Origin: Rhizodiscina lignyota
Lineage: Eukaryota
Direction: 5' to 3'
DNA: 64,000 nucleotides
Assembly: GCA_010015805.1 (NCBI GenBank)
Contig: ML978123.1
Coordinates: forward strand, 2,666,001 to 2,730,000
Part shown: positions 1-64,000 of the stretch, in pieces
Layout of the letters: every line of letters begins with the position of its first letter
Position numbering within the stretch: position 1 is the first letter of the stretch
Position numbers and translations under genes: made by a program
Notes under the pieces: generated by a model
The model's input: the letters and a program-made list of their open reading frames with translations, nothing else
Database searches by the model: none
What the model was told of the DNA's origin: nothing

Positions 1-387
1 AACTGCTCCTCCACTGGGGGTGTGCGCGGGTGTTGCTGTTACTTCTGCCGAGCTCGAACCCCTTCTCGGCGATGTGGGTGGCTGGCTCGGAAGATGCTTC
101 CAAGCTCAAATCACTTCGCAACAAACAATGCAGCTTGTGCAATAGTTGCATGTACTGAAATCAAATACAATTCCATCGCCTTACAGGCCGCAATAATTCT
201 CTGACATTCATGGATGCCTCAGTCTGCGATCAGCTATGCCTATCATTGCAGTCAAAGAACAAACAACCAAGAGATAGAAAAGGCATATGATAACGACACA
301 TCGATATATGTATCATGCATGTTGAAAAGCTCGCTAAAGTCTACAGGATATCCTACTTATTACATGAAACTGACCAAGCTCCAAACC

Positions 388-2386
388 TTAACTCCGGTTG
401 ACAGCATGCTTACTCATTTGCCGTATCCTATGTCCATAGAAGTAAAACACATACGGTACGGGTACCAAAAGCGCACTGATGGCCCCCAAAATCGTCAGAG
501 TCCAATGCACTCCCATATTCTCGTAGAACGGAATGCCCACGACCGTCATCCCGCCAGCAGCCCAGTACCGGATCAACGTCACGCTCGCGAGTGCAGAAGC
601 GCTGTACACCTCATACACATCGATGATGTACATGTACGAGCTGATGAATATGCACAAGACGCCATATCCGAAAAGCACAGAGGCCAGGAGCGGTGACCAG
701 ATAGAAATTGACGGGTAGCTCGTCCATCCCATCCAAAACAGTGACACCGGTATCGCGACTGCGCCGCCTAGCATCGCGAACCAAAGGCGGAATTCTGGTG
801 GCAGTTTGCTGCCACCTTCTTCTTCGATCTTGCGCAAGTCGCGCTTCGCCCATCTGTAAATGATTGGGACTGGTCCCATGGAGGCGACGAGTCCCACGCC
901 GATGCCGAGGAACAGGAGACCGGTGATACCGACCGAAGTGCCGTGGACGTCAGCAAAGATGTATTCGTAGCCGTCGAAGAATGTAAAGAGGACGATATAT
1001 ATGACCGTCAGATATAGCGCTACGAGCATTATAATCGGTTCGGTCGCGGTAAGGACAATTGGGCGATAGAGCGCTGTCCGGAGACGTGTGAGGAAAGTTT
1101 CGTCGCGGATCTCAACGGCTGCACGATATCTGTCATCCCCAGTGACTCGGCGCAGGTGGGCAGCGCGCCATTTGAGTAAGATCGGAGCATATGTTTCGGG
1201 TTGGAAGAGGAAGAGGAGGGCAAGAATAAGGCCAGCCATGAGGAGCGTGCTCCACTCAGTCCAACGCCAACTGACTACGTTGCTTTGCACAATGAAACCG
1301 CCCATGACCTTTTTGGGACGTCAGCTATGTTTACATCATCAAGAGGGAATGATTAGCTTACCGGTCCAACAACGGTCCCCTCAAATGCCATAGACGCAAA
1401 GAAGGGGAAAGCAATAATGCGTTGCATAGGCTTCCATAAGTCTGCAATACTGCCGCCTGCGCACACTAATGGAGTGCTGCCAAAAATGCCGGCGATGAAG
1501 CGGAAGGCGAGCTGAGCTCCAATGTTTGGTGCGAGTCCTGAAGCCATGATGAAGATAGAGAAGAGGAGCATTGTGACGATGTAAACTGGGTTGCGCCCGA
1601 CGGTCTCAGAAAATGGTCCTGCGAATAGTGCTCCAGCTCCGAAGCCAATGAGATAGATACCTGGTATCGTAAGTCAGTAAGGAGTGTTCGAATATATATT
1701 ACGGGGGCCCAAGCGGGCCACATACCTGTCGCCAGACTCTCCGTCACTTGGCTAACACCAAACTCAGCGGCAGCCTCGTGGACGGCGGTACTATCAATAC
1801 TGGCTGCAACGCTAACGACAAAGGCGACAGCTGCAACCATTATTGTTGCGAAGATTCTGATACCATAGCCCCAATTGTGTGGGTTCATAGGGTCGTCCGG
1901 TCCTTGATACCCTACAACGAACACCTGTTGGCTGACGCCAGGTAGCCCTTTACCCTCATGCGTCGTCCTCGAGCGTATGTCGATGCCAGTTAAAGAGTGT
2001 CCAAGCGTGGTACCCTGTCGAGATACATCTTGACGCGTGTTTGATTGAGTGATAGTGCGTAAAGGTGATATGTTGCTGATATTTGAAAGCTCCCGTCGCA
2101 GGTCTGATCGAATAGTCTGATTAGGTGCCAAGTGACCCTCTTGGACACCTTCAGGCAACTCCGGCACATCTTCTTTACGCTTTTTGCTCTCTACCGTGCC
2201 ATTGCTGGCAGATGTCGATGTAGAAGATGATGACAGCGAAGACTCGGAGGCTTCTCTTCGTAACTCGTTGTTATCCGTGACTGGTTCGACTGCCTGTTTC
2301 TCAGGGTCTGGGAAGTGGTGATGACTTCTGTTGTATTCATCATCGACAGCTTTGCCAAATCTACGAAATTGCAGGATAGACTGCAT
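388..2386 (-). CDS. MFS drug:H+ antiporter (DHA1 family), 3 exons
   Basis: ORFs 1466-2386, 1353-1571 and 388-1305 join across GT-AG introns at about 1661-1725 and 1309-1361. Motifs: DDPMNPHNW, SETVGRNPVY, RFIAGIFGS, GGSIADLW, PPEFRL. Confidence 0.93.
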
Positions 2387-5300
2387 CTTGTCCTTTCAAT
2401 TGTGACGGTACAGTATGTAACTAACACGAAAGCAAAAGACTGATCTAAAGCAAGATTGATGTGAATGATAAGAGAGCAACGATTGATTCAAGCCGGCGCA
2501 GATATACGCCTTCAATTGGGGCTCGTACAGTCACACGGAAAGCTTCACGATTTTGTCAGCGGTTTGCATAACCACCACTGCTGGTCGGATTTAAGGCTTG
2601 GCCACAAGGGCGTGTGTGATTTGACTTCGATGACGTTAAGGTGAATTTGCTCACAGAGATTGATGTGAAGGTCCAATTTTCCGGCCCACAACAATTGCGG
2701 CATGGGCTGGTCTGGTATCAACAATAGTTAGTCATCGTCTCGATATGCGCGGGAGATCTCCGAGGATAAGCCTGGCGAAGTTTAGGAATACAGGTACAGA
2801 TATGATACGGGTATTGCTTCTTCCTCTCTCGCAAGCTCTCGCAAGCTCCTGCACACTCATTGCAGTCACCTTGGATAACGAGCCAGATGCAAGAGACTTG
2901 CAGCTTGCTGTGTTGCATCCATACTCCAGTGCCATGACGGTTGCAGCGAGGCTTGCTGGCGGCATTGCGGCCTGCGTGATAAGAACAATTCAGGAGCCGA
3001 ACGAAAGGCACGTACAGTCTACATTAGGTAACTTAGTCAGTGTCCAAATTTCCATAAGGAGGCAAAGGCAGACCGGCCTTTGTCGTAATCAGTATTATTC
3101 CACCCTCAAGCGGTAAAAAGGGTTTGAAGATACGGAAACGCCATACGCCGAGTTCATTGGTGGACGGTCACCGTCTTCCCCCGCTCGAGGCCCGGGAATT
3201 AAAGTATCGCCGACCTCGAAGAGTAAGACTCAAACGTTCAAATGTTTTATTAGCCTCGCAAATTCTCACATTCGAGAAGGGCGGGTTTGAAATCCGTAAC
3301 CAGGTCGCCGAAACCCCGGGATTGGACAAGCAATTGGCGCCACTTGAACGTATGTATGTTTGACACTCACACGTGCCTTCAAGATCTCCACTATCTAGTT
3401 TCGCTAAGCTCGAAGAGGCTTTTTCTCCAACTGAACGAGTCCGCACTTAAACAGAATCTCAATATCGTCTCATGATTGGACAGGGATGGCATCTTTTAAT
3501 GGCAGATGCACTTAATCAGTCTTGACTTTGTACTCCCTATTCCTTTGCGCTCTATGCAGCGTGGATAATGGCTTGAACCTCCTCCTTTCTAGATGCATGC
3601 ATATCTTCTTTAAAGTGTGCGTCGCTGCTGGTTCAATAGAGCAGATTGTTACGGGCGTGTGCGCGTTCATGGCTAAGAGACGACACGTCGAGGTTGCGTG
3701 TCGCTACTGAAGGATATGAGGGAAAGACCAGGCGTCTCCACTCGCAAGAACCATAAAAGAGGCTTTGAACGATGTCGAATTGAGAAAGCCGGTTGTGACT
3801 TCCGCCCTAGGATCAAGTGTCGCGCTGAACGCGTTGAGCGTATTGAGCTCGGAGAAGATGGAGAAGGTATGGAAGCTGGCGATGGGCGGTGAAGCGGGAT
3901 CTGGCTAGATATACCTCAGGGCCAGGCTGTTAGTAAGGCCAACTGTGCTTCTCTATTCAGGGCCATGGAGGCGTGGCTGGCCTTTCTGCCACGCTCGAGT
4001 GTGCCACCACAGCTTAGAGGCGATTGTGACAGCAAGCTGGTCGTGGTTCTTAAGAACAAGCTGTCACAGCAATTGCAAAATGGCATATTGAAAATATAGC
4101 GGTTATAAGACAAGGAAATTGACGTCGGCTTTATGGTGTTCCTCGTCCTTTTGTTGCCGCCGCTCCAAGTTGACTAATGGCGTTGTGCGGCCGCCTCCTC
4201 GTCGCACCTCACAATAGGTTGCTCGATGTTTCTGCAGAGACATTAAAGCATTAATTTATGTCTTCAAGAGGGGTGACTCGAACTCTGGAGTATGTAAGAT
4301 GAGATCTTAAAGGCTTCGGTAATGGGGGTTTGATGGAAAGAAAGAGGGTTCAGGAAAGACAACTTCAAGAAGAATTATATCCTTAACGTTTCAACGCCTC
4401 TCGATTGATCATTTTCCAATAGCCATGATGAAGAAATCACAAGAGCATCGATTCGCAAAAGTGGTAACACCACTCAGGCAGAAGGCGATTCAATGTACAG
4501 TACAATTGGAGCGGAGAAGTGGTCATTTGCACTAGCGCCAAGCCATGCTGGAAATAAAGCGATAAACCCGGAGTAGTATTCCCGACCCACACTGTCGGTA
4601 CCAAACCTACACCCCGAGCCTACAAATGAATCAGAAGTACGCATATATATCGTTGGGCTTCCAGCCCCAAGAGTTTGCGGCTTTAGCTGTCTTTACTTTG
4701 AACGTCGATGCTCTTCGGATAAAACGGACGGGGATCGTATGTAAGAGCTCGGCATTCTTTCAATATGGGTGGGATCAGGCGTCCAAGGCTTATTAGAAAC
4801 GGTCTTGCTTGCGTTAATATGTCAATATCCTTCGTCGCCAGGCATTCCTAGTTTCATCGATCCTACGGGCTGGTCCACTCTGTCTGGAGGTCACCTTCTG
4901 CGTTCGAGTATCTCATCGACGTGACGCGATCCTATATGGCATCAGCTGCATTGGCGGCTCTTATGTGAACTTTCAGTTCCGAATGGCCTCACATTATCGT
5001 CTGCCCCAAGCGCCTAGAGATAGCACAACATGTTTTTATATCCACGTTACGATTTCTGCATTGAGATTTCCCTCGATAATCTCTGTCAAAGATTCTTCAT
5101 GTCCATTATGATGCTATCGATATCATTTCAAAATGTACCTTCATGTCTACGAAGTACCAGTTGAGGTACTCGTGGCCTAAGCATGTGCGCAGCAGATACA
5201 TTCTAAATATTCATGGAACCCCTCACTCGTAGTACTCTGGATTCGACTCGGCGGATGGAGAGAGCTTGTCATATAGGGCTGGAAGCTGTAGGGCTATTCA

Positions 5301-7695
5301 TGTCTTGCTGGCTGTCTCCTTACGTCTCCAGTGAGTCCACTGCTAATAGCTTTTGTAAGGGTTGAAAGTACTTACAATCTCACAGGAACAGTTATGATAA
5401 TTCGAGTACAGCCTTCGATAAACTCTACAGCAGCTACGAATAGACTCATACTAAGTCTTGGGATTTACTTGAAGCATCGTCGCCAATAGCAAAACACTAT
5501 CTCTTCATTCAGCAACATTCGAATATTTCAGAAACAACTCAAGTTCACGGAATACTGACCCTACCTAGACTCTACGTCAGCAACAGCAGGCTTTAATGAG
5601 TTCAAAAGAGCGGCGCTGGGTGCGCTAGAAGAGACGGGCATGATATCTCAGACGACTCGATCCAGCAGAGAGCTTAAGTTTCTGAGCCTACGAAGATACC
5701 ATAGCGTATCTCCTATCCACATCAGACCATGGGCGAGAGCAGCAGAGGCGATGTTCCTCTCGGCGCGGTTCTTGGCGTCGTGCAATGGGCCATATTAGCT
5801 GGCGCAATTTTAGCATTCAACACTATCGTCAGCCAGTCGGGAATGTGTCGATTTGCTCATGGCGGAGCAGCGGAACCGAACGTCGTCGCGATTCTTTCCA
5901 CGGCCACCATCGTCACTAATGGCTCGCAGATTAACAGTCCGTATTTTCTTGTCCTCACGGAGATCAAGCCGATGCTGAGACTCGCTATCCTTTGCTGGAA
6001 ACACATCAGGAGGCCGCAATATCGGAGCAGGCGAGGATGCAGCATAGCCGCCGCTGTTAGAGGAAGATCAACGATGAATACGATAGATGCTTCGGTACCG
6101 CCACTAGGAGACAGCGAAACCGTCAACGACGAGAGCACACGGCACTCAAGAGAAGAACAATATGGACATTGCTTGCTCGACTTGTCCGCTTGGCCGTGTT
6201 AGTGATACATACATGCTACCAGATACTTGTCGACGAACCACGAGCGATGAGGATATTGTTCTCTGATCTCACTGGAGTGGAGACAGCATAGACTCTGTCT
6301 CTGAGACCACCAGAGCATGAGACCATCGGTCAGGTGCCCGAAATCCAGTTTCGCCGCCTGTAGATTGAATCTCCGAAAAGTCGGCCTGCGGCTTTGCCAC
6401 TGTGGAGAGCCACAAAAGTCCAAGCGATGGATATCGCTATCGCTAACCCTAGCTGCAGGCACCACGGGATCTGGATGCGGCTATCCTTAGCGACTGACTC
6501 TCGTTGAGCCCCATTGCAAATCACCAACCACCTCCTGCAGTGCTGTAGCCTCCATTAGTTCTGGCCAAGGCCAATCTACGCGCAGGTACGTTCTAGATCT
6601 CATTTTGCAGTTTTTGATAGCTTGGGCACATTTTTCGCTCTATCGTATTCAATCCGCCTTTGGATTTGAAGAGATGATCGGGGTACGCGGCGAAGGAATC
6701 GGCGTGGAGAGGATTCTCATGTCAGAGTGGAGGTATTGTGACACCATCCCCGGATTGTTACCTCTTCGGCTTCCCCATGACCCATGGGGTAATCCTTGGA
6801 GATAACACCGTCGGGGAGATGAGGAAGCCAGTCAAGCCAGTGTGGGTACCTGCATTCGAAGGGGATAGGATGGGCGACTTATTGAGCAATGGGTTGCATG
6901 TTGGGCAGCGTTAGGAACCGCGCGGAAGACTTGGAATCGGGAGCATTCTCTTGGTCTTAATATGGACTTCGTCATCAACGCAATTCATACCAAACACTGC
7001 CAGAATGGAAGCAGTCAATCGGTTTGATTTGTTTGTTGAGGTTGTCTGTATCGCACGAATGACCACGTGTCTCGGACGTTTCGGACTTGGCGAGCATTTG
7101 GACGGAGCGTAAGTCCCCGCCCCACGCTAAAGAGTCAGTTGACTGAAGGCTTTCGGTACTGCACTTCCAATTAAAGTAAGAGAGGTACAGAGGTACCTCC
7201 AGGAAAACGCTCCGTTCGCATACCCAGCACTGCCAATAGGACATCGCCCCGTTCCACTGGAACTGTGCTTCCCCGCTGCGTTGGGTCTCCCCACGGGGAA
7301 GCACCCAACCCCATTGGCTTATTGACCAGGCGAGCGCTTCTCATAACGCCATTCGGCCCATTCAAGCTTCCCAAGCGTATACCTGTTTGGCCGGCGCGGA
7401 AGGAACTGTACCGCGATTACGCAGAACCCACAATATGGAGACATGGATGAATACAGCCGTTCAATATGGTCGGCAAATCGACACATGTTCACAATCCAGA
7501 CCATGCAGAATCATGCAGACACCCTCATGACAAGCCTGATCGGTTAACCCTTTCGTTTCTCTAGTTTCGTGGCGTTTCAGGCCTGGCTGTTTCCCCGCGC
7601 ATACATATAGTCTATGTCCGTTCCCGTCAGCAGGGTAGCTGTCAAGACTTGAGAATTCTGAATACCCATAGACCTTTTCACTTATTTCCTTCAAA

Positions 7696-9537
7696 ATGGC
7701 AAAAGACATCGAAGATGGCCGCCACAGCGTCCAGGAGAAGACGATAATCACGGAGGTCCCTGGAGACAAGGAGCATGTCGAACTGGCGGCGACCACGGTC
7801 GAAATTCCTGACTATACCCCAGCAGAGGTTCGACGCATTCTATGGAAGCTCGACTTGAGACTGTTGCCCATGTTGGCGTTTTTCTACCTGCTTGCTTTCC
7901 TTGATCGTGGAAATAGTGAGTACTGTATTCCTGTTTACGAGATGGAAACGCTGACAAAATGTAGTTGGTAATGCAAAGGTCGCTGGAATGCAGACGTCTC
8001 TTGGTCTTACGGGAAGCCAATACAACGTTGCTTTGACGGTCTTCTTCATTCCCTACTCTCTTCTTGAGGTCCCCTGCAATGTCGTCGCAAAAATCCTTAA
8101 GCCTCACATTTGGCTCTCTATCATGATGTTCTTCTGGGGAATTTGCATGTAAGTCCTTGTTTGGCTTCCATAATACGCAAGTCACTGATTACGAATCAAT
8201 TCTAGGACCCTTATGGGTGTCGTTCACGGCTACGGAGGCCTCATTGCTGCTAGATGGTTCCTTGGTGTCTGCGAGGTTTGTTGCACGTGAACCTCTGTCT
8301 TGAGCTGAAATCTGACTTCAAAGCCAGGCTGGATTCTTCCCCGCTGCTGCATTCCTTTTGACGCTCTTTTACTGCCGTTATGAAGTCTTGCGCCGCTTGG
8401 CTGTCTTCTACTCGTGTGCGTCCTTGTCTGGTGCCTTCTCCGGTCTACTTGCGTTCGGACTTGAGAAGATGGACGGCGTTGGCGGCTTGGCTGGCTGGCG
8501 CTGGTATGACTCTGGCAGTATTCTTGTTGTGCCACGAAGCTGACTTTGCTTTAGGATCTTCATCATTGAGGGCTTCCTCCCAATCATCACATCCGTTTTC
8601 GCCTTCTTCATCGTGCCAGATAGCCCAGAGACCTGCAAGGGCTTGACGCAAGAGGAGCGTAATTTCGTCGTCCACCGCCTGCAAATGGAGACTGGATCCG
8701 GAATGGGCCAAGTCACCAACAACGACAAGATGACCTTCGGCATGGTATTGGCTGCCCTGAAAGAATGGCGTACCTGGGCCGCCGTCGTCATGTTCTGGGG
8801 CTGCGCCACTGCTGTTTATGCGTATGATTCTCATCCCCTCATTTTTTGCACTTAGGAACTAATCGGACGCAGCTTCACCTTCACGATCCCTGTTGTCATT
8901 CTTGAGCTTGGCTACACCGCAGCCAACGCCCAGCTTATGACTATTCCGGTCTATGTCGTAGCCATGTTGTTTGTCATCTTCTGGGCCTATGTATCCGATC
9001 ACTTCAAGGTCCGATCGACTTTTATCGTCATTGGCTTCATGTTTGCAGTCTGCGGTTTAATCGCCCTTCTTTGCATTCCGCATCCAAAGATGCCCGGCGT
9101 CACCTACTTCTTCTTGTTCCCTACTGCAATGGGAATTTATTGCCCGCAGCAGCTTATTGTCTCCTGGACCGGTAAGTCTTGTTCTCTGATCCAAGTTAAC
9201 AGTCAAATGACTAACATCTTTTCTAGCAAACAACTCAGCTCCATCTAGCAAGCGTGCTATTGCCATGGCTCTGCTGCTTTCGATCGGTAATCTGTCAGGT
9301 GTTTTGGGATCCAACATTTTCATTCAGAACGAGGCTCCTCGCTACTGGGCTGGATACGGCACCTGTCTCGGACTGGTTGTAGCTGCCCAAATCATGGCTC
9401 TTGTTCTGAGGAGATCTTATGCAAAGATCAACGCGGAGAGGGATCTGATGTCTGAGGAAGAGATTCGCGCCAAGTATACCGACCTCGAGCTCATTCAGAT
9501 GGGAGACAGGTCCCCATTCTTCCGATATACTTTGTAA
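7696..9537 (+). CDS. MFS anion:cation symporter family permease (Tna1/Dal5-like), about 7 exons
   Basis: KLDLRLLP..FLDRGN(I)GNA, EVPCN, GLAGWRW(I)FIIEG and the C-terminal GDRSPFFRYTL are typical of this family. About six short introns. Confidence 0.92.
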
Positions 9538-10035
9538 GATGGCTTCTCGCCCAGGGACAGAGTTGCTTTCCTCTCACTTCTGATGATGGCTGCAAAAGCA
9601 CTCTCTGCTTCGTACTTAGTGTGTCCAGATTCACTACGAAATTGAACATACAAAAGTGCTGCGAATCAAATGCAGAGTTTTTCATAATGATTTCTAAGGT
9701 GATCCAAATGCTGTGACTGTACGGAGTATACAAAAGTCGACATGAGGTGATTGCGTGACCCTGATCCCCATACCCCCGTGGAGGTCGGAAGTTGGCAAGG
9801 GACAAAGCCGAGGCGTCCAAGCGCCACGACATCAGCTTAAGACCATCAATAAGCCTTATCACCTGCGCCCCAGGCGACAGCACAAGCTGTCAAGTGACTT
9901 TCATCATTTCCATCATCATGGGTCTTTGAAGGTATCCATTGGTTTAACTTATATCTTCTCCCACTTCCCGTAACTCACAACTCTATCTACTCCCCGTATG
10001 TACAGTAGCCGATAGCAATCACCCAGCCACCCATC

Positions 10036-11555
10036 ATGGCAGTCCGCGCTATGATTCCGTTTCTCGTGGGCATGATGCTCCTCACGGGCGTCTGCAACAC
10101 GCTTCTGACGAAGTACCAAGTATGTTCAGCGTCGACCTGATTCTACAGCACCCCCGATACAAATCAACGTGTCACGCGGGCTAACTCATGACATTCAAGG
10201 ACATGCAATGCATTCGCAACTGCGACTCCGACGACCCAAAGAAGCGTGCCCACTTCGAACAACCCGTCATCCAGACCCTGCAAATGTTTATCGGCGAGAT
10301 GGGCTGCTGGCTCGTCATCGGTGCAGCGGAGCTGTACAAACAATGGCAGAAGAGGCGGAGAGGTGCTGGATATGAGCCGGTTGCTGAAGACGGGCCTTCT
10401 GCGTCCGATGCGCTGATCAACAGTGTGGAGAATGGCATCCGTGCGGATGAGGAGAGGGACGAGGACGAGGACGAGGAGGACACGCTCGCCGGGTCCAGCT
10501 CGCCGAATCCGATCACGAAGACGCTCACCGCGAGGGATGAGGAAGGCCGGCTGCATATGACGGGGTGGCAGGTGGTGCTCTTAGCGCTTCCCGCGTGCTG
10601 CGATATTGCAGGGACAACGCTGATGAACGTGGGGCTGCTGTTCGTGGCAGCGAGCATCTATCAGATGACAAGAGGTGCTCTAGTACTGTTCGTGGGCGTA
10701 TTCAGCGTCTGGTTCTTGAAGCGCACGTTGGGCATATGGAAATGGATCTCGCTCGTGATCGTGGTGCTGGGTGTGGCGCTTGTGGGTCTCGCTGGCGCGA
10801 TCTCAAGGGACGACAAAGCGAGGCCGCAGTCAATCGCAGACGGGACAGAGACGGGCCAGATAGCCCACCTGGAAATGATGAATCTCAGTGTGAGGGCAGC
10901 ACTTGACATGGTAGTAGACAATTCGACCGTTGCGGTACAGACGGTCGTCGGAGTTCTGCTCATCGCTTTGGCACAAATCTTCACAGCCTCCCAGTTTGTG
11001 CTTGAGGAGAGTATCATGGAACGGTATTCGCTCGAGCCATTGAAGGCTGTGGGCTGGGAAGGCATCTGGGGCTTCCTTGTCACCCTTATTGGAATGATCA
11101 TCCTTCATTTTGCGTATGGGAGAACGGACGCTGGTCGCTATGGATACTTCGATGCGAGAGAAGGGCTTTGGGAGATCACTCACTATCGGTCTATTGCGGT
11201 GAGCAGTATACTGATCATGATCAGTATTGGGTAAGTTATCAGACGGTATTCTGGGATAGTCTGGGACTAACAAAACCTCAGCGGATTCAACTTCTTCGGC
11301 CTTTCTGTCACACGCACTGTTTCCGCTACTTCGCGCAGCACCATTGACACCTGCCGTACGCTCTTCATCTGGGTTGTCTCTCTCGGACTGGGATGGGAGA
11401 CGTTTAAGTGGCTGCAAGTTGTCGGTTTCGCTCTCCTGGTCTACGGCACGTTTTTGTTTAACGACATTGTGGCGCCGCCGCTCCAGTCGTGTCTGGGACG
11501 TAATAAGAGGACCAGCGAAGAGTTGCTCCCCGAGACGCTTGGCGAGCACAATTGA
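10036..11555 (+). CDS. Nucleotide-sugar transporter-like DMT superfamily protein (SLC35F6-like)
   Basis: ATG 10036; introns at about 10120-10199 and 11231-11281. Motifs: FEQPVIQTLQMFIGEMGC, LPACCDIAGTTL, ASIYQMTRGA, SATSRSTIDTCRT. Confidence 0.9.
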
Positions 11556-14500
11556 AGCAGGCGCCTAGGTATTGGTTGTTAGGGTTTACTCCGTCCTGTA
11601 TTTCGCATTACTGGTAAGGCGACGGCGTTACATACACATGAGCTTTGAAGCTCTTGTAGGTCTGCAATAGATGGAATAGTCATATATTCCTTGCGCACAG
11701 CGCGTCTCGTAATCGGCGTTGACCCCTACTTCATCATTTCATCACGTCCGAGAGCTGAAGGCGCTCGGACAGCTCGCACTGATGAGCATGTTTTGCAGCT
11801 AATATCCGGCGCCGTGTGTTTTGCGTCGAACCCATGGCATAGCTTATCTCACAGCAGGCACCTTGTAATTGACCAGAGCCCCTGCAAGAGCAAGTCGATA
11901 GATTCCAGCCGTTGCGATTTCGACTTGAGCCCACTCTAACAAAACGACCCCTAAGTCTTCCAGCCGCTGTCTTCATGTGCCAGATGTACGCAAGCACCTC
12001 AGCTCACATGACTAGTCTAGAGAATTCAGAGCCCATTACCTTCTATTACTCGTGCCCTTCAGGATGGAGCTGGTTTCGAGCTGCGCTGTACATGACAGTG
12101 AGTTTCTCCACAGGCTCCAGCATAATGGAATCTCCGTTCTCCTGACTGGGGACTTCGATCGGAACAAGGCGAACAGGCTTCTTGCTTGTGGCCCAAGGCT
12201 CGCATGACGTAAGTTGTGAATACTATTCAAGAGGCAAAGCGTCCAGACTATTGAATGCAGGCAACATTGAACTCATCGCAATAAAAGGCGTGGGACAGCA
12301 AGAGCCTCTCTCCTCTTCGCGCCTTCCGCGGCGGCGACGATGGTGGCAAACCTTAAGCCAACGTCAACAATTTCATTTAACCGATCCACTTGCGTACGCC
12401 TCCAGGGAACGTCCCAGATTTCTGTTCTTCGGGCCAATCCGAATACCTAACTGCCATCTTCCAGTGTTTAGGCTCTTCCCCGGCCTTGCAACTAGCCGCG
12501 GCATGCACGTAAGCCGTTTGAGGCTAAGGTAAAAGATCGCTCCCTGTCATCGCACAACGGGGCCTGCATATGGATTGGGGTTGCTCCGGGGTATTGTATG
12601 ATGTTCGTGGTCGACGGCCATCAGGCCATCATGTCATGTCCGTCTGCTCAGTCTTGAGACACTTACCCCCACACTCTCGCGCACGTCTTTGTCTACAGCC
12701 CACCTCCGTGATCGGATGACTCACGGAGGAGCTACTGCATGAGTACGTGAGCAGATGCAGCGGCTGCAATAATGACTCCAACTGGCATATTCTGAAACAA
12801 TGCCCTTTTTGGCCAACCGCAAGAATCGATACCCGACGGTGCAGCGGCGATCAAGATCAAGAAGTTGGAAGGCCTCCACAAAGAGACGAACAAAATAGTC
12901 AGCAGACCAAAAGCTCAAACTTGGTCATTGAGCATTGAAGCCATTGATCGCTCGGCTCGCGTCGGCAACTGCACATTTCTCTTACCGCCAGGAACACCCG
13001 TCGACAAGTAGGGCGAAGCGTCCCTGTCGAGCTGAGCACGCTCTGGAAAGAGCAGAGATCTTGCACGTCACCTGCAGGTCACCGAGTCGGCCATCTCGCT
13101 GCCGGCCATTTCCTTGGAAGAAGGTTGCACTCGCCACAGCAGGCACGTCGGGCAGCAGTTTTTGCGGATGGGACGACGTCCGCAGCGTGGCGGAGTGGTT
13201 GCAGATGGGACGCATGCCGCTATCGGCCAGAGGTGCCGGGCACAGCGAGAATCTCTGCGTTTCCTGCAAGGGAAAAGCAGCCGGGAAGCAGCCGAATCTT
13301 GACAGGGCGCCTTTCCCTTTTCTTGCGCTTACAGACGCTGCTTTTGAAACGGGCCCAAGGGCAGGTTTCTCTCCTTCCGGCGCTGCGGGACGAAAATGAT
13401 CGCTGGAAATCTGGGGCAGGGAATCATGGCCAGGGATGTCATACCGCGATAAATTCGCTCTTAAAGTCTTTCGCCAAACGCTAGCAAGGGGCCGTGGCCT
13501 ATGCTCGCACACAAACCTCTACGAGATCGCAGTTAATAGTAGCGAGTTTATGACGGTATCATGCGAGAGCACACTGCAGCGCACCACGGCGCAAAATTGC
13601 TTGATGAGCGAATATCGGAGACGTGTAAAAATAAAAAGGCAAGTATGGCAGACCACAGAGAGTATAGAGAATTCTGCTGCCTGCCGTTTGCTGCGACAGG
13701 CTGATGAGGATTCAACAATGCGGTGAGGTTGGATCATTCGGTTTCCTCGCTACGACTCCTACTGCATCCTCCGCTGCATGGTGAAGGAGAGTGAAGTCAC
13801 CAGCCATAAGACTTACACTTGCTTAGCCACAGCTGCTCTTGCCCTTACTATGAGAGGCAACGGTCGCTCGGTCAGACCGACTGAGGCGGCGAGTGAGAGG
13901 CCGGCAGATGGTCTCGAGTGCACAGCCTCATGTGCTCTGCAGACGACATGCACGAGGCCATCATACGCTTCGTCATTGCCCAGGAAGTTGGTGTTGAACG
14001 ACAGCATTGACGCCTCCTTCAGCGAAATTTCCACATGCCTGGAGATCATGCGATGGTTTTAGCAGGCGCCCGGCGATGATTCTTGTAACTGCAACTCTTT
14101 CTAGTGAGCTGCCATATCGGCTGGGCATTATGCCCAAGGATCCGGGATGCTGAGGCGCGATCCCTGCCGCGCAGTGCGATTGGCGACGGGTTTCGCAGGC
14201 TAAAAATATGGGCTGTGCGCTCACGACCACTCGTCCTTGTTTTGCACAAGTCTCGCTGCGCGTGTCTGTCTCTTCACCAGCGTCCACGAGACCTCATTGC
14301 TCGCACACCGCCCGCCTACTCGGCAGTCCAGGAATGCCCTGAGATGAGCGTTCGGCCCGCGCTTGCCAGTTCTGGAGGCAACGCCGCGCTTGTCGATGCG
14401 GCCTCATGCGCGAGTATGGGGATGCTTCGATGGCTTCTGGAAGGCGAGCTGCGAGAGATTGGCGACCTGCCAGGGCAGCATGCCTCTGCATTTGTTTGAT

Positions 14501-15335
14501 GATGGGCAGCATGTTTCAAGCAGCTCGACCGCCGGCAGCAGCACAGTGGCACTGCATGGCGAGGTGCTGGAGCGATGCTGCCATGCGCTCGATGCGGATC
14601 GAGCACGGCATGAGCAAGCTGCAGCGCACCCAGACCATAAGAGCGGGAGGTTGCGCAATACATGTGTGATGGCAGCGCAACTATTATTATTGAATCCCTC
14701 TGCACACTTACAGTAAGCGCGGACATCGCATTTCCTATCTTCGCCGTCGCCATCCGGGCAGGGAGGGTGTTCATCGACCCCAATCTCGCGCTGCACCCTG
14801 AGAACCAACAGCTCGACCATTCGCGGCGACGCGCCGGCTACAAGAGGGAGTTCAGCTTCGCAGCGTGGTCGACGTGCATAAGGGCACAGGGCCTGTCTGC
14901 GTAGGGGAGTGCTTTTCGCTGCACGCACGCTCTAGCAGCAGCAGCTGGGGCTGGGTACGCAGTTCCCGGCTAGGCCTGCTGCGCATCCGCTCGCTGTGGG
15001 TCGCCCCAGTGGCCACCACTCTCGCTCCCCTCCACTCACGCTCGCTCGCGCAGGCCGCTCGATTATAAGACACTTCCCAACCCGTCTTCAGCCTCTGCTT
15101 ATCCCTCACCCTCCTCACACCTCGACACCACCCTCTTCCGCCTTTCTATTCGTCCTTCTCTTTTGTCCCTTTCACCAAATTCGGCGTGCACACTAATTCC
15201 CTCGTTGGGACCGCCAAACAATCCAGACCGCCCGTCACATCTCGTTAATCTTTTTGTTGCTGTCACAAGAACGACCAGTCCCTACGAATCGTCATTCTTC
15301 TCTTCGCGCTCTTCTCTCTCACACACTTTGTCGCA

Positions 15336-16385
15336 ATGCCCGTCTCACTGCTGCCCGCCTCGGCGGCTGCCTTCGCGCCCCGGACCACGCCGAATGTAGT
15401 GCTCAACTCAAAAGTGGAACCGTGGTTAACGCAAACGCTGAAGCGCATCAACCGGATCAAGCGCCCTCTGAACAGTGTCCCACAGCACTTCCGATGTCTC
15501 ACGGAGACGCTGTCAAGCGAGCGCGCAATCTGGACGCTATGCTCCATCATGCTCCCCAAGGCGCCCGACTCGGAACTGACCAGGGACACCAACCCGCTGG
15601 TGGAGGCTCTCTTCAACTATCAGCTCCTCCACATTGAGGCCTACGTCGTACATGTGGACATGGTATCGCAACATGAAGTCGCCTTCAAGCTGACCCAGGA
15701 TACCATCGACTCCCTGATTGAGTACCACAAGGACATCTACTCTATCGACGTTTCCGCCAGCACCTGGCCCTGGGCCGAGAAGGAAGTCCAATTGAAGAAG
15801 CTCCAAGAAGAATTCGTCCAGGCCGTCAACCGTTACGTCTTCCGAACGGGCGTGCGCGCTCTCGAGGGCCTTGAAGAGGATGGCGCTGGTGAGCTGCTCG
15901 ACGGTAGGAGCGAGGACGTGAAGAATGCCATCATGGGCCTCTTCCTCCCGCTCCTGCCTCCACCACCAAGGATTGTTGACGTTGTGCGCCCGCAAGCTCT
16001 GCTACCTAGCTCACCAGCTGGCGGCCACTTCTGGCACCCATCGCAACATATCGCCCCTCCTCATCCTCAGCCTGTCGAGTCTTGGAAAGTTCTCCCTTCC
16101 ACTCCCAGCCCAACTCTGGCGTCTTGCACGAGCGAGTCACAGCCTACTTTCTGGTCGACTATGGGCTTGAACGACCAGCTGCCTTCACCGACGCCTTCGT
16201 ACAGCCAGCCCTTTACGACCAGCCAGTATTACAGCCCTCCGCAGCCAACTGCCGCGGTCGTGTCGATGCCAATGTCCCACAGCTTAATCGCTCAACAGTG
16301 CGGCACTGCAGTCTCTGGTCCTGGATTTGGACCATTTGACTGGAGCAACAACAACTTCGCACCGACATATGCAACCGCGATATAG
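15336..16385 (+). CDS. Conserved fungal hypothetical protein (globular N-half, Pro/Ser/Gln-rich C-tail)
   Basis: Intronless 349-aa ORF with strong codon bias and a CT-rich leader. The N-terminus resembles uncharacterised Pezizomycotina proteins as I recall them. Confidence 0.85.
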   Translation: MPVSLLPASAAAFAPRTTPNVVLNSKVEPWLTQTLKRINRIKRPLNSVPQHFRCLTETLSSERAIWTLCSIMLPKAPDSELTRDTNPLVEALFNYQLLHIEAYVVHVDMVSQHEVAFKLTQDTIDSLIEYHKDIYSIDVSASTWPWAEKEVQLKKLQEEFVQAVNRYVFRTGVRALEGLEEDGAGELLDGRSEDVKNAIMGLFLPLLPPPPRIVDVVRPQALLPSSPAGGHFWHPSQHIAPPHPQPVESWKVLPSTPSPTLASCTSESQPTFWSTMGLNDQLPSPTPSYSQPFTTSQYYSPPQPTAAVVSMPMSHSLIAQQCGTAVSGPGFGPFDWSNNNFAPTYATAI

Positions 16386-18149
16386 GGCGACGCTCGAGTT
16401 TGAACCAGCTTACTCCACATACATGGCACGACCGGGTCGACGGGTTCTTCCACTTCTGTTCAGCCACGCACATTTTAATACCCACTTTTGAGGCCGGCAT
16501 AGACATTGCGACAAAAGCAAGAGAGACGAGACGAAGACACGAGATTCGCTTTGCATGAAGTGATGTTTCCTCAGCATCAAGCGCATTTACAGCATGCATC
16601 ATGGGACGGCGTTCTTTCTGACATTTAGCGACATCATTTCCTTGGATATCCTTTCCTTTGTGATTGCCGATTTAGCGAGCGCGTTTTTTTCTGGATTCCC
16701 GACCGCATATACACCAAACATTGGCTTGGACAGCCATACCTTCTTTCCTTGGAAGGATACGTTTTTTGCATACCTGGGAGGCTTTTCATATGTTTTTGTT
16801 TGGCATTTGTCTGCAAGATCGGAGGAATGGCCTCACGGCTCTGTTTTGAATCACCGGGGCGGGTACACTCGATTTTATCGTTTCCTAATGTCGTTCCTCA
16901 GGCGATTGCTCGCGATGATCTCGCAACTGAAGAACTGGCAAGCTTGGTTCCTTCGACCGCGACTTGTGGTCTCGCGCCATGGGCATCGCCTTCGTCTACC
17001 CGGTCTGGCAGAAACGCCGGCTGGATATACACTGGGAGACGAGACGACACGAACACCGACGCCGTCTGCGATGGCTGATCGGCTGTTCTTCCACATACTA
17101 CGACTGGGACCTGGGAGAGGTGGACACTACCGACATTGGAACGTCGCTTGCGACAATCCCATCAGCATGCTTTTGGGCGGTGGACGGAGACACGGTGTCC
17201 TACCGACACCAGGGACCAGAAACGGGTTGTGGAATACAGGCTCATCCTCTATGATGGATGCTGGGGCGGAACTCTGCGAGTTTCTGCAAATTGGCTCTGG
17301 GAGCTGGTCGACCAGGCCGATGTAAAGATGCTTCAGCTTGCTGAGCTCTTTAGATGTAGTAAATGTAATTCGATGCAATTGAAAAAACTTGCATAAAAAC
17401 AAGTTTTCTACATTCACTCTCGCGTGCCACGATTCTGCGTATGTTTGGTGCTGGTGGTGCCTCGGTCCTTCAGTCTCAGTGTCATGACGAGAGTGGAGTA
17501 CTAGTGCTGGGTCCTTAAATGTCGAGTTGTATTCGCCGTTTGCAGTAACCGCTGTGAGTGCTTGGGCGTTGCAACGGGCAGCGAAGGTACTTGTAAATCA
17601 GCTCATTCCAGTATTAAATACCTCTGTTGCTCTCAAACTGCCCTGAGCCGATGCGGAAGCCATTATTATCCTTCCACCTCACTCGCGCGGTCCGACACTT
17701 TAACCTGGTACGCTCGGCGAGTACAGCTGCGGCGAGGAAGCAGCGACAGCTCGTCAGTAGCACCCCCTCCCCTTTGAGCAAAACAGAGCGCATCCCACGC
17801 CCAAACGGCTCCGCTGAGCGTTGCAAGCTGCCAGGGCGTGTTTCACGGGCGCCTCTTCGGGGCAAAGTCGTCATCAAGCCAAGCGAGCAGGTTACAGTGA
17901 CAGCCCGCGCTCGTTGTCATATAAGGCCCGGCAGCACCAGCCAATCAGCGTCACGAGCGCCAGTCCAGCCTCTTTGTTCACTACTGCCCGCAACTGGACT
18001 ACGGCATCGAACTGCCCACCGACCCTTCGCATTCCCGCCGGCTCGACGACCTCGCCACCGCTCACAATCTGGCCTGAAGACAACCGCAGAAGGGCTGCTT
18101 GGGCGACATCGAGGAAGCAGTGGTCGTCCACTGCGTTGTGCGAAGGGCC

Positions 18150-20757
18150 ATGCCGCCAGGTACGCATTCCAGTTCGCCAGCCCTGCAGATCAGCATACGC
18201 AGCGCAGCTCCCCTCGCTATCGGACATCACTGACCAAACGCGAACAGCAAATTCACCGTCGCGCTCACCACTGCCTCTGGTACGTGCCCACCCCTCCTGG
18301 CAGGTTGTCTTGAAGCATCTCGGCCGCTGTCCGCCGCAGACGTCAACAAGTCACGCCCTACCAGCCGCATTCGACCCCAGCTAACCAGCACGCAACCCAC
18401 AGGACCCCAACATCTCCAGCGCCAGCTCGAGCGCATACCTCTCCGACCTGCGCCCGATAGACAGCATACGCGTGCCCGACCTCGCGTCGACGCTGCTGAG
18501 CAGTCACTCGCATCTCGACCCTGATTCCGCCGACGAAGCGAACGACGCCAACGTCAGTTTCCTGCGCACGCCGCTCGACCCGCAGGATGAGTGGCGCGCG
18601 CAGAACGCAGAGATGTGGGAGGAGCTGCAGCACCGGCAGCGGGAGAGGCAGCGGCAGAGGGAAAGTGTGAGGGAGCGGGTAGGCAGTGCGACGACCAGCT
18701 CCTTAGCTGGATTGGGTTTCACAGGCTCGGTTGAGGATCGGGCGAGGAGGGAGAGGTTGCAGCGGGTTCTGAATCGCTTGAATCGCATGCATGACTCTAA
18801 CTCTGGCTCTGGTGGTAATGCTCTCCCTGCACTGGGTAGCAGGGCGGATAGCTACGGCGAGAGGATCCCAAGAGAAAACAGTCTGTATGACTGGAGTCCG
18901 GCGGACGAGTCGCTGGCCGAGCAACAGAGGCAGACGGATACTGCTACTGAAAGAGAATCAGAGGACAATGATGACCTACAGAATTGGGTCGAGATTGAGC
19001 GAGCGGCCATTCCAATCTACACCCAGCTGCGACGAGAGCAGCCGAACATGGGTCTGGATGTACTGCGGAACTTTGCAAGAGCACAGGCCAGAGCACAAAT
19101 CCACCCAACCGACCAGGAACGACAGAGTGATTCGAACCCGAGACTCAGGGAAATCTCATTACTAAATAGACCCCGGAGCGGACACGGCGAGAGCGGCTCG
19201 GGCACTGCACTTCCATCAGAGTCGCTACGGAGTCAGGCTATGCTGCAGTCTGTCAGACGCCACGGAAGAGTCTCCGCGCGTTCGAGAGAGTTCATGCAGC
19301 GGTACATCATGGATCGCGAACGGTACGGCCACGACAGCGACGAGCGGGAACGATGGCATGATCAGCGAACGAGGGCGGCAGGCACAGCGACGAGCTTTCA
19401 TTCAACAATCGCTTCAAGTGACGATGTCTACGAGTTTTCGAGACGGGCATGGCAGTCCCAATCGCGGTCCTCGCTGGATCAGCCTGGAAGTGAGCGGGCG
19501 AGAGGAGCTTATCGACGCAGTTACCTAGAGCATCCGCCTAGAGAGCAACAGCGCGCTGATCCGCCGCCAGAGCCGTCGCTGTGGTTGCAGCAAGCTATCA
19601 CGTACATCGCCAAGCTCCGGGATTGCGTAGACTATGAAGACGCATTATCACATGCTGTAGACGCGGGCTTCGTCAACAAGGAATTCTTTGGTGAAGACCA
19701 AGATGACTTCTTGTGGGACCTGGACAGCGTTCCTAGGCCAGCAGAGACGAGTTGGCTAGCGCCAGGCGCTGTATTTGCCGGCAGCCAGCACGCAACTAAC
19801 GGTTATCCGCCGTGGCCACTGAGAAATAGAGAAACTGAGGGTCGCGAGACAGGATCAAGTATACCGAGGAGCTCTTGGCGCTCATTCGCACAAGCCAACG
19901 CAGAGGCCTACGCGGACTCACGCGCCAGAATGTGGGACCACAGAATCGGCCCACGTCCCAGAGAACTAGAGATAACAAACTCCACCAGCGATTCAACTCA
20001 TCGTAGAACCGGCGGCCCACCAGACAGATGGCCCGTCAAAGTCACCATCCATGCCGTAGACTACGACAACATGACCATAGCCGCCACCATGGAAGCCTAC
20101 AATGTCCCCAGCTACAACTCGAGTTATAGCAGCATCATCAGCACCGCAAACGCAAACGCCACCGCGCAGACCCTCGGCCTCTTCCGGAGGGACGATCAAG
20201 ACTCAACGATGACGAATACAGCACACCCCCCTATCCTCCCGCGCACATCGAGCATAACTACGTACCTCGAAGGCGAAATCTTAGACCTCACTACACATAC
20301 CTTCCGCACGGAATCCTACACGAGCCAGTTGACCACCGACGCAATGTACTGGCGCAAGCTCGAGCCGTTTGCGCATCTTACCAGCGACGACGATATGGTG
20401 CGCACCTTAGTTAGCCAGCGCCGTATGCGCGAGCTGGGGGAGAAGTACATCCTCATGCGGTGGAAGGAGCGCTGCTTCATTCCGAAATCCAACGCATCTT
20501 CTCGGCCACCCGCTAGTGTAAGTTCAAGGGAGAACGTGTGGGACGGCGCGCGACCTTGGATGAACAACGGGGATGGCGTGATGGCTGAGACGGGCGAGGG
20601 GTGCGGGCTCACGATCAGTGGGTTCTACTACGTCTGTTTGAGGAGGAGCGATGGTGCAGTGGAGGGACTCTATTGCGATCCCGAAAGTAGCCCGTACCAG
20701 CATCTGAGGCTGAGCAGAGTCGGAGGAGGTAATTTCCCCGTCTGGGGCTTCAGATAA
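18150..20757 (+). CDS. GID4/Vid24 (vacuolar import and degradation) domain protein with long N-terminal extension
   Basis: Exons 18150-18159, 18248-18279 and 18403-20757 splice in frame. C-terminal motifs TTYLEGEI, YWRKLEPF, YILMRWKERCF, GLTISGFYYVCL..DGAVEGLYCDP..SPYQHL. Confidence 0.88.
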
Positions 20758-21197
20758 GAGGGCAAGTGAAGGCGGCTGCAGAGGAAACAAAGCATATGGA
20801 GTTGGCATGGTTTGGCGCAGTTCGTGCATGGCGTTTGCTGAATGGCGCACAGTTTCGTGGCGCATTGCGGAACAAGTTAACATACAGGAAGGGACTTGGC
20901 TCTGCAAAGGATTTACAGGGAAATCATCACTAGATGTAGGTATGAGGAATCATCAATCAATATTGAGAGTACTACTTCATCCAAGTCTCTCGTCTTCCGT
21001 ATTCCTTTCAAGACTGTGCCTGCCGTCTCTGCGATGGAAGACGCTTTCGTTGGTCCTATGCAACAGAAGCGCTCTATCCAACTATCGTCTTCCGTATTCC
21101 TTCCAGAATGGCTGTTTCCAATGCGTAAGAGCTTTCGCCTATCCCATACAGCAGATGCGCTCTCATCCAGCTCTCCAGACGCTCGAAAGACAAGCGT

Positions 21198-22247
21198 TCA
21201 GTTCTGCGTCGACCACACGTAGAACTCACGAATCGCGCGCTCACACTTCTCTTCTTCAGTCAGCTGCATCTCATCTTCGACAGCGACTTGTCCGCTCACT
21301 TCTTCCGCCAGCTCCATCTTATCCTCGGCCGCGACCTGTCCGTTATCCGCTTCTTGCGCTGACTTAGGGAGGACTGACGCCGACTCGCCACAAGAGCTGG
21401 CATTCTTCTCCCTGTGCACATTCTCAACATTGCTCTCAACATTCCGATCACGTTCACGGGCAGGCGCTGTAGGCATTGTAGGTAGTGGATGCTCCAACTG
21501 CCGACGCAGCTCGTGCACGCTTACCTCGCCAACCCAGCGGTCCTCCCAGCCCTCGTCAATCGGCACAAGCTCCTCGACGCGCAACGCCACGAACTGCCAC
21601 ATGTTGCACCACTCGCCCTGTCCCTCCTTCCCGATCCAGCTCATCTCAATCCCCTGCTTCTTCCCCGGAATCGCAATCTCGACGCCCGGCCCCATGAACA
21701 AGTTGACCTGCAGCACCTGCCACGGGAACCAGTCGTCGTCGTCGACGCTGCGCATGTCGGCGTCGCGCTCGAGTATCAGCGTCGCGCGCTGCCGCGCCAG
21801 CTCGCCCGCGCCGTCCAGCGAGTGCACCTTCATGCGCATGTCGCCGACCAGCACGAGGTCGTCCTGGTCGCGGCTGCCCAGCGGGTGGAAGCGCCACAGG
21901 CTGAACTCCGAGTCGGTGCTGAGGCGCAGCACGCTGCGCTCGACGTGCTCGACGTGCTCCTCGTGGCCCTCCATCGCGCCGCTGTAGTCGCGGTACAGCT
22001 GCATGCGGTGCGTGACGAGCAGCTGCGTGTACTCGGCCGTCGGGAAGAGCGTGTCGATGCTCGTGGTGCCGTGGACGGCGCGCGAGAGGTCCGACTTTGC
22101 GTAGATCTGCTGCTCCGGGTGCGTGACGAAGGGGCAGCCCTCGTCGAGCTCGCGGCAGTGGTAGTGGTACTCGCCGCGCAGCTTGTTGAACAGCTGCAGC
22201 GCGGCCATGTGCCGGTCCGAGCGGCAGAGGAAGACTAGGTCTGTCAT
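21198..22247 (-). CDS. Hypothetical (orphan-like) protein, 349 aa
   Basis: Long ORF with extreme GC3 bias and an acidic C-terminal duplication (GQVAAEDKMELAEE / GQVAVEDEMQLTEE). No family recognised. Confidence 0.7.
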   Translation of the reverse strand: MTDLVFLCRSDRHMAALQLFNKLRGEYHYHCRELDEGCPFVTHPEQQIYAKSDLSRAVHGTTSIDTLFPTAEYTQLLVTHRMQLYRDYSGAMEGHEEHVEHVERSVLRLSTDSEFSLWRFHPLGSRDQDDLVLVGDMRMKVHSLDGAGELARQRATLILERDADMRSVDDDDWFPWQVLQVNLFMGPGVEIAIPGKKQGIEMSWIGKEGQGEWCNMWQFVALRVEELVPIDEGWEDRWVGEVSVHELRRQLEHPLPTMPTAPARERDRNVESNVENVHREKNASSCGESASVLPKSAQEADNGQVAAEDKMELAEEVSGQVAVEDEMQLTEEEKCERAIREFYVWSTQN

Positions 22248-23689
22248 ATTTTAAGAGTTTCGAGGTCTGGGATGCGGAGATGTGTTTCGTTCCTCACGAG
22301 GGGGACTTGTTCGTGAGGCTTCAGCGAAGTTGGTTGTTTAGGCTGGGAATGAGGAAGATTGTGGAAGCGGGAGAGGAGGAGGATGTGTTATGGTGGTGCC
22401 TGAGAGATTTGTTGTGATGGTGTCACTGCCATTGTTTGTGCCCGTGGTACTGGTGTTAAGCCGCACCAATGCGATCTTGGTTTCATTCCGTACTGACGGC
22501 CGGAAAGAACTATTGCCGCAAGAGGCCTGAATGGCGTTAAGAAAGCTAGAGACCTCTCATCGAACCTAAAGACAAGCAATATGTCCTTATGGATACCGTT
22601 CATATTGTCTTGCCTCTTTCCATTATGCGCGTGCATGCTCCAAACTCGATGCGCAATGATGCAACTTGGAAGACGGACCAAGGACAAATCGGATATTCTA
22701 ATGCATGCCCTCAACGCAGCTGTATGCCTGAGAAGGTCTGATGGGTCTACAAATTGTGCTTGAAGGCTGTGAGAAGTCCATTTCTGCTGCAAGTGGGCTG
22801 CAACTGCCGGAATCAAGAAATTGCGTCTGCATGAAGTGGCTACATGTGTGATATCAAATATCGCATTAGAGCAGTTTAATTAATTGGATACGCTTTCAGA
22901 CACTCTCTATTTTGCATGTTCTTTATTTCGCGCTAACTTTCCTCGGCAAGTCGGGGTTGCATGAAGTTTGGAAAGATCAATCGTGAAATCATCGACGCAC
23001 TTTCGGCATGCAAAGCATAGTCTGAATGTAGTTGGCATTTAATACAAGTGAAATTGTGAAGAGCAGTGAGTGAGCAGTATCCCATTCCATCGATAACGTC
23101 ATATGTGTATCTATGTACATGAAATTTTGTCTCATGAGTTGAGAAGCTTGGTGTATCAAGGTTGAGTTCGCAACTCCCCGTGCTGAAGAGGCAGCGATTG
23201 AGACCTTTGTTCACAGGATATCCGACCAAATATCATCTCTTGAGAGCTTTCCAAATCAATATCGAGAAGCCTTACCGTTAACTCATCCGCACCGACGTTC
23301 GCATGTGACATGTCACTGTCTCGTGTAAGACTCAGGTGGTTCGGCGACATCGTTTCGCTGTCCTCGAGAATGCCATCCCATTTCCCAAACTCTTCATCAC
23401 TTCCAATGTTCTTTTTAAATCTCCTGTTATCATCAATATGTCGCCAGCAGGCCGGTATCTTTGGCACATACCTCGTTGTATACGAACCGTTCTTCTTGGG
23501 ATCCTCATCAGTTTCGGGGCAGCACTGGCAGTACAGCCGCAAGTTCAATCACAAGTGCATATTTTATGACGGAGAGAAATAATTCTAGCTATCAGAGCCT
23601 GTGAAAGGGAAATGGAACGTACCTTCTTCGTGGCCGCAGCCAGAATCGACGACTCCTGCACCGCTGGTTTGTCGACATCATGTGTACCT

Positions 23690-24010
23690 AAGGCTCGTTC
23701 GTGCTCTGAGACTGACGAACAGCTCGAGGATCGTTCATGCTCTGAGACTGACGAAACAGCTCGAGGCTCGTTAGTACTCTGAAGCTGACGAAACGGCTCG
23801 AGGTTCGCGCCCTGTGACTAATGAAACGGCTCGAGGTTCGTGCCTTGAGGCCGACAAACAGCTCGAGGCTCATTAGTGCTCTGGGGCTGATGAAACGGCT
23901 CGAGGTTCGCGCTCCGAGACTAACGAAACGGCTCGAGGCTCGTTGGTACCCTGAGATTGACGAAACATCTCGAGGTTCGTCCGTACCTCTGGGCTCGTCC
24001 GTACCTTGGT
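23690..24010. repeat. Minisatellite of 32-37 bp units, each with a CTCGAG core
   Basis: CTCGAG at 23723, 23760, 23797, 23830, 23862, 23899, 23932 and 23969 within an approximate consensus GACTGACGAAACRGCTCGAGGYTCG(TTAG)TGCTCTGA. Confidence 0.92.
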
Positions 24011-25506
24011 ATGCACGTTTGTTCGCTGATGTTCCTGTAACACCTCCTCAGATGCAAAAGTGATAAGCAGCTTCAACAGATGAGCGCTAGAATCAGTAAT
24101 TGCACGAGAGACCCGATATCAGCCAAAGCCAGGCCGCTGTCGGCATCCGGGGGCGTTGGAAGTTCGAAGTCGTTCCAAGGTGCCAAGGTGTGCTGTCTCC
24201 TTTAAGTGCCTGACCGGGGCGGGGGCTCCCTGTGTACGAGGGCCTTTCTGGTCTGTGAGCGAAAGCAGTGCGAGTGAACTCCGGGGATCGGTGTCGGCTC
24301 AAGGATTGCAATCTAGTTAAAGTGAAGGCTGCCAATATGCGGCGCGTTTCATGTTGTTAGAGGTAGTCGGTATACGGCTGCTTTTGGTGTTTGGTGTTTG
24401 GTGTATGGTGTGTGGTGCTGCTTGAGTTCTCTCCGGAGGTCGAAGGCTTCTCCAAGTACTGTCAGTGTCGATCTCATCAACAACTTGGCTCGCTCTTCTG
24501 TTCTGGGATACTCCGTCCAGCCCGTTTGATGAATGGCTGCTCGGAGTCTAAAGTATGCGTTAGCTTTCAATAAGCTGCGGAGCAAACACAAATAGGATAA
24601 AAGAGGCTCTGATAGCTCGATAAAAGGAAATGAAGAAAGAAAACGAAAGACAAATGTGGTAAGACACAAATGTATCCTGTTGGGTTAGGGTGGGAAGGAG
24701 GAGGATCGAAAGTTGCCTGCGAGAGGATGTTAGCAAGGCAAACCTAAGAGGACGTTATGTTCATGATGTAATCCTGACCCCGTGTATGCAAAGAGACGTT
24801 ATCCTAAAGAATCCGTGGAGGGCGAGACTCGAATGGTGCCACAACTGCGAAACGACCATACGAGGTGTTAGTGGCCGGCAGTGAAGTTGGAAAAGGAGAT
24901 CGGGTGCATCGGAACACCTACAATGATATATATGGCAATAAATCTGATGTCCTGAGGCCGTGGATGCCGACGTGCTGCTGTTACTAATGGGGACAAAGTG
25001 ATTTGAGTGACTTATCTTGACTGTTCGCAAACCTTCCTCAAGCAGGCTTCCTCACGAGGCAGTGGGCATGTGAAGGGGAAAGTGCAAGGTGTGGGATGTC
25101 GCAAGTTATTAGAGGTCTTTGGGGGTTGATACTTACACATTACGATCCAGAAAAGGAGCCGAGGAAACCGAAAGCCGAAAACCGAAAACCGAGGCGCACG
25201 ATGCAGCCCAGCAGGAGAAAAAGGAGGTCGCAAGCGTAAATCCAGGATAACAAAGGAAAGAGTATATACGCGATTGTGACCCATCCATCGTCCATGTGAG
25301 CAAAATAGCTAGAGGTAGGAGGGTCCTCAGAACCCAGCCTCCTTTCGTAAAAGCGAATACGCGACACCATCCAAATATGGCAGCTCGTGATGCAGACGTA
25401 GAACGTCGCCGAAGTTCGAACCATATAAATGAGCTGCCATAGTAGAGGCGTTAATACAAAGTAGTTTGTTTTAGACGCTGGTTGTCGTCGTCGACATTGC
25501 TGGCTC

Positions 25507-25774
25507 TTAAGGCAGGACTGAGCGTGCTCCGGTTGTCAACCAGCCTGCGGAGCGAAAGCTGATGGGCTCGAAGATGTGATTGATTGGATCGTAGGTAAAG
25601 GCACTTGGTGATGGGATCGTAAAGGCACCTGATGACAAGATCGCAAAGGTACTTGGCGACAGGATCATAAAGGCACCCAATGACAAGATCATAAAGATAC
25701 CTGGTGATATCTGAGCCGTTGGCGCCAGCAGGTCTCCGGTAGAATTTGAGCGGCGTTTGTTTATTTTGCCGCAT
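25507..25774 (-). pseudogene. Frameshifted small gene with 24-bp / octapeptide tandem repeats (OCRE-like)
   Basis: GATC-anchored units at 25587, 25615, 25639, 25663 and 25687 (spacing 28, 24, 24, 24). A 4-bp insertion splits ORFs 25451-25774 and 25507-25692. Confidence 0.5.
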
Positions 25775-27136
25775 GTTCTTTGTTCAGAGGCTCACGCCCC
25801 GGACGCGTAGCCCTCGATGTTTTTTTGTTTTTGTTTTGTTGTGAGGCGTCGCGCAAACAAGCAGCGCTATGTGTGTAGTAAGCCGTTCGCTATAAAACAA
25901 ATTCTAATGACCTCTAATAGCTTGCGACATCAGTGCGAGGGAAGGGGAAGTGAAGTGGGAACGCGTGGTGGTGTTTTGTGCTGCGAGTTGGTGGAGGAAG
26001 TTGAAGAAAGGAAGAAGATCGAAGGAAGAGTGGAGAATTTATAATGTGCGGAGCGCGGCTACTCCCGCAGTTAGCGCCAATTAGCGCGAAAATCGCTTGG
26101 CAGACCTCTTCTCAGCATTTCGTGAGGGTCTTAATGAGTGTAGTGAGAGTCTGCCGTTCGCCCAGCTTGTCCAGCGACATGCGGTGACAGCACCACCTCG
26201 ACAACGATAATAAGCGGAATACTCACTTGCGAAGCAGCGCTTTAGAGGCCTCTCAAGCCTCACGTCATAAAACACCGAAAATTCCATCTTATCTGTTGTA
26301 TACGCAGCCACTCCACGTTATGACCTCCTTCGCTCTTGCAAGTATTGAAAGACAACCCACGAATATTGTATTGCGCATTAGCTATGTTTATAGATGCGAA
26401 GAAGAGGATTTATGAAAGATTATGCTGTGTGTTGGTACGGGTTTAAGACCTACAGAACAATATTATGGAGCACAATCTGGCGACTCCATTCATTATCTAT
26501 ACTAACCTCTCGCATTTGCTCTGAGAACGCGTACACGGAAGGACCTTCTGAGAGCAGTCGCAATTTACTTCAAAATATAATCAGGAAGATGAAAATGAAG
26601 GCTTGATATAGCACATTCGGCTCTATGTGATGATACGGCAATGGAATTAGGATGGGACTGGTCTCTTGTATTTGGGCGCAAAGTGGGGGACGTAATGATG
26701 TCAAGGACGCATTTGCGCTTCAATTATCTAGGAGGAGGCCATAAGATCACACTACCTGAAGTTTAAAGTGTCGTAGACATTTTCGTTAGGTGCGTGTGTA
26801 TATTGGAAGTGGTCGGTCATCGTCGACGAAGACAAACGACGTCGGAGTAAGTAAGTAGGAGTGACAATTTCCTAACTTGGAAGGTAAGCAACTTATCACG
26901 ATGCGTCCTCGATTTCCACGATCTCAACATCCTCGTCCTGTAGATCCTGGGAAGATTTCATACAACCAATTGCTTCGTAAATCAATTCTAAAAGTGATTT
27001 CGTCATCTGCTCCAAGTTACTCTTCATGTTCTGTAGAGATCAGTCCAAGAACACAAATGCGCTTCAGCACTCTTGATTGAATTTGCATCGTTTAATCCAA
27101 GAAAACAAATTTTTTCGTCAATTGAGTTTTGTAGCG

Positions 27137-28447
27137 ATGTCAGACTTCAGAATCTATACCTCCATCCTCTTCTCTCCAATCGAAAAGCAGTTCCTAAATG
27201 ACATCACGCTCTCTGTGTCTCCAAAGACTGGCCTGATCACGAAAGTCCATAAACGTAGCGCCGCTGAAACTAGCTCCTTAGATGGAGCGACTATCGCTTC
27301 GCCAGACATTGACCTGCGTTCCCCTGGGCCCAATGGCAAACCGCGGGTCATACTACCAGGACTCGTTGATGCGCATACACACATATTTCTGCATGCATAT
27401 TCGGACACACCATCTCTCAATCAAATGCGCGACGAATCTCCAACTGAACGTACTGTCCGCGCGGTGAACCACTGCCGCACAGCGCTACTTGCTGGGTATA
27501 CTACCTATCGCGACCTCGGAACAGAAGGAATGCTCGATCACGACATCCACATCCGCAACGCCATCAACCGTGGCATCATACCCGGTCCTCGACTCTTCGT
27601 GGCAACTGAATGCGTTGCCTCTTCGGGTGGTTATGCAGTACGTCTCGAGAATATCACAAACGGCGTCCCCCGTATCGCAGACGTCGGTGACGGAGTGGAT
27701 GGCGTAAGGGCTGCAGTGCGCCGTCGGGTTGGTGCCGGCGCAGACATTGTCAAGTTCTACGCAGACTATCGGAAACGACAGCTGAGGTATCCGCCTTCGA
27801 CATGGCCTGGTGAACCGGACATCCAGTTCCCACCAAAGAGTATAGACCGGAATCCGAACGTTCCACTCTTCAATCAAGAAGAGATGGACGCCATTGTGAG
27901 GGAGGCGAAGTTGAATAGCATTCCGGTTGCCGCTCATGCTCAAGCCGCCGAGGCAGTCATCATGGCAGCTAAGGCAGGTGTGACAAGTATTGAGCATGGC
28001 TTTGAGCCCAGTGGTGCCGCGCTGGCAGCTATGAAGGAGGCGGGATGCATTTTCGTCCCAACGCTGGCTGTGTTGGAGCTGTTTTTGCCGATGGAGGCAA
28101 TCCTCGCCCATACGCGGAAGGCGTGGGATATGGGGATTAAACTCGCGTGCGGAGGGGATACTGGTGCGTTCGACCATGGGCAGAATGCTAGGGAGATAGA
28201 ACTGTTCATCGAAGCAGGGATACCGTTAGAGGAAGTGCTCACTGCGTCAACACTGCACGGATGGGAGACTTGCGGAGGAGAGCTGTGCGGAAGGAAGTTT
28301 GGCTGCTTGGAAGAAGGATGGGCTGCCGATTTGGTTGCTTTAGAGGGAGATCCAAGGGAGGATACCGACAGCTTGAGAAGAGTAGAATTTGTAATGAAGG
28401 ACGGAAGGGTATGGAAGAAGGATGGGGTCGCCGTGGGAATTGCATAA
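27137..28447 (+). CDS. Metal-dependent amidohydrolase (Amidohydro_1; prolidase/imidazolonepropionase-like)
   Basis: LPGLVDAHTH metal motif, GYTTYRDLG, GADIVKFYA, VAAHA, SIEHG, GGDTG, G.LEEGWAADLVAL. Confidence 0.93.
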   Translation: MSDFRIYTSILFSPIEKQFLNDITLSVSPKTGLITKVHKRSAAETSSLDGATIASPDIDLRSPGPNGKPRVILPGLVDAHTHIFLHAYSDTPSLNQMRDESPTERTVRAVNHCRTALLAGYTTYRDLGTEGMLDHDIHIRNAINRGIIPGPRLFVATECVASSGGYAVRLENITNGVPRIADVGDGVDGVRAAVRRRVGAGADIVKFYADYRKRQLRYPPSTWPGEPDIQFPPKSIDRNPNVPLFNQEEMDAIVREAKLNSIPVAAHAQAAEAVIMAAKAGVTSIEHGFEPSGAALAAMKEAGCIFVPTLAVLELFLPMEAILAHTRKAWDMGIKLACGGDTGAFDHGQNAREIELFIEAGIPLEEVLTASTLHGWETCGGELCGRKFGCLEEGWAADLVALEGDPREDTDSLRRVEFVMKDGRVWKKDGVAVGIA

Positions 28448-29050
28448 TCTAAGAGGATCGGGACATAGAGCTGTGGACACGAATATAGCACTTGCACGGA
28501 GATTAAATGACGAACAAGTTGACAGTCATCGATGTTTGTTAGATATCGGACTGATATTTTCAGGCGCTTTTCTGACCATACATTCCAGAATGACATCTTA
28601 GAGCCATTTCTGTCTTCCTCCGTACGCCAATTCCAAAGGCAGCGTCGCCGCTCAGCTGGGCACTTCCGATATGCTATACATACCACTAAAGCGGGGATGC
28701 GCAACGGTTCTCGAATTTTGCTCCATTTGCCTCATGGTCCATATGTGCAGATGAATCCAATCGAACTGGAGCAAGCAGAGCGTCCAGACTCGAGTTCACT
28801 AATGCACTGCTTGGTAGCATCCCGGCTCTTCTACCCTCGTAAAATCAACTGATGTCCTCTCCCGGAGCGAAAGCTACAGCTATGCTGCAGATACGAGGAA
28901 CAATGAGACGACTCCGTGAACGAAGCGTACGCTGACAACTTCCAATGCATCGAGGAGAGTGACTTGATCCACTGGTCTCATCCGTGTCCATGGAGTGTAC
29001 TGCAGTGGGGAGTTGAGAGACAGACAAGTTACGTCCATCACGGTTCTTCG

Positions 29051-29610
29051 TCATCTGGATCCACCGGTACTTTCGACAACGCGATGGACGTCATCTTCAA
29101 TCCCTTCGATACCTGCGATCATCTGGCGAGCCAGAATATCGCGGAAGTTACCGAAGGCCTCGCTCTTTCCTTTGAGCTTTTGATTCAGTTCCATGACACG
29201 TTCCACGAATTGGCGAGTGTAGATGTCCGGATTACGGGCGTCTTGCACGTATTGAATGAGTTCAGGCGGCACTACAATTGGAAGAGACGGTGCTGTCCGT
29301 GAGAGAGCTGAGAGATTTTGAACCAAGTTTTTGCTTCAACGATGTCAGGACAATTACATTGCGACCGATTCCGAGAGTTGGTTGCGTTCACTCACATTTG
29401 CTCTCGCATGGCATTTTCCGTGGCCGCTCCTTTGTGGTCATGTGCCTGGACTATGAGATTGAATAGATTCTGCACGATACTCTTCATTTGATCTGAATAC
29501 GACGGGGATATTAGTAAGTCAGCTTCGCCCAGTAGTATGGAGGATGTACCATCGACACGCCTCAGAGTTTCTGGCGGACCGCCATCGAGTTGAGGCTGTT
29601 GTGGAGCCAT
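29051..29610 (-). CDS. MED10: Mediator subunit 10 (Nut2), 3 exons
   Basis: VPPELIQYVQDARNPDIYTRQFVE..NQKLKGK..AF..FRDIL is the Med10 signature. Two short introns. Confidence 0.93.
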
Positions 29611-29948
29611 GTTAACTGCGAACTAGCCTAGGACAAGGGACGATAGGAAGACGAATGAAAGGTTTGTACAGAAGGAAATAATGAAATAGTGCTGAACTAA
29701 TCAGTGAAATGAGCGAGTGTTCATGGCGGGCAATTACAGCAGGCAAGAGATGAGGTTGCGATAATTCAACGAAGAAGGCCCTTTTCTCGGCCCGAGCCGA
29801 AGGATGAGAGCGTTCGGCGCCCTTTTCCTTGGCATCAAACATGGCCAATGGTAGACGGCCGCGTTTGCTCTGCGTTGTTCCACCCACTACCCGACAGACA
29901 ACGGCCCAAATACATTCGACATTTAACCATGGGGAGCGCGAGCTTGCA

Positions 29949-32900
29949 ATGACACAGAATCCCTCGAAACCCTCGAGCAGTGTCGAAAGCCGTGTACGAT
30001 TTGCTCCTGGCTCTGGTGGAGGGGGAGAGTCAGGGTTACCTCCAGCAAAAGTGAAGCGAGGCGAACAAACCACCAACGACAAGGCGACCGCTGCATTCGT
30101 GAGGCGAACACTATGCGCGCATCAAATCCAGGGAGCAGGAGACAAGGGACGCAATACACCAAAGCCAATTGAGGAGCTTCTGCCGCCGCTCACCAGTTCG
30201 AACGAGATTGACTTGGAACTCTACGCTTTTATCGCGATCGTCATCAAGGACTACGTCTACACCTGGTATGCGAAATTCACGCCTGACCATGTCTTCACCG
30301 ATGAGGTGATTCAAATCATTGCGCATTGCACAAGAGCATTGGAACAAAGGCTACGCAAGGTGGATCTAGAGGCACTACTCCTCGACGAGATTCCCAGACT
30401 GGTCGACGATCACATAACTGGTAAGACAGATATGCGGCCCATTGACACAGAAATTGTCTCTGATAATTGCTATTGCAGCATACCGGACAGCTTCCGAAAC
30501 CTCTCAGCAGTACCCGCTCGCCACGAACCCGCGGAAAGTCTACCATACGCTCCAGCCACATCCCGCGCTCTCGCCGGTTCCGGATGTCTCAGAACCCGCT
30601 TCAGTCGAGAGGCAGCAGGAAAACGAGGCTACATGGCGCCAGCTGCTAGTTCAGGGCATGTTGGCCGTGCTGCTGCCGACGGAAGATTTGGAGAATAGCT
30701 GTCTCCGAGCGCTAGTGACCGAGATTTTCTCCGAGTTGATACTGGGCAATGGCATATGCGGCCGGACGTGCGAGAATTGGCTGCTCTGGGAGGCAGTTGG
30801 GAAGATCGTCGAGACGTTGGAAGCTCTGAGAGGGTCCCGAGGAAGGACCCGCTCCGTCGACCGGCAAAGCAAGGAAGGACCGAGCCGTCTGGAGCAGTTT
30901 GGGCTGTTATCGACAAAGGAGGAGCTCCTGAAACCTGTCAAGTCAAGCAGCAAAGGCGGGAATTCAACACTCTCCATCTCGGCAGCGTTCTGGATGGCCG
31001 TCCAATACGCATTTTTGGCGTTTACTGCGATGCGCGCAATGCTCGTCATGCTCGTGTCTGCGTCATCTCTGCCGTCGAGGAGCAGCACCAGCAACGCCCA
31101 CTCGTCAGATGCTGACGGGCCAGCATCGCCGCATCGGGAAGACGGTGCAGAATCCAATAACGACCGGGAAAGGCGGCCTATTGTTAGCATGGATATCTGG
31201 ACTTGCATCTCGCATCTGGTCGAGCTGGAGCAGCGCATGCCCTGGCTCTCTGGCTTTCTGGCTCTATTGCACTGGGGTGCAGTGCGTGGCATGGGCAAGG
31301 TGGGCGACACGGACGGGGCATTGGACAGGTGAGTGTCTCTGGTGCGGTGTTCTTTTTTCGAATATTTTCCATCTGCGCGCTCTCGTTGGCCGCCTCCCAT
31401 TGCCGCCCCTTGCTGCGTCGCAGAGCGGGCCATGCTAGCCCCGCATGAGCTTTCAGTCACTTGACTTGGCTGGCTGCCACTCCATACCACCATACCTCTG
31501 CCCGCGCCCAACCATCCCCGTCGATAGGCGCATCCTGAGGGCCTCTATACTCGTTTCTTATCGTCCTGCATCGTGGCTGCGAAACGCTCTCATCTCGGCC
31601 CACGACGTTGCAGTTTGTCATCTGCAATTACGCTACCTCGCCGTCGACCCCGCCGGCCCCTGTCGCAGCCTCATCCAACAGCACAATGCGCAAGCCATGC
31701 GGGCGCCGAACTCCATAACCTCCGCTAAAGGCGCAATTTCTTCGCCGTGTCTCACAGTCGCGCTCTGTCACTGGCTGGATCCCGAGGAACCAACCGTTTT
31801 TCTCGCTTCTTCCCTTCCTTCCTTCCTCCCTCCCTCCCTTCCGTGTCGTCGCGGCCCGCTTTTGCAAGACTGATGCTAAAATGGCGCCAACTTGATATTG
31901 CGCTGTTTTCGCGTCGTCGACCTGCCAAAGCCGTCGTCTACGCGCCGAAGTATGATCGGCATAAAAGCCTGCACTAGAACGTGCTGCGGTGCCGCCCGCT
32001 CGGGAACGAGGGCGGTCCCGTTAGGTCCCATACAATCTTCAACGACCTTTCGCATGTGTGGCCTGAGCTTCCTGGACTGCGTATTGCTTAGCATCGCAAG
32101 ACAGCGTGACACGGCTGGATCTCCACTGCGCCTCCGCAGGCATCTCGCCCGCCTTGCGCAGCTCCCTGTCTCTGGAGAGACCCTGGCAGTAAAACTCTAG
32201 AATTCGACATCGAAATTTTCAGTGGTCTTGTTCAAGGCCTTTGATGCGGAATTCCGGACGATGAAGCCGAAAGAGATCGTGCCCAACCTGCGTTGGGCAC
32301 AACCATGCAGCGCGCGCGGCCACTCTGGTGATCTGCACCACAGCGACGCTTCGAGGCGGCCCCTTCACAGGCATGTGCCGTTTGTTCTTGCTCCTTCGGA
32401 TCAATGGCTTGGCATGGAATTCGCATTTCCATGCTTCAACTCCTCATTCTCGGGTTCCACTGCGAAACTCAACTGCTGGAATTGTCAGGATCCAGACGAC
32501 CCCGGAGACTTTAGCTTTGCTAGCTGCCACCCCTCGTCCGCAAGGCTCCGTGTAGTCTGAGCAACCATCCACCATGGCACTAACTTGGACGCGAATTATG
32601 ACCTGCTGCCCATAATGCATTCGCATCTCTAAATCTAATCTCCCTCTATGCCTTCGCTCTCGTCTTCCCTGGCTTACGACCCCAGCATTATTCCTAGCCC
32701 TACCAATCTTACTCACTTCCGAATCTGATCGTTCCTGCATACTGCAAAACACTCGCTTACCACAGGCTCTCTCCAACCACTCTTTCCGTCTGCTCTACCT
32801 TAGCGACCTTCTCTGCTTCCTTTCTCGATTCCCAGCATCCCTACACATTGCCCGCTTCCCCGATTCGCGATGCAACTAGCATAACTAAGTTATCTTCCTG

Positions 32901-33308
32901 ACTCACTTCTCCTCCAGGATACTCGCCAACCAAGTCCACACGAAAATGCTCGATCCCGCGACCCTCCCCACGCTGCTGCGCATCGCGCGCACGTCCATCT
33001 TCCCCAATAACTCGCTAGCGCCACCACGTGCACTTCCAGACCCGGAGCAGGCGTTGCAGATTCGGAAACAGGCCGCAGAGGCCGTAGTCGGTGCGCTGCC
33101 TGATACAGTCGTAAAAGTGTATTTCGCGACCGCGGAGAAGGAGAATGCGGTATGTCAGGTCGAGGAGTGGCTTGACGTGGTAAGTGACGCGTATCTGAAC
33201 CGACATTTGGTGATCCGCATTGTCGAGCTGGTTATTGTGAGACTGGTGCCAGAAATGGCTGAGAGAGGAGTGAGCGAGCTCCTTGAGGAGAGGCTGGGGA
33301 GTCTTTGA
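29949..33308 (+). CDS. PXA-domain protein with Nexin_C-like C-terminus; introns 30421-30478 and 31329-32917
   Basis: LPPLTSSNEIDLELYAFIAIVIKDYVYTWYAKFTPD, HPAL, LLPTEDLEN. The last exon (LLRIARTSIFP..AYLNRHLV..IVELVIVRLVPEM) joins in frame as GALDR|ILANQ. An alternative in-frame ATG lies at 29841. Confidence 0.88.
31860..32560 (+). ncRNA. Candidate structured intronic RNA (unassigned; strand assumed from host gene)
   Basis: Dense hairpins: perfect 9-bp GTGCCCAAC/GTTGGGCAC (32279-32300), GGAA-tetraloop stem (31991-32016), GCATGGAA/TTCCATGC (32412-32434), long-range GATGCTAA/TTAGCATC (31872/32088). Confidence 0.4.
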
Positions 33309-34487
33309 AAAATCCCATCTGTTGTACATAGGTAGTTAAGATCACAAGCAAGCAGCTTAATAGATAGCTTCTCTGCAAAGAGTAATAGAAATGCCATATT
33401 CACATTCAGCCCATCGGCTCTCAACTCAACTAACCACCTGTCGTGGCTGCTCGGTTCTTGCAAAAGGCGCAAGGACAATCCAAAACTCTGCAGAAAGCCA
33501 ATCTCGCTACAAAAGAAAGAACGAAGAGGAACCCAATTTCCCAACCAACTCAAACGCCCGCTTGCCCACGCAACGTGCGCAGAGAGATCCAGTGTGAGAC
33601 CACACTCACACCCATGAGGGCTCGGATCGAAAGGAAGAGTGATATCAAAGGGGGCCCGCGCGAGCGGTGACAGCCAATCTTTTTTAGTTCGCACCTGTCC
33701 TGGCCATGTACCCCGATTTCCCAATGTCCCTGGAGTTCGAAGAAAGAGGTTCGCGCGCTTTCAGATATCGCACCAAATCGCCACTGAGGGAATACAGAGG
33801 AAGAACTAGAAGCAGTGAAAAGATAAGCAGAAGTACAAGACAGCTCAGAAGCAGAAGAAAGGAAAGGAAACAATGGAAATATTGACATGAATCCGGTCAG
33901 ACTTTAAGGATACGTCGTTTCATGCCCCCCGATGAGGCCAAGTTGTACGCCCTTATTGCCGCCCGTGGTCCCTCCCAGTGTCCGCCGTACCCTTCCCAGC
34001 CAACCTGAAAATGAGTGCAATGAAAACGCCTCGCTGGCTGTGGAAAGACCCAAAGTCCCTGTGTGACCAGATCCTAGTGTCCAATGGTGAGAGATAAGAG
34101 TGATGAGTGAATTCTGCTCCAAGAGGCAGCAGTCGTAGTAGTTTGCCCGTTCCAAACTCCGCGCTTCCGTTCGAGAGAGATGAGCTTCGGCCGTTACGGT
34201 TTGATACAAGGGGTATGAGGTGGTAGTCCTCTGCTCGCGCTGTGTCCGTTATTGCTTTATCCGCAAATATGCGTGTGACAAGCCCGGAGCTGCAGTAATG
34301 GCAGCTGTCGCAAGATATGAACAAGTGGTAAATGCCGAAAATGATGATGTCGATGGTGTCGTCGCTGCGTCCCCTAGAAATGAGTCGCGTCGTGATGAGA
34401 TGATAGACCGTTCGCTTTTGTACAAGGTGGTGTCCTGCATTCACAATCCAATGGACGGTGCTCCCCAGCTAATCCTATGAATTAGCT

Positions 34488-36339
34488 TTACATGCCGCTC
34501 TCCGGAATACTAGCTAGGCCTCCCGGCATGTCTCCTGTGTTCGACCGCGACAGAGAAGGGCGGACAAGGCCGAGGCCCTGGGGCTGCACACCGTGATCCA
34601 CCGAGCTGTGGCGAGAGTGTAGCTTCAGCTTCTCCATCAGCTTTCCCATAGTCATGTACTCCTGCGGCTCAACAATGCCACTTGGCTGTTGCGCGAAGAA
34701 GTTCATCACCAGCTCCAGGGCTCTTCTGGCATCCTCTTGAGTCGGAGATACTGGGGAAGACATGTTGCTAGAAGGTGTGATTGGCGAAGAGTGCGCTTGC
34801 GAAGTCAAGACATTGATAGGGAGAGATGAAGGCGCAATAGTCGATGGCAAAGGCGGAGTTGCCATAGCGCTGCTTCCAGGAGAAGTGAGAAGCGACGGTG
34901 CCACAGAGGTCGTTGTGGACGTGGGAGGCTCCATTCCATCAATGCTACCGATACCTCCAGGAATATCATTGAGAGGAGATTCCAGCGCTGCCGCCGAGAG
35001 ATACTTTGGCGTCAGACTGCCTGAAGAGGGCGGTGAAAAGGGCTCAATGCCAACCATGGGAAAGGTCTGGCTCCTGGGACGCTGGAATCCGCTACCGGAC
35101 CCATCGCGAGGCTGGATAGGAATAAACGGACTTGGGCCGGTAGCCGAATCAGGCGTGTAAAAAGGAGACGTTGGGCTTGTTGGGCCAGGAGAAAAGGAGC
35201 TTGACGTATGATCTCCGAAAACACTAGGCAGCGAAGGGTTGCTCGCGGAATGGAACGGACGGTGGCCATGCGTAAATTCAGCAAAAGCATCCTCAGCCTC
35301 CGACTTAATGCCTTCCTCCATCTTCGTCGCTGGCTCTGCTGGCGATGCAATACCACTGGGCGACGTCGGAGAAACACCGCTGGGCGTCTGCGCTCCTGAG
35401 GCGGGATTCGAAGTGCCCTCTGAGTCTCCTCCTAACGAGCTCTTGCGAGATTTTCCGCCCAGGATGTTGTTCTTCTGCTTGAATTTCTCCAGCCAGCTTG
35501 AGCTATTGGCCTTCTGGTGGCTCTCAGGGTTTCCCACGGATGTCGCGAAGAAGCGCGCCTTGTCCTTTATGGCCGCGTCCGTGATTGGTAGTCCTTGCTT
35601 GTGCTGGTTCCGGATCCAGTTCGTCAACGCCCGTTCAATGTCCGGAAACTTGCCCTTCTGCTTACGAGCCGGAGATCGACTGCCATCGTCCTGGTACAGA
35701 TACTTCTCTTTCTGGCGTAGGACCTTGGATACAGTGCTGGTCAAGCAAGTATGAGCAACAGAATAAACGGGCAGGAAATACCAAAGTCATACCTTCGTTC
35801 GACACCAAACATAGCTAGAGATAGTTAGTGTCAGTCGCAAAGCTAGGCAAAGACTCAGACATACCTCCAATCTCTGTCTGCTTCACGTTTGGGTGCTCCT
35901 CGGCATAAAGACACATCCGTCTCCTATCCAGGTCAGTCAACGTCTTTCGTGGCGTCGGCGTCTGCCTGGCGGATCCCGTCGAGGTCGCAGATACTGGTGT
36001 CGTGATGGGCGCCATCGGTACGGGAGCAGGCGGGTACATTGGAGGGACGTATGTAGACTGGCTTGTCAACATACTGGGCCACTGCGGCATGGTCATGGTT
36101 ACCAACGGCTGCAATTGCTGATGCGTCGTCCTGGGTGGCGGCATTCCTCCATGTCCATATGGCTCCATTGGCATTGGGGTGAAACTGAAGCCCGAGTGCT
36201 CGTATGCTGGAGACTGGTGCTGCGGAGTGTGGTACACATTGTGTTGATTTTCGTACCACTGGCCATTGCTGTCGTGATATCCACCGGCGCCGCCCTGATC
36301 TATATGATGCTGCTCATGCTCCATGCCCATCTGACTCAT
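34488..36339 (-). CDS. CENP-B-type helix-turn-helix DNA-binding protein (no DDE domain)
   Basis: RKTLTDLDRRRMCLYAEEHPNVKQTEIG|AMFGVER|STVSKVLR (22-nt micro-exon near 35800), then KGKFPDIERALTNW..ITDAAIKDKAR..SSWLEKFKQKNNI, then a Ser/Pro-rich tail. Confidence 0.9.
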
Positions 36340-38855
36340 GGCGGCCGTTTTTTGCGGCCCGCCGTCTTGAGCAGCGCACAGGAAAAGCTACTACCGTGGC
36401 CGCCAGGATCGATTCTCATGGACCAGAGGTGCAACACGCAGACATTAGGCAGCGAAAGCGTTCCTGAATAGAGTGGAAACCGCAACGGCAGCTTGCATAT
36501 GCGGGAGGTTAAAAGGTTCAATGGATATGGTTCCTAGCGAAAGCGGGCGCGGGAACCAGTGCGTTCGTGCTGCTCTTGGGGCTGATGCCGGCGAATTGGG
36601 TGCAGGTGTCCGCCAAAGAGTGGATGGCGGCTAGAATAAGGAGAGGTGCGTGCTCCGGTACGTTGCTGTCGAGCTGCAGCTGTCGACAATGCGGGAGCGA
36701 CACGTCGCAAACTGCGCGGGGGATGCGAATTGAGATGCAGTCTGGAGCAGAGGAGAGCTCAGGCTTTCTGGAGATGCGGGCAGATCGAGGATGATGAAGC
36801 CGGAGTCAGTGCCTCTGAGCAGTGCCCAGTGCGGTGCGGTACGCTGCGGAGCGGGTGTGCACGAGCGGGACGAGGTTCCTTAGGCTCCTTGGGCTGGTTC
36901 CCCTGTTTTGTTTCGAGGCCAGTGGCAGGCCACGGACAAGAGAGGGGCCCATGTCCGCTCGAATTCTCCCATGTCCTCAAGGCTCGAATGGCTCGAATGG
37001 GGGGCACGACGGGGGGTGGAGGTGCTGGCTAAGGAAGAGGCTTGCGCCAGCTGGTTACGGAGCTCGCGCACGGAGAGTCGGCGCCTTCGGGCTTGTTGAG
37101 GAGGGAGGCACCGTGAGGCTTCAGCAAGGCTTGACGTTCCTTGAACGAGCTCGAGAGCCTCCAGGATGGTGCCGGCAGCGATACGGCCCATGCTGGGGTG
37201 GCCATGGTGGGTGCTTTGGGCATCGTGCTCGAGAGCTGCCGTCCAGAACGCACCCGCTGCCCCAATGCCTCTGCGCTCTCTAGGAAGCTCAGGGCCGCGC
37301 GAAAGGTGGAGGCTAGCGAGTGCAGGATGCGGCATAGCATCGAATAGCAGCGGCAAATGGGAACAAAAGGCGACAAGTGGCCCTGCGCCGGCCGTCCATA
37401 ACGAGTTGGCGAGTCTTTGATCGCCTCACGGATCGCCCTTGCAGCAGACTGTCTCCTCGGCTTTCGCGCCCCAATGCTGCGCTGCAGCAGCGAAGTGGAT
37501 ACGGAGATCCGACTAGCCTCATGGCCTTAACGTGAAGAAGCTCAGATTGATTCAGACGCACGACGTCAGGAGCGTGCGAGCGGCGCGTGGATAATGGCCG
37601 GCTGGGGCGGCTGAATTGGGACGCCTTCATCGCCTTCCAGCGCTCTCCCGGGATACAAATTGGCAATCTGGACGTCGTGCATAAATTCAACGTTGCGGCA
37701 CTTGGCAATTGGATGGGATTTTTTTGCAATCCTGTCTCACGTTTCCTCAAACGTGGCGGCACAAACCTAATCGCGACCATGCCAGCTCCGCACCGCGGCC
37801 CTCAGTCCCTGACGCGTATTCCAGCCTTGCTGGATGGCCGAGGGCGGCCTGCTGAGGGCTGACAGGAAGAAGCAACGTGCGCCCTCGCCTTGCGGATAAG
37901 GACAAACCTTCCGAGACTAGAGACTCGTGCTCAGAGCCATCCGCAATTCCTCATCATGAGAACAATCGCCCGAATACTCGGGACGCACTTAGGGACGAGC
38001 ATCGAGTGCGACTCATGCAAGAGCTTCTTAACGACACCCCCAAAACTTGCCTAATTCGAAACATGTCAAATCGCATGGTGTGGTGGATGTAGCGCTGATC
38101 ATGGCTCGCAGGCCGATCAGACTCTGGATTGCTCCGTTTAGCGCTCGGGACATGGCTTGCAAGGCTTGCAAGCATGTGCTGGGGCGAAGACTGTCATCCT
38201 TGCCCTCCTGCAATTACCCCAATTTCTCCGACTTTGCATTTCGCTGATTGGCTGATGAGTAACTAAAAAGCCCTCCGAAGTCGTGCTATATGAAACTCCC
38301 ATCGGGTCAGAGCATGTCATCGAGAATCCGAGTGGTACAAAGCGTGGGAAGGATTCAGGTTTATTGTTGGATAAACTAGTGTATTTCGCAGCAATAATGT
38401 CATCAGAGGGGTCTCCAGCCAGTCTGCTTCCATAAGAGGCGTTCTGCCTCTTGGTTGGTGGGCGGTCCGATCACGCTCGGTACGGCGTATGCGGACCAAG
38501 AACCACCACGCAAGATGACTCGCTTGATCCTCCAGCCCAACACAACGCTTTCTTAGTAGACGCCAAGGTTAATGGTCTCGTACCTCTGCCATCAGAATCC
38601 TATCCCACCCTTGTCGAGGCGTACCATTGCGTGCAGATTCGCTACATCTGTAAGACATCGATGGTGGGACTCGCCACGAGAGATCTATATGGAGAATGTG
38701 GGGATCGGGGCTTTCATCAGCACCGTCATAGCTAGCGACGGCATTTCAGGCGGATATCGCGCTTTCCGCTTCTCGCAAAGCGAGTCCAACCGCTGGACCG
38801 GTTGTTCTGTTTTTGACCTGCTCGAAGGAGCAAGTGACATCCTCTTGCGGAGCCT

Positions 38856-40483
38856 TCATCGCTTGATGATTGTGACTGGAGCAACGTGAGCTGAATGCGA
38901 AACCAATCTCCGGCGCTGGCTTACTGATGTCTTCGTCTGCTAACTCATGAGAAAGCCCGACTCGCTGCGGCTGATGCTTGACAGATTTCCCGTAGACTAT
39001 CGCGTGCTTGAACTGCTCAACAATCGTCTTGTGGATGGAGTTACACTGGAGGATGTAAGTCAGGGGCTCCGGCCTCGTTCAAATGGATACTGACAAAGTC
39101 CTCAACAGTGCATGCCGTCTTTCGAAGCACCACTGGCTGTGTGTAGTCAGGAACTTTGCCTTTCGGCTTCGTGTAAACTCTCCGCAGCTCAAGCTTCTCC
39201 CACATCAGCTCCAGCAGCTCGTCGACGTTCCAGCCATGCTCAGAACTGATAGGACAAGCGTTGGGGATCCGATATAGCAGATCAAGCTCCTCGATGGTAA
39301 TTGCATCAATCTTGTTCAACGCGTAAATGACGGGAATATAGCTTCGGCTCTTCGCCTCCAGCACATCGATAATGTCGTCGATAGTGGCATCGCAGCGAAT
39401 GGAGATATTTGCCGACGAGATCTTGTATTCCGACATCACAGCTTTGATTTCCTGGAAGCCGTCAATACAAATTCAACCACAAGAAGGGGTAACGTGGATG
39501 TACATCATGGTCGACGTGCGTTAGAGGCACGGTGCTGGTGATGTTGATGCCACCTTTGTCCTTCTTTTGGAACGTTATGTTCGGTGGGTCTTTATTGATG
39601 CGGATGCCGAAGCCTTCCAGTTCATTCTCGATGACACGCTTGTCTGTCAACGGCTTGTTGACATCGAGAACTATGAAGATAAGATGGCATGTCTTTGCCA
39701 CTGCGATGACCTGTCGACCACGACCCTTGCCATCCTTCGCACCCTGGATGATACCAGGCAGGTCCAGAATCTGGATCTTTGCGCCGTTGTAGATGACTTG
39801 GCCAGGCACGGTCGTAAGCTGTTGTTGTGTCAGCAGGTCGAATTCGCCTCTTCACGGGCAGTTCGGCGTACCGTGGTGAATTCGTATGCAGCCGCTTCAT
39901 CAAGGTTAGCACACACAGCTCTCGGAAATCAGGCGAATCCACGCACCCTCAGAGTGTTGGCCAGTCAGTCTACTCATCAACGTACTCTTTCCCACCGAAG
40001 GAAAACCAATGAAGCCACTGCACTACAATGAGTACCGCCTCAATACCATGGAGCTGCAGTGGAGCAACTTACACACTGGCCACGCCCGTTCTCGCAACAT
40101 CAAAGCCAACTGCGGTCAATGCTTAGCATACATGATAATACCAAGCATCCTGAGACCCTTACTGCCACCGCCGCCACCACCCCCACTGGGCGTAAGGAGC
40201 TCGCGTTTTAACTTTGCAAGCTTCGCCTTGAGTTGACCTATACATCCAGATTGATAAGACACTGTCTGTGTTCTGACACCGGAACGAGCATACCAAGATG
40301 GAAGGACGTTGCCTTATTCTTCTGCGTCCGAGCCATCTAGCGAAAATCAATAAGGGATGAACAGGGTGCGAAAATCGTTTAGTCTCGCCTACTTCGGTCT
40401 CAATTTCCTTGATCTGCGCAAGGTCAGTGGGGTACAGTTATTCCTGGCTGGGCGGGGCCTACCTTATCTAGAGTGGTAGACAT
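38856..40483 (-). CDS. RBG1: Developmentally regulated GTP-binding protein DRG1/Rbg1, about 11 exons
   Basis: [61 protein letters not shown] and a C-terminal TGS domain. Confidence 0.95.
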
Positions 40484-40908
40484 CTTGAAAGGGTGGTGCT
40501 GGTCTCTTTGGGGTCAAATCGAGGGTCAACAAATATTTTCGAGGGCAAAAGCGAAAAGTGAAGATGACATAGGCGGGGTATCGTCGTAGGATAGTCGCCC
40601 GACGTTTAGCCGACTGGCAGGCGGAATTGTGGAACAGTAGTGGATAAGGTCGCAGCTGGTCGCCGACCCAAAACGTTAAATTTGTACCTAACCATCTCAC
40701 CGCAACAAAGTGTATCTGCTGACTCGGGCATACGCGGCTTAACGTCAGTTCACTATCAAGCTTCAAAAAGGGCCGAGGGGGACACGTTGCGCGAACACGT
40801 CTCCAACACTGCGTACGTTCTCAACACTCTGTTGACTATATGTAGTCCGCTTTGTTCTGCGTCGCGTGCCATTACTACTTACGCGTCTCAGCTCACCGCT
40901 CACTTGCA

Positions 40909-41584
40909 ATGGAGATAGAAACTCCGCTTGACGCCTTTCACGGGCTCGTTCGAGACCTTAGCAATGTCCTTGGGTCCTCTCGAGGCATTCAGGATGTCGA
41001 TCCGAACGAGCTCCAGCAGCTGATGAAAGACTACACTTCGGACTCCTCTGAGTGGAGAAAATACGCTCTTGGCGATGGCTCCAGGGGATATACGCGGAAC
41101 CTTGTTGATCGCGGGAATGGGAAGAGCAATCTAGTACGCCTCATTCTGCACGTGCTGAACCTGATCTGCACGATCAATTCATTTAATCTAACGTTCGCAG
41201 CTCATCCTTGTCTGGTCCCCTGGCAAATCCTCCCCCATCCATGATCACGCCAACGCCCACTGCGTTATGAAAGTCCTCAGAGGCGAGCTGAAGGAGACTT
41301 TGTATTCATGGCCCGACATGTATGCTGTCAACATGGGAAAGCCATCGCCTCCATGCGTCACGAAAGAAACGGTCTATACAGAGAACGAGGTCACATACAT
41401 GAGCGACACGCTCGGCCTGCACAAGATCTCCAACCCCGACCCGGAGAACTTCGCCGTCAGCTTGCACCTCTACACTCCGCCAAACGCAGCCATCTACGGA
41501 TGCCACATGTTCGATGAGAAGACGGGAAAAGCGAGTCACGTTACGCAATGCAACTTCTACTCAGAATCCGGACTGAAATTGTAA
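40909..41584 (+). CDS. CDO1: Cysteine dioxygenase
   Basis: [58 protein letters not shown]. Intron 41134-41200. Confidence 0.95.
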
Positions 41585-42357
41585 GGTGATCGGAAATAAT
41601 TGGACACAGCGCTTCGCAGTGCTGTAAGGCTTTGAGGACTTCGGTTACGCGTTGAGTGTTCTTGTTGGGCGTCAATTGAGCTCGTGTGGAACAATGGCTT
41701 GGACAAACGGAGTATTTTAGGTAGGATTGGATTGGATTGGAGCCGTTGGGTAGAAAGGCAGTCGCAACTCAACGCTCGGCTCCTGCTTGATGCTTTTTGC
41801 TTCGTTAGCACAGACATTCAATGAAACAATTATAAATATTCAACTCTGTGCGTTGCGACACTGGCTACGTACATCTGGCTTTAACACTGACTTTGCTAAA
41901 TGCCAGAGGCGTAAAAGAGGTGGCTTCTGGAATATTTACACCCATAGCTGCGGTACGTCTCCTTGGACTTGGTGGAATTTATAGAATTAACGGGAATTAC
42001 GGTCCGTACATGCGAATGATTCTTTATTACAAGCGCTGCCCTATGACGACATGCTTGAGTTTATACCTAGGTACTCCGTACCTACGATCTAGATTGGCCT
42101 AAGGACTACAGCCCAAACCGGTAAGGTGTTTACCCCGAAACACAATTAACAACCACTACGATCACACTCACACCACGACTTGCGCAACCTTGCAACAGAA
42201 CCACCGATTTTGGATCAAGAGAGTCTTCTCTCTTAGTCGGCAGCGTACGGATACTCATGAACGCCACTCATCCCGTGCTGCCCGAATCTCGTAACGAACA
42301 GATGCGAAGCCTTCCAATATTACACAACAGCGCAGCCACAACGGTCTACATTCCTCG

Positions 42358-45300
42358 ATGAGATTGCGACTCCCATCGCTTACGGCACTCCCTTCGACCG
42401 CCTCTGCAAAATTTGCAGTCGCATACGTAGCTTTCGCGACCGCTTCGGCTCGTCTGGCCGCTACCCGACATCCCCTTCTCATCGCATCGGTATCCTGGGC
42501 GGCAATATGGATATACTGCGCGTGCAAGTTCGGATGGAGAGAAGGCTTGGTTAATATCCGAAGGAAGAAATTGGCTCGGGTCGCCGGGCTACTCATAGCA
42601 GTCGGTTTGGTCTGTGAAAGGGCAGCTGGAGGCGGAGTTGGAGTATGGATCACTCACGTACGAATTCAAGACGACTTAGGCTCAGCTGATTGCTCACGTC
42701 TTCCCAGGCCTCAATTCCACTGTCCACTTATGTAATACTTCGGATCACATCTCCTCAGTCGTCTGATACGGACCGCGATTCCGGCCAGCCTATTCCTTCC
42801 TCTCAATGGCGAAATCGACTGGTTCGCCTTCTTGTCGCAGCCACAGTGGCTGCCGTCACAGCACTGGGCAGGTTCAACATGACGTCTCAAGTTACGATGC
42901 TAGGTCTGATGGCTACAGTCAGCACATCTATGGCACTGGTGCTGTTGGAGAAGGCGCTTCAAGATAATCTCGATGAGAAAAACGCTGTGGAGGATGGCTT
43001 CACCGCGGGCGAGGCCATTGTGGGAGAAGGCCCACGAGCACTCCAGTATCCGGAATATTTTGGAGTGTATAAAGCAACGTGTGCTGTCGCAGGTATTGCT
43101 TGTGCAGTTGCAAGCTTCACGTTCGAAGGTTCTCCGTTTCGGACTACATATACCTTGTCGAGCGGCTCAGACGGTTCACATGAATGGCTTGTAAATGAGG
43201 ACCTCAGACATAACGTATTGGCGATTGCATTGCAAATTCTCACGTCCTTTATCTTCTTACGATTGGTATGCCCTCCATAACTTCATCTCCCTCGTGTTGC
43301 TATCCAATCCTTGGAACTAATGAGTTTTAGGTCACGGAAGCAGCAGCTCTTCGTACTTCGCTTTGCTTTCCCTGTTCGACACTAATTGCGAACATTTCGA
43401 TACATTTCTCATTGGGTGCTCTATGGCTCTTAAGCTTGTTTGGAACGAGCGGTGCACTCCTGTGGAGATACGATGGAGTTACCACACCCAGTCACAGCAC
43501 AACTATGGCAGCATCGACATTCGAAAGATTAATGGGACTGTTACTCCCAGTCCTCGCGCTTGGCTCGTTGGCATTCAGAGCAATGCCCTCTCTCGAACTT
43601 ACATCATCGTTTCCTTACCCGCATTACCACGGGCTGTCTAATGTGACGGAGTTCATCCCATCCAAAATCTGGGAACCACTTCAGCTCCCGGATCGAAAGA
43701 CGCATCCGATTGAGCTTCTCACAGGTGTAGCGCAGCACAATTTTAATGTTACTCTCATGCGTCAGTCGAGCAACTTGCATGAAGCCGTAGAAGAATATCG
43801 CAGACGGTACGGAATTCATCCTCCACCGAAGTTCGATGTGTGGTACGAGTTTGCAAAGTCAAAAGGCATAGTACTTATTGATGAGTTCGATACGATTCAC
43901 GATAACTTACTGCCATTCTGGGCTTTCACTCCAGGTACAATACGAGCCCGCTTGACGGAGGCACTTGGATACGACGAGAATGGCTTGCTGAATCTTTTTA
44001 TCCGGGATGGCCATGTCACAATGATCGAAGGAGGCACTGACTGGATCAGGAAGGCACTGGTCGGGATGATAGAAGGCTTTGTGGAGCATCTCCCAGATAT
44101 GGATATTGCCTTCAATATCCACGATGAGCCACGTGTCGTGGTGCCGCACAGTGAACTGTCACACATGGTTCATATTGCAAAGACCAAATGGATGCCTGCT
44201 GCGAACAGCAATGCCTCCCCTCGAAACAGTTTTTCGTCCCGGCCCAAAGATATGAATGATGGGAAGAGCTACAAAGAGTTCAGTACCACTCGCTTCAACA
44301 AGTTCAGCCACCAGGCTACTTGGTCACATTCCCGCCTCTCTTGTCCTCCCGAGAGCCCGGCACGCGACTTTACAGAGCAGTCTGTGGACAACCTGACCTC
44401 CTACGCTCTTGGCGATCCTGGCTTCATTTACAACATCACAGGCTTCTCTGATATATGCAATTCTCCTTCGCTGCGCGAGTCGTACGGCTTCTTCGACCGT
44501 CCAAACATGTTTATCACCACCCAAGACCTCATTCCTGTCTTCTCGCAGAGCAAGCTCAGCTCCTTCCAAGACATCCTCTACCCAAGCCCGTGGTATTGGG
44601 CCAACAAGGTCGAATACAAAGAGAATAACGACATGCTCTGGGAGCAGAAGGAGAGCAAGCTATACTGGCGTGGCTCCACAACCGGCGGATACAGCAGATC
44701 CGGAGGGTGGCGTCGCCACCACCGTCAACGATGTGTACAGAAGATCAACTCTCCGAACGATGCTAACATTATGGCGAACCGTGGTGTTGAAGACGGCGTT
44801 GCAGATTGGCGCATGGAGAAAGTCAGCCGCGCTGACTTCACTCGGAGCATCGACGTGCATTTTTCCTCAGTCGGGCAATGTGATGCGGGCGATTGCCACG
44901 CTCAGAAGGAGTTCTTCCGTGTTGTTGACCATGCAGAGCAGCAGAATGCGTGGGGTTTCAAGTACTTGCTTGATATGGACGGGAATGCATTCAGCGGCCG
45001 ATTCTACGCCTTCTTGAAGAGCCACAGTTTGGTGTATAAGGTGGCACTGTTCAGGGAATGGCATGCAGACTGGTTGACCCCGTGGTTGCACTACGTGCCA
45101 TTGAGCTTGAGGGGCGATGAGTGGCTAGAGAGTGTAAGATACTTTGCGGGTGAGGAGCAGGGGAAGGATTTGGGCAGGAAGATAGCGGAAGAAGGAAGGG
45201 AATGGGCAAACAAGGCGTTACGGAACGAGGATATGGAGGTCTGGTTTTTCAGGCTGCTTTTGGAGTATGTCCCCTCTTTCCCTGTTTCACTTTGATACTG

Positions 45301-45377
45301 ATTGCTGACGTTGCTGATCTAGGTACGGTCGACTACTTGATGATGATAGAGAGGTTATTGGATACCCCGGTCAATGA
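42358..45377 (+). CDS. Glycosyltransferase family 90 (Cap10/Cxt1-like xylosyltransferase) with multi-TM N-terminus, 4 exons
   Basis: HPIELL, EYRRRYGIHPPPKFDVWY, NIHDEPRV, LYWRGSTTGG, KYLLDMDGNAFSGRF, PWLHYVP, RLLLE|YGR. Confidence 0.92.
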
Positions 45378-46010
45378 TAGACATTGGAACCATGTATACT
45401 TATGGATGATGTTAAACATGAACTGTGATTGTTCCGCTCGGGAAATTCCCTTACCAAGAAGCAGATGCTAGTTCCTAGTCCACATGGTTTTGACATGAAA
45501 CCTCCAAGTAATACAAACGTGATATACATATCAGTACTCTCTTCCCCTACAGAGTATCCTCTATCCTTCAACTCTCTCTAGCGACCCGAATCCTTAGAAA
45601 TTTTGCCAAGCACCCACCATAAAATGCCTGTCGGTTACAAACATGGTTAAAACCTCCGAGGATGCAGCGTCTTTGATGGTTTGCCATTTGCCGAGGCTCG
45701 CCGACTCGTACCTGAGCTGATCTCCCGTCTCAGCTTTATACCCGGCGGCGACGGCGGTGTATTCAGCTACGACTTTATGAACGCGCTCTATGTTGAATTT
45801 CCGGAGAAATCATTGACGCCGTCTTATGTTTGTATCACATTCTTTCCAGTATTCACGATAGAGCCGCTCTGGTGTCATGACTTGAAACATTCTGCTCGCT
45901 CGTCTTCCCTTTACTCCAAAGCGGCTGAGAGATCACTGTTGCTCAATCATACTATTTCGCGCATCCAATATCTCATATATTAACTATAAAACCATATCTT
46001 GCCACTTACA

Positions 46011-47060
46011 ATGGCAATAAAAGGCCCGCAGCCCCTACCACCCTTGACAGAGAGGATAGCTGACCACCTCGATGTCAAACCTTCCTCTCTTCCCGGTCAC
46101 TACGAGTCTGTTAGCACGGGCAACAAACGTGGTGCCAAGGACGCGTCTGCATACGGCGGCTGGTCCATTGGCGTCGGCGTCCGCGCTGCCTTCGCCTCGC
46201 TCTCGACAGCGAAGTACCCGTCGCAGAACTACCACCTCTATTCGGCCGTAGGCAACTTCCTGGGGCCTGCACTGGGCGGCGAGAAGGCGCTCTGCGCCGT
46301 GCGCTCGATCCGCGACACGCGCACGTTCGCGACGAGACTGGTCGAGGTGAAGCAGCAGGTGAGAGGAGAGGTGCGGACCGTGATGACCATCCTGTGCGAC
46401 TTCCAGGCGGAGGAAAACGGGGTGGACCTGGTCTACTCGGCGCCGCCGAGGGGGACGTACGCGCACTGGAGCAAGATCGAGCCGGTGGACGAGCGGCGGG
46501 AGACGCTGCTGAAGAAGGGGATCGTCACGGAGGAGGAGGCCAAGTTCCACGCAAGCGCGCTGCGCATGATCTATCACTACTTCGACAACCGGCCGTGCCC
46601 GGAGGGCATCTTCGGGCAGAACCTGAGCGGGCTTGCGAGCCATGTCAAGACGACGCAAGACCACCTGCCGATGACGCAGAAGACGACGGCGGACTGGTTC
46701 AGAGTAAGAGACGGGAAGGCCGGAGGGCTGAGCACGCCTGCGGAGCATGTGGGCGCAGTTGCTTTTTTGATGGATTGCTTCCTAGCATTCTCACCACTCG
46801 TCTTTACACATCGAAGCTTCTTCGACGCTGCTGCCGTAGGAAGCATTGATTTTGCCTTTCGACTTTTTGAAAGGAACGATAAGATCGACTTCAGCCAGTG
46901 GCATTTACGAGAAGTCGTTACAGTTGCTGCGGCGGAAGGGCGAACATACTCAGAGGCAAGGCTTTGGAACGAGGATGGAAAGATTATTGCAAATATGACC
47001 CAGCAAAGCATTTTGAGACCGCTACCCGGATCGAAAAAAGAGCCATTAAGTCTTCTTTAA
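46011..47060 (+). CDS. Acyl-CoA thioesterase II (TesB-like, double hot-dog fold)
   Basis: AYGGWSIG, GNFLGPA, IRDTRTFATRLVEV, AFLMD, SIDFAFR, GRTYSEARLW..GKIIANMTQQSILR. Confidence 0.9.
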   Translation: MAIKGPQPLPPLTERIADHLDVKPSSLPGHYESVSTGNKRGAKDASAYGGWSIGVGVRAAFASLSTAKYPSQNYHLYSAVGNFLGPALGGEKALCAVRSIRDTRTFATRLVEVKQQVRGEVRTVMTILCDFQAEENGVDLVYSAPPRGTYAHWSKIEPVDERRETLLKKGIVTEEEAKFHASALRMIYHYFDNRPCPEGIFGQNLSGLASHVKTTQDHLPMTQKTTADWFRVRDGKAGGLSTPAEHVGAVAFLMDCFLAFSPLVFTHRSFFDAAAVGSIDFAFRLFERNDKIDFSQWHLREVVTVAAAEGRTYSEARLWNEDGKIIANMTQQSILRPLPGSKKEPLSLL

Positions 47061-47191
47061 AGAGACTCAAGAGAGTAATTACAGTGGAGATCAGAAGCCA
47101 CCGGTGCAATATACCCAGGGTTTCAGAAACCTAGAATCCGAGCTCATTTATCCCATCCCTTGACTCCGTTCAGATTGCCTCCGCCTAACCT

Positions 47192-50100
47192 TTACTGATT
47201 AATCGTTGCATTCTCGGTTGAAATGCCATCAACCCCATTGCCAGCTTGCGCAGCTGCAGTCGTATCATCATCCTCGCTGTCGCTCATCTCTGCGTCTTGC
47301 TGCTCTGCAACTTCGTCCTTAACAATCTCAGCAGCCTCGGCTTGGTCAGTATACTCCGCAGCTTCTGGACCGTTTTCAGCTATTTCATCTGCAGTTGCAG
47401 TGACTTGTTGATCCACCATGGGAACGTCCTCGTCAATCCCTGCATTGTCTGCATGGGCTGAAGCATTTAGGTCATGCATTTCCTCATTTCCATCAGTCTT
47501 ACCATCTTCCGCATGCTCCTTCTCATCTTTGACGTTGACCTTGCCCAGATCAGGGGTGGGCGAAAGGGAAGGAGCGCCGACAAGCTTCCTAAAGACTTTA
47601 TGCGTCTCCTTGATCTGCACCCAGACCTCGGACTTCAACTCCATGTCGGCTTCCTTCTCTGGTGTTGTACGTCGAGCTTGGAGCTGGCTTCCAAATGCAG
47701 TTCGATAATCGCGTCGCATTGCTTGGAGCACATACATCGTCTGTTTGCCCATTTGGTCGTGCACGGTCTGGCAGATGCTATCAAGATGCTTTTTTACGGT
47801 GTCTGTTGCATGACGAAACATCGTGTTCTGCTCGGCGGCAATGTATGAACCCATCGCATGCTTCATGCGAGCGAAGGAGCCCGTACCTATATCCTATTAG
47901 CTGTTGATTCACACGCAGATTCAAACTTAATTACGTACCGCGCTCGTTCGTGCAGGTCTCATATGCAGGGAGCAAGTGATCCTTTATGACGGGAGTGAAT
48001 TCCCGATTGGCAGTACGTTGCATCTCAGTGATGACATTGACCATTTGGCCTGCGGCATTCCTGAACGACTGAGAGTAGCTGTTCAGTTGTTGAGCAAGCA
48101 TCCCCATGCCAGCGAAACCGACTCCCTGCAGCCGAGCCTCGGTCTCAACCACTTTATGAAAGTCGTGTAAGAGGCGACTGGCTCTGCTTGTGAATTCGTT
48201 GAGAATAATAGGCAAACGACGCTGGAAGGCTCTCTCCCAGCCTCCACTGAGGTGCTTAAGAAGCGGCTCGGCCCTGTATAGTTGGTATACATGAAATAAG
48301 GTTTTGAAGGTAAAGAGTTTCACTTACAGTTCACCGTTGAAGTCATGTAGACCAGCTCCATTGGTGTACACCCCGTCTCGTCGGACTATTGCTTTGTAAG
48401 TGGACCAGTGATAGCCGCCTTCCAACCGATGCGCACCCCACCGCATTCTCGTTGGACCTGCATGAGATGCTGCGTTGGCGATTGCAGCTGGATATTGTTC
48501 ACAAATCGATTCTTCGAAATTTTTGCCTGTCTCGCCAACGCAATCGTTTAGTGCCTCTGTGAGATTCTGCGGATTATCAGTTTACAAGACAACCTGAATA
48601 TAGAATGATCCATACCTGCTCCAGCTTCTTTAGCTGTCCCTCCAGGAATGTTGCGCGAGCTTCACGCTGAGCCGCAGACATGAAGGTTCCATTTCCTGTA
48701 TCCGCAGACCAGAGTGCGAGCGAGTTGAAGAGCTGGCTAAGCTGATTCAAGAAGGCCCGAGCACTAGCAATTCTTCCGCTCTCGGTCAGCTTCCTGCAGT
48801 GATCTTGAAGCTGCGGAACTTCGGTCTGCTCGACCGTAGTGAAGCCAGATACCGCGGAATCTTTCTCAAGTCGGCCAGAAAGCTTCTGGTACGCTCGGCT
48901 GCTAACACAGAAGACGGGCAAGCTTGTGGCAACTTGGTCATAATCGCGGAGGTCTACTTCTGGATCAAAGTTCGCCTCGTCTTCCTCAATGGCCATTTCC
49001 TGGTCCAGCTCTTTGATACCGGCGGCAAAGTCCTGCTGGATGGCTTTCTTTGAGTATTTGTTTCGGCCTTCAATGCAGACGGCGCTCATTTCTGACTTCA
49101 ACTCGGCAAGCCTCGCCTTCGCCTCCTTCAAGCGCTTGCTCATTGCCTTTCGCTTGTCAATTATATCTTCTTTTTGCCTCTTAGCTTCGGATCTCTGGTC
49201 CTTGAGTTGTTCGAGCTTAGTGGAAATTTGTTCCGCTGTGAGGGGAAGCTCTTGAACGTCATCTTCATTGTCTGACTCGTCGTCGGATGCATCGTCAGAG
49301 TCAAAGTCGAGGTCTTGCGAATCGAATAGGTCTCGGTTACGACGCTTGTGGTCTTTTGTGCGCTTACGCTTCTTCTCTCGTGGCGCGTAGACAGGATTGC
49401 CCGCTTCAAGCTTGTCCTCCAGGTCTCTCCATTGTTCAAGTTGTGTCGAGGTGTCATCAATGATATCCGTGTACATTTCACGCGTCTTCAGAAGCTCATC
49501 GGCCTCCTTCTCAAGTTTCTGAATCTCATACCTCAAGTCCTGGGCCTCTCCGTAAGACTCTTGGATCTGCTCATCAAGTCCAAGAGTGTCCGCAGCTTCA
49601 GTGATTGAAATGTCATCGGTCTTGGAGCAGATGAAAGTAACATTGGCATATGTACCATCATACTTCATCTGGCGTTTGAACTGTTGTCCAAGGAGGTTCT
49701 TAGCAGCTTTATCATCTACTGCTCGGTTGATCGGTGCCACAATCCAGAGCCCAGTGCACTGCTTCATGTAGCCCTCTGCGACTGCAGCACGCGCACTGTT
49801 CGAATCTTGGACACCTGGAAGGTCGACCACTACTGCCCCGGTTGACAAGGCTGCAGATTTTGTGTAGATCTTAACCACTCGAATCAAGGGCCAGTACTCC
49901 ATCTTCTTTGCACTCTTCCCTTTCTTCTGGCTTTCCCCCTCCTCGTTTGACACCTTCTCCTTGCTGTCGACATACAGCTGGAGATGCTTGTAGAAAGGGC
50001 CGGACTCATCTTGCTCGATAGTCTTCGTAGTTCCGAGGACAGCCCGGACATCAGAGTGACGTAACAGCTGTTCGACACTGCTCTCGGCGATCATCTCTTT

Positions 50101-51492
50101 CGTCAATCGTGGGTACACTGCCTTGATCTTGGCGTAAGCGATGCCCGCGTCTGAATCGGCGTTGGTGCAGTCGCGCGACACTTCTCCGCTCTGATCGATA
50201 AGGTCCTTGAACAATACAGCAAGCTCCTTTGCCCAATCTTCTTCTTTGATGAACTCAATTTGCGCTCGGTACCGCAGGTCCGGATCATCGCTGTCGTTCC
50301 AAGAAATTTCCGTGACGACGGCTGTGCATGCTCGCATGCAGTTCGTGGGGACTAGACGTTCTTCATCTAGCATGGCATTGATGACACTGCTCTTCCCTGC
50401 TCCAGTGTTGCCCACAACGCCAATAACAGTGCGGCCTTTGACCGCCTGCTTTCGAAGGTTCTCGATTTGAGTCAGCCACTGAGCTGCATCGCGACTGATG
50501 TGCGACTTTCTACTCATGGAGTCTCCAAATTCTTGAAGCAGCGCGGCGCCTTGCTTAACACCAGACTCTAACACTTCGACGGGGAATTCGTCATTTGCAT
50601 CGAGAAGTCTCTGCAGATGAACATTTTGCGGAGGAGGGGGCGGAGGTGTCGGATTCTCCATCTGGCTCATATCCTCGGACGTACTTTGATCTGGTGGGAC
50701 TGAATCTCCACCTGCAGATCCGAAGTAACCGGTGACTGGCACGGCAACTGAGACAGGTGTTGGTGTGCTCTCCTGACCGGGATATGACGATGAAGACGAC
50801 TGCCTAGACTGGTGATTTACTTGCGTTGGATTCGCTTGACGAGTCCGATAGTGTCGTGATGATGAAGTTACTTGGCGCGTATTGTGATCCAGTGGTGCTG
50901 CACTGCTTGTCGCCCAGCGGACTGGCCTCGCATATGCTCTTGGTGATCGATCGCTTTGTGTTTGGTCCTCGAGGGATGGTGATGGATTTGACGAGGGGGC
51001 CTTGAGGGTTGAATTTAACTCTGTAAAACCCGGCAATTGTGTTGGTGTTGAGCCAGAGGACTTCTGCGTGTCGTTCAGTGTTGGAGAGGACACTGAAATT
51101 TGACGGTTCGTTGGCTGTAACGGCTCGCGCTGTCGTGCGGGAGAGCCTTGTGGATTGACAATGGGCTGTCCCTCATTGCTCTTCGCAGTAGCGCGGAGGA
51201 CAATCAAGTTGTCTTTATGTAAGTTGAGGTCTCCGATACTGATGTCCTTGTGGGGAGTGTTGTCGCCGAATTTCAGCTCGCATTCAACTTGCGTCCTTTT
51301 CAAGTATTCATCTCTGAGAATGCCAACGGTGACCTTTTTGTGGCCTTTGATCCACAGGAAGTCCTCAGCAGTGGCCGACCTAGCGGGGTTCAGGGTGGCA
51401 TTGTGGTACAAGATCCCAACCCAATATCTTGTGCGCGGCAATTGCTCTGGAGGCTTGACTGCCTTTGCAAGATCATGCAATCGCGTGTCCAT
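47192..51492 (-). CDS. Dynamin-superfamily GTPase, SLIP-GC/NUGGC-like, with coiled-coil stalk; 4 or more exons
   Basis: G1 GNTGAGKS, G2 PTNCMRACT, G3 DLPG, G4 SKTD, later VFCVSSRAY and WGAHRLEGGYHWSTYKA. Introns at about 48569-48613, 48274-48327 and 47890-47937. Start codon uncertain; first ATG of the long ORF used. Confidence 0.87.
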
Positions 51493-52772
51493 ACTTGCCG
51501 AGGCCTCTTGCGCCGGGCAATGGGTCAGTGTCGAATCGGTACAGCGATGGAGGATGTAGTTTGGGCGAGACACACGCTCAGGACGCGTTCGCGTTGAGGC
51601 TTGATTGGCGCGACGTGCACGCTCTTGGCACGAATCTCCTTTCGACGAATTTGTGCGCGTCAGCTCGTTTTCAAGCTGCCGTCCTGTTCGCACGATGGAT
51701 TTCGAAATTGCCGAGTGAGATGGCTTGACTGAAAAGATGTGCTCAGAATTCGTTCCGCTCACGGTGAGAGCAAGGAGTAGGTGAAGCTAGAGTCAACTTC
51801 GATAAGTCGGCTCCCAGCACCACCGGCACTTCCGTTTGGCAGCGTTGCACTTGCTCGGTTACAGAGCGCAGCTGAATTGCTCGGCTGCAGAAACGTTGCT
51901 GAAGGTTAGTACGTAAGTATCGAAGCAAGATGTGATCGTGAAGAAGGAAGATAGAGCTCTCTGCGTTGACTTCAGCGGCCTGGCCCCGCATGTGATTGCG
52001 CTGGGCTTTAACACCTGCACCAATCCGGAGATCTGAAGGCCAGTGTTCGATGTCATTAAATCGTTCAAACACGCAGAATCCAACTTGCCTTAGGCCGTAG
52101 AGACACCGTGAACACCTACATTGTGCATCCGTTGCGGTGCAGAGTGTCCACCAAGGATCTACGGAGTATTCAGTGTCGAAACATTGCGCATCAGCACTGT
52201 TGTCTCTTGAAAAGAGTATGAGTACACTTTGCATCAGCTGGCACTTACAGAGACAGATCCCATTTCTTTCATTCACGCGGAGACGAGACTGCTGTGCCGC
52301 CAACTGTGATGCCAGTTTGTAGTGATACAGTAGGGGAGGACGGGAGACGGGTGTGGCGAATGTTGAGACGAAACGAAACGTGACGCGTCGCCGAATTCGA
52401 ACCTTAGGAAACCTTCAGCCTCCTGCTTACTCCTGCAAGATTAGACTACTGCTGCTTAAATGCTCGCTATCTCGCAATGCGCTTTTCACGATGCGTAACC
52501 GATGGCTGATGGCCTGGATGCGCTAATCCACGTCATTCATTCCCGGACTTTGTGGTCGCATTTCTCGCTTCAGCTTCGCCTTCGCACCTGCCCTCCAACA
52601 TCTAAGCCCGACCGCATTCAAGTGACATTTGCGTCGTACGGCCGCACAATGCCATTCAACGCCTATATATGAACCTGCCGCGCATCTAAACTCAAGTCAA
52701 TTACTTACCATTTCGACTGTCAATCCACTTTTCCAAGAGCTTCGAGCAAAATCACGGGGACAACTTCCAAAT

Positions 52773-54017
52773 ATGGCTTCTACCGTTCGGAGATCTGCCG
52801 CGAGAGCTACCAGCTCAGATTCGTTCGAGCCCCACAAGGATGCCTTCATAGATCCGAGAGACACCGCAAAATACCTCCTCCGAGTAACGGCTGGTCCGTC
52901 CTACGATACCTCAACACATGGCCTCGTTCACGTGAACGGGGACGCCTTCACTGTCGAAAACCAATCCATGACGACGTCCGTCCATGTTCGAATAAGAGAC
53001 TATCATGGCCTCCCGAAAACATCTCCATCGACTAATTCGTACTTCTCACATCCAAGTCACATATATGACCGGTATTCGATATCATTCTCATTCACACCGA
53101 AAAAGGACATCCCGGGCGAAGTGGTGATAATGGGCTTTGACTTCGATAGACCCATCAGGGACCGCCTTCCGCCTCTCTTCCGCCCGGCCTTGAGATTCGT
53201 CACCAGTGTCATCGACCCTGGAATCTACTGCGACGCATACGCCGACAAACCATACATTTATGGCGCTGCGCTCTCCAGCTTCTACGTTCTCCGGATCGGC
53301 GACAAACTAGATCCTTCATCCTCTTCAGAATCGCAACCCATCTCATCACAGCCACAGAAATCTCGCATTGTCCAGGAAGGGTCGGACGGTAATGGCGCTC
53401 AAGTCCGCAAGCAAAAATCCATGCCGGACAACTCGGAGAAAAGACGCAAATTCTTTCTGAAAAAGCACAATATAGAAGACTTCACATTCGAAGCCGGACG
53501 GGAATACGAAGCCGACTTCTTCAATCCATATCTTGATTTCGCGAATTTTGCAGTGCGCCTGCCGGGGTTCTCTATCAGCGTTGCGAGGTATATCGACGAG
53601 AAAACACATACGCTCCGATACGTTCTGAAGAACAAGAAGACCGGTGAGGTGTATTTTTGTGTGCTTTTCACACTGTTGTTCGGACAGGAACTGCAAAATG
53701 CGCTGAGAGAAGAGAGAGAGAGGTTGGGCGAGCCCGAGCCGGAGACTATTGAGGCCGAACGGCAACCAAGCGAAGATGAATCAGATTCAGCAGATAGCAA
53801 CGGCGTTCAACAACTTCCAGAAGAATCAGAGCAGCAAGGATTGATCGCGAGCCTCGGAAGATGGATACCGAAGATTCTAAAGTCCGGAGGAACCCCTTCA
53901 GGTAGAAGTACGCCTGCTCCGGAGCGAAGGTCGGACGACGAGCACATTGAGCATATAAGTGACGAGAAAGTCGAGGCTGCACTTCGCAGTCGCCATGTAT
54001 CAGCTCAAGATGCATAA
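52773..54017 (+). CDS. DUF1769 / UPF0590-family protein
   Basis: KYLLRVTAGPSYD, VRIRDYHGLP, GFDFDRPIRDRLPP, IDPG..D.YADKPY, FFNPYLDF, LRYVLKN. Confidence 0.85.
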   Translation: MASTVRRSAARATSSDSFEPHKDAFIDPRDTAKYLLRVTAGPSYDTSTHGLVHVNGDAFTVENQSMTTSVHVRIRDYHGLPKTSPSTNSYFSHPSHIYDRYSISFSFTPKKDIPGEVVIMGFDFDRPIRDRLPPLFRPALRFVTSVIDPGIYCDAYADKPYIYGAALSSFYVLRIGDKLDPSSSSESQPISSQPQKSRIVQEGSDGNGAQVRKQKSMPDNSEKRRKFFLKKHNIEDFTFEAGREYEADFFNPYLDFANFAVRLPGFSISVARYIDEKTHTLRYVLKNKKTGEVYFCVLFTLLFGQELQNALREERERLGEPEPETIEAERQPSEDESDSADSNGVQQLPEESEQQGLIASLGRWIPKILKSGGTPSGRSTPAPERRSDDEHIEHISDEKVEAALRSRHVSAQDA

Positions 54018-55039
54018 GGATTGGTGTGTTTTAGCATTGTAGATCATACCCTCGCAAGGTCACCATTGTATAGATGTATTGGGAATTGGTATTGGCCATC
54101 TTTGCACAGTTAGTTTAGCGCTTACCGGACGCTGATGAGTTGTCATCAGCATAAGAGCATTCAATGTCCGATAAATCACTTTCAGAATTGACTTTTGACA
54201 AACTTGCTGGAGAACTCGAAAAATAAAGTGCATCCCTCCTTCAACTCAACCAGCCCTGCCAGATAAGAGGAGAAGTGGAGAGTGTTGCTCATGTACGCAA
54301 GGGTGTTCGTGGCTCTGTATGTGGCTTAGCCTCCCAGGTGGGCACGGTACTGTCGCATTCGTTCACCTCCTCAGTCTCTTTTGCCTGCCGTATTTTTCAG
54401 AATGGTACGTTAATAGGCGGCTTTCGGTCTCATGAAGAGGCCGAAGGATCAAGCCTGTCAAATCCGGCCAATTCAACTCATTTTCATGGGGTTGCCCTCT
54501 CTCGGTCGAGAAGTTTCCAGCGGAGGTAATGATTTCGGGTTTATATTGTACTCAAGAGTTGCACTCAGAGTTCCCCTGCTTCATCGGCTGAATTAGAAAT
54601 GGCAGCGTGCTCGTTTCGACGGCGCGACGCTTAAATTTGAGCCGCAAGATAAAGTAATCTTGATCGTTCCCTTTCCATGCAATGCTAATGCGCTAATCGC
54701 CCGCAGGTTAAACCGTCTTGGTGATAGGATCGCCGGAATTATTGCGGATTTAATGGCATCGTTTTGGCTTCTATGCCGCTTAACCGAACGTCATAGGTAG
54801 AGAAGTCGGCGCTACCGACGGCACGAAGGCACCGTCTGCTATCTCCTTCAATTGCGACTCGCTCGGATATACTGATCCACTATCCGTTAGAGGGTCTAGA
54901 CAGGCATTGGACGCCTGGACATGCGAATCGAATACGGTACCCGTGCAAATGGCGAAACCTTTATTATATCCACCATGGCTCTTCTTGGCTCTCAACATCG
55001 ACATCAACATCGACACAGCTTCGAACTCGAAGAACCAAA

Positions 55040-56742
55040 ATGGATCTTCAGAAAAGCACGACTCCCGAGGCGGACCCAGTCATTGCACACGCCCATACGC
55101 AGGCCTCGCACATATCTCGGCCATCACTGGGAGAGCGGATAGAAACCGATATCACAGAGTCGCGTTCCACCCTTGAAGACTCCGATTCCGCAAGCGAGAA
55201 GGATATCGAGAAAGCCGATTTCGGCAACGATGAAGCGCCACAACAGCATCCAAACGAATGTACATGTGGTTTCCACCCAAAGAACGATCTTGTGGAATTT
55301 GTTGGGCCCGATGATCCTGGGAATCCAAAGAACTGGCCGCGGGGGAGGAGATGGGGTATCACTGTGTCTATGGGAGCGATGACCTTTGTCGTGACCTTCT
55401 CAAGCTCGATCTTCAGCGTGGCAATCCCTTCTGTAGCTGAGGAATATAACGTCGGAAGAGTGGTGTCTACTCTTGGCATCACTCTTTTCTTGTTGGTGAG
55501 TCCCTACGTTATACATCTTTCTGGGTATTGGATTAATCATACTAATATCAACTCCAGGGCTTTGTCTTTGGTCCAGTATTCTTCGGACCCGCATCCGAAG
55601 CCTTCGGCCGGCGAGTTCCTCTACACTTTGGCTATATCCTATTCGCGATCTTTCAAATTCCCGTCGCCGTCGCGCGAAATGTCGAGACTATCATGCTCGG
55701 CCGATTCTTTGGTGGCTTCTTCGCATCGGCGCCTCTCGCTGTCGTCGGTGGCGCCATGGCCGACATTTGGGATCCCATCGATAGAGCATATGCCATTTGC
55801 ATTTTTGCCGGAGGTGCTTTCTGCGGTCCTGTCGCAGGACCCATCATGGGAGGCTTCATCACGCAAAGCCACCTTGGGTGGCGCTGGACTTCTTGGATTA
55901 CACTCATAATGGCCAGTTTGTTCGGACTCATTGGGCTCTTCGTTATCCCAGAGACTTCAGCGGCAAGGATTCTCCAGATACGAGCGAAAGAGATGAGGTA
56001 CAAGACAGGCAATTGGGCACTCCATGCCAAGGCAGACGAGCATCACATCACTGCAAAGTCAATCTTGAACGTCTACCTGATGAGACCGTTCATCATGTTC
56101 GTCAAGGAGCCCATCCTCGCGCTAATTACAGCCTACATGTCTTTCATTTACGGAATCCTCTACCTGCTCTTCGAGGCATACCCTATCTCATTTGGTGAAG
56201 AACGCGGCTGGAACCTCGGAGTGGCCTCCCTCCCATTCGTGTCTTTCGTCGTGGGAATCATGATGGGGACCGGCGTCATCGCATACAGCACGCGCACGAA
56301 TTTTGCCAAAGCGTTTAAGAAACACGGAAGGCCTATCCCGGAAGAGCGCTTACCACCGATGATCATCGGCGCGGTTGTTCTACCAATCGGTCTTTTCTGG
56401 TTCGCGTGGACTTCCAATCCGAACATCACGTGGGTGCCACAGGTCCTGTCCTCCGCGCTCATTGGTATGGGCTGCCTCGTCACGTTTTGGCAGGGCATGA
56501 ACTACATCATCGACTGCTATGGCTTCTACTCTAACTCCGCAATTGCCGTGAACACTTTCATACGGTCAATTGCCGGCGCTGGATTCCCACTGTTTGCCCC
56601 TGCCATGTATCACAAGCTTGGTGTGCCCTGGGCGACAAGTTTGCTCGCATTCTTATGCACGGCTTTCCTGCCGGTTCCGGTTCTGTTCTACATGTATGGC
56701 GCAAAGATAAGGCAGAGGTCAACTTTCACGCCGACGGGCTAG
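55040..56742 (+). CDS. MFS drug:H+ antiporter (DHA1 family), 2 exons
   Basis: DDPGNPKNW, GPASEAFGRR, GRFFGGFFASAPL, LGWRW, PEERLPPM. Intron 55496-55557. Confidence 0.93.
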
Positions 56743-57099
56743 AGCGGTGTTTCTTACATACTGTGTTACCCTAGACTGTATTCTGGGCTTGGTTCAATTT
56801 CGTGCGTTATAGCGGCATTTGGATATATGTAGACATGAGTTACGGTTGATGGTTGGCAATGAAATAGACTCGACTGCGAAACTTTGAAGAGTATGATCGC
56901 CTCGTCTAGTCCTTCCAAGTCGTCGACTTCAACGTATTTGTCTCCGGTATTCACCTAAAGAGATCGCACCTTCTTCTGGTCATACCAACCTAACAACTCA
57001 ACAGTCTTCTCATCAGCGACTCTCATGAGTCACCAACACTGCATGCTGTGGTTCACACCCTTCTTGGCCTTCACGCCGCTTTGAGCATAATAATCACCA

Positions 57100-57335
57100 A
57101 CTTGCAGATGATATCGCGGAGTTAACGAAAACGTGAACTTAGTGCGAGTTGGTAAGAGGACAGTAATGGAAGTCGCAGAGGGAGCCACCCTAATCGAGCT
57201 TGAGCACGCCTTAGAGTGTGGTGAATGCGCCTGCCACATGAGCAGAGGTCGGTGTTGGAAGGCGCCGCTTCAGAGCATAAAGTCAAAAGATACTTACTCC
57301 ACATGCCCACTGTGTCGGAAGGTGTTAGCTAGCGT
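57100..57335 (+). pseudogene. Possible RING-finger remnant
   Basis: In-frame TCR*Y ... CGECACH....RCW ... STCPLCRKVL; a stop falls where the first Cys pair should be. Confidence 0.3.
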
Positions 57336-57439
57336 CCTGGGTATATATGTTTCACAACTACGCGAGCACAGATTCCTTCCTCGATCAACTCTTTCCTTCG
57401 TGATTGACATACTCAACACAAGTCATCAAAACTCCCACA

Positions 57440-57925
57440 ATGTCAGCAGTCCCGATCCAACTCAAAGGTCTTACCGACCGTGAAGCGTGCATGGACACTA
57501 TCTATCGCCTCGTTCAAGGCCTCGACGACCCTTCCGAAGAGCTTCTTCAATCGGCGTTTACTGAAGACGTGGTCTTCGACCGAACACCTGCCAATGCCAT
57601 CGGCCTAGAATTCGATACCATCGCCACACGAGACAAGATTGTTCCGGAACTCTTCAACAACATCGGCAAACCGATGGACACGCTTCATCAGGTGACCAAC
57701 ATCCGCGTCGACGTAGATGGAGACAAGGCGCACCTCACTTGTTCTGTGCTTGCACAGCACTTTCGCGCCGGCGAGGGCCACGAACCCCACAAGCAGGATC
57801 AACTTTTCATGGGGAACAAGCTTGTCGGAGACCTTGTCAGGGCTGAAGCAGGACTTTGGAGGATCCAGAAGCTCGTCCTCTATAACCAGTGGACTACTGG
57901 AACGTTGGACGTGTTCAAGCATTAG
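57440..57925 (+). CDS. SnoaL/NTF2-like domain protein
   Basis: DREAC.DTIYR..QGLD, AFTED, TLHQVTNIRV.VDGDKA, AQHF, WRIQKL. Confidence 0.88.
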   Translation: MSAVPIQLKGLTDREACMDTIYRLVQGLDDPSEELLQSAFTEDVVFDRTPANAIGLEFDTIATRDKIVPELFNNIGKPMDTLHQVTNIRVDVDGDKAHLTCSVLAQHFRAGEGHEPHKQDQLFMGNKLVGDLVRAEAGLWRIQKLVLYNQWTTGTLDVFKH

Positions 57926-59157
57926 CAGAGAGGATGGGCGAGCGCAATGTCGTTAAAGCTCGGTAACAAGATGGCGGATCTGATGGCTGCTTGAAGTGGA
58001 GATCAGCTCGTAATCGGTTGCTACTCGAATCAACATACATGTCAATCAAATTCTACTCGTCAGTTTTTGTATGCGCACCTGCAGTCTTGCCTTCGCTGTG
58101 CTTTCGTTCATGATTCTCTGAGGGTTTTATGATACTCGACCGTTCAGCCGTGGGGAGCGTTGGAGTGTGGAGTTGACGAGGGGAAGCCCCTTACGTATCT
58201 TACTCCGTTACGCGTATGTAGGGGGAAGTCTCTTTAAATAGGCTACACCGTGCGCAAGCCTCTCCAGCATCTAGATAGGATCAAGGTTAGAGTTTAGTAA
58301 AACCCCTAAAAAGATGAGTACCTTCGTGGGGGGAAAAGACAACCTTCGTGACGTCGAAGTTGGAGGCTCGAGACTCGAGTTGAATGCCGTGGGTTCTATT
58401 CAGCTTTAGTCCGTGCGTACCTGGCAGAGACCCCCTGCCCACTGCCTTCTTAGGAATAGCTCGGGCTGAGACAGCCGTTATAATGTCGAAGGAAGTTCAA
58501 TACAGCCAATAATAAAACAGGACAGAGCAGGGATCTGTGGTACGTGCACCCAAAAATTCCGACACAGCATCCACACGCCAAATTTCTAAGTCCTGAAGCA
58601 CTGCCTTGGTTTTTTTTGGAACCGAATTCTTCTGCTGATATCGTACGCACAGCTGGTGTTCAGCTTGACTTCAATCAGTATCTCCGTTATTGCTCCCACC
58701 TTAGTACTGCACTTTCTGTCCGCGCCCTGCCCCCGGTCGAAATTTGGACAGAGATTGAATATTGGACAATGGTTATCGACATTCAAAAGCTATCGGGCTC
58801 TTGCTCGTGCGAAAAGAAGCTCTTGAAAATTGTTCACGGCAAGTTCAACAATTAAGCGGCAGAACAAGACAGTCAGCTCTTAACGAGCGCACATTGAAGC
58901 AACTATTTCCTGAAGAATGTGTATTTGTTAACACTTTCAACCCTTTAACGCCAAATATCTTTCCAGATTGCTTCCCAGAGTTGGCCTAGCTTCATAGCCA
59001 AACCCTTTTCGTTACCTCAGTGTCTCATTCTTTGTTCCAAAAGCTCATTTTTGGGCATGTTGCATGCATACCCTGTTCGAGTTTGAGAGGTCAACCGTGC
59101 CGACAATGAACGCGCCTGGTCTATCCATTATGATATCCGACACAGGATTCCCCACGC

Positions 59158-60018
59158 TTACGTTTCCGCTGGGGTCTTGATCTTAGCGAGTTGCTTCGGC
59201 TTCGCCAGATCTTCGAAGAGGTCGAACTCCCCATCGAAACTCTCGACCTGATCGGACTCGAGATCCTCGTCACCACATTCGGCCGTAGTTGATACCCTGT
59301 CATCGTCCTCGAGGAAGTCGTTTCCGTCAATCGCAACCCAATCAAGAGGGTCAATCACAACTTTATGTTTGGATTCAAGATCCTTCTCCTTCCCATTGGT
59401 AAGGACCTGGTGTTGAAACTTCGGAACACGCCACTTGAACGACGTCGTGTACTTCACTGCATACACTTCGTTAGCGATAAGATAAAGTCCATCACATGCG
59501 GTCGTACACTTACGAGCATTGTCAATGACCACCATATCATCACCACAGCACTCTTCCTCCTCGCCAGAGTGCTTGTGGGTATGCTGGGCAAGCGAGAATT
59601 TCAACACGAGCCTCCACGAACCGATGCCACGATCATACTCGAGTTCTGGCTCAGCTCGCTTTGCCAGCTCTGCGCCATACAAGTCGAACACGATCGGTCC
59701 GGCCTTTAAGAGGGCGGACTCGGCGTAGTCGATGAATTTAGCGTTGTCGGGAGAGGCCGTGGTCGGCGAAATATGCGGGTGAGGATACGCGCGAACTTCG
59801 ACTGCTTTGCAATCGATTTTTCGCTTGAGCCTATACATCCATGTTACGTGCCCTGCGTTCAACATTTTTGCGCAGTGTATCAGGGAGGACGTTTCTGGCT
59901 GCGGAAGAAGCTTCGCAACTCGTGCCGTACTTGGAACCTTGAAGGTAAGTTCTGTGATTTTGTCAATGGTATATATAGTGTTGGGGTAGTGATGAGGAAT
60001 GCGGAGAGCAAGAAGCAT
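59158..60018 (-). CDS. Hypothetical protein with acidic C-terminus
   Basis: 286-aa ORF with a CT-rich leader and coding-like composition. Start may be the later Met (MLNAG). No family recognised. Confidence 0.6.
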   Translation of the reverse strand: MLLALRIPHHYPNTIYTIDKITELTFKVPSTARVAKLLPQPETSSLIHCAKMLNAGHVTWMYRLKRKIDCKAVEVRAYPHPHISPTTASPDNAKFIDYAESALLKAGPIVFDLYGAELAKRAEPELEYDRGIGSWRLVLKFSLAQHTHKHSGEEEECCGDDMVVIDNARKCTTACDGLYLIANEVYAVKYTTSFKWRVPKFQHQVLTNGKEKDLESKHKVVIDPLDWVAIDGNDFLEDDDRVSTTAECGDEDLESDQVESFDGEFDLFEDLAKPKQLAKIKTPAET

Positions 60019-60507
60019 GGGAGTGAAGTAATTGAGAAATACAGATTTGGTCGAAGGACGCTGGCGGAGTGAAGAAGTGAAGTGAAGTGTTGATGGTGTC
60101 GGTTATGCATGAAGGCATGTCGAGAGATTTATAGTCGCACCGAAAGCGCCACATATTACATCACATGAACAGCTTTCTGCTTCGGACACTGTGAATGAAA
60201 TCTACATTAGGGAACTGGCAGCACGGCCTGTACTCATTCATAGCTGAAGAAGTTAGCGGGTCGAAGTACGGTACCACAGAAAGGTAGATGTATGTCTGAA
60301 ACTCATTCAATTAGCGACATAGCCGCCGAGAAAAGGTAGTACAGAGACAACACGCTTTATTGAGTAATTTGACCAATAAAACTCTAGTTGCAGGAAACTT
60401 GGAGGTAGGGAAGTCAGTGGTATGGTATTATGCTAATGCAGAACATGTAGACAGGAGAGTGGATCAACTTCCAAGAGAAACAATAGAAAGACAGCGCCCG
60501 TAAAGCC

Positions 60508-61476
60508 TCAAAGCCTTTGCATAATTCCAGGCTCAATTTGGTCCAGCTTATCCTTGAGTTCACTCCAAATCCGTTTCTGTAGCTTGACTCCTTCAGCGCT
60601 CGTTACGAAAGGCGAAATACTATCGATTGCGCAATTGGCCAAGTACTCCCCTTGAAACTCGGGCCCTGCTCCGGCCGCGAATACAAAAGGTCTGCTTCCA
60701 ACCTCGGTCGTCCTGGCATGCAACACGGCTTTCGCAACATGTTGCACGGCGCCGACTTCGCGCATGAGTTCTGAGTGGCAGAAGCCAGGGTCGACGGCAG
60801 TCATAGTGATCGGGTAGTCTTTCCCGAACTCGTCGACGAAAGCGCGTACAACCAACAGGTCCATCAGTTTTGTAACATTATACCTGTCCGACATCTTGGC
60901 GGTAGCCTTGTTGTTCAGATTGTCAAAGAGCTTGCCGGGCTTCTTACGCTCTTGAATTTCCGTCATCTTATGAAGGCCCGAGGACACAATCGCTATACGT
61001 GGACGGGTGTCAAATCGAGAAGCAGTCTCTTTGAGTTTCGGAATGAGGAGGAAGGCAAGGAGGAAGTTTGCCACTACGTTGACCGTGATAGTCGCTTCGT
61101 TTTCTTCGGCCATGTTGAACTTTTGAGTCGAAATTCCGGCGTTTGCGAGGAGACAGTCGAGTCGAGGAAGTTCTTCCGCTCGCTTGGCGAAGGCTTTGAC
61201 ACTCGCATACGAGCTCAGGTCGAGCTGCCATACCTCCACCACCCCAGTCTTTCCTGTCGTGCTGACAATGTCTGATTTGGCCTTTTCGCCTTTATCGACG
61301 CTGCGGCAGGCAAGTATAACTTTCTCTGCACCGAGTCGCGTGAAATGACGAGCTGATTCAAGGCCAAGGCCGACATTTGCGCCAGTGACGATAACTGTCT
61401 GGCCGGCGAAAGACTGCGTTGGCCACGGCGGGGTGATGAACCACTGTGAATAGATCAAATGTGAGAAGAAGCCCAT
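60508..61476 (-). CDS. Short-chain dehydrogenase/reductase (retinol dehydrogenase/WWOX-like)
   Basis: TGANVGLG, ILACR, LDLSSYASV, ANAG, VSSG.H, catalytic YNVTK, PGFCHSEL. Confidence 0.94.
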   Translation of the reverse strand: MGFFSHLIYSQWFITPPWPTQSFAGQTVIVTGANVGLGLESARHFTRLGAEKVILACRSVDKGEKAKSDIVSTTGKTGVVEVWQLDLSSYASVKAFAKRAEELPRLDCLLANAGISTQKFNMAEENEATITVNVVANFLLAFLLIPKLKETASRFDTRPRIAIVSSGLHKMTEIQERKKPGKLFDNLNNKATAKMSDRYNVTKLMDLLVVRAFVDEFGKDYPITMTAVDPGFCHSELMREVGAVQHVAKAVLHARTTEVGSRPFVFAAGAGPEFQGEYLANCAIDSISPFVTSAEGVKLQKRIWSELKDKLDQIEPGIMQRL

Positions 61477-62438
61477 TTTCGAACTTGTTTGGTAGGCTTG
61501 GCAGGCTAAGTAAGGGTGTGTGAACGAATAGGGGGTATATATCAAAACTTGATAGATGTAGTGGTTGGAACAATCGTGTATCAACAATAGAGGTGATGGG
61601 TTAAGAAACTTCAAATGAAATATGGCCTTTGATACCGCATTGCAATCGGTTCATTTATGTGGAATGCTGAATTGAACCGTTTGTTCCATATCGGGCGCCT
61701 CGCCCTCCGGACGTAGAGAGCTGTCTGAAGTCCGGCGCTGGCAGTAAGGGCGGATCAGTCTTTAACTATCGACAAGAACGGCTATCAGAGCGCATGCGGC
61801 CAGCCACAAGCCGTAAAATCTTGTCCGGAGGCCCAATTAATGTCCCTTTGGTAGAGTGTCTTCTAATTGAAAGCCAGAGCTCCTCGGGACAATTGACTGA
61901 TCATGCAACCCACCTCCGCTCGGTGACGCGCGCCCTGTTCCCTTCCTGAGCTCAAGCCACGGAGACACGCAACCACAGTGATGCCTGATCGATGGAAGGC
62001 ACAGCTCCCTGATAGTTTCTGAATTCATGTCATGGAGGATGAGTATTCATGGCACAAATGGAGTGCATCAGGCGAGCAGAGAGGAGATGACACCCGTTAT
62101 ATCGCGCTAGTCCTTATTGGGAGTTGAGTGTGGTCAATGCTGGTAACAATCGCTCTTAAATTCTACTCTGCTAAACGTTAACACATGTACTTTGTATTGA
62201 TACACAGTTCCCAGAAGCAACTTCATTCATCAGCTTTGAAGCACTCGAAAGAATGTGGGAAGGTAGAAGTGTCCGCAAAGTGACTCCATATCACGTGACA
62301 GGAATTCAAACCTCCACCTCCGGACATTGACGACACTCCATGAATGCCGGAAAGCATCTGAGAGCAGTTTACATGCGCCACGCTTGCAGGGTGTTTCACT
62401 TAAGCTCCGTTGTATGATGTCCATGTCTCCGATGCAAC

Positions 62439-64000
62439 ATGTCGAAAGATCTGCTGGCGGATTTAGACGACTTTTACCAACCTTCGGCCGCCGGACAACA
62501 ATCGAACAATAATGTCCAGGCCAATTTCTTGTTCTTTGACGACGCCAATTCAATCTCTCAGCCGGCTCAGCAGCATAGACTACAAAGTAGTGCGGCAGCC
62601 CCTAACTATAGTCTCCAAGCCTCCGACGTTGGAAGGTCTTTCCCTTCTTCGATCCCCAGCAATGTAAATCAAGATGATGATGATTGGGGGGATTTTGAAG
62701 ACGCACCGGCATCAGCTGAAATTCAAGAGATGAATATATCGGCACAGCCCTCCAATCGTGTATTCCAGGAGCAGCCGGTAGCATCCAGATCGCCACAGCA
62801 GACAACAGTCGACCCATTCGACCTGATTTTAGCGACTGTCCCCCAAGCTCACCCAAGCTCGCCAAACATTCCGAGCAGCATAGTTACAGCAGCGCCAAAG
62901 AAGGCTGAAAGAATATCCAGGGACCCAAATGTTATCTTTGATGTGGATGAAGACCAGTTTGACGACGATTTCGGAGATTTTGAAGACGCAACACCAAGCG
63001 AGCCTGTTGCGCCTCAGAAACCGTCGGAGCCAGTTCAGCAAATAAGCCAAAATTTGCTCGACTTGGACTTTGGCAGCCCCACAGCAAGCGCCAAAGGCGA
63101 GACGCAACCGCCATGGCAAACACAGAGCCAAGTATCGTCATTTCGCGTTCCTGCTACACCCAGTGCTAGTCACACGACACAGTCAACGGAGAAAGCAAAT
63201 ACTTCCGTAAACGAGGATCCTTGGGGCGAATTCGATGATAGAGAATCGACACCGGAGGTGAATATCAGGCCAAAGCAGCAAACCAGCCTTGGTTCTAGGT
63301 CCAATGACCGTAAATCGAGTCATAGAGACATATGGGATGACTTCACCAGCGCTGGCGACAAGCCAAAGTCCGATTCAAAATCATCACGGACTACTAAACA
63401 GAAGCCAGCCCCAAAAATTGCCGTATTAACGAACACTACGGATGATGATGCATGGGATGACTTCGAATCATCCGTACCTACTCAACCTCCAGCACCTGAG
63501 CAAGTCTCATCTTCAACAACTCAGCCTCCTTCTCTACCAAATTTCTCTCCCGTCCTTTCAGAAACCTCCCCAATACCAACCCTACCACCAACGAACATTC
63601 CGCCTCCATCTCTCCTCCTGACCCTCTTTTCACCTCTCATCTCCACCGCACAATCCTCCTTTTTCCAACCCCTCTCCTCTCTCTCCACCACCGCGCGAAC
63701 ATCCGCACTCTCCCACCTCCAGACCTATACCTTCCTAAAGGCCTACCTTGCCCTCGCGACCGTCGCCGCGCGCGTCATCGCGGGCCGTAAGCTGCGCTGG
63801 AAACGGGACTCCCGTCTCGCACAGGGCATGCGGATTGGTGTGGCTGGCGGAAAGGGAATGAAGCTCGCGGGGATTGATCGAGGCGAGCTGGCGAAGGAAG
63901 ATCGTGAGGTGGCAGACGTGATTCGGGTGTGGAAGGAGCAACTGGGAAAAGTGAGGTCCGCTGTCGTGCAGGTCAATTCATTGGCAGCGAAAGCGGAAGA
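62439..64000 (+). CDS. Conserved fungal protein with multiple acidic [W/F]xxF motifs (runs off window end)
   Basis: Open frame from ATG 62439 (MSKDLLADLDDF) to the window end, so it is absent from the ORF track. Contains DDDDWGDFE, DDFGDFE, DPWGEF, DIWDDF, DAWDDFE, and C-terminal PPTNIPPP..IAGRKLRWKRD..GMKLAGID. Confidence 0.85.
   Translation, partial: MSKDLLADLDDFYQPSAAGQQSNNNVQANFLFFDDANSISQPAQQHRLQSSAAAPNYSLQASDVGRSFPSSIPSNVNQDDDDWGDFEDAPASAEIQEMNISAQPSNRVFQEQPVASRSPQQTTVDPFDLILATVPQAHPSSPNIPSSIVTAAPKKAERISRDPNVIFDVDEDQFDDDFGDFEDATPSEPVAPQKPSEPVQQISQNLLDLDFGSPTASAKGETQPPWQTQSQVSSFRVPATPSASHTTQSTEKANTSVNEDPWGEFDDRESTPEVNIRPKQQTSLGSRSNDRKSSHRDIWDDFTSAGDKPKSDSKSSRTTKQKPAPKIAVLTNTTDDDAWDDFESSVPTQPPAPEQVSSSTTQPPSLPNFSPVLSETSPIPTLPPTNIPPPSLLLTLFSPLISTAQSSFFQPLSSLSTTARTSALSHLQTYTFLKAYLALATVAARVIAGRKLRWKRDSRLAQGMRIGVAGGKGMKLAGIDRGELAKEDREVADVIRVWKEQLGKVRSAVVQVNSLAAKAE

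Follow-up and report, generated by a model that had tools for sequence, protein, structure and literature searches.

Filamentous ascomycetes typically have short introns. Conserved elements of known function in fungal introns include the TPP riboswitches of NMT1 and THI4, which are structured Rfam aptamers that control alternative splicing in Pezizomycotina, and the YRA1 intron is one of the long yeast introns of the autoregulated kind. Splicing of another long yeast intron, that of RPL7B, has been described as tuned by intron-internal elements ('zipper stem'/autoregulated; PMC12311795). A 'decay-promoting intron' has been described as intron 2 of dbp2 in Schizosaccharomyces pombe and as the DBP2 intron of S. 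cerevisiae; according to that account its position and unusual length are conserved over a very long evolutionary distance, it acts through unstructured intronic elements, and its inefficient splicing sets the mRNA level (PMC4695336, in whose reference list Barta & Iggo 1995 appears). The factor named there is Mmi1, with the motifs U(U/C/G)AAAC, and the host, an RNA helicase, may regulate itself (PMC4695336). Within Pezizomycotina, Gao et al. (2021, PMC8216456) report an intronic H/ACA snoRNA of 177 nt, with 20 covarying pairs and with H and ACA boxes, whose host gene is given as a 'vacuolar sorting protein'. HomolD-box promoters, finally, are described as driving the fission-yeast lncRNAs nc-tgp1 and prt, a case of regulatory transcription beside a gene (PMC5769750).

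The long intron of a PXA gene described here resembles the DBP2 intron in that its position and unusual length are conserved. Like the snoRNA of Gao et al. (2021), its non-coding element is kept in one intron across Pezizomycotina classes, and like the TPP riboswitches it represents a conserved intronic element in this group. It differs from the snoRNA in having neither covariation nor an Rfam match, and from the TPP riboswitches in having neither an Rfam match nor structure. Unlike the DBP2 intron, it has no hexamer enrichment: across 22 introns the sense strand carried 8 Mmi1-type DSR hexamers, compared with 14.2 +/- 3.5 in shuffled sequences, and the intron in the window (the whole 64-kb stretch of DNA that was analysed) had 0. 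Its host is a membrane-contact-site protein. Yeast zipper and ribosomal-protein introns have conserved structure or pairing between the 5' splice site and the branch point, neither of which was found in the PXA intron; 5'-3' 'zipper' pairing was sought over 34 introns, where the duplexes had a mean z of -0.37 (-0.05 in the window). No earlier description of the long intron was found in openly accessible article texts.

The host is a PXA plus PXC-like gene without a PX domain, whose product we take to be Nvj3-like. Pfam placed PXA on exons 1 and 2, and placed Nexin_C on exon 3 below the cut-off (18.2 bits vs 22.3). Among its homologues, 270 carry the name PXA domain-containing protein, and these are mostly 550-600 aa long. 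We know of no RNA role of the host protein that would hint at autoregulation. The interval 30400-33400 was also present in one identical piece in an independent contig set from the only sequencing run found to contain the stretch, a run that is probably the assembly's own source.

Table. Features of the PXA gene and its long intron (coordinates within the window)
Feature	Coordinates	Strand	Description
PXA gene exon 1	29949..30420	+	Start codon ATG 29949, 3' end in phase 1; tblastn; Pfam PXA E 3.9e-24
Intron 1 of PXA gene	30421..30478	+	58 nt, GTAAGA..CAG, ordinary size
PXA gene exon 2	30479..31328	+	Ends ..GALD + AG of split R codon; Pfam PXA E 5.2e-20
Long U2-type intron	31329..32917	+	1,589 nt, phase 2; from splice signals, frame and homologues
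T/pyrimidine-rich tract	31348..31375	+	Just after the donor
Block A (..CTCGTTGGCC..)	31380..31391	+	Weakly matches the ..TGGTTGGC.. block of orthologues
Block B, TAGCCCCGCATGAGCTTTCAGTCACTTGACTTGG (CCGCATGAGCTTTCAGTCA-CT-TGACTT)	31436..31471	+	Sole element kept in all lineages
CCTT/CTCCCTTC microsatellite	31802..31842	+	CT-rich tract of the preliminary description; Tandem Repeats Finder; aligns to no orthologue
GC-rich 'structured core' of the preliminary description	31846..32545	+	Lineage-specific filler; no excess structure, no detectable conservation
Acceptor region	32897..32917	+	Branch-point-like CCTGAC 32897-32902, pyrimidine tract, CAG ending 32917
PXA gene exon 3	32918..33308	+	Nexin_C/PXC-like C-terminus including stop; Pfam Nexin_C E 0.0034

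The preliminary description of this locus had proposed a giant, highly structured intron, with the donor AG/GTGAGT at 31329 and with CCTGAC and CAG at the acceptor ending at 32917, and all of these signals are in the sequence; orthologues carry CTAAC or CTGAC before their AG at a distance similar to that of CCTGAC in the window. Splicing restores the frame as it had claimed, with AG+G forming the R codon of ..GALDR/ILANQ.., and upon retention AGG is followed by the predicted stop, TGA at 31330-31332, the open reading frame being listed as ending at 31332. When 10 of the 120 homologues listed were used as tblastn queries, collinear blocks were obtained at 29949-30422, 30472-31338 and 32916-33299, and across the long intron the query residues were contiguous, with no gap, for 10/10 homologues. 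Furthermore, four cDNA-like contigs from relatives (L002, L022, L024 and L063) had both introns absent, with a gap of 2-6 nt at intron 1, and joined exon 2 to exon 3 at the same codon as in the window, which argues against the last exon belonging to a separate transcript. One of these contigs matched a protein of Alternaria alternata at 99% identity, and Alternaria-like genomic loci have introns of 987 and 1024 nt. A second copy of the intron, as a multi-copy repeat would provide, was absent from the 64-kb window. The statement that it is over ten times longer than any other intron holds against intron 1 (58 nt), the sole comparison made. Splice signals, frame and homologues together show that 31329-32917 is a genuine single-unit U2-type intron of the Nvj3-like PXA/PXC gene.

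Orthologues were compared as a set of 80 loci of the 156 found. By best protein match these resemble Dothideomycetes, Leotiomycetes, Lecanoromycetes and Geoglossum; Eurotiomycete and Sordariomycete orthologues are absent from the 80. Both exons were present in 57 loci. At the codon interrupted in the window, 52 of these had a gap of about 608-1365 nt, four were spliced, and one (L073) had an intron of 49 nt, so that orthologues, L073 apart, do not have the short genomic intron that would have spoken against the preliminary description. Among the 53 genomic loci with both exons, 52 thus keep about 600 nt or more, and in genomic orthologues the gap at intron 1 is about 45-170 nt. On the evidence of these alignments, the long intron is ancient, occurring at the same codon with roughly 0.6-1.6 kb in loci resembling at least four Pezizomycotina classes, and the other intron of the PXA gene is, by the same comparison, one that stays short in the same fungi. 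Given that typical introns are short, as intron 1 is, an intron of about 1 kb at one codon is a clear outlier. The last ~450-1000 nt of the intron cannot be aligned between genera.

Conservation within the intron is, as far as the alignments indicate, conservation of plain sequence, located in the first ~150 nt and away from the GC-rich core. Positions +10 to +30 of 22 representative introns had a mean pyrimidine content of 0.65-0.80 and a T content of 0.40-0.44, compared with 0.57 and 0.25 in whole introns. A ..GTTGG.. or ..TTGG.. motif is found at the place of block A in most lineages; block A itself, with an nhmmer E of 1.2, is not significant alone. Block B was detected by nhmmer with an E of 1.9e-9. 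It has one match per source in 53 loci and the window, all on the + strand, and 39 of 40 blastn matches with the loci fall on positions 105-146 of the window intron. The composite block B pattern was found once in 49 of the 80 loci, and the distance from donor to block B is 60-208 nt (median 89, 40 distinct sequences). This near-invariant block of about 27 nt persists though the exon-2 proteins are only 36-57% identical to that of the window. A 'TAG' ahead of block B is frequent, not universal, and many orthologues have CGGTCAC, CGATCAC or CAGTCAT/G where block B has CAGTCAC. Block B showed no coding signal, tblastx frames being mixed, and neither covariation nor excess stability. Outlier length combined with a near-invariant, non-coding and non-structural block points to selection on length and on a short linear motif.

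The sense strand is depleted in potential processing signals. Donor-like GT[AG][ACT]G[TC] sequences numbered 19 on the sense strand, compared with 38.8 +/- 5.6 in shuffled sequences (0/200 as low) and with 84 on the antisense strand; GTRAGT occurred 0 times on the sense strand against 3.3 expected, and TGTA 21 times against 38.6 in shuffles (0/200 as low). The depletion of cryptic donors is counted as support for RNA-level selection along the whole intron, and it is also expected of any long intron that needs to be spliced, whatever else the intron does.

Several alternative processing routes were considered and rejected. A poison or alternative exon and recursive splicing were discarded because internal GTRAGT and YAG/GTRAGT are absent from 34/34 introns, and intronic polyadenylation because none of 17 truncated loci had a contig ending in poly(A), AATAAA is unenriched and TGTA is depleted. 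A PXC-only protein made from an internal start was set aside because the first in-frame Met of exon 3 is unconserved; in the window, a stop codon lies 10 codons ahead of exon 3.

We tentatively favour a regulatory intron controlled via an unstructured protein-binding module near the 5' splice site. In fungi that normally recognise introns of about 60 nt, a kilobase intron would be a slow and inefficient substrate. The putative module would follow the 5' splice site in the order U-rich tract, GTTGG block and block B (31436-31471), and binding of a putative protein to it would control removal of the intron. Removal would yield the full PXA-PXC protein, whereas retention would stop translation at TGA 31330-31332 and lead to a PXC-less protein or to transcript decay. 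The poorly conserved 3' two-thirds would contribute mainly length and would be kept clear of cryptic donors by selection. Block B may act on RNA or on DNA. In a wider formulation, possible but less likely than not, the intron would work as an expression switch that is deeply conserved and depends on length, in which the element of about 27-36 nt recruits a putative factor, or fires an intron-internal transcript; in its switch form the factor would choose between the full-length protein and a retained-intron product that is PXC-less or degraded.

If block B controls splicing or retention, the locus would offer testable regulated expression of a lipid-contact-site protein and could serve as a model of how intron-definition organisms recognise long introns; if it is a DNA element, it would be an unusually old fungal cis-regulatory site. 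Should the switch or transcript reading be true, block B would be among very few class-spanning non-coding, non-structural elements of filamentous fungi, and would give a handle on rare long-intron processing in intron-definition fungi.

It is possible, without being probable, that the intron is instead a DNA-level transcriptional control region, in which block B and the lineage-specific blocks are transcription-factor sites. Such a region would be an enhancer or an internal promoter that serves the host gene or an unannotated sense or antisense transcript, and its length would reflect about 1 kb of regulatory DNA with turnover of sites. Conservation as plain sequence, with neither covariation nor stability, suits this explanation, and so does the core of block B, a palindromic, CANNTG-like TCA-NN-TGA (31457-31464) with invariant half-sites. 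Its central dinucleotide is CT, GA or TC across orthologues; GA and TC are mutual reverse complements, so that the dinucleotide occurs in both orientations, a pattern that suits a dimeric DNA-binding protein no less than an RNA-binding protein. Pleosporales-type loci have further, lineage-specific blocks with GATA-like and palindromic motifs, such as GCGATATCGC and CTTATC, which we presume to be transcription-factor sites from their appearance. In the window, as in 36 of the 80 loci, the gene also lies head-to-head with MED10, and the short upstream region between the two leaves little room for gene-specific upstream elements. Against a control region in DNA, the universal part stays within the first ~100-200 nt downstream of the donor, where it continues from the conserved U-rich tract; the palindrome alone is unenriched in the window (4 vs 2.2 expected); and an internal transcript would have neither a conserved Met nor a conserved ORF at its disposal. 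The CAGTCAC of block B matches 7/8 bases of the fission-yeast HomolD box CAGTCACA, described as an element of lncRNA promoters (PMC5769750), a resemblance that is a lead only. The PXA intron has its host in a different subphylum, many orthologues diverge from CAGTCAC, and HomolD is described for fission yeasts, with other elements being used by other Ascomycota according to PMC4138321.

The module and the free remainder of the intron would also fit an unstructured intron-derived or nested lncRNA, in which blocks A and B, as its promoter or 5' end, are conserved and the body is free in sequence with its length kept, and which, like the intron, has no coding signal. We consider such a transcript unlikely, since poly(A) signals are unenriched on the sense strand (AATAAA 2 vs 1.7 expected), TGTA is depleted there, and a sense RNA inside the intron would need to end at the 3' end of the host gene. 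Quite improbable, too, is an old long intron without function that persists by inertia, with block B an accident of slow decay. Most of the intron is indeed unalignable between genera, as such inertia would have it, but the retention of length in 52/53 genomic loci beside a neighbouring intron of less than 170 nt, the near-invariance of block B across lineages with such divergent exon-2 proteins, and the depletion of cryptic donors on the sense strand all speak against it.

The preliminary description had taken the core (about 31850-32550) for a structured ncRNA, a precursor of small RNAs or a structure that controls splicing, which we think very unlikely. The stems it listed do exist (GATGCTAA 31872 / TTAGCATC 32088, the 9-bp stem at 32279-32300, and GCATGGAA/TTCCATGC) and are present in the MFE folds, with weakly negative z values of -1.7 to -1.9. 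These values are not significant. In 16 sliding 200-nt windows on the + strand, with 40 shuffles each, z ranged from -2.01 to +1.35 with a mean of about 0, which contradicts the term 'highly structured'. The 224-nt 'domain' had a z of -1.74, and 10 of 200 shuffles folded at least as well; the 700-nt core had a z of -1.86 on the + strand and -1.60 on the - strand (20 shuffles each), and the similarity of the two strands indicates that the effect is not strand-specific. The conserved intron parts of eight orthologous loci gave z values of -1.5 to +1.6, so that neither the window intron nor these orthologues fold better than shuffles. Nor did blastn or nhmmer find a counterpart of the core in the 80 orthologous loci.

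Comparative tests for structure gave the same result. Covariation was found neither by RNAalifold nor in pair counts, and the conserved parts of orthologous introns yielded no consensus structure, their consensus energies being -6.7, -5.7 and 0 kcal/mol. A hairpin or three-way junction at block B was rejected since pairing was no better than in column shuffles: its putative helices pair in 80.5% of cells vs 80.4% in shuffled columns, the covariation score was 0.129 vs 0.128, and one flanking position had AU 16, GU 11, GC 3 and AC 3, with no correlated change. A pairing between blocks C and D, obtained by RNAalifold with ribosum scoring from a 640-nt alignment of 15 Pleosporales-type loci, was likewise rejected, almost all of its pairs being invariant, single sequences being no more stable than shuffles, and both blocks being missing from the window. 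No H/ACA-type consensus hairpin was found in the alignable 5' 640 nt, the 3' part being unalignable. Rfam gave 0 matches with E<=1 in 29000-35000; of the 80 orthologous loci, 10 were searched, with 0 matches at the gathering score. The telomere repeat of Pezizomycotina was taken as TTAGGG; the window intron has no CCCTAA/TTAGGG, and no telomerase template, expected to be complementary to about 1.5 repeats, is common to the 34 introns. A tRNA scan gave 0 hits, and a scan for bacterial-type promoters and terminators gave 0 sites, a result that is not meaningful for a fungus. Nothing indicates a folded RNA gene in the long intron. Conservation lies elsewhere and takes the form of plain sequence, which leaves a structured ncRNA nested in the intron, a precursor of small RNAs and a structure that controls splicing all unsupported. 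In agreement with the preliminary description, the intron is real and exceptional and probably has a function; its structured character is not borne out.

A nested protein gene, a degenerate transposon or decayed exons (for example lost RGS/PX exons from an ancestor of SNX13 type) is scarcely credible. A lost two-domain segment would have a similar length of about 1 kb, which is an idea only. Among the 15 intron ORFs of at least 56 aa, Pfam gave nothing below E 0.26, and their codon log-odds are negative (positive in 3 held-out exons); tblastx of the window against the loci gave nothing at 1e-3, matches between loci are nucleotide-level only with mixed frames and strands, the best candidate frame, through block B, is stopped in locus L025, and no repeats or inverted repeats within the window involve the intron.

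The long intron probably also accounts for some annotated orthologues being short at the C-terminus, for example at 499-553 aa, and for the tendency of metagenome contigs to break at the blocks described above.

Inspection of the sequence confirmed the splice sites proposed in the preliminary description for the 1,589-nt second intron of the PXA-domain gene, namely a donor AG/GTGAGT at 31329 and an acceptor CAG ending at 32917, with a CCTGAC motif 15 nt upstream of the latter. Splicing restores the frame through the split codon AG+G (..GALDR/ILANQ..) and read-through of the intron meets a TGA at 31330-32, both as had been claimed. A word-based search with exon 2 returned 270 longer homologues, nearly all named PXA domain-containing protein, mostly 550-600 aa long and at most 53% identical. 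In tblastn, 10 of the 120 listed homologues each aligned to the window in three collinear blocks, their residues unbroken across the 1,589-nt gap, and Pfam placed PXA on exons 1-2 and, below threshold, Nexin_C on exon 3; the gap thus represents an intron in which no exon has been missed. In the only public run containing the window DNA, probably the assembly's own source, a single identical contig piece covers 30400-33400, and scaffolding therefore did not create the intron.

Features of the PXA locus and of related introns
Feature	Position	Strand	Remarks
PXA gene exon 1	29949-30420	+	
PXA gene exon 2	30479-31328	+	
PXA gene exon 3	32918-33308	+	
MED10-like gene	29051-29613	-	head to head with PXA gene; about 335 nt between start codons
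Block B	31436-31471	+	in the PXA intron
Pleosporales-type intron blocks	e.g. L005:3179-3830 (metagenome locus)		CTTATCGCG, CGCTTACGCGCCGGTTGATCTGCCC, GCTCGGGACTGGCCG, GCGCCTCA, palindrome GCGATATCGC

Exon 2 aligned with 25 of its homologues served as the query for a metagenome scan; 509 stretches matched, 156 encoded a relative, and 80 of these were kept as orthologues, with exons 2 and 3 placed by tblastn. Assigned by their best-matching named proteins, the only basis of the taxon labels, the loci were Dothideomycete-like (Pleosporales, including Alternaria, Pyrenophora, Lentithecium and others; Aureobasidium; Venturia/Tothia) or resembled Leotiomycetes (Hyphodiscus, Oculimacula), Lecanoromycetes (Gyalolechia, Squamulea, Letrouitia) and Geoglossum, a sampling without Eurotiomycetes or Sordariomycetes. 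The closest loci had 55-57% protein identity to the window, and the MED10-like/PXA head-to-head layout was present in 36 of the 80.

The refuting possibility named in the preliminary description, that orthologues have only a short intron, was decisively overturned: 52 of the 57 loci with both exons were interrupted by about 608-1365 nt at precisely the codon of the window intron, the donors being GTAAGT/GTGAGT and the branch motifs ahead of AG being CTAAC/CTGAC, and several further loci extended 375-1138 nt beyond exon 2 without reaching exon 3. Exons 2 and 3 were fused at the same codon in four loci (L002, L022, L024 and L063), which also lacked intron 1 (45-169 nt across genomic loci) and are thus probably spliced-transcript contigs; one matched an Alternaria alternata protein at 99% identity, and Alternaria-like genomic loci had introns of 987 and 1024 nt. 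The remaining locus (28% identity, MED10 still adjacent, same head-to-head layout) had a 49-nt intron at the same codon (L073:6693-6741); therefore, either the long form is derived or it was lost in the L073 lineage. These analyses show that the window intron is real, single-copy within the 64-kb window, long and anciently conserved and, judged from sequence comparison, a long intron at this PXA codon is old and maintained.

Many loci were near-duplicates, and the introns with exactly placed ends comprised 33 distinct sequences besides the window's own. A blastn comparison of the window intron with the loci gave 40 hits, 39 of them on intron positions 105-146. A profile of this segment, block B, had exactly one hit per locus in 53 loci, all on the sense strand, and a single hit in the whole 64-kb window (31436-31495, sense strand); a stricter composite pattern occurred once per locus in 49 of the 80. 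The consensus is C(C/T)CGCAT-N4-TTTC(A/G)GTCA-NN-TGACTT, located 60-208 nt (median 89) downstream of the donor; all 33 distinct sequences share its TCA..TGA bases, around a central dinucleotide that is CT, GA or TC. Upstream of block B lie a U/pyrimidine-rich tract at +10..+40 and a ..GTTGG.. block (block A), for which the window gives only a weak match (31380-31391, E 1.2). Pleosporales-type loci shared additional blocks to about 560 nt of intron, which were undetectable in the window, and the last 450-1000 nt were essentially unalignable between genera, the branch site excepted.

Five metagenome contigs ended in or after intron blocks (L003, L020, L074, L014 and L025; three broke off within block B, one past block A and another within block C, a further Pleosporales-type block). 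They retained intron 1 and are therefore probably genomic; the breaks likely reflect assembly-graph branching at k-mers identical among co-occurring fungi, and illustrate how conserved the blocks are.

Motifs were counted in 22 introns that had diverged from one another (22.7 kb after removal of the true splice sites). Donor-like GT[AG][ACT]G[TC] occurred 19 times on the sense strand versus 38.8 +/- 5.6 in shuffles (0 of 200 as low) and 84 times on the antisense strand, and GTRAGT was absent against 3.3 expected. This depletion argues that the intron is kept clean for transcription through it and removal as one unit; no internal exon or recursive splice site was found in a set of 34 introns. 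TGTA was also depleted on the sense strand (21 versus 38.6 expected; antisense 50), possibly by selection against premature 3'-end formation or as a by-product of GT-donor avoidance.

Only about 45 nt are common across classes, yet, L073 apart, no lineage falls below about 600 nt, which suggests that intron length itself may be under selection, and the shared motif is a putative protein-binding site. The reading ranked first, tentatively, is that of a candidate RNA-level regulatory intron: a slow substrate in which factors binding beside the 5' splice site would govern splicing or retention. The analogy is with dbp2 intron 2, where inefficient splicing sets the mRNA level; since the Mmi1 motif was not enriched in the 22 orthologous introns, the likeness would be one of mechanism, not membership. 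A DNA-level enhancer or internal promoter is almost as likely as the tentative RNA-level reading: the block B core is a CANNTG-like palindrome whose centre occurs in either orientation, Pleosporales have site-like blocks, and the region between the PXA gene and MED10 is short. The names E-box, GATA and Nam8-type U-tract for motifs, and Nvj3 for the PXA gene, are putative labels; the HomolD consensus follows PMC5769750.

The structured non-coding RNA that the preliminary description proposed for the 1,589-nt intron is very improbable, given chance-like z-scores, no Rfam family and a core without counterpart in the loci. The listed stems do exist and appear in minimum-energy folds, but no more than expected by chance for 58% G+C. 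Sixteen 200-nt sliding windows within the intron had folding z-scores of -2.01 to +1.35 (mean about 0), the 700-nt core -1.86 on the sense and -1.60 on the antisense strand, and the 224-nt domain closed by GATGCTAA/TTAGCATC -1.74, with 10 of 200 shuffles folding equally well. Rfam had zero matches in 29000-35000 at E<=1, a tRNA scan found none, and neither blastn nor nhmmer detected a counterpart of the GC-rich core in any of the 80 loci. Pfam gave nothing below E 0.26 for 15 intron ORFs of at least 56 aa, and codon log-odds were negative for intron ORFs versus positive for three held-out real exons.

The conserved part behaved likewise. RNAalifold scored the first ~300 nt of the intron in 15 loci at -6.7 kcal/mol, with 12 pairs of which 1 was compensatory, and the following ~350 nt at -5.7 kcal/mol, with 10 pairs and none compensatory; across 35 diverse sequences it left block B and its flanks wholly unpaired. 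Folding z-scores for the conserved 520 nt in eight orthologous introns ran from -1.47 to +1.55, and end-to-end pairing of the intron was not found (mean z -0.37). A three-helix model of block B drawn by eye was discarded (80.5% of cells paired versus 80.4% in column shuffles; covariation 0.129 versus 0.128), as was a long-range pairing from a ribosum-scored fold between blocks C and D of Pleosporales-type loci, which are complementary on paper, its columns being invariant only. Between loci, tblastx gave no coding signal, the matches being nucleotide-level with mixed frames and strands; an Rfam search of 10 among the 80 loci found nothing, and no telomere template was common to a set of 34 introns. 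One linear motif near the 5' end of the intron spans classes, and the intron has no excess structure, coding capacity or known RNA family.

The codon-usage training data were two intron-free ORFs that flank the PXA locus, 27137-28447 (plus strand, about 436 aa) and 34488-35786 (minus strand, about 432 aa), the latter Ser/Pro-rich with a basic N-terminal part. A tandem array at 23697-23979 consists of imperfect ~37-nt units (..GTTCGTGCTCTGAGACTGACGAACAGCTCGAGGATC..), the copies of which are 62-89% identical.
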